Shown here: positions 1 to 41,290 of the stretch, one piece after another
Layout: each line of letters opens with the position of its first letter
Numbering within the stretch: position 1 is the first letter of the stretch
Assembly: GCA_002269645.1 (NCBI GenBank)
Contig: NIVC01003048.1
Span: forward strand, 1 to 41,290
Reading direction: 5' to 3'
DNA length: 41,290 nt
Source of the DNA: Macrostomum lignano
Lineage: Eukaryota
Translations under genes and position numbers: made by a program
The notes under the pieces: generated by a model
Databases searched by the model: none
Told to the model about the DNA's origin: nothing
The model's input: only the letters and a program-made list of their open reading frames with translations

Positions 1-2210
1 TACAGAACAGACCAACAGACAGCCACAGCACCATTAAAGGACAATACAGAACAGACCAACAGACAGCCACAGCACCATTAAAGGACAATACAGAACAGAC
101 CAACAGACAGCCACAGCACCATTAAAGGACAATACAGAACAGACCAACAGACAGCCACAGCACCATTAAAGGACAATACAGAACAGACCAACAGACAGCC
201 ACAGCACCATTAAAGGACAATACAGAACAGACCAACAGACAGCCACAGCACCATTAAAGGACAATACAGAACAGACCAACAGACAGCCACAGCACCATTA
301 AAGGACAATACAGAACAGACCAACAGACAGCCACAGCACCATTAAAGGACAATACAGAACAGACCAACAGACAGCCACAGCACCATTAAAGGACAATACA
401 GAACAGACCAACAGACAGCCACAGCACCATTAAAGGACAATACAGAACAGACCAACAGACAGCCACAGCACCATTAAAGGACAATACAGAACAGACCAAC
501 AGACAGCACAGCACCATTAAAGGACAATACAGAACAGACCAACAGACAGCCACAGCACCATTAAAGGACAATACAGAACAGACCAACAGACAGCCACAGC
601 ACCATTAAAGGACAATACAGAACAGACCAACAGACAGCCACAGCACCATTAAAGGACAATACAGAACAGACCAACAGACAGCCACAGCACCATTAAAGGA
701 CAATACAGAACAGACCAACAACAGCCACAGCACCATTAAAGGACAATACAGAACAGACCAACAGACAGCCACAGCACCATTAAAGGACAATACAGAACAG
801 ACCAACAGACAGCCACAGCACCATTAAAGGACAATACAGAACAGACCAACAGACAGCCACAGCACCATTAAAGGACAATACAGAACAGACCAACAGACAG
901 CCACAGCACCATTAAAGGACAATACAGAACAGACCAACAGACAGCCACAGCGCCATTAAAGGACAATACAGAACAGACCAACAGACAGCCACAGCGCCAT
1001 TAAAGGACAATACAGAACAGACCAACAGACAGCCACAGCGCCATTAAAGGACAATACAGAACAGACCAACAGACAGCCACAGCGCCATTAAAGGACAATA
1101 CAGAACAGACCAACAGACAGCCACAGCACCATTAAAGGACAATACAGAACAGACCAACAGACAGCCACAGCACCATTAAAGGACAATACAGAACAGACCA
1201 ACAGACAGCCACAGCACCATTAAAGGACAATACAGAACAGACCAACAGACAGCCACAGCACCATTAAAGGACAATACAGAACAGACCAACAGACAGCCAC
1301 AGCACCATTAAAGGACAATACAGAACAGACCAACAGACAGCCACAGCACCATTAAAGGACAATACAGAACAGACCAACAGACAGCCACAGCACCATTAAA
1401 GGACAATACAGAACAGACCAACAGACAGCCACAGCACCATTAAAGGACAATACAGAACAGACCAACAGACAGCCACAGCACCATTAAAGGACAATACAGA
1501 ACAGACCAACAGACAGCCACAGCACCATTAAAGGACAATACAGAACAGACCAACAGACAGCCACAGCACCATTAAAGGACAATACAGAACAGACCAACAG
1601 ACAGCCACAGCACCATTAAAGGACAATACAGAACAGACCAACAGACAGCCACAGCACCATTAAAGGACAATACAGAACAGACCAACAGACAGCCACAGCA
1701 CCATTAAAGGACAATACAGAACAGACCAACAGACAGCCACAGCACCATTAAAGGACAATACAGAACAGACCAACAGACAGCCACAGCACCATTAAAGGAC
1801 AATACAGGACAGACCAACAGACAGCCACAGCACCATTAAAGGACAATACAGGACAGACCAACAGACAGCCACAGCACCATTAAAGGACAATACAGGACAG
1901 ACCAACAGACAGCCACAGCACCATTAAAGGACAATACAGGACAGACCAACAGACAGCCACAGCACCATTAAAGGACAATACAGGACAGACCAACAGACAG
2001 CCACAGCACCATTAAAGGACAATACAGGACAGACCAACAGACAGCCACAGCACCATTAAAGGACAATACAGGACAGACCAACAGACAGCCACAGCACCAT
2101 TAAAGGACAATACAGGACAGACCAACAGACAGCCACAGCACCATTAAAGGACAATACAGGACAGACCAGACAGCCACAACACCATTAATGTACAATACAG
2201 GACAGACAGA
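1..2210. repeat. Tandem satellite, 44-bp unit (TACAGAACAGACCAACAGACAGCCACAGCACCATTAAAGGACAA), about 50 copies, runs off the left edge
   Basis: Period 44 read directly (TACAGA at 1 and 45). Variant blocks: CGCCATT at about 950-1085 and TACAGGAC from about 1801. Degenerate end at about 2160-2220. Confidence 0.97.
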
Positions 2211-3507
2211 CCACAGCACAAATGAGCAATCCCTGAATGTTAGTATCTCAGGTTAAGCATTATCAAAAAGCACAATCTAGGAACGTGCCCGAAGTGTCTA
2301 CCAGGTTGTACTATTCTCTCTGGTTCTGACGTACTGACGTTTTAATTTACTAAACTCTTTCATTAGACCAATGCATAGGCAGCGACTAGAAGTTTTTAGT
2401 TAAAAAACCAGCAGTTGTTGACTAAGACAAATCATGTCAGGATTATGGGTGTTCGGGATAGCCATTTCTCGGGGGTTTCAGGGTCAACCCCGATCCCGAA
2501 CATCTTTCGGGAACCCCGAAAACCCCACCGGTAATTTACACGAATTTACTTAACTAAGGCAGGGGATCAGCACCAAGTGTAATAAATGCTTTTGTGCATA
2601 CATCTGTTAGTTCTGGTTTAGCCAAGTAAACTAGTAGCTTATGTTCAGGCAGCAAATGAAGGATGAGTTTCAGCCTTCTTAAGTTACATTTCTCCATTCA
2701 GTCTGGTTCTCTGACCAGCTCCTAAATTTCGAATTTCGCTTAATTCCTTTGAATGCAAAAAAATCAACATTACGTGTGCTGGCCTACTACAATAGCCAAG
2801 AAAGAAAATTGCTTTGACGACAATACTTACGACTTTTGGCTTACTTCAGTTCAGTGTAAAATTAATGTCGAATGTATTTAGGAAAAATAAATGTTTTGAT
2901 TGTTTTCCAATATTAAATTTTTGTCAATAAAGCGTTAAAAAACTTAAAATCCGATGAACTGCTGTTAGCTAGGCTAAGAGGTAAAAAACAAAAATTGGCA
3001 GCAGTCGCCTGAGCGGAACCAGGCGTGCATACAGAGTTTAAAACAGAAAACTACAAATTTCCATGGATTTTTTGTAATTCTATTGGAATTTAGAAACATT
3101 TTTAAACCATGAAAACCCTTTCAACTGTTCTGGAATAGCAGCGTGCAACAAGAGACGAAGCGTGCTAAAAAAGCGATCCACGGATGTGACAAGAACGTCA
3201 GTCAAGGTTGTAATATTCTTTCTGGTATCAAATTTTCTTTTTCTTATAATAGCATATTTCCATTTTCATTTCACTGATGCATTGTAGTCGTTGTTGAAAA
3301 AAACTTGACGGACTCGATTCAAGGCACTCCGTAGTACTGGATAAATTGTGTCAAGGTAATTATATCAGGTAGATTTGTAAGCAAACTTGGTAATTGTTCC
3401 GATTATTGAACTTATGAGAGGGTAACAATAGCGTTGATACATTGGATACAGTATTAACGAACTTTTAAATAACAATTAAATCAGCCTTTACTATTCTACT
3501 AACTCTA

Positions 3508-3615
3508 ATGAGTCTACGGTTTATAGTGAGTCTACGGTTTCTACTGAGTCTACAAAGTCTACTGAGTATACTGAGTCTACGGTTTCTACTGAGTCTACTA
3601 CCGGTAAGTCTACTG
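3508..3615. repeat. Short degenerate GAGTCTAC-based tandem repeat downstream of atlastin-like gene 1
   Basis: Repeated GAGTCTACGGTTT(C)TACT / GAGTCTACT units. Confidence 0.75.
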
Positions 3616-3736
3616 AGCATACTATTCTCAGCAGAAAAAAGACAGCCACACAGAACCCAAGTCTCTGAAAAAGTTTGGAGCCTGAACTATTTTGGGTAAA
3701 TAAGAACCACAAAAATTCACCTTATTCTGCCGATGA

Positions 3737-5398
3737 TCACTGGATTGAACATCCACCGCCTCGTGGCGCTGCTGCCGCCTCGTGGCGGATACTCTCACAC
3801 CTCATTCTTTCACGCTCTTCCAGCCTCGCATTTTCGATCTTAAGGTTTATAAGCTCAATCTGTGCAGCGGAACTTTGAGCACTCATGGTTTGCATCTGAC
3901 TTATCTGCCTCCTTAGCTCGTTATTCTTCTCCTCCATCTTTATTCGAGCAACGTCTTGTTTGAGCGCTTCTTCCTGCAGCTTCCTCTCCATCTCCTCTTT
4001 GGAAATGCTCTCCGACTTGATCTGCTCGATTGTTGTCTTGAATGTGGCTTCCATCTCCTGCATCTGCTTCTGCCGGTCTTGAGTCTGCTGCTTTAGGCCC
4101 TCCATCTCGCCCTTCAGCAAGTCCGACTTCTTCTCGGCCGTTAGCTTCTCCGATCTGAGCTGCCTGTTCAGGACAGCCTTGTCTTTCAGCTCGGTTAGGT
4201 CATCTTGGAGCTTCTTTTTCGCTTTCCGGACTTCAGACGAGTCGCTCTCCATGCACTTGGAGTTGAAAGCATCCAGCGCCTCCTTTGAAGCTTCATCAAC
4301 TGCCGCTTGAAACTCTTCGTCACTCTTCGCTGGATCCAAAAAGCTCTTGACTTTGTCTTCGAACAGTCTTTTTGAGTTTGAAGCAGCGGTCATGTTGACC
4401 ATCTCGACAGTGGCGGAGAAAACACTCGACGGAGTTGGCATCCTGCCGCTGCTGAAAGCCTCAAAGTAAACCTCCATGAAGTCGATGAGCTCGCTGCCAG
4501 AGAGCTCATTGCCGTTGACTTTCTTAACTGTGATGTTCTCTGGAGCGGCGATCTTCTCAACAAAGCTCTCGATTTCTTCAACAAACTCCGTCTCTAGTCT
4601 CTGGACATCGCCCGTGAATTTAGAGTCTCTCACTGCTTTGCCTGGATGAGGCAGCAGATAGCAGGAAGCCTTCTCGAAGTGCTTCTTGATTCCCTCTCGT
4701 AGCTCTTTGTTTTCTTGTGGCCTGTCAGCACTACAGTCGAGAACGGTTGACAAGTACTCGCTTCCACCTTCTTCTCCATACTGATGCTCATCTGGGAATT
4801 GCCAGTCTCTGATCAGAAACCACAGATGCTGCAGAGCCTTTCCCTCTGAGCTCTTTGCCAAAGCCGCGAACTCAACGAACAGGCGCAGATTCTGCAGATC
4901 CGCCTCGGAGATGTTCTGCGAAAGGTTGAAGATCTGCACGGAGCTCAGCAGCGTGCTGAACGCAAAGATGGTCGTGCAGTCCTGCTGAGTCGTCTGGTGA
5001 TCGAACGTGCCCTGAGTGTCCATCAGCAGCACGGCCACCTCTTGTCCGTCGGGCTTGCGGATGAAGAACGGCTGCGACCAGAGAAGAATTCCAGTCGTAT
5101 CTCGCTTGGATCCGGACTTCCAGTGGAATCCGCTTCTATGATGGTCATCCGAGTTAATCCAGTCTTCTGTGTTTCCACTTACCAGGGCGGTCAGGTAGCG
5201 CAGAAAGAAGTTGAGCAAGAAGGACTTGCCTTTTCGGAAGGCTCCGGCCACGCAGATGATGGCGATCTTCGCTTTCAACATTCGGTCAAGGTCTTTGACC
5301 TGTGCTGAGATCTTAGGATTCAAACTAAATCCGGTATTTTTCTCATCAGGAATGATGAGTTGTATTGCGGTAGCAGTGGTTTCAGTTGGGCTCGCCAT
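3737..5398 (-). CDS. Atlastin/GBP-family large GTPase, copy 1 (intronless, 553 aa): atlastin-type G domain, helical middle domain, coiled coil, C-terminal CaaX (CSIQ), no TM segment
   Basis: G1 GAFRKGKS, G2 RDTTGI, G3 DTQG, G4 LIRDW, and an atlastin-like middle domain (KKVNGNELSG...ATVEMVN). The first ATG is at 5398; the ORF-track start at 5425 is a TTG. Confidence 0.9.
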   Translation of the reverse strand: MASPTETTATAIQLIIPDEKNTGFSLNPKISAQVKDLDRMLKAKIAIICVAGAFRKGKSFLLNFFLRYLTALVSGNTEDWINSDDHHRSGFHWKSGSKRDTTGILLWSQPFFIRKPDGQEVAVLLMDTQGTFDHQTTQQDCTTIFAFSTLLSSVQIFNLSQNISEADLQNLRLFVEFAALAKSSEGKALQHLWFLIRDWQFPDEHQYGEEGGSEYLSTVLDCSADRPQENKELREGIKKHFEKASCYLLPHPGKAVRDSKFTGDVQRLETEFVEEIESFVEKIAAPENITVKKVNGNELSGSELIDFMEVYFEAFSSGRMPTPSSVFSATVEMVNMTAASNSKRLFEDKVKSFLDPAKSDEEFQAAVDEASKEALDAFNSKCMESDSSEVRKAKKKLQDDLTELKDKAVLNRQLRSEKLTAEKKSDLLKGEMEGLKQQTQDRQKQMQEMEATFKTTIEQIKSESISKEEMERKLQEEALKQDVARIKMEEKNNELRRQISQMQTMSAQSSAAQIELINLKIENARLEERERMRCESIRHEAAAAPRGGGCSIQ

Positions 5399-5639
5399 CG
5401 CAAATATTAAAAAGCTTTTCTTCAAACAACTTTAGCTCAGGCGTGACTCTTGGTACACTGGACTAACAACTTGTTTCCGTCACAGGCTACTTTATACCTT
5501 GAAGAGTTTCTGCTAATAGATTTGGTCTGGCTGCAACTTTAAACTCAAGTGTTCGAGCGCACTGCGTTCCTTGTTTTATAGCTCTTAGTGAACTTCTGAA
5601 AAGCGAAGTTTCCTTTTTCTACTGTACTGTTTACGAAGT

Positions 5640-6150
5640 AGAATCGAAGTTTCCTTACCGCAAGTACACTGGTTAAAAGGGAAGTTCCCTCTCCGCAAGT
5701 ACACTGATTAAAAGGGAAGTTCTCTCTCCGCAAGTACACTGGATAAAAAGGAAGTTCCATCTCCGCAAGTACACTGGTTAAAAGGGAAGTTCTCTCTCCG
5801 CAAGTACACTGGTTAAAAAGGAAGTTCCATCTCCGCAAGTACACTGGTTAAAAGGGAAGTTCTCTCTCCGCAAGTACACTGGTTAAAAGGGAAGTTCTCT
5901 CTCCGCAAGTACACTGGTTAAAAGTGAGGTTCCCTCTCCGCAAGTACACTGGTTAAAAGGGAAGTTCTCTCTCCGCAAGTACACTGGTTAAAAGTGAAGT
6001 TACATTTCTGCAAGTGCATTGGTTAAAAGTGAAGTTCTCTCTCCGCAAGTACACTGGTTAAAGGGAAGTTCCATCTCTACAAGTCCACTGATCAGAAGTG
6101 AAGCTCGATCTCTGCAAGTGCACTGGTTAAAAGTGAAGTTCCTTTTCTGC
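5640..6150. repeat. 35-bp minisatellite (CCGCAAGTACACTGGTTAAAAGGGAAGTTCTCTCT), about 14 copies, upstream of atlastin-like copy 1
   Basis: CCGCAAGT at 5763, 5798 and 5833 gives period 35. Confidence 0.92.
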
Positions 6151-7287
6151 AACTCAGATATCATATGAAATAGACGTCGTATCACGTGACCCTGCTTACT
6201 AAAGTTTTGGACGAAAGGAAATTTAAATTGATCCCCTTCCTCACCCTAACAATTTTGATAGATATGTGCTAAGATTTACTCAGCTGCCGGGGCTCCGGGA
6301 ATCCGGATACAGCGATGTGGCGTTGACGCCCATTCCGCTAACCCCTGGCAACAGCGGGCGGCTAGTGCTGCGGTGTTGTGCAGGTAGATCCGGTTGCGCC
6401 AGTGTTCATAGGTCACTGAAAGGCAAATGGGGGCTAAGGCAAGAGACTGCTGGGCCGTAACCCCAAACCCAACAGCAAGCCAAAAGATAGCGACCAGGAG
6501 TGGCTTAAGCTCTTACTGGAACGACCGCTAGCAACTGAGAAACTCTTCGGCTAAGATCCTGGATTGGAATAACCAGAGGCCAAACCAAAGGTCCATCAGC
6601 ATGGTACTACACTGGGCCCTTGAGAGAGACAGAGAGGCTGTCTCCGGGGCCTGCAGACAAGCCGCGCACCCAAACAGAGGAATTTTGCCAAATTTTGACA
6701 CAACTGGAAAAATGACGGAATTGCCAAAAACGCCTCCCTGAATGCATGCACCAAAGCCCAGCACCGCCAGCAACAGATATTACCGTAAAATTCCAACAAC
6801 TTTTATAATTGGCGTTGTGAGAGCATTCAGTGCATTCATTATTTGCATTAATGAGAACCGAAGTTCCTTTTCTGCTAAAGTGCACTGTTTAGAAGCCAAG
6901 CAGTTCTTCTGCATCAAATCTTCTGCATCAGCCAGTTTTTTTCCCAAGGCTGGAATTCCTGACAATGTTTCGCTTCGCCGGAACCGAGAAAGTCCGGCAA
7001 ACTGTTTTGTTGCACGGAAAGAAGAATGTACTCAAAAAAATTGAGAAGAAAACTTCTAAAACAAGAATGTAACACGAAGGCTCTGACCACAACCCTCCTG
7101 CGACTAAACTTTTATTTAAGGCAAAATAAGAAACAGTTTCTCGTAATAGGCTTATATTTAGATAAGCGAAAGTCCTTGATTTTTGTCTCTGTAAGCATAA
7201 GGCTACAAGTTAATGTTTTAAAATAGTCAACTTACTAACGCACTAGTTAAAAATCGTAAGAACGTTTGTGCAGAATAACTCTCAGCC

Positions 7288-9092
7288 TCACTGCTGTTTG
7301 CATCTCTTGTCGAGCTTGCCGACTTCAGAATCTTCTGTTATTTGGTTTTCTTGAGCATCTGGTCTCTCTCTGTCTTGTGCGATCCCAGATGCCTGGGCTC
7401 GATGCCTTCTATCCGTTCTTTCGTAGTGCTCGTACTCAGCGATGTAGCCTTCTTTTATTTCCTCTGTGCTCAACTTCAAATCATCATGGTGTCTTCTCTC
7501 CTCTTCTGTCTTCCTTCTCGATGGCTCCAGTCTCGATTCCATGGTCCTACGTTGCTCCTCCACCATCGCTTCACTGGCTTGCTTTTGTAGCTCGGCAAGT
7601 TTCGATGTCAATTGCAGGTTTTCCTGCTCCATTTTCCACTGGTTGATCTGGTGCTGCATGCTCTCCTTCTGCAACTTTTTCTCGAATTCGTCTCTTGATG
7701 CCATACCCTGCGAAAGCTCTTTCATGCTCTGCTGGAACCTCTGCTCCATCTCAACCATTCGTCTCGCAACCTCCTCGTTGTCCTTGTGCAGACTCTCGAT
7801 GTCATTGGCGAGCATCTGGTTTCTCTCCTCCTCGGCAATCTTTTCGGATCGCAGCTGGTTCATGAGTCGGTGATGTTGCGACTGCTGCTGAAGGTCTTCT
7901 TCAAGACCCGCCCGGCAGTCAGCCGTGGCTTCAGAGCTCTTCTGCATGCAGTTCTTGTCAAAGTAGGCCAGCGCTTCCAGAGTCGCTGCACCGAGTAGGC
8001 TCTCGAACTCTTCGTCAGTGACCGCGGCTGCTGGATCGACTCGTGAGGCCACTTTCTGTTCGAACAGCTCTTTGGATGCCTTCGACACGGCCAGGTTCGT
8101 CAAGTCCACGGTGGCCGACAGGATGGTGCGCGATGACGGAAGCCTTCCGCTGCGAAAAGCCTCGTAATAGACTTCGGCGAAGGTTATCAGCTCGGAGCCC
8201 GTCAGCGCTCTCCCGTTGACGGCCTTGGAAGCGAGGCACTCAGGTGACAATATTCTAGCGGCAAGTTTATCGATCTCCGCCAGAAACTCCGGGCTGATTT
8301 TGTCCAGCTCTCCGTGAAAATCCTTTCTGGTAACAGCGAATCCGGGATGTGGCAGAAGGCAGCAAGACGTGTTTTCAAAAAACTTTCGGATGCCCTGCCG
8401 AAGCTCCAAGTTTTCCATTGGCTTTTTCGGATCGCACTCCAGGACCTTGTCAAGGTACTGGCGTCCGCCTTCTACACCGAACTCGTACTCATCAGGGTAC
8501 TGCCAGTCTCTGATGAGGAACCACAGATGCTGGAGCACAGAGTCCTGCGAGTCCGAAGCGATCGATGCGAACTCGACAAATAGTCGGAGGTGCTGCAGAT
8601 CTGTCTCCTGGATGTTCTGCGAGATGTTGAAGATCTGACTGAGCTCAGCAGCGTGCTGAAGGCAAAGATTGAGGTGCAGTCCTGCTGAGTGGACTGGTGA
8701 TCGAATGTGCCCTGAGTGTCCATCAGTAGCACGGCCACCTCTTGTCCGTCGGGCTTGCGGATGAAGAACGGCTCGGACCAGATGAGGATCCCGGTGGTGT
8801 CTCTCTCGCTCCCGGATCTCCAGTGGAATCCGTCTGAGAGCCTCTCGTCGGACCGAAGCCACTGCGAAGCATCGCCGCAACTCGCGGCCTTCAAGAAGCG
8901 AAGAAAAAAGTTGAGCAGGAATGACTTGCCCTTGCGAAAGGCTCCGGCAACGCTGATCACAGCAACCTTGCTCTTCTGGAGCCGGTCAGCGGACTGCATC
9001 TCCGCCCAGATGTTTTGGTTCAGTCGAAACCTCTCTGCCCCGGATTCGGTCTCGACCAGAGTTGTGAGTTGCACCGGATGTGGGACCTCCAT
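7288..9092 (-). CDS. Atlastin/GBP-family large GTPase, copy 2 (intronless, about 600 aa if repaired), 1-bp frameshift near 8637, ends in CKQQ; either a pseudogene or an assembly error
   Basis: The N-terminal frame (GAFRKGKS, RDTTGI, DTQG) switches at LLSSV to the frame carrying QIFNISQNI...LIRDW...RCKQQ*. Copy 1 reads TCC GTG CAG ATC where copy 2 reads TCA GT- CAG ATC. The likely ATG is 9092 (MEVPHP); an upstream in-frame ATG lies at 9137. Confidence 0.85.
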
Positions 9093-10749
9093 TAGGCTTC
9101 GATCTGGCTGTCTGGAAGTATAGAAATTGTCATGCAATCAATGAGCTACAGCAGCTATTGAAGTGGAATGTGCCACCACCCACTTACTTGATTTTGCTGA
9201 TTATGCTGACGAACTTTCCCGTACTAGCAATCGCACTGGGAGCAGCTTTCATGGGGTGTTAAAATACCTAAATAGAAAAGCAATGGGGGGCAGCAGTGTG
9301 CAGTGCTTGAGTACAGTTTGCCAGCCAATCGCATGATTCGCCCTAATTTTATGCGCAGTGAGAGAACTGAAGTTCCCTTTTCTGCCTCGAAATAAAGCGT
9401 TCACAAGTGACTACTTAGTCGGGTAGAAGAAGTATCGGAAACATGCATGTAAGTCCAAGCTATCTTGTTTGCTTTTTTGGATCCTATTCTCTAAGCCAGA
9501 GATTTTGTTGATATGACAGCCGTAAAATCAAGAAATTTACGACACAAAAACCGACCGAAGATAGTTGGCTTGTGTTCAAATGACAAACTTCGATTTTGCG
9601 GAAGAATCTGCAAATAACAATATTCTGAATATTCGCCTAAAGTAAAATTTGCTCAAATTTTTATCATGGAGAATGCACTAGCCCCTCTATTGTAGTTAAA
9701 ATATTTTAATGTTAAAAAATTTACGAGCGTAATAACAACTTCAGAAGCGAACTGTTTGAAGCTTCTATTTCTGACTCTTACAGGGCCTTTACGGCGGTTT
9801 TCAAAACACCGAGCCTCACTCCCGTGAAAATGCGAATAGTTACTATGTGTCCTTAAACACCAAAGTAGAACTTTGCAATGTGTTTAAAATAAAATTCAAT
9901 ATTACTCGTAGATTTGCTTACTTTCAGTAGAGTTGTCAACATCTTGGCATTATTTTGTTTTCTTTTACTTACATTCACTCGGCTTTTTGATATAATTGCA
10001 AACTGACGGTGCAAAACTGTGACCAATGAAGTCAGAGCTGATGCAGGCTCATGTGGCCGACGTACTGATGAAACTGGAAGGCTTGGCAAGGCTGCACTGT
10101 GACGCAGTGCTGATTGGTGCACAGGAGTGCATTGAATACACTGGCGCTTATGAGAAAAAGCTACCTTCTAGAAAAACTGTTGAATATCTCGAAGGTCCGG
10201 AGGGCTGGTGACTTGATTTTTGTTTGAGAAGGTGCGCAAGAAAGTTAGCCCCGTGTTCATAAATTTTCCGTTCCACCCCATTTGGTAGTTCTACTGTTAA
10301 GAACCCGTTACAGAACTTTGAGCAATAATTTCAAAAGTCAACTTACTTGAGCAATTAGAGAAGTTTACATCAAGCTGAAATTCTTTGGAGCTAAAAGAAG
10401 CATAAATCAATAAATATCACTGCAACCAAGCTTCAGTAAATCTGTGCTTACCTTACTTTCTCGTATTTTAATTGGTTTAATCTTCCGAAAAATTGCTACA
10501 AATTAAAACACTAATAATAGAATTTAGTCATGAGTAGTTTTGCTAGAATGATTGATGCTAATTCAGAGCAACATGCTGCATTGAACTGAGGCATCCAAAT
10601 TAGAGATGAACAATTAAAGCTCAGAAAAAGTTCACATAGAAGTTCAGTTTATAAAAAGTTATTACAGAAATTGCCGTTAGCAAAATCGGACTCGTTCTTG
10701 CTACCGTCAAGCCAGTCAAGCTTAAATTTGCGTTCAGCTCAGTTTTCGA

Positions 10750-13700
10750 CTAAGTCAAGCACTGCTCGGGTCGCTGCCAGGCCTCAGGATCGAGGTCCTT
10801 CTCCAGAGCGAGCGTCGGCTCGAGGGCCGGGTAGTTCAGCACGATTCTTCTTGCTGCCGAGGACCGGTTGTACATGAAGATGCGGGCATACGGCTGCGCG
10901 TGAAGGCTGATGTTCAGCACGTGAACGTGAGTTTCGTTGACAGTTAGAGCGAAAGCGCCGCTGTTGTCAACACTGGCAACCGTTCGAGGAATGAACTGGT
11001 AGAACTGGTCCTTGACTGCCACCAGGAAAAGCTCAACGTGCAGAATGCCGTAGCGGACATTGAGCATTCCGCTACTGCGGTTCAGGTAAACTAGAGCTGA
11101 ACCGAAACCGAACTGACCGAAACTGAAAGAGTGCAACACGAAATTTGAAACCTCAGAGTGTAGTTGATTTCCTCCGTGAACAGTGCTTCAGTTTAACAAA
11201 TCAATGATTTTTGAATTATCAATCGGCCAAGACGAAATCAACTTAAAGGCTACCTGATCCGAGTCTAGGGCTTACTTTCCCCCAAAACTCATGGCGTTCT
11301 GCTCATGGCCTCTTACGGAAGGCCAGGCCTGATAGGTAGGCTACACAGCTGATGCTCCTTGACCATCTGTTTCAAAGGACTATACTAATAGAATAGTATA
11401 CTAGCTTTTAAATTACCGTACCCACCTGCCGGAGCAAAATTCGACGTCTTCCTTCGTCAGGTTGAGTTTGGGAACCGCCACAACCTCAGTATTGACCCGG
11501 TGCAGCAGGCTGCAGACGTTGCTCTCTGTGACAAACGAAGAGTTCATCAGCAGCATGTCGGCCAGGTATTTGTTGAGAATTGCCGCATATAGCGGCTGCA
11601 GCATCGACTGCTCGCCATCGGCCAGGTTGGTGTGGGTGAACACCGCCAGTTGGCGCTTCACAAACACGTCCAGCTGGCAGCGGACATCGAAGAGGCTGCC
11701 ACCGTGGCTGTAGGCCAGGTTGTCTGTCAATGGGACGGAAATTTTCGGTGTAAATTTTTCCTGATTTTATGTGTATATGAGTGCTCACGAGTCATCGGAA
11801 TGGGCAGAATTGCCACACCGCTAGTTGAGGGACGATGTCTTTAAAGGCGTTGCGCCAGGGTGCCCACAGCCCTTCTAACAAACTAATACTATAGGGAACA
11901 GCTAAATTATTGTGTAGAAACTCACTGCGGTACCAAGTCCTGAACCAGCCCTTGCTGTAGGACTCAATCTCCAAGTCTGGAAAGTCAGTGTCCGGAGCTG
12001 TGTAAAAGTCTCGGTCGAAGTATTTATTGAAGCCGTTCTCTGCTACAAAAGCGTTCACCGGGCCGAACTGACTTGGCAACGGTCGCACACTTGAGTAGTT
12101 TGACAGCGTATGCAGTTGCATGTACTTTAGCATGTCGTCTAGGGAGATGTGCACACCGCCAGCTGCCTCCACCAGCATTGTGGAACTGAGAAGAGGTGGG
12201 CGAAATTATGGGCTGAGATTTCTTCTACATCAGTACATCGATTTCATATTTAAGTGCACTAAAAATGCATCGCCCTCACTTGCGCAGGTCGCTGCTGTCG
12301 TAGGGAATGCCGTCAATTATGGAGCGCGAATTCTGGTAGACCCTCGACCAGAGGCTAGTATTCATCTCTGAGCTGGAAAAGGTGTCCATCATATTCAACG
12401 GCGTCCACAGGTGCTCGCGCATGTACTGCGCATAGGTCTGTCCGGTGAGGCGCTGCAGAGCCAAGTCCGCCACTGTCCAGGCCAAGTTGTTGTAGCGGAA
12501 CGAGGCTCGGAAGCCGCGGATTGCCTGCAGCCGGCCTGTGGCGCTGCGATAACGGAGTGATATCGAGCTTCGTATCCTTGAAGTTGCAAATCTCTGGATC
12601 AAGTTTTATTTCTTATATGCGTTTGTGCGTGTATGCATTACATGGTCGAACGTGACAAACTTCCTAGTAAGTAGTTTCGTCAAAGCATCTTCAGCTCATT
12701 TAACAGAGGTTCTTCTCCGACTAAATCAGCTTCCTGTTTTGTAACTTGTTGCATCTCTATATCTGAATTTTTAGCGACATATGCTAATAAAGCATGTAGC
12801 TCGTAAGTAGTAAGTACCTCGTAGTTTGATGTTGTACTTGTTTAATAAAGACTACTTTGTCGACTGCACTAGTACGTAAACGTTCTTGTTTTCCACTAAA
12901 ATTAACTTGTTATACCGTAGCAACTCACTTGACAAGCTCCTCCTTTGAGCTGAAGTGTCTCAGGTACCAGAGCGAGTCATGTCGGGCTACCCCGGTCGAG
13001 TGGCTCATCAGATCCTCCAACGTCACCAAGTCGGTCCGCGTCTGGTCGATGAACCAGAACTCGTCGCCAAAAACCGATTTCAATGGCAGTTTTAGAAGGC
13101 TGCGGTTTGTAAATAAGACAAGTGGGAGAACTCAGAACTTAAACGTCAGGTGGTGGTTGATTATGCGAATAAAAAGTGCGAATCAGCCACAGCTCTTGTC
13201 CGCAAGATAAACTTAAATGAGAACCTGTGAGCTCCCCCCGCCCAGTTTCCTTCCAATTCAGAATTGGGACTCGGTCCTCAACACCCGCATGTCTGAAAGT
13301 GAGATTCTGAATAGAAACACAGTAAAATTAGGGGCTTCCGAAATTGTCTTTATCCCGAGTCACTCAACCCGTGTTGAACTATTGCTCACCTGACAACGCC
13401 AGGCGTGTCACGCGACAGGTTCTGTCCCAGCAGAGCGTTCTGAATACGCGGCAGCGCGGTGCCCAGCATTCCCTTGGACACGGACGCCAGGCTCAGAAGC
13501 ATCTGCCTATTCAGGTCTCTGACCTCAACGCCGCCTTGAGCTGTCGTCGCCTCCAGTCGGAAGTCGAAGACTGGCCGACCGGCGTGGACAGCGGCGGCGT
13601 GCAGCTGCCGGATGCCCTGACAGCGCATGGCGCGGGACAGCACGGCGCGCAGCGACTGCAGCTCCGGCTGGAACGGCTCCCTCACTGCCGAAGCCGATGC

Positions 13701-13757
13701 TGACGCGAAGTTCGCTGCAACGGCCAGGAGCAGCGTGGACAAAAAGCAATCCGACAT
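10750..13757 (-). CDS. Secreted beta-lactamase/penicillin-binding-protein-like serine hydrolase, 6 exons, about 577 aa
   Basis: Exons 13757-13390, 13099-12929, 12543-12280, 12185-11926, 11723-11426, 11122-10750; all introns GT-AG with compatible phases (the exon-3 acceptor is the least certain). Signal-peptide-like N-terminus (MSDCFLSTLLLAVAANFASA), SxxK (ASVSK), TLEDLMSHSTG, YxN (FRYNN), AAGG, YSKGW, HxG (SHGG). Confidence 0.85.
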
Positions 13758-15593
13758 GTTCAGCACCGCTCGCTGCAGCTTGACATCGGCTTGACTTGAG
13801 GCGCATTGAGCAACCCGACAAAAATCTCAACTCAGTAAATGGTTGAGAGTTTATACCCGTTGTCCAACAGCCCAGTACCCAACCCCCGACACTCTCGACC
13901 GTTGCTGTCCGAACATCCCTGGAGGCGGGGTTGGCCGAGGCTGGGCGAATCGTTGGGAACAGTTGCCCAAATAAACACAGAGATTCGGCCCTCGCCGACC
14001 CCTCGCTTCCCTCTCTCTATCTCCCTGCATCTCTCTCTTTCTCTCCGGCTTGACTTACTTGACTTGCAGGGGGGCATCGACCGGCCCCCCTCTCTTTCCG
14101 GCTCTATCAGTTTAGACAATCGGCAATTGGTTGCATTTTCCAGGAACTGCAAGGCTCGTGTTCGTTTTGTTTGCGTACTTTAGATCCGCGGATTCTCGCC
14201 GGGGGCTGGGCGAGGGCGAGCGATTGCGGCAGTTTGATAAATTTACAGATGGGATTTCCTGACGCCCAACAACGGAATGGGGAGAGAGAGGGGGATGTTT
14301 TGCCAACTGGACCTCCGTCATCCCGCTTCGCTCTGCATGCCCCGTGTTGCAAACAAGGACTGGGAGGAGGCTGAACTCTGAAAAGTTGTCGGAGACCAAT
14401 TTTTGAAATCGTTTAAACTGTACTTTTTGACTGTAGCGATCAAAATTCATTCATCCATTAGCTGAAATGTTACTCATATTGACGACTAGATCTACACGTA
14501 GAAACTAAAAATCACTTCAATGCAAGGTAGTAAATATTGCTAATATTGATCTCTCTCTCTCACTAACTCTAACGATTGGCCTCAGTGGGAGGAAAATTTG
14601 TGAAAAATCCGGCAGAAAATCTGTCGACAAAAAGGTTTAAAAAGAGAGTAACCAAAGGAAGGTAACGGAAGGGAGCAAAAAGTAACAAAATCGTTATTCC
14701 GTTATCCTAAAAAAGTAAACTATGGTTTGTTAATTCATATGAAAAAGGTAACTTCGGTTACCAACGGATCAACGCTATATAACGGAACGTGCCCAACACT
14801 GACTACGAGTGTATTATTTTTATTAGACACTTTCAGCGCATTTTAAGCGACATTGTCACACAACCGGCGAGAGGGCATTACTGCCCATTTCTGCCCAGCA
14901 GCCCGAACTTCATGTATTGTTAGGCATATACACTTCACTGTGGCTTGGAGGTTGGCCGTTAATTGCACGAGCAGAGCCAAGCCAAGATTTCAATTAATGT
15001 AGCTGCAATTGGAATTGAGCCTGAGACACAAAGCTACGTTCTAAGTTCTATATTGCCACGAGCAGGTAAATTTCTACACCTCAGTGCCCAGTGACTGAGT
15101 GCGCGCAGCAATTCAGAGTAGTATCCGGAAGGTGAAACCGCACAACTCCCAGTCAATTAAAGCTAGTTAGAAGCAACGAATCATCGAATGAACAGCAAGC
15201 AATGTGCTCTGCCGACTGTCAGACAAACCCCTCTCTGACCTGGTGCACGGCAATCTCTTCCAACCGACAAGATTTCGCTCCTAGAGTAAACATTGTTTGT
15301 ACCTTGTTGCCGAAGAGCGCTGGAGAGACATACGAGCGAGCCATTTACACCATGCTGTACAGACTTGGTCAGGAAAAAGTAACAAGTACGCGCAAAGTAG
15401 AACAATAGAGAGACGGCTTAGAACTAGCCAACCCCACAGCCTCAACAACCCCCCGCAGAAGTTTGCTTTTTAGGTTTAGGTTTTTGGTTTTTTGCGCAAA
15501 TTCGAAAGGCCATAATTTCTGATTGCAGCAAAGCTTGCATTTCTGCAGTATACTGAGCTACTTGACAGCAAATTATCACCCCATGCGCCAGCC

Positions 15594-16178
15594 ATGTCCA
15601 AAAGCTACAAGTGCGTGGTGGTAGGCGATGCCTGTGTCGGAAAGACCTGCATGGTGATGCGAATCACCGGACGAGAGCTAGATGAAAAATACATTCCTAC
15701 CATTGTGGAGAACGCAGAGTATAGGTTTCAACACCGCGGCGAGACCCGCATCCTGAATATTTGGGACACAGCTGGGCAAGAAGATTACAGAAACCTGAGA
15801 ACTAAAAGCTACTCTTCTGTGGACGTGTTCCTGCTCTGTTTCAGCCTGGTTGATAGGGACAGCTTTGAAAACTTGAGTTCCGTGTGGCTGCCAGAGCTCA
15901 GAAGTTATGAGAAGGACGCCATAGTTCTGCTGGTGGGCACCAAGCATGATCTCTGCAGAGAAGACGGCAGCCGCAGCGCTGCTGTTAGCCGGGCCAAGAT
16001 CGACGAACTGTGCGGTAGCCATGGCAGCTTAAAATACGTGGAGTGCTCCGCGCTGAAGAACTACGGCATCAAAGAGGTTGTGGAGCAGACGCTGGACTTA
16101 ATATTCGGTGTTCAAGAAGTGAGCAAGGCCCCTTCAGGGCGATCCAGGCGATCAGGAAAACGATGCGACATCCTCTAA
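15594..16178 (+). CDS. Divergent Rho-family small GTPase, intronless, 194 aa, CaaX CDIL
   Basis: GDACVGKT, YIPT, WDTAGQEDY, DVFLLCFSLV, GTKHDL, ECSAL, polybasic tail RSRRSGKR followed by CDIL. Confidence 0.92.
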   Translation: MSKSYKCVVVGDACVGKTCMVMRITGRELDEKYIPTIVENAEYRFQHRGETRILNIWDTAGQEDYRNLRTKSYSSVDVFLLCFSLVDRDSFENLSSVWLPELRSYEKDAIVLLVGTKHDLCREDGSRSAAVSRAKIDELCGSHGSLKYVECSALKNYGIKEVVEQTLDLIFGVQEVSKAPSGRSRRSGKRCDIL

Positions 16179-17962
16179 GCTCAAGGAGTGACACATGCGC
16201 TTATTAGACTGTTTTTCTGAGTAACTTTTGCCTCGTCCACAAAATTGTTTTCTTCTGTCTGCTAAAAACGTGTATAATTCAAGTCTTCCTTAATTAAATA
16301 AATATTCTATTTTTCATCTTAATTAAGAAAAAACTTAAACTTGTTCCAAAATGGGTTGGATCTACATGTACTACTGAATTTGTAAAAGTTGGACTTGCAT
16401 GAGTTGGTATAATTTCACTGTCACTGAGCAACGTCACTGTCACTGAGCATACACACTAGTTAAAAATGTGTGAAACTGAGGACCTTTACTAGAAGTTTGA
16501 TTCTCCACTATTCAGATTAGTTTCTGGTCTTAAGCGTACATTATGATAGAATTTTCGAACTATGTCTCCTAAATACTTTGCTGCTGCTAATTCTAATTTT
16601 AATGTAGCAATAAAAAGTGTAATAATTAGCGGTTTCCGCTTTTGCTTGTCAATAAAAATTAAATTTGGTCTAAGTCACTTATTTTTTCCCTTTGGCTTTG
16701 GCGCAGCTATATGCCGACCAACCTGATAAATTACCGTTAGAGCCATTAGGCTATTTTTAGTATACCGGAGGAATAACGCCAGTGTTATTTATCCGGCGCC
16801 GGACAAATAACGCAAACATTATTTCTCCGGTACCGGACAAATAACGAGGGCCATTTCGAAATATAATAGAATTACAGCCAGAATTACGCTTTAACTTTCA
16901 AATATTCTAGCGTTTTCAACTTTATAACAAAAAATATTTTTTGCGCTTATATTGCAGCGTTAGACAACACTGTTTACCTTTGTTTCTTTTTAAAATAAAA
17001 TTTTCTACTAACCCTGTAAAATAGTGTTAAACAGTCTAAAATAGGATGTTGCTATGACAAAACATTTCCTTTTTAAAAAGTAGCAATTTCGTTTAGCGAC
17101 AAATTTTGAAACTTGCAGCTTCAGCGTCAGCTGGTCAGCCTTCAAGTTTAATAACGACTAGCAGTCATTTCAATTGTGGTACTATAAATGGAAAAATGTA
17201 GCAATTTTATTTTTCGATCAAATCGGTTCTCATATTTAATTTATGTTTAACTGACATTTTAAAAGCCATTGCCTTTTTGTGCTAGACTAAAGCTGCAGGA
17301 CTAAAGTTTTTCATTAGAATATTTCGTTGTATATGCATAGATACGTGCCACCTCTCTATAAAAATTATCTAATAAGTAATTAGTTGTTAGAAACATGTTA
17401 CCAATGTGTAAATAAATGTGTTAATTTATTGGTAATTTTTATGTTGAAAGTCAAATTTGAACATTTTGAAAATTTTAACTTGGTTTCTGAGAAGGAACAT
17501 TTATTTAAGAAATATGAATATGTTTCATTCTTAAAGATAAGATTGATTCATGCATTTGGTTAATAAATTTACCAGCTTGAACCTTCAAAGATTTCTACTT
17601 TTATTTTCTTAATCTGGCATCTAATGAATATTTTTTCTGGTTCATTGGCTATTGCAATTTGTAAACTCAGTAGGTAGGCTTTGTAGTGTTTAATATTTTT
17701 ATATTAAACATAATGACATATTTGCCATCTCTATTTTGAAATCTTAGACTGGGTGTTATTAAGTTGTAAGGAATATTTTTGCTTAAAGTTGGCTCTATTA
17801 TGTATTAGATTTCATCAGTGCTTATGTTATATTTTATATTTAAATTCTAAGACTTAAACATGTTTTATTTATTTATTCTAGCGCAGTGCTGTTACAGCAC
17901 CATCACAGCAGCGTTTTATTAGCTACATTCCATATTTGCATGCTGTGAATCGCATCTCAGCC

Positions 17963-19595
<1,633 letters not shown>

Positions 19596-20802
19596 GCTGC
19601 AGACACTCGCTGCCAAGTGAAACCCTCCGATTGAGTCCTATGAGGATCCGTGAACTCTGCTCCTGATGTGCTTTGTTTATCACTTCATACGAGTATGCTG
19701 CGCTCGATTGTTAATCTTTTCCCTCTGCTCTAATTTTTTCAAGTAATTTTTAACCTACTACGAGTAGCATGAAAGCGAGTGAATTTTTCCGTAATAAAAT
19801 CATTCCAAGAGTTCCAACCAGTTTCAGCTGCACTGGATTATAAATGACAGAAGAAGTTGGATTGCAAGCTCAGAAGGTTATGCAAAGCTATAGACTTAAC
19901 TGAAGTTTGTTTCAAATTTAATTCAGTCAGTTCTCTCTATTTGTAAAAACGACAACGCATGCGCCGCGTAGGACTACTGCCAAGAGTAAACACAAGTAGT
20001 ATCTTGGGATAAGCTAATTATAAACATGCTCGAGAGCAGAAACTTTCTGTAGTTGAGTGGCGCCGGTTGAGTCAGGAAAGCGGAGCTCATGTCCAACGTG
20101 CTTGGGCGGTGCTAAAAAAGCATTTTTTATATCAGAGAGCTGTGCGGGTGGGCAATCAAGCAATTACGCAAATTGTTGTTTATAGTTAACAAAAATAGAT
20201 CAGCAAAACTGGGACATCTAATTATAGAAATAAGTTGGACCATTTCACGGAACTGCTTCTATTGGTCTGTCTGGTGAAATCGGAGCAGGCAGAAAGCGTT
20301 GCGACTGGCAACTTTGAAGCGCTGCAGAAAATCATTGCCAGAGCTTGCGAATCAGGCACGGACATTCGTGTCAAGGAAGTGGAGCAGCGGCGACTCTCCT
20401 TTCTGCATCCCGCGCCGCCAGCCCCAGCCAGTGCAAAGGAAATCAATGATTTTACAATGCCGTCCTTGAGCGGCGCCCATGGGAAGTTGAGTCTGCCATT
20501 CAGCTCGTTTATGACCGACTGCGCGGTGCTGGCGGTGATTTTTACAGTGTTGCGGGAGTCAGGCCGGCTGCGGTGTATGATGGCACAATGGCTTGGCCCC
20601 GCGCTCCGGTTTCCTTTGTCGCACTGGCATTCGCCTACAGACACAGAATATGCTTGAATAGAACTCAGCCGGCACTGGCAGGGAATGAGAGGACAAGCGG
20701 AGCAGAGACAAGAAAGGACAAATGAAAACAGAGGACAGGTGCTCGGAGGGGGCAGTGGCGGGCTGTGGAAGTGCAACGAATAGGGCGCTGTCGGACGGGT
20801 GT

Positions 20803-23800
20803 TCACAGCATGTCCAAGTCGTCGATTTTGCTCTTCACCGTTGCCGCAGTTTCCGATGAGGAAGTTGAAGCAGCGGCCGGAGTGGCAGCAGCAGACTTCA
20901 GCAGCTTGGAGGCGAGGCTGCCGCCGCCAGCTGGCTTGCCTGCCGCTGCCGCTGATGGCGTCGCTGCTGAGGCTCGCTGCTGCGACTGACTGGAGCTGCT
21001 GATTCCACTGGCGCTGCTGCCAGTGCCTGTGCTGCCACCGGTGCTGCCACCGCTGCTGCCGCTGCCGCCACTTTTGCTTGTTGGCGCCGCGGCGGAGGGC
21101 ACTTGCAGGAGGCGCAGCAGCTCCGACATCTGCTGGTCAAGCCGTCCGACTTTGCTGCTGAGGCTGCCGAGCTCCTGGCGCAGCTCCTCCCGCATCGCTC
21201 GCACGCTCTCGGCCAGCGCTTTCGTCGAGTCGGCGCCTGAAGTCGGCGGCGGCTGCTGCCGTCCTGATGGCCGGGGCGTCTCCTCGTCAACTTCCGCGAT
21301 CGGCTCTGGCGGCTTCGCCAGCTTGCCAAGGAGGCGGCCGCCAGCGGAGGATGCCGCTTCTGGGGCTTCAGTCGTGGCCGGCGCTTCCGCTGCGGCGGGC
21401 GTCGAGTCCTTCGGTGCGGCCGGCTGTGCGGCTGCCGAATCTCCGCCTCCACCGCCGCCTCCGCCGAACAGCCGCGACCACTTCGTTGCCTTCGCAGCTG
21501 GCGTGGGAGCGGCGGGTGCCGCCTCGGTCGCCGCAGGCCCAGTTGAAGCCGCCGCAGCAGCAGCCGCCGCTCCGTCCGAGGAGGAGGCCTCCTCGCCCAG
21601 CGGCGCCGAGCCGTTCTGCTTGACCGTCCCAGCGCTGCCGTCCGGCGCCTTCTTGAAGCGCGAGATCAGCTTCCGCACGGGGTGGTGCGAGCTCAGCTCC
21701 GACAGCGGCGGCTCGAACTTGCGCTTCTCGGCCAGCTCGCGCTCACGGCGAACGTCGGCAATTTTTCGGAAGACGATCTGCAAAATTTGGTTGATTTTTT
21801 AGTTATTTTACGCCACGAGGAGTGCAGACAAAGAATTCCCTCGATAATGTGCTGCTTTGGAGCTTCAGTCACTGCCAGTGACATTTGACAGCCGCACATT
21901 TGACAGCCGTACATTTGACAGCTATACAGTTGACAGCTATACATTTGACAGCTGTACATTTGACAGCTGTACATTTGACAGCTGTACATTTGACAGCTAT
22001 ACATTTGACAGCTGTACATTTGACAGCTGTACATTTGACAGCTGTACATTTGACAGCTGTACATTTGACAGCTGTACATTTGACAGCTGTACATTTGACA
22101 GCTATACATTTGACAGCTGTACATTTGACAGCTGTACATTTGACAGCCGTACATTTGACAGCTGTGCATTTGACAGCTGTACATTTGACAGCTATACATT
22201 TGACAGCTGTACATTTGACAGCTATACATTTGACAGCTGTACATTTGACAGCGTACCCTCGGCCGCAGGAGAGTACAGGCAGTCAGAAATATATTCACCC
22301 GACCTTCATACGGCCCCATTGCCAGATATCCCAGAACGGGACTAACCCTGTGCCGCATGTTGTAGGTCAGCACCAGATTCCGAGCGAAAGAGTTTGAGAA
22401 GGCCTGATAAAAGTTGAGCACCTCCAGCAGGCTGTCCCGCTTGATGCAGTGCAGGTCGCAGTAGGTCAGCGCCCTGGCGCTGGCGGCCGACTGGCCCAGG
22501 GGCGCCTCTCGCCAGAACGTGTCGCCGAACACGTCGCCCTTGCCTGGAGAGCATAATGTATTTGTTTACTGCAGTCAGTAGTGCTCAAGCAGCTGTCTGG
22601 GGCCAGCCATAACACACATTCGATTGGCTCAATCATTCCAAGCTCAGGCCCCCAGCCTCTGCAGTCTATTCGAGCTTGAAATCCGGTTTAAACTGGAATC
22701 TGAGCTGCTCAGTATAAAGTCACAGTTGCAGTAACGACTGTATAACAGTCCAAATAATCATGCAGTAATTACGGCTATAATCCCCACACCCGGAGATGCA
22801 AAACATTTTGTTAGAAATCGAGAAAAAAATACTTCTCTCTAAGTGCGCTCGGGCCGAAGTCTGTTAATTAATCCCCAGGTTTTATGGGGATATATTTTTC
22901 TTAGTCCGCGACTCGCTCCCCAGAGTGACTGCGAATTAGCGAGATGAGGAGGGGAGAAAATCATCCTGCTCAGCGGGACGCGGGATCCCGGCTTTTTGGG
23001 GGATTTTTGGAAAAATTATTTCGACCTCTTCTCATCTGCACGAGTTGGGCAGGGAGGGGGGGGACCGCACACTGACTCAGAATGCACCGCCGAGCTGGGG
23101 AGCTCGGAACCGCCCCGTGTGTCCTTTTCCTGTCTGTCCTAATCCGGCTGGAGATCAGGATTAATCAGTGGTGCACCCAGCAGGTGTCTGCGGGACTATC
23201 TACCTACCTGCAGTATCTACCTACATGCAGAATCTACCTACCTGCAGAATCTACCTACCTGCAGTATCTACCTACCTGCAGAATCTACCTACCTGCAGAA
23301 TCTACCTACCTGCAGTATCTACCTACCTGCAGAATCTACCTACCTGCAGTATATACCTACCTGCAGAATCTACCTACCTGCAGTATCTACCTACCTGCAG
23401 AATCTACCTACCTGCAGTATATACCTACCTGCAGAATCTACCTACCTGCAGTATATACCTACCTGCAGAATCTACCTACCTGCAGAATCTACCTACCTGA
23501 AGTATCTACCTACCTGTAGTATTTATTTACCCATTATCTACCTACATGCAGTATCTACCTACCTGCAGTATCTACTTACATGCAGTATCTACCTACCTGC
23601 AGTATCTACCTACCTGAAGTATCTACCTACCTGCAGTATCTGTCTATCTGCAATATCTGTCTATCTGCAGTATCTGTCTATCTGCAATATCTGTCTATCT
23701 GCAATATCTGTCTACCTGCAATATCTGTCTACCTACAATATCTGTCTATCTGCAATATCTGTCCATCTGCAATATCTGTCTACCTATAATATCTGTCTAC

Positions 23801-26800
23801 CTATAATATCTGTCTACCTGCAATATCTGTCTACCTGCAGTATCTACCCACATGCAGTATCTACCTACCTACCTGCAGCATCTATCTAACTACTCAGTAT
23901 ATATCTACCTACCACTTTTGAAGTGCAAAACTTCCTATAGATAGCGCATATATCTATCCAGTATCTATCTACCTGCAGCATCCATCTACCTAGTATCGCA
24001 CACCCAAGCGCCCATCTACCCCGTGCAGTGCTCAGCCAAGCTGGACTCACCCAAAATGGCCACCACCTCGTCATCCTGGATGACCTCAAGCGAGCCGCTA
24101 ACAACAAAGCAGAGCTGGTCGAGGCTCTCGCCCTGGTGAAATATCAGGTCCCCGGGCGCCGTGTGCACTGTTGAAAAATTGATGGCGAGCGAGCGGAGGC
24201 AGCCGTCAGAGGCCAATCGAAATGCCGGATGCTCGTTAAACACCTTGCGATTCAGGTGGACACTCAGGTCGGCCTTCATGTCCTTGGGACAGTAGTTCAG
24301 CACCTGGGTTTATTGTTTGAAGTGGCGGGAATTGAGAATCGATTGGTTGCTGGGGCCGCGGCGGGGCTGTTGCGATTGAAAACAAGAATATTGCATAGCT
24401 GATGAGCAGCGCGGGGAAATCAATGCCCCCCACCTTAGTTGTGTCGATGCCTTTGGTGACGGCCCAGGACGAGGTCACGTAGTCCATGACGCGCTCGCCG
24501 AGCTCTCTGGGCACGTCGTGTATTTTGATGAACTCTTTGATGCTGTTCATCATCTCGTGATAGCGGGCCCTGCTGGCGTACATCTGCTGGAAGATGGTGG
24601 TCACGTTGCCGAAGATCGTGGCGTACACCAGCGCTGCGATGGGAGAGGAGGGACCGCCATCGGCTTATTTGGAAATAATTTCATTTACATGACTTTATTG
24701 ACTGAGACTGCACGTACAACCTCTCACAGTGACGAAAGCATCGTGGCCTTCCAAACCACAGTGACCGATGCCCAAACCACAGTGACCGATGCCCAAACCA
24801 CAGTGACCGATGCCCAAACCACAGTGACCGATGCCCAAACTACGGTGACCGATGCCCAAACCACAGTGACCGATGCCCAAACCACAGTGACCGATGCCCA
24901 AACCACAATGACCGATGCCCAAACCACAGTGACCGATGCCCAAACCACAGTGACCGATGCCCAAACATGGATGAATGAATAGAATGGATTGCTATTCTGG
25001 CTCTGGCTATTTTCGTTTTTGACTCTTTTGCATCCGGTTCCCCCCCTTGCCTTTTCATTGGTTGATGATTGCCATAGACAATTTTCGGCCTTCGCCCCTT
25101 TCTTTCGATGCACAAGCGCAAAGAACTGATTTTATTGTAGACGAATCGACTCTCGAATCGTGCTTGTAGGTCTTCCCCCTTTATTTCAAAACACGAGCGA
25201 AAGCGCTTGTGCATCGAAAGAAAGGGGCGAAGGCCGAAAATTGTCTATGGCAATCATCAACCAATGAAAAGGCACGGGGGGGAACCGGATGCAAAAGAGT
25301 CAAAAACGAAAATAGCCAGAGCCAGAATAGCAATCCATTCTATTCATTCATCCATGTGCCCAAACTGTTAGCACTGTGATGAACTTTTATTTATTAGAGA
25401 ATGCACTTTGCTTAGTAGCCGTCAACGGCTGAGAATCCTATTGATGTCTATGGACATTTGTACAGTTTAATTCGGTGGCTTAAAGAGTTGCCAAAATATA
25501 ATTGAAAAGACCAAGCGTCTGCAGAGTTAAGCTAAAGGCTGAGACTCGATCAATTTTCTTACTCGTCCCAAAAAAAAACGAACACTGGCGACGACGGCTG
25601 GTCTTATCGAGCCTCTGGAGACAGAAGCCCCAGCGGAAATTGAGCGCTGGTTCCAACGCTTCGAAGCAGTTTCCAAGCTGAACAAGTGGGATGACACCGC
25701 TCAGAAGTTCGCCCTCATCGCACACCTCGGCAAGAAGGCCTTCGCACTGTTGGCGGATGCGCTATTGCCAGATAAGCCTGACGCCAAGACCTACGCTGAT
25801 CTGAAAACTCAGCTGATCAAGGAGACGAAAGCGGCGAAATCCGAGATTGCATACCGGTACGCGTTCCATCACCTCAAGCAGGACGACGGCGAAGACGTTT
25901 CTGCCTACGCAAGAAGGCTGCGACTGGGTTCGGAGAACTGCGGCTTTTCAACCGCCGAACTGAATGACCGCCTGCGGGATCAATTTATCTTCGGATTGTC
26001 GAACAAGGAGATCGTCAGAAAGTTGCTCACGGAGAAACTGAAAGATCTGACGTGGGAAAAAGTAACTACGGTGGCCAATGCATGCGAGGCCGTAAGTCGC
26101 GGCGAGAGACAAATCTCAGGAGGCGAAATTCTACATGTCAAGTCAGATCCTCCTTCGACATCGAAAGCCCAGAAGCCAGCGTACCAGAAAAGCGACCAGA
26201 AGAACGGCCAATTGCGCCAAGTCAAGTGCTTCTGCTGCGGCAAGGAAGGACATACAAAGGACCAGTGCCACCACCGGACTAAGACATGCCTTCAGTGTGG
26301 TAAGGTTGGCCATCTCAAAGCAGTTTGCAGGTGCGGACCGAACAAAGGTGAACAACGGCCTTCAACGAGCAACAAATGGTCACAAGGAGGCGGACGGCAT
26401 CCAAGGAGCAGAGTCAGAGCAATCGACGATGCAGCTGATCAAGTCGGGCACATTACATTTTCTCGACGATGACGCCGGAAGATGGTCGTGGAAGCAGAAG
26501 GATAACGCGACATGTAGTAGTCAATGGTACGAAAATCAAGATGCTACTGGACACCGGGTCGTGCTCAACGTTCGTGTCAAGCTCGGTGTTTCAAAGCCTA
26601 CTTGAACCAGCAAATGTAAGGCCCACAAGCAGACGATTCGCTGCGTATCAAGGGGATCCAGTGCTAGTGAAAGGCGAAGCTATTGTGAACGCCAAGCTAA
26701 ACTCAGTAAGTTCCGACCTAACTCTGTTTGTGGTGGACAACCCAAAAGCCGAATCTATCTATGGCCTAGATTGGATTGCTGCCCTTGAGCCAGACCTCTA

Positions 26801-29800
26801 CACTTTTATTACAAAATGTACGGTGCCTGAGGAAGACGGCTCGAATCCTACAACGGCGTGCTCTGTAAAAAGATTTTCTGTATCATTGGCCATTGAGGCG
26901 GGAGCAAAGCCCATCTTTTTTAAACCTCGGCAAATTCCATACGGGATTCAGGACGATGTCAAGGCCGAGTTGAAGAGAATGGAAGAGGCTGGACAGCTCC
27001 AGAAGGTGGAATCCAGCGAGTGGGCTACACCCATTGTCTGTGTTCGAAAGCAGTCTGGAAAGGTTCGGATTTGTGGTGACTACAAGGTTACCCTCAACCC
27101 ACTGCTGAAAGACATGGTGTCAACAACGCCCACAATTGACGAAGTTCTGTCAAAACTAGGCCGTGCCCGCCGATTCTCTACGTTGGACCTATCAAATGCG
27201 TACCTCCAAGTACCGGTGGATGAAGACAGCAGCGTGATGCTGACGTGGAGCACTCCGTTCGGCTTATACAGGCCCACTGTATTGGCATATGGAGTAAAGC
27301 AAGTACCAGCAATTTTTCAGTCATTCATGGACAGGTTGCTTCTAAACATAGAAGGTGTCATTTCCTACCAAGATGACATTCTTGTGTGGGGTTTCAACCA
27401 ACAGAGTCATGACAACAGACTGTCCAATGTGCTTCGAATTTTATAGGAGAGTGGACTGAGCATTAACGAGGAGAAATGAACTTTTAACAAGCCATCTATC
27501 ATGTTCCTGGGATATGAGATCAGTGAAAACGGCATTCGTCCACCACCAAAGAAAGCCAAGGAGATTGCAGGATTAGAAGAGCCAAAGAATCTCAAGCAGC
27601 TGCAGTCATTTATCGGGATGGTCGATTTCTACGGACGGTGTATCAAGAATCTCGCGAGCCTGAAAGAACCTCTAACGAAACTGACCAGGTCAGGAACGAA
27701 GTGGGCATGGGGCCCAATCGAGCAGAGAGCCTTTCAGAGCATCAAGGACGAACTACACAATGCAGTCGCTCTCAAGCCTTTTGATCCATCAGATAAGATT
27801 GTTCTCACTACTGACGCGTCACCATCGGGACTTGGTGCAGTCCTCGAGCAGTCGTCCGGGCCCGTAATATTCATTTCAAAGACTCTAACTCAAGCAGAGC
27901 GCAACTATGCTCAAATTGAACGCGAGGCCCTCGCCATTGTATGGGCTGTGAAGCGCTTACACAAGTATTTGCTGGGACACAAGTTCGTCATTCGCACAGA
28001 CCACCAACCGTTAAAGTTCATCTTTGATCCTGGCAGATCCTTGTCAACTGTTGCTGCAGCGAGAGTGCAACGCTGGGCAATCACTTTGATGAGCTACGAA
28101 TACGCCATTGAGTGCAAGAGATCTGCTGAGATTCCCGTGGCCGATGCCCTGTCAAGACTGCAGAACAGCACGTCTGAAGGGGAGCAGTTTGACATTAGCT
28201 CAGTGCAGGACTGCCTACTAGATTTTCCAATCAACCAGGAGCGTTTGAGAAGACAATCGAAAGAGGATTCAGAGCTCCGGAAGTTATTCGCTCCAGTCAA
28301 GTTTGGCTGGAATGCAGAAGGACTTCGAGAACTACAACAGTTTAGCCGATTCAGGGACGAGTTAGTCATTGAGAATGGGTTGCTGTACAGAGGTATTCGG
28401 CTGGTTGTACCAAAGCAGGAGCGTTCTGCAACTTTGCGATTGCTGCACGAAGGACACATCGGACCAGAAAAGATGAAATCCATAGCTAGACAATGCGTCT
28501 GGAGGCCTGAAGTAGATCGAGACATCGAAAAGTATGCGAAAGGATGTAGTTCGTGCCAGGAAAACAAGGATCATGGGGCCACCCGACAATGGACTTCGTG
28601 GCCGGATGAGACCGAATGCTGGTCAAGAGTTCACATGGACTACGCAGGGCCTATGAAGGGAGGAAACTACATGTTGGTACTGATTGATGCGTTTAGTAAA
28701 TGGGCTGAAGTTCACGTGACTAAGGGAACCACTTCATCTGAGACAATCAAGCGACTGCGAAGAACGTTCGCCCAAGAAGGCGTGCCCGTGACTATTGTTT
28801 CCGACAATGGACCTCAATTTGTATCGAAAGAAATGCAAGGTTGGTTAAAAGGAATCAACTGCCGACATGTTCTCACACCACCGTATCATCCAAGGTCAAA
28901 TGGTCTGGCCGAGCGCTTTGTGAGAGATTTAAAAAATCACGTCCGAGCCGCTGAAGAAGACGACCTTCAGAGTTGCGTCGACCGGTTTCTGCTTCAATAC
29001 CGGAACGCAAAACATTCTACGACCGGAAAATCGCCCTCTGAGCTGATGAGAGGTCACCTACTTCGCACCCCTGCATTTTCTCTGGCACGTGAGCCAGTCT
29101 GGGTGAAAACCTACAACAACGAGATGACAAAGTGGAAGTCTGGCGAAGTGGTGGCAACAGAGGGAAAGGTTGTGGTCGACGTTGAGCTGGAGGACGGAAG
29201 GCGTGGACGCTACCATCGTGAACAGACAAAGCCAAGGAGTTCCGGTTCCGATGACCTGGTGGAGATGGAGACTGAAGAACATGTGCACACGGATCAAGAG
29301 TCTGGTCTTCGGAGAAGTAATCGCCATCGGCAAGTACCAAGGCGACTTGAGTACCGCAAGCTTGGTGTACCTACCTAGCTGTTAACTAATGGGAAGGAGT
29401 GTTAGCACTGTGATGAACTTTTATTTATTAGAGAATGCACTTTGCTTAGTAGCCGTCAACGGCTGAGAATCCTATTGATGTCTATGGACATTTGTACAGT
29501 TCAATTCGGTGGCTTAAAGAGTTGCCAAAATATAATTGAAAAGACCAAGCGTCTGCAGAGTTAAGCTAAAGGCTGAGACTCGATCAATTTTCTTACTCGT
29601 CCCAAAAAAAAACGAACACAAACCACAGTGACCGATGCCCAAACCACGGTGACCGATGCCCAAACCACAGTGACCGATGCCCAAACCACAGTGACCGATG
29701 CCCAAACCACAGTGACCGATGCCCAAACCACAGTGACCGATGCCCAAACCACAGTGACCGATGCCCAAACCACAGTGACCGATGCCCAAACCACAGTGAC

Positions 29801-32800
29801 CGATGCCCAAACCACAGTGACCGATGCCCAAACCACAGTGACCGATGCCCAAACCACAGTGACCGATGCCCAAACCACAGTGACCGATGCCCAAACCACA
29901 GTGACCGATGCCCAAACCACAGTGACCCATGCCCAAACCACGGTGACCGATGCCCAAACCACAGAGACTGAAGCCCAAACCACAGAGACTGAAGCCCAAA
30001 CCACAGAGACTAATGCCCAAACCACAGAGATTGAAAGCCCAAACCACAGAGACTGAAGCCCAAACCACAGAGACTTAAGCGCAAACCACAGAGACTGAAG
30101 CCCAAACCACAGAGACTAATGCCCAAACCACAGTGCCCGATGCCCAAGCCCAAACCACAAGTCAGAAATACATTCTATAAGCCGCAACCAAAGCATTAGT
30201 TTCCTTAAGATATTTATAATCAGCGACATGTATTGAGCTCATCTAGTATTGAGTGCATCTACGGCTGCACTCTCTTTGACCACTTCTAATGACTTGCCGG
30301 TAAGCACAAGCTCAATTTGCTATTTCTCTCAGCAGTTCTGTTCCTCTCTCCTTCATCTCATCGCGCTAATTCGGAAGTTTTGTCTGACAAAAACTTGCGA
30401 CATAAGTAGCAGATCTAGATTTAACCTGTTGGCTAACTCGGGAAGAAAAGGGTAATGCAGACGCAGCAGCACAACCCGTCCGTCTGACCAGTCGGGGCCC
30501 TCAGCCTCCACAAAGGCAGCGGGAATGTCACTGCCTTGTTCTTAAGTGCCCAAATAACAGGCGGGCACACAGTTTAACAGCTGCGCGCTGCCCGAGAGCG
30601 GCGCTAATGACAGCCTGCTCAGCCTGTGCTCAGACGGTCATGATGTCGCTTGGGTCCTGAGTACTTGCCGGCCATAGCCGGTGGCTGAGAGAGTCATGAT
30701 GAGGAAGGCGTCACCTGCTCCACGTCCGCTGTCTCCGGGGCGGGGCAGATTTCCACTTCTGTTTTTCCCTCCTCTCTCTCGCAATGTCAATTAGCAAAAT
30801 CCGAGGGAAATCGCGATCAAGGACTGAGATTTTGGGAACTGCTTGGAAAGCGGCGAGCAGGACCGCCTGATGAATGATTAATGCAGTTAGCGGGTGCCGC
30901 ATCTCCTCTTCACCCAGTCCCTCCAGCGCCCTCTCCCATTCCTCATGCGCTTTAAAATCCCCTGACAAATCAGTGAGACTGAAATAGGGATTCTTCAAGC
31001 CCCATCAAACCATGAGCACCGAGCCCCTATAGCTACAGGTCGCTCACCGCCAAGCAGCATGAAAACGACCACTACGGCTTTCTCGCCCTCGGTGTAGGGC
31101 GCTATGTTGCCGAAGCCCACGCTGGTAAGCAGAGACAGAGTGAAGTACAGCGATGTGAGATAGGCCATTGACTTGTCCGGCAGAAGCGACTGGTAGGTGT
31201 TCTTGGTCCAATTCTTGGGTTCCAGCGAGTCATTGGCCAACCGGGGAATCCAGCCGTACCAGATCTCAAGGTCCAGGTCGCGCAGCCCTATGGTGTACCA
31301 GACGCAGGCCATCCAGTGGGCCAGCAGCACGAAGCCGAATATCATTAGGATGAGCAGGGCGGCTCCGTACTCCAGGTACTGGTCAACCTTGCGGGCTACG
31401 CGACCGATGCGCAGCAGTCGCACCACCTTAAGCGCGCTGAATAGGCTGCTGATGCCTCCCTGGTGGATGGTGATGGTCTCGTATGTTGAGAGATAAATAA
31501 AATGGTTTAATACGATATCAAGACAGCCCTTGTCTTTAATTTGAGTTTCTGCTGTGGTCTATGGCTACTGGGTTAATTGATTTTTCTTTGACATCTTTTC
31601 GGATATCTGCTACTGAGATGACGTCTATATTAGCTGCACTTTGACGTTTATTAGGAAATCTAATGGCATCTGCTTGATGCCTTTTGACGTCTATTCAGGC
31701 AGTTTATTAAATGTTCATTAGAGCGTTCATTGACGTCTATTAGAGTGTTAGAGTATTAGGGTGTTCATTGACGTCTACTAGAGTGTTAGAGTATTAGAGT
31801 GTTCATTGACTCTACTAGAGTGTTGATTGGCGTCGACTAAAGTGTTCATTGACGTCTACTAGAGCGTTAGAGTATTAGGGTGTTCATTGACGTCTACTAG
31901 AGTGTTAGAGTATTAGAGTGTTCATTGACTCTACTAGAGTGTTGATTGGCGTCGACTAAAGTGTTCATTGACGTCTACTAGAGCGTTAGAGTATTAGGGT
32001 GTTCATTGACGTCTACTAGAGTGTTAGAGTATTAGGGTGTTCATTGACGTCTACTAGAGTGTTAGAGTATTAGGGTGTTCGTTGACGTCTACTAGAGTGT
32101 TAGAGTATTAGGGTGTTCATTGACGTCTACTAGAGTGTTAGAGTATTAGGGTGTTCATTGACGTCTACTAGAGTGTTAGAGTATTAGGGTGTTCATTGAC
32201 GTCTACTAGAGCGTCGAATGACGCTTATAAGGCGTGTTCTTTGACGCCTGTTGAGGCGTCTACCGACGTTAAAGTCTACTGCTCACTCCCTCCCTTTTTG
32301 GAAATTTTCCTCAGTGAAAAAGGAGTGTTGCATTCTAATTATAATTGTGGCACGGCGCTTCTTTTCAAATACCCTGCCGCGTGTCGTCGAGCCTTCGAGC
32401 TTTTTTGGACCAGCTAGAGACGAGATTGAGCAGGCACACCCAGTCTCGAGTGGAATCTTGAGTCGGAAGATGTTTACTGAGCTCGATCGGTACTCGCAAA
32501 TCAGTATTCTTTTGGGAATTTTGCCCTTGCCTACTAATTGCATGGAGAGTGGAGAGCCACGGAGGACATGGGATTATTGATGCATAAACGCGAGCTTTGT
32601 TGAAAATAGGGGTTTCATGTGGACGCGATTGTTTGGGCAAAAGCAGGTAAAAAGCGATAATTTTAGGTAGCGCGCAGAGGTTCGGAAATCTATCTAGCAC
32701 AACAAAAATCAAATATGAAAAAGTTAACAATTCCGTTGAGCGAACAATGGCGTTCCGCCGGGAAGGCATGCTAAAGCCTTGCTCAAGCGTAGGAATTGGC

Positions 32801-35800
32801 AGATACAGAGTTCAGGTTTTGCCAGCGATTATTCAGTTATGCGGGTACTAATTCCTCATTTTTGCTTTCAAAATTTGGTTTTGGTTTTTATGAGTAATTC
32901 TTTGAGTCACTCGTATTTCTAGTCATTTCGACCGTTACTCACATCTGTTGACTCCGGTTGAAAGGCATTGAACACGTCATAGGGCAGACACGAGAGCAGA
33001 TCAATGACGAACCAGCCTTTCAGGTAATTGACACGAATAATCGACGGGTCGGAGATCACTTCGCCGTTCGGCCCGACAAACGTGGTGTGAAAGTTCAGCA
33101 CAATGTCGATGAAGAAGATCACATCGACGATGCTGTCCGTGACAATGAAGGAGACGTCGTCCATCGTCTTGAACTTGAAAGCTACGTTGAACGGGACCAT
33201 GACCGCCGTGTAGCCCGTGAGGATGAGGATTATCCAGTCCCAGATGGTCTTGAAGGCCGAGTAGTGCAGGATGATGTGCGGCGGCGTCTTTGGTGCCTCC
33301 TGCTTGTACTGCGGCAGGACGTCTGCGTGCAGCGACAGAGCCTGCAGACGGTGCAAGTTGAGGTCTAAGTATGAGAGACTGGCCAGAGAGCTGCAAAGAG
33401 CTGGAGTTCTCAACAACTGGAAATTGACTTTGGTCACTCAAAACACAGATGTTTGTGTTTGAAGGTGGAAAGCCATGGACGGGAAAACATGCTCGGTCGT
33501 GTTTCAATTTTTGCAACAAGAAAAGTTCGAACTAAGACGGAGGAGGTCCTGTTTCCCATTATCCAATTCCACCACTGAGTACCCCAATCGGCTTTGCCAG
33601 TCGAATCCCAATTTCAACTGGGAGATTCACTTCATTACGAGACTATGCTACATGGATTTCCCGTTATCATTTCGCTTTGCCGCCAAATCTCTTTGTAATA
33701 TTTTGTCCCGGCAGTGAATTCCGCTCTTCCTAGGGCGCAATAAGGGGCGAGCCTTCCGTGAGCGGCACCCGCTGCTCACTACTCGCTTCCTCTTTGTAAA
33801 TCGATCCCTAGAGAGCCGGACTCGGTTCGACTTCTGCTTTTTCCCGTCCCCCCCCTCAGTTCGCCCACGAAGGATTCGTCCGTCTTGCTCAGCGGTAATT
33901 CAACTCGACATTCATCGGTCTGAGCTGCCGACCGGCTCTGGGGAGGCAGTTCCGAGTTCCGACCGGCTCGCTGACAAATATTGAGACCGACTTGGCAGCT
34001 CTGTGCACGAATTCTGAGTGACAAAGAGCTCGCCCTTGCGGTCCAACCCCTATTGGCTCTCACCTGTCGTGAAATAAATTTATATTGAATTCGGTCGAGC
34101 GCAGCAGCAGCCGATGATGCTCAGACCCGTCACTCAGACTAATTGACTCGCATCCGCGCGCACTTATTGACTCTCGCGCGACTGTTTAAGAGACTGGAAA
34201 AAAATTTACTGTCAAGGGATTAGCCCCGCAGCTAAGGGAAGTCAGTCTGCTGCATAGTAAGCATCTCACAAGAGCTCTGTTGGACAGAGAGCTGGCTTAG
34301 CAAAGGGAAAGATCTGAACTTAGACGCTGCATTGCATCGAGGGCTTCGCTTCCCATTAGTCGAATTTTTTTCAAGCGAATCTCACAGGGATTAGGCAAGA
34401 ACCACTTGAAGTTTTGCTAGGGCAGGACGGTGCACTCGCGATTCCTGCAATTTTTGTACGCCCGGTGTCGCCTCAAAACGCATTAGCAAGGTATGTAAAT
34501 GTACTGCTCAGACTTTTGTGCCCCCAATCAGTGTTTTTGGCTGCAATCCAGGTGCTATCCAGTTTATAATCGTGTCTGCAATGTCTGACGAAGCTAGGAA
34601 TAAATCTTTGCACAGACTGAACACTCGCTGCTGATGTATCTATGCGGAGAGTAGCTGGAAAATTTCCCATCTAATGCTTCCCGAGGCCTACTAGTATGCC
34701 ACAATGCTGACCTATGTAGAATGCACCGTCCTGATAAAGCAGTCAGTCCATTGTGGATTAGCGAGCAAAAGAAAATGGGAAGGCACATGTCTGGCTAATG
34801 CGCTAATCCTCCGGCCATGCGGTGAGCGCTGGGCGCAGAGCTGACTTTCGCTCTACGAACCCTGGTTCGATTCCGTGCGCGGCTGCAGTTTCATCCGTGG
34901 CTTGTGCCCGAAAATTGGCCACGGGGCTTGTCTTGCCACTCAAACCCATGGGGTCAACCACCAAGGCACAAATAATGAACATGGCTGACTAATCGTCAGG
35001 AAGTCAGGCTTGTGTGAGCGTGTGTATGAGGGCGTGCTTTCGTACAGCATTGGCGCGCTTGCATGTGTTCAGGAGTCAGTGGAATGGGCTGAATTGCCTC
35101 ACCCCTGGTATGTGGGACGATTTTGTTGATCCAGGTGTTTACAACTCATCTCACTGCAGTTATGATAATGATGATGATTATTATTATGCACTGAGCACCG
35201 CTCACCGAGCCAAGCTGATCCAGCCGAGAGTCATCCATGCGTCCGCCAGGGGGTACGTTAGCCATCGGCACCATGACCGAGCGGTTGCGGGTCACCGACC
35301 GGGCCAGGCGGGCGAACTTGCTGAGTCCGACTGCGGGTACAGCGGGTTTGAGTACCACTGAAGCTGCCTGCAACTTTCTAAGCCATCCTGAGTTCCTTAA
35401 GCAATTCTAGGCCACTGAAGCTATCCTGAACTCCTGAAGCCATCCTGAACCCTTGAAGCCATCCTGAGCCCCTGAAGCCATCCTGAGCCCCTGAAGCCAT
35501 CCTGAACCCCTGAAGCCATCCTGAGCCCCTGAAGCCATCCTGAGCCCCTGAAGCCATCCTGAGCCCCTGAAACCATTCTAAACCCATGAAACTATCCAGA
35601 GCCCCTGAAGCCATCCTGAGCCCCTGAAGCCATCCTGAACCCCTGAAGCCATCCTGAGCCCCTGAAGCCATCCTGAGCCCCTGAAGCCATCCTGAGCCCC
35701 TGAAACCATTCTAAACCCATGAAACTATCCTGAGCCCCTGAAGCTATCCTGAACCCCTGAAGACATCCTGAACCCCTGAAAACATCCTGAACCCCTGAAG

Positions 35801-37911
35801 ACATCCTGAACCCCTGAAAACATCCTGAACCCCTGAAACCATTCGAAACCCATGAAACTATCCTGAGCCCCTGAAACCATTCGAAACCCATGAAACTATC
35901 CTGAGCCCCTGAAGCCATCCTGAGCCCCTGAAGCCATCCTGAACCCCTGAAGCCATCCTGAGCCCCTGAAGCCATCCTGAGCCCCTATCTCACCGGCTGT
36001 CTGGGCCGCTTTCGCCTCCTCCTCTTCATACGGCTGCTTCAGAGCCGTGATGTCCCGGAAAGTGATGAGGTACAGAATGACCACATCCTTCTCATTCTTG
36101 ATCGGAGCAATGTACATCAGCAGCCACAGCGGGGTCTCTGCAATCAGGTCGAGTTAATATTGAGCTTCATTAAAAAAAATTTTTTGACATCTCCGACACG
36201 GGAAAATATTCCCGCATTTCTAAACAAATTCGACCTGGAACGGAGTGGAAGGAAGGAATAAACCACCTTCCACTCTAACTGCTCGAGCTGGACTGTGCTA
36301 ACAAAGGAAATGACAGGAGGGCGCGGGAGATGGATGAGCCGGCGAGAGATGAAGAGGGAGCAGCTCGGCAGGAAAAGTGAGTGGGAGTCCCTAGCCTAAT
36401 CCTCACCTGCGAGATTGTGGAGGCAAAGGATAGCTGAGCTGGTTATCAGCCGTTGCTATCCAGTTGCTAGGCTCTAACGCCCAACGCCCCGAGGTGAAGA
36501 TTATGCGATTTTCTTTTACCGAACTACTCGCCGCCCCGACAGGAGAAAATTCATTCCTTATTCTGTTTTTCTCACTGTCTGACTCAGGGGGCACACAGCC
36601 TTGGTTGAATCTCGCTTTGATCTCGGGGCTTCGCTTCTCATGTCTCTGATTATTATTTTCTCCATGCTCAATTTTGCAGCTGTGCCTACAAAAGCACTGT
36701 CTCTGCTTTGTGCGTCTTTGAGTCTTGTAAATTCTACTAGAGTTTTAAACTGAGACGTCACAGGGCACTGCTGTTTGCTGTGACATTACCGAGACTTTGG
36801 ATTGACATTATCGAGACTGTAGTGACGTTTGGAGTGACATTACCGAGACAATGCACTGCTTTTTGCAGTGACAGTAGTGAGACATTGCAGTGACGTTTGG
36901 AGTGATATAACCGAGATAGTGCACTGCTTTTTGCAGTGACATTACCGAGACTTTGGAGTGACATTACCGAGACACTGCAGTGACGTTTGGAGTGACTACC
37001 AGAACAGTAGAGTCCAGTGACATTCGAATGACACAGGTGAAACTAGAGTGACAGCGGAGGGGACAGCAGAACAAGCATAGAGTGACATGTTGCAGTGCTT
37101 TCAGAAGTTTTCCTCACTGTTCTTCTTCAACAGCAGAATCTCCTGTTGGTCCGGCTCGCAGGATTCCAGGCTCTTGTTGATTCGCTGAATGGACTCCGGG
37201 TCTGTCTGGTCGCTGTACATGAAGTTGCAGGTGCAGGAGCGCTGCATCGCCTCCGCTCGACTGAAACCCGAAAGCTTGGAAAAGCCGTCGTTGCAATAAA
37301 CAATGGGGTAGTCCACGATGCGCGCGTTCGCGAGTAGGAAACTGCTGTCTGTAAATTGGTGAGGACGAGTTTGGGAAACTGCTGTCTGTAAATTGGTGAG
37401 GACGAGTTTGGGAAACTGCTGTCTGTAAATTGGTGAGGACGAGTTTGGGAAACTGCTGTCTGTAAATTGGTGAGGACGAGTTTGGGAAACTGCTGTCTGT
37501 AAATTGTGTAAATTGGTGAGGACAATATGGGAAACAGATTTCTGCTAATTAACAGTTAAGTAATTAATTAATTAATTGTGAAACACGGATTTCGATTCAA
37601 AGAGTAAGGGAATTATCTTTGCTGAGGCAAACAGGCTGCGTCAAAAGTACAGCAGCAAAATGCCTGGCTCTTGGCCTGAAGCCTCGCAGTTTACGAACTA
37701 GTTGCAGAGATCAGGTTCATGTAAGCCTTCTGTAAATTTTTTACGTTCCCTTTGATCTCGAGTTTCTGCCCGAGAGAGATCTGACTTTATTGCTTTTCTG
37801 CCTCGCTGCACTGATGCGCTGAGGCTACTCACGCTGTCCGTTGCATCGTCGGATGATGTTTTCCAGGAAGGTGTTCTGCGGAGCCACCAGGCCTCGTCGA
37901 GAGCCCGACAT
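20803..37911 (-). CDS. eag: Ether-a-go-go (Kv10/KCNH1-KCNH5 type) voltage-gated K+ channel, 10 exons, about 1004 aa
   Basis: Exons 37911-37833, 37348-37118, 36137-35994, 35330-35206, 33341-32943, 31459-31048, 24633-24434, 24303-24051, 22543-22347, 21777-20803; phases consistent, total 3015 nt. PAS-cap [16 protein letters not shown] domain, [29 protein letters not shown]4 [15 protein letters not shown], pore SVGFGN, C-linker and CNBHD ([12 protein letters not shown]), low-complexity tail. Confidence 0.93.
21880..22252. repeat. 15-bp minisatellite (ACATTTGACAGCTGT), about 24 copies, eag intron 9
   Basis: Read directly from the sequence. Confidence 0.95.
23197..23990. repeat. Approximately 16-bp minisatellite (TCTACCTACCTGCAG[TA/AA]) grading into TCTGTCTATCTGCAATA variants, eag intron 8
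   Basis: Read directly; degenerate toward the right end. Confidence 0.9.
24750..24965. repeat. 21-bp minisatellite (CCCAAACCACAGTGACCGATG), left part, about 10 copies
   Basis: Same unit as 29619-30160; the array is split by two transposon insertions. Confidence 0.95.
24966..25356. mobile_element. 391-bp non-autonomous fold-back DNA transposon (MITE): 154-bp TIRs, 83-bp spacer, 8-bp TSD TGCCCAAA (hAT- or P-like)
   Basis: 24966-25119 is the reverse complement of 25203-25356 with one mismatch. Termini are CATGG...CCATG. TGCCCAAA lies at 24958-24965 and 25357-25364. Confidence 0.92.
25585..26472 (+). CDS. gag: Gag with two CCHC zinc knuckles; no ATG in the frame, proposed CTG start at 25585
   Basis: An open frame from 25585 ([11 protein letters not shown]...[10 protein letters not shown]...LRDQFIFGL) with [14 protein letters not shown] and [14 protein letters not shown]. 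The start codon is inferred. Confidence 0.85.
   Translation: MATTAGLIEPLETEAPAEIERWFQRFEAVSKLNKWDDTAQKFALIAHLGKKAFALLADALLPDKPDAKTYADLKTQLIKETKAAKSEIAYRYAFHHLKQDDGEDVSAYARRLRLGSENCGFSTAELNDRLRDQFIFGLSNKEIVRKLLTEKLKDLTWEKVTTVANACEAVSRGERQISGGEILHVKSDPPSTSKAQKPAYQKSDQKNGQLRQVKCFCCGKEGHTKDQCHHRTKTCLQCGKVGHLKAVCRCGPNKGEQRPSTSNKWSQGGGRHPRSRVRAIDDAADQVGHITFSRR
26469..29378 (+). pseudogene. pol: pol (protease, RT, RNase H, integrase) interrupted by in-frame TAG 27444-27446 and TGA 27477-27479
   Basis: LLDTGS protease; RICGDY, LDLSNAY and YQDD in RT; TTDASPSG and RTDHQPL in RNase H; HHCC and D-D-E (HMDYAGP, SDNGPQF, LAERFV) in integrase. The ORFs at 26469 and 27501 are in the same frame. Confidence 0.9.
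29619..30160. repeat. 21-bp minisatellite, right part, grading into 20-bp CCCAAACCACAGAGACTGAAG variants
   Basis: Read directly from the sequence. Confidence 0.95.
31720..32210. repeat. 38-bp minisatellite (CTAGAGTGTTAGAGTATTAGGGTGTTCATTGACGTCTA) with a higher-order duplicated block, eag intron 5
   Basis: CTACTAGAG at 32013 and 32051 gives period 38. Confidence 0.92.
34810..35187 (+). mobile_element. Possible tRNA-derived SINE
   Basis: A Pol III B-box GGTTCGATTCC at 34864-34874 near the 5' end and a (GAT)/(TAT) simple-repeat tail at about 35161-35187. The A-box is weak and I found no TSD. Confidence 0.4.
35370..35985. repeat. 19-bp minisatellite (GCCATCCTGAGCCCCTGAA) filling most of eag intron 3
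   Basis: Read directly from the sequence. Confidence 0.95.
36770..37030. repeat. Degenerate repeat of GTGACATTACCGAGAC / GTGACGTTTGGA units, eag intron 2
   Basis: The motifs recur with variable spacing. Confidence 0.8.
37337..37506. repeat. 37-bp tandem repeat, 5 copies, containing the eag exon-2 splice acceptor and the first 12 exon bases
   Basis: GGAAACTGCTGTCTGTAAATTG at 37337, 37374, 37411, 37448 and 37485. Confidence 0.93.
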
Positions 37912-38220
37912 TTTGAGACGCTACAGGAGGGACTTCGAGATCGAGATCGAGGCGGCTTGAGACTCAATGATCGGTCATCTGTGGCTGTCTAGCAGGCATT
38001 GTCAGGGCTGCGACAGAGCGGCTCATGAGCAGCAGGTGGAGACGAGCAGCAGTGCACCGGGGGGGGGGGGGCAATTAATTTTACCTGGCAAGGGCTAGAC
38101 CGAAAAATAGCGTTCCTTCTCACTTTCACTGCCTGTTTTATTTTCTGCCTCTGTCTCTCTCAAACCTTTGCCCCTCGGTCCGTGCCAAGCCGGCTGTGAT
38201 TGGCAAGAGCGAGTCTGTCT

Positions 38221-38400
38221 GCACGGCAACTACAACGGTAACAGAGATAGAAGGGAAGAAGGGATAGGGAAACGGAGAGGAAGGCTTTGAGGACAGAAAT
38301 ACAAAGTCTGGACGGCAACTACAACGGTAAGAGGAGATAGAAGGGAAGAAGGGATAGGGAAACGGAGAGGAAGGCTTTGAGGACAGAAATACAAAGGGGA
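38221..38400. repeat. Purine-rich direct duplication of about 90 bp upstream of eag
   Basis: ACGGCAACTACAACGGTAA...GAGGACAGAAATACAAAG occurs twice. Confidence 0.85.
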
Positions 38401-39984
38401 AACGGAGGCAGGGGGGGTACAAGAGGACGACTGGAACGAATGGCAGGATGGAGGATGCGAGAGGCTGTCGGGTGAGGCTGAGTCTGCCCGCTCATGGCAA
38501 AGCCGCTGAGGGCTTGGCAGCCTCCTTAAAGATGTCGGGCCGCCATTATCGCCAAGAGCGAGAGGAGCAGTATGCTTGGATTCTGAGAACTCTTGCGGGG
38601 GTGGAGGTTGGGCCGGCTGCGTGTAGGAAACACTGTAGCCATGACAACACGGCGAATCAATGAGGAAGGGAGTGCGTTGTTTGGGCTTGGCTGCGAGGCG
38701 TGGCTCCATGCCGTGTGTTCAGTTGGGAAGAGACGGGGCGACGGGACAGAGATGGAGTGGATTGCGGGACACAATAAAGCATTGTGAGACCTTGGAAGAC
38801 TTTGTGATGCAGGGATCAAGTAGACGCACTGCAGTGGGAGAGAAGGCACAGTTATGAGAGACGGGTGACTCTCCGGCTCAGAGTAGAAAAAAGTGGCCAA
38901 AAGAAACCAGGCCCACCCCATGAACCTCACTGCCCGTTGATGTAGTTGGCAAGCCAGCGGAGTCCCTGGCAACGGATCTCTATCCTTCTCTTTCTGTAAG
39001 CAAGACCCTGCTTTTAGTAGATAACTGGCAAAGGGCCAATCAAAATTATTGATCCATAGCAAAGCAGAGGCTTAGTGAGAGGCGAAACTCATCTAATCCA
39101 AAATTGGAGCCGCGGCTAAAGGTGTGCAAATGGAGGCAAAATAAGCTTTGAGAACTGCTGTTTGCGCGCGCTGAGCGGCTGAATACAGCGGACGCCGGTG
39201 CATCCATTATGCACAGTCGGGGCTCGCTAGGCTGTGGGGAGCCAGCATTCATTGCCTGATGTCTCTCTCCAGACCTGCTTCTCTCCACCCGCCCCACCTT
39301 CGCCCCCCCCCACTCTGTCAATTTAGCTTGAGGCCAAGCGTGTATTGTGCTGCCTTGGTTACTTCCCAAAGCGTCCCCCCACAATCTCCCTTAGCTTCCC
39401 TCTTCTCTCTCTCTCGCGCACTTTTTCTCTTCATGCCTTCGACAAATATTCCAGAAAAAGTTGGGAACCAAAAAGCTGCTTTCGCCAGGCAGATCCAGCC
39501 TAACCTGTCTTGGAGCTCTGGTGGCAGAGGGGCTGAGCAGACTGCAGCTATTCCCTTGAGAGGCTCGCGCGTCTGCTTGGGGAGGCAATTTCTTTGAGAA
39601 TCTCAATGCACTTTTTGCTAATAGGTACTGCGTTTTTCTCAAGTGTCTGAATTCTCATTTTTACGTTTTCAGCTGCGTGAGCGACAGCCGTTTGGTGATT
39701 GAACGAGTGTCCTAAAAGCACGAGAAAGTAAAGTTGGTCTTCACAAAACTGAAAATTTTATTTACTTTACAAAGCTTACGTTAAATAACAATCAAGAACA
39801 CTGTACAGCTTATTAATCAAAAAAGGTTCACTACACGGACTAATGTTAATTTAATCCAAAAAAGCAATTCAAATGGCGCAAAAATGCGTAGTGCTTTCAT
39901 CCCAGATAATATCTGTAATTCGAAATTGCTAGCTGGCTACCTCGGATCCGTAATTCTTAGTCTGTTGTCGACTCAGATCTTCTT

Positions 39985-40446
39985 GTAGTCCTTAGACGGC
40001 TGTGGACACGGATCTGTAGTCCTTAGACGGCTGTGGACACGGATCTGTAGTCCTTAGACGGCTGTGGACACGGATCTGTAGTCCTTAGACGGCTGTGGAC
40101 ACGGATCTGTAGTCCTTAGACGGCTGTGGACACGGATCTGTAGTCCTTAGACGGCTGTGGACACGGATCTGTAGTCATTAGACGGCTGTGGACACGGATC
40201 TGTAGTCCTTAGACGGCTGTGGACACGGATCTGTAGTCATTAGACGGCTGTGGACACGGATCTGTAGTCCTTAGATGGCTGTGGACACCGAGCTGTAGTC
40301 CTTAGACGGCTGTGGACACGGATCTGTAGTCATTAGACGGCTGTGGACACGGATCTGTAGTCCTTAGACGGCTGTGGACACCGAGCTGTAGTCCTTAGAC
40401 GGCTGTGGACACGGATCTGTAGTCATTAGACGGCTGTTGACACGGA
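39985..40446. repeat. 31-bp minisatellite (GTAGTCCTTAGACGGCTGTGGACACGGATCT), about 15 copies; the last unit overlaps the stop codon of the adjacent gene
   Basis: Read directly from the sequence. Confidence 0.95.
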
Positions 40447-40915
40447 ACAGCGGTCCTTGTTGGTCGCCGACGACCTTGAAGCGGTGGGCCTGGCATCGAA
40501 GCAGGTGACCAGCATGAGTCGGGACTTGCACACGGCCACTCGTCTTTGCAGGACTGCTGTCTCTCTCGCTAGGGACTTCAGGTAGCCTCTGGATTCGGGA
40601 TGCATCGATCTGCTCACGGGCACTGTGAGGGGGTGGCTTGAATAATTAATTAGCAATGACTTGAAATTTGACTCTCCACCCCGTACAGCAGTTCGAACTT
40701 ACATTCCACTCTCCAGCTGCCCTCCCGCGCCATCAGCAGCTGCTTGGCGCGCCGCAACTCCACCAGAAGCTGCTCCTGCTGGCGCAGCAGCTCGGCCGCC
40801 TTCTCGCGCCGGATGCAGCGCTCGGCCTCGCTGTCGCGCGACGAAGAAAGAGGCTGCGTCGGAGGCGCCGAGCGACATCTGGACGCTCGGGGAATGGCGG
40901 TGCCGGTGGCAAGGC
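40426..40915 (-). CDS. Last two exons of an unidentified gene with a predicted coiled coil; 5' part not in the window or not found
   Basis: Exon 40915-40703 (TTTCAG acceptor, GTAAGT donor, ...EAERCIRREKAAELLRQQEQLLVELRRAKQLLMAREGSWRVE) joins in phase 1 to exon 40622-40426 (CTCACAG acceptor, ...YLKSLARETAVLQRRVAVCKSRLMLVTCFD...TAV*). Codon usage is GC-rich. Confidence 0.6.
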
Positions 40916-41091
40916 CTGAAAGCAGTGAGCATGGATTTTAGAATATCCCGCGGTCGCCATTAGAATCCGAAAATAGAATAAGATTCTCTCCTTTAATTAC
41001 AAAGCTACTTTTAGTAGTCTGCGCAGTTCCACCAGACTCGGACGGAATTACAAATTATACGTGAAATTCAAGGGCACGGATTGTAAATTGC

Positions 41092-41290
41092 AAACATCTC
41101 TCAGCTAATTGCAGTCATTAAACATCCCTTATCTAATTGCAGTCATTAAACATCTTTCAGCTAATTGCAGTCATTAAGCACCTTTATTAATTGCAGTCAT
41201 TAAACATCTCTCAGCTAATTGCAGTCATTAAACATCTCTCAGCTAATTGCAGTCATTAAACATCTCTCAGCTAATTGCAGTCATTAAACA
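41092..41290. repeat. 28-bp minisatellite (AAACATCTCTCAGCTAATTGCAGTCATT), runs off the right edge
   Basis: Read directly from the sequence. Confidence 0.92.

What the first reader, a model, noticed from the sequence alone, without database searches (positions are those of the whole stretch)
3737..9092. Tandem intronless atlastin-head, GBP-tail GTPases: transmembrane anchor replaced by a coiled coil and prenylation
Seen: both proteins carry atlastin-type signatures (GAFRKGKS, DTQG, IRDW, where GBP1 has GLYRTGKS and DTEG) and an atlastin-like helical domain. Where atlastins have two hydrophobic segments, these have about 150-200 aa of E/K/Q-rich sequence and end in Cys-x-x-x. Established: atlastins are TM-anchored ER fusogens, whereas GBP1/2/5 are soluble prenylated immune GTPases with a long helical tail that coat pathogen membranes. 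Inference: this is an atlastin-derived, duplicated, intronless subfamily that has independently acquired a GBP-like architecture and may be an invertebrate cell-autonomous immunity or membrane-remodelling system.
Basis: partly seen in the sequence, partly recalled or inferred. Interest (0 to 1): 0.8.

Follow-up and report, generated by a model that had tools for sequence, protein, structure and literature searches.

The report
Prenyl-tailed atlastin-like GTPase gene cluster
The flatworm Macrostomum lignano has a small cluster of genes for atlastin-type GTPases that lack the usual membrane-spanning anchor and instead carry a long helical tail ending in a lipid-attachment signal; anchor-less atlastins with antiviral activity are already known from silkworm, so this is a new variant, not a new kind.

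Summary
The window comes from Macrostomum lignano. Gene 1 (3737-5398, minus strand) is an intact single-exon ORF of 553 aa. It has an atlastin-type G domain (PDB atlastins E 1e-88 to 1e-75, RNF112 7e-38, GBPs about 1e-11), an atlastin three-helix bundle, no transmembrane segment, two predicted helices of about 76 residues each, and a C-terminal CSIQ. Gene 2 (7288-9092) is its paralogue (49% protein identity). In this window it carries a 1-nt deletion (TT to T at 8638/8639) that is absent from another genomic copy, and it ends in the atypical CKQQ.

The two genes are the edge of a cluster of at least five old paralogues plus pseudogenes. Purifying selection is seen where synonymous sites are not saturated. 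Four of the five paralogues end in Cys-x-x-x. The genome has a canonical atlastin gene with an intron and a transmembrane region, but no canonical GBP was found.

The tail shows no detectable homology to the GBP helical domain, so the resemblance is analogy. Anchor-less atlastins with a coiled coil and antiviral activity are already published (BmAtlastin-n, silkworm). Anchor-less atlastin-likes with CaaX endings also occur in a mite, a barnacle, an amphipod, a beetle and a mealybug, and CaaX endings are strongly enriched among the anchor-less forms. An immune role is untested.

Verdict: a real feature and a new variant of a known kind.

The parts
3737..5398 (-). Gene 1: intact single-exon CDS, 553 aa plus stop; atlastin-like GTPase without transmembrane segments
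   Evidence: ORF. 100% identical to database protein P0003 of M. lignano. CDS identical at nucleotide level in three genomic copies.
4532..5305 (-). Gene 1 G domain (Pfam GBP N-terminal domain, residues 32-289), atlastin type
   Evidence: Pfam E 3e-63. PDB atlastins E 1e-88 to 1e-75, against GBPs about 1e-11.
5222..5245 (-). Gene 1 P-loop GAFRKGKS, including the Arg at the position of atlastin-1 R77
   Evidence: Translation check. Aligned to the atlastin P-loop.
5009..5020 (-). Gene 1 G3 motif DTQG
4802..4813 (-). Gene 1 G4 motif IRDW
4154..4432 (-). Gene 1 middle domain, residues about 323-415: atlastin-type three-helix bundle
   Evidence: The sequence alignment to Drosophila atlastin runs to residue 404. 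AF2 helices 323-353, 360-381 and 388 onward. Foldseek rmsd about 2 A over 96-99 columns to the ATL1/ATL3 bundle.
3770..4153 (-). Gene 1 helical tail, residues 416-543: the third bundle helix continues to residue 463, a short break follows at 464-466, then a second helix of about 76 residues (467-543). E/K/Q/R-rich, no transmembrane segment.
   Evidence: AF2 pLDDT 80-97 in this region. Composition and heptad pattern. No Pfam family.
3740..3751 (-). Gene 1 C-terminal CaaX box CSIQ, preceded by a Gly linker (PRGGG); the stop codon is at 3737-3739
   Evidence: Cys at -4 is kept in 4 of 5 paralogues.
8639..9092 (-). Gene 2, 5' part: codons 1-151 plus the first base of codon 152; P-loop at 8922-8945, DTQG at 8709-8720
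8638..8639 (-). Gene 2 frameshift site: one T of the GTT (Val152) codon is missing relative to the intact copy on contig C3765
   Evidence: Intact in UniProt models P0001 and P0002.
7288..8637 (-). Gene 2, 3' part in the shifted frame: rest of the G domain (IRDW at 8503-8514), three-helix bundle, helical tail of about 200 aa, ending CKQQ (7291-7302) plus stop (7288-7290)
   Evidence: The intact 601-aa version is read from L005.

Best explanation
The genes encode cytosolic GTPases of the atlastin branch of the dynamin superfamily. These proteins attach to membranes peripherally through a C-terminal lipid anchor instead of the atlastin transmembrane hairpin.

Proposed mechanism:
1. Cys550 of CSIQ is farnesylated, the last three residues are removed, and the new C-terminus is methylated. 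This is the standard CaaX pathway.
2. GTP binding drives head-to-head dimerisation of the atlastin-type G domains. The three-helix bundle swings against the G domain as in atlastin.
3. The long two-helix tail acts as a spacer or self-association module that presents the lipid anchor.
4. [quoted passage not shown]

The genes belong to an old, tandemly duplicated, lineage-restricted family that shows gene birth and death.

Shown here: domain content, absence of a transmembrane segment, intact catalytic motifs, the helical tail, conservation of the CaaX ending, purifying selection, and presence of prenylation enzymes in the genome.

Inferred: prenylation itself, dimerisation, membrane binding, and the biological role. 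My preferred role, held weakly, is a GBP-like surveillance or defence function.
For: Identity of the head and bundle:
- Atlastin-type head and bundle.
- All GTPase motifs are intact in the five paralogues.

Anchor and tail:
- No transmembrane segment, and no hidden atlastin transmembrane exon in the window.
- Two helices of about 76 residues at pLDDT 80-97.
- Cys-x-x-x is kept at the extreme C-terminus in 4 of 5 paralogues despite tail divergence: CSIQ, CKQQ, CVLM/CPLM, CVMM. One is preceded by a polybasic RKPKRS.
- Among relatives, CaaX is found almost only in anchor-less forms (10/42 against 1/157, p = 6e-7).
- Within one mite clade the C-terminus alternates between Gly-linker plus CaaX and Gly-linker plus a short hydrophobic tail. 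This is what an interchangeable membrane-anchor module would look like.
- Prenyltransferase beta-subunit and ICMT genes are present in the genome.

Functional genes, not relics:
- dN/dS is 0.05-0.45 between paralogues where synonymous sites are not saturated.
- Between the two gene 2 copies there are 8 synonymous and 5 non-synonymous differences.

Support for a defence-like role:
- A tandem array with shared pseudogenes.
- No canonical GBP found in the genome.
- The silkworm anchor-less atlastin is antiviral (PMC4926086).
- Parallel tandem arrays occur in a mite (beside a serpin cluster) and a beetle.
Against: - No transcript, protein, prenylation or localisation data could be reached.
- CKQQ (gene 2) is a poor CaaX, and one paralogue (587 aa) has none.
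- Whether the two long helices form a hairpin could not be measured, because model coordinates are not exposed.
- The full-length model has only moderate confidence (pLDDT 72, 7-sequence alignment).
- No signal of positive selection could be assessed, because synonymous sites are saturated.
- Nothing links the genes to infection.
- The absence of GBP comes from an exon-by-exon six-frame search.
Confidence: 0.55

Rival explanations
1. The proteins are regulators of the canonical atlastin. As peripheral or soluble paralogues they would heterodimerise through the conserved G-domain face with the transmembrane-anchored atlastin of the ER and so tune or inhibit ER tethering and fusion. This would be a housekeeping or tissue-specific ER-shaping role, not defence.
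For: The G-domain core (residues 86-180: switch regions and the surrounding block) is the best conserved part of the family. pN there is 0.03-0.12 among the paralogues. The G domain overall is 48% identical to the M. lignano canonical atlastin. From established knowledge, the soluble cytosolic domain of atlastin inhibits ER network formation and fusion in vitro.
Against: A regulator would not obviously need five divergent paralogues with fast-evolving tails and their own membrane anchors. The family lies outside the canonical clade on a long stem. There is no interaction data.
Confidence: 0.2
2. The ORFs are incomplete gene models. Further exons downstream, or alternative splicing, would add the usual atlastin transmembrane hairpin, and the Cys-x-x-x endings would be incidental.
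For: No transcript evidence was available. Database gene models for this locus are inconsistent and fuse neighbouring paralogues (P0001, P0002, P0121).
Against: The stop codon follows Cys-x-x-x directly in four paralogues whose tails differ in length (553-601 aa) and sequence. tblastn with atlastin transmembrane and C-tail regions finds nothing in the window (best E 1.4). The same anchor-less, CaaX-ended architecture appears in independent annotated genomes.
Confidence: 0.05
3. The genes are decaying retrocopies of atlastin with no function.
For: They are intronless whereas the canonical gene has an intron. Gene 2 is frameshifted in this window, and true pseudogenes exist in the cluster.
Against: Five distinct long ORFs remain intact although synonymous sites are saturated. 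dN/dS is well below 1. All GTPase motifs are intact. The gene 1 CDS is identical in three copies while its flanks differ. The gene 2 deletion is a TT-to-T length change that is absent from another copy.
Confidence: 0.03

Closest known systems
Canonical atlastins (human ATL1-3, Drosophila atlastin): ER membrane fusogens
   Same: G domain with GAFRKGKS / DTQG / RDW motifs, 41-47% identity over the G domain and bundle to many animal atlastins. PDB E 1e-88 to 1e-75. Three-helix bundle superimposable at about 2 A.
   Different: No two-segment transmembrane hairpin and no atlastin C-terminal amphipathic helix. Instead a helical extension of about 130-190 residues and a CaaX ending. Single-exon CDS. 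The family lies outside the well-supported canonical clade that runs from sponge to bilaterians and contains M. lignano's own atlastin.
BmAtlastin-n and silkworm Atlastin3/4 (PMC4926086): transmembrane-less atlastin paralogues; BmAtlastin-n is cytoplasmic and restricts BmNPV and Nosema
   Same: Atlastin-type GTPase domain, coiled-coil region, no transmembrane segments, several paralogues in one genome. A GBP-like role has been proposed for them (PMC9005921).
   Different: The silkworm proteins are longer (745-770 aa) and have no CaaX (P0148 and P0189 end in RMKY and NYAL). They form their own Lepidoptera clade (100/99). A common origin with the flatworm family is neither supported nor rejected (AU p = 0.13).
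GBP1/2/5: vertebrate interferon-induced prenylated GTPases
   Same: Overall plan: large G domain, helical middle domain, long helices, C-terminal CaaX (one paralogue also has a polybasic stretch before it, as in GBP1), and tandem multigene clusters. Foldseek aligns the full-length model with GBP1 over 539 columns (E 6e-16).
   Different: The G domain is far from GBP (PDB E about 1e-11, against 1e-88 for atlastin). Pfam GBP_C is below threshold and covers only the bundle. The tail shows no sequence, profile or fold match to GBP alpha12/13 (TM-score about 0.35, rmsd 17-60 A).
RNF112 (PMC12012479; PDB 9jju-9jjx)
   Same: Atlastin-like G domain plus helical middle domain. Intermediate sequence similarity (E 7e-38).
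   Different: RNF112 has an N-terminal RING domain, a predicted transmembrane helix and an amphipathic helix. None of these is present here.
Anchor-less, CaaX-ended 'atlastin-like' proteins annotated but not studied in arthropods: mite Halotydeus (CTLL, CSIL), barnacle Amphibalanus (CTIL, CVIM), amphipod Hyalella (CSTL), beetle Zophobas (CTIS), mealybug Planococcus (CGLM)
   Same: The same architecture of atlastin head, helical E/K/Q-rich tail and CaaX. Tandem arrays in the mite and the beetle.
   Different: At most 44% identical to the flatworm proteins, and each is closer to canonical atlastin. They are scattered in the tree, and the CaaX state needs at least 5 changes even on well-supported branches only. 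Repeated origin is therefore likely.

Membership tests
Atlastin (ER fusogen, strict sense) | GBP/atlastin-class G domain with atlastin-type motifs and best similarity to atlastins | tested here: met
Atlastin (ER fusogen, strict sense) | Three-helix-bundle middle domain after the G domain | tested here: met
   Alignment to Drosophila atlastin up to residue 404. Foldseek rmsd about 2 A to the ATL1/ATL3 bundle.
Atlastin (ER fusogen, strict sense) | Two closely spaced hydrophobic membrane segments | tested here: not met
   Maximum KD19 after the G domain is 0.56, against 2.24 in the atlastin P0031 (closest relative of the M. lignano canonical atlastin).
Atlastin (ER fusogen, strict sense) | C-terminal amphipathic helix after the transmembrane segments | tested here: not met
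   The C-terminus is a Gly linker plus CaaX. The best 18-residue hydrophobic moment at the end of gene 1 is 0.34.
Atlastin (ER fusogen, strict sense) | Placement inside the canonical metazoan atlastin clade | tested here: not met
   The family lies outside the 96/96 canonical clade. Sister position to the M. lignano canonical atlastin is rejected at AU p = 0.02. That test was post hoc and long branches are involved.
Atlastin (ER fusogen, strict sense) | GTP-dependent homotypic ER membrane fusion | not testable with these tools
   Requires a liposome fusion assay or in vivo ER assays.
Guanylate-binding proteins (GBP1/2/5 type) | G domain of GBP type (closest to GBPs) | tested here: not met
   PDB GBPs E 1e-11 to 4e-9, against atlastins 1e-88. 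In the tree, hGBP1 is a distant outgroup.
Guanylate-binding proteins (GBP1/2/5 type) | GBP C-terminal helical domain (Pfam GBP_C, alpha7-alpha13) | tested here: not met
   22.7 bits, below the 24.3 cut-off, and over the bundle only. The tail has no match.
Guanylate-binding proteins (GBP1/2/5 type) | C-terminal CaaX prenylation signal | tested here: met
   The motif is present: CSIQ in gene 1, CVLM and CVMM in paralogues, CKQQ (atypical) in gene 2. Prenylation itself was not tested.
Guanylate-binding proteins (GBP1/2/5 type) | Induction by infection or cytokines and coating of pathogen membranes | not testable with these tools
   No expression data could be reached.
Transmembrane-less atlastin paralogues (BmAtlastin-n type) | Atlastin-type GTPase domain plus a coiled-coil region and no transmembrane segment | tested here: met
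   definition from PMC4926086
Transmembrane-less atlastin paralogues (BmAtlastin-n type) | Common descent with the Lepidoptera clade | tested here: inconclusive
   Separate clades in a polytomy. A constrained joint clade is not rejected, AU p = 0.13.
Transmembrane-less atlastin paralogues (BmAtlastin-n type) | Restriction of intracellular pathogens | not testable with these tools
   Needs infection assays.
Sey1p/RHD3 | RHD3-type G domain and long stalk with C-terminal transmembrane segments | not tested
   No Sey1/RHD3 sequence was included in the tree. Pfam reports GBP, not RHD3_GTPase, for these proteins.

The most novel reading that the evidence does not exclude
Atlastin scaffolds may have been converted repeatedly and independently (in a flatworm, mites, crustaceans and insects) into peripheral, prenyl-anchored GTPases with long helical tails. 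These would serve as the cell-autonomous membrane-defence system of invertebrates that lack GBPs, making them convergent functional analogues of vertebrate GBP1/2/5. The M. lignano cluster would be the first such system in a genetically tractable flatworm.
Probability: 0.2. Interest if true: 0.8.

Novelty: new variant of a known kind. Interest (0 to 1): 0.55.

Why it matters
Atlastins are regarded as integral-membrane ER fusogens, and GBPs as the prenylated immune branch of the same GTPase class. This locus shows the atlastin head and bundle joined to a different, lipid-based anchoring solution. The survey shows that this solution (anchor-less plus CaaX) recurs in several invertebrate lineages, often as tandem arrays.

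A published review asks directly whether atlastins took over GBP functions in animals that lack GBPs (PMC9005921). No canonical GBP was found in the M. lignano genome. RNAi and transgenesis are established methods in this species (my own knowledge, not checked here), so the question becomes testable.

The locus is also a natural experiment on what the atlastin G-domain and bundle machine can do without its transmembrane hairpin.

Tried and rejected
- Looked for a hidden transmembrane exon with tblastn, using three atlastin C-terminal regions against the window. Nothing was found.
- Tested homology of the tail to GBP four ways, all negative: Pfam on the tail alone gave only sub-threshold generic coiled-coil families; BLASTP against hGBP1 residues 311-592 gave E 8.5; hhalign gave 1.4% probability; Foldseek with a tail-only model gave no hit at E <= 0.001 and matched only the atlastin/RNF112 bundle.
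- Looked for orthologues outside M. lignano in the 90%-identity and 50%-identity protein collections. None was found. The best outside relatives are at most 44% identical to the flatworm paralogues and are closer to canonical atlastin. The closest tree neighbour in FastTree (P0243, CCIL) is only 32% identical, and the pairing vanished in the careful tree.
- Looked for transcript evidence. The exact-protein contig look-up returned nothing for gene 1. Literature searches for M. lignano plus atlastin and for the gene identifiers returned nothing.
- Tried to decide between a single origin and repeated origins. The tree is a polytomy. One AU test rejected a recent origin from the M. lignano canonical gene (p = 0.02). 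Another did not reject union with the silkworm clade (p = 0.13).
- Bacterial promoter and terminator scans, Rfam and tRNA scans were uninformative.
It was used only after it scored 1309 bits end to end against PDB 1DG3.

Full report
**Origin and observation**

The window is contig C3048 (positions 1-41290) of a 764-Mb Macrostomum lignano assembly.

Gene 1 (3737-5398, minus strand) is one uninterrupted ORF of 553 aa. It contains GAFRKGKS, DTQG and IRDW and ends in CSIQ followed by a stop. All coordinates were checked by translation.

Gene 2 (7288-9092, minus strand) is its paralogue, 49% identical in protein. In this window it is broken by one missing base. The Val152 codon GTT reads GT, between 8639 and 8637. 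The copy on contig C3765 is intact (601 aa, ends CKQQ). Apart from the deletion it differs from the window copy by 8 synonymous and 5 non-synonymous substitutions. UniProt models from another assembly also read through this point. A third copy, on C951, carries four different 1-nt deletions. A TT-to-T length change that is private to one copy looks like a long-read consensus error or a haplotype-specific lesion, not family-wide decay.

**What the proteins are**

- Pfam finds the GBP N-terminal domain (E 3e-63). It finds GBP_C only below threshold, and only over residues 296-427.
- Against solved structures by sequence, the ranking is atlastins (1e-88 to 1e-75), then RNF112 (7e-38; PDB 9jju, PMC12012479), then GBP1/2/5 (1e-11 to 4e-9).
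- Database hits are animal atlastins at 37-47% identity.
- There is no transmembrane segment. The highest 19-residue Kyte-Doolittle mean is 1.36-1.39, and it lies in the G-domain core. After the G domain nothing exceeds 0.56 in gene 1, whereas the atlastin P0031 (575 aa, the closest relative of the M. lignano canonical atlastin) reaches 2.24.
- tblastn with atlastin transmembrane and C-tail regions finds nothing in the window.
- The tail is 46-47% E/K/Q/R, almost free of Pro and Gly, and has a heptad-like pattern.
- AlphaFold2 gives pLDDT 72 for the full length and 88 for residues 318-553. It predicts helices 323-353, 360-381, 388-463 and 467-543.
- Foldseek places the first three helices on the atlastin/RNF112 three-helix bundle at about 2 A rmsd. 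The long extension has no specific structural match. The GBP alignments are long but have rmsd 24-60 A (for the full-length model, ATL1 1e-22 against GBP1 6e-16 with TM-score 0.35).
- The tail has no Pfam family, no BLASTP similarity to the hGBP1 helical domain (E 8.5) and no profile similarity (hhalign 1.4%).

So the head is atlastin, and the 'GBP tail' is an analogy of design, not homology.

**The family in the genome**

The genome holds a cluster that is best seen on contig C3765 between 32.8 and 72.4 kb:

| Member | Length | C-terminus |
|---|---|---|
| paralogue | 595 aa | CVMM |
| pseudogene (frame breaks and a TAG, shared with the copy on C951) | - | - |
| paralogue | 556 aa | CVLM (CPLM on C951) |
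| paralogue | 587 aa | no CaaX; hydrophobic end ...SPILSAAVPTALRLWFQS |
| gene 1 | 553 aa | CSIQ |
| gene 2 | 601 aa | CKQQ |

- C951, C3048 (this window) and C952 are near-identical copies of parts of this cluster.
- The gene 1 CDS is identical at nucleotide level in all three copies, while the 3 kb of flanks differ by 3-16 substitutions and 8-21 small indels.
- The paralogues are old. Synonymous sites are saturated (pS 0.6-0.9) everywhere except residues 86-180 (pS 0.23-0.57), which suggests gene conversion in the G-domain core.
- dN/dS is 0.05-0.45 where it can be measured.
- The canonical atlastin is present in three copies (C939, C291, C3329). It has an intron of about 406 nt and a second exon that carries the transmembrane region. 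The anchor-less genes lack that intron.
- A Pfam GBP-domain search of the whole genome finds only canonical atlastin, this cluster, and weak hits that prove to be URGCP/GVIN-like giant GTPases. No canonical GBP appears.
- Prenyltransferase beta-subunit and ICMT genes are present.

**Relatives elsewhere**

No orthologue exists outside M. lignano in the collections searched. All outside relatives are at most 44% identical to the flatworm paralogues and are closer to canonical atlastin.

The architecture, however, is not unique. Anchor-less atlastin-likes with helical tails and CaaX endings occur in these animals:

- mite Halotydeus destructor (CTLL, CSIL)
- barnacle Amphibalanus (CTIL, CVIM)
- amphipod Hyalella (CSTL)
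- beetle Zophobas (CTIS)
- mealybug Planococcus (CGLM)
- unnamed metagenome or transcriptome proteins (CTIL, CGIF, CCIL)

Anchor-less forms without CaaX occur in ticks, the nematode Diploscapter, Diptera and Lepidoptera.

Cys at position -4 is present in 10 of 42 anchor-less proteins against 1 of 157 scored as anchored (Fisher p = 6e-7). The single exception, P0204, itself has a coiled-coil end.

In the mite, four such genes sit in tandem within 11 kb, next to three serpin genes. Within that clade the C-terminus switches between Gly-linker plus CaaX and Gly-linker plus a short hydrophobic tail. The beetle has a tandem pair.

**Phylogeny**

The tree used IQ-TREE (LG+C20 PMSF) on 71 sequences, with G-domain and bundle columns only. 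hGBP1 was the outgroup after its sequence was verified against PDB 1DG3.

- It recovers a canonical atlastin clade from sponge to bilaterians (96/96) that includes M. lignano's canonical gene.
- The five flatworm paralogues form their own clade (100/100) on a long stem.
- That clade sits in a polytomy with the mite, barnacle, tick, nematode, dipteran and lepidopteran groups (FastTree on 206 rows agrees).
- The CaaX state needs at least 5 changes even if only well-supported branches are trusted.
- Forcing the flatworm family to be sister to the flatworm canonical atlastin is rejected (AU p = 0.02). That test was post hoc and long branches are involved.
- Forcing it together with the Lepidoptera clade is not rejected (p = 0.13).

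The tree therefore cannot say whether these are many independent derivations from atlastin or an old, fast-evolving sister lineage.

**Prior knowledge**

Liu et al. 2016 (PMC4926086) described BmAtlastin-n, a 770-aa silkworm atlastin homologue.

- It is cytoplasmic, is enriched in the midgut, and restricts BmNPV.
- Silkworm Atlastin3 and Atlastin4 also lack transmembrane segments.

A review (PMC9005921) reports resistance to microsporidia as well. It asks explicitly whether atlastins adopted GBP functions in invertebrates without GBPs. Bombyx proteins P0148 and P0189 fall in the Lepidoptera clade of my tree and have no CaaX.

I found no paper that describes a prenylated or CaaX-bearing atlastin-like family, or this flatworm family.

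**Mechanism and verdict**

The best-supported reading is a peripheral, farnesyl-anchored atlastin-type GTPase.

- It would dimerise through its G domains on GTP binding.
- It would use the bundle plus a long helical extension to tether, coat or remodel membranes.
- Full fusion is unlikely without the transmembrane hairpin and the amphipathic helix. This last point rests on established atlastin biochemistry, not on a test here.

The biological role is open. Three things favour a defence-like role: the tandem, birth-and-death organisation; the absence of a detectable GBP; and the silkworm precedent. A role as a modulator of canonical atlastin is a serious rival.

The 'GBP tail' and the immune role are analogy. 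Novelty is reduced by BmAtlastin-n. The new elements are the lipid-anchor variant, its recurrence across invertebrates, and its presence in a tractable flatworm.

Noticed in passing
window 1-2207: The contig begins with a 44-bp satellite (50 copies, 99% matches). The assembly probably breaks here, which would explain why the rest of the atlastin-like cluster seen on contig C3765 is missing from this window.
   Followed up: partly
window 5646-6142: A 35-bp minisatellite (14 copies) lies in the 1.9-kb spacer between gene 2 and gene 1. TATA-like elements sit about 100 and 180 nt upstream of the gene 1 ATG.
   Followed up: no
window 15594-16178 (+): A single-exon small GTPase of the Ras superfamily (Pfam Ras, E 4e-41), Rho-like by its motifs, ends in CDIL. 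That is a geranylgeranyl-type CaaX. It is a second prenylated GTPase gene 6.5 kb from gene 2.
   Followed up: partly
window about 24751-30147 (+): A Ty3/gypsy-like LTR retroelement. Three consecutive ORFs (25543-26472, 26439-27446, 27480-29378) carry gag, aspartyl protease plus reverse transcriptase, and RNase H plus integrase. It is flanked on both sides by arrays of the same 21-bp repeat (24751-24966 and 29619-30147). Observed only.
   Followed up: partly
window 30995-31558 and 32919-33437 (-): Two ORF pieces match the Pfam Ion_trans family (E 7e-14 and 2e-12). They are probably exons of a cation-channel gene with introns.
   Followed up: no
window 4859-5143 (gene 1 residues 86-180) and the matching part of gene 2: The G-domain core is nearly identical among otherwise saturated paralogues, including stretches of about 60 nt with identical third codon positions (pS 0.23-0.57 against 0.6-0.9 elsewhere). 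This suggests gene conversion within the cluster.
   Followed up: partly
database proteins P0001, P0002, P0121: Public gene models fuse neighbouring paralogues into proteins with two or three G domains (954, 774 and 1384 aa). P0001 joins gene 2 residue ~415 to gene 1 residue 4. These are either prediction artefacts or read-through transcripts.
   Followed up: no
G000 contigs C3842:26628-27029, C44:42679-43074, C2884:39278-39673: Very long open frames (1756-2389 aa) encode URGCP/GVIN-like giant GTPases (URGCP_GTPase E 5e-97). This is another family related to vertebrate interferon-inducible GTPases in this flatworm.
   Followed up: partly
L051 (Halotydeus destructor contig JAIUWE010000095.1): Four tandem atlastin-like genes (508, 519, 606 and 624 aa) lie directly beside three tandem serpin genes.
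   Followed up: no
L007 (C3765:32791-34341), 595-aa paralogue: Its P-loop reads GAFRTGKS. The RTGKS is as in GBP1 (GLYRTGKS), whereas all other paralogues have RKGKS.
   Followed up: no
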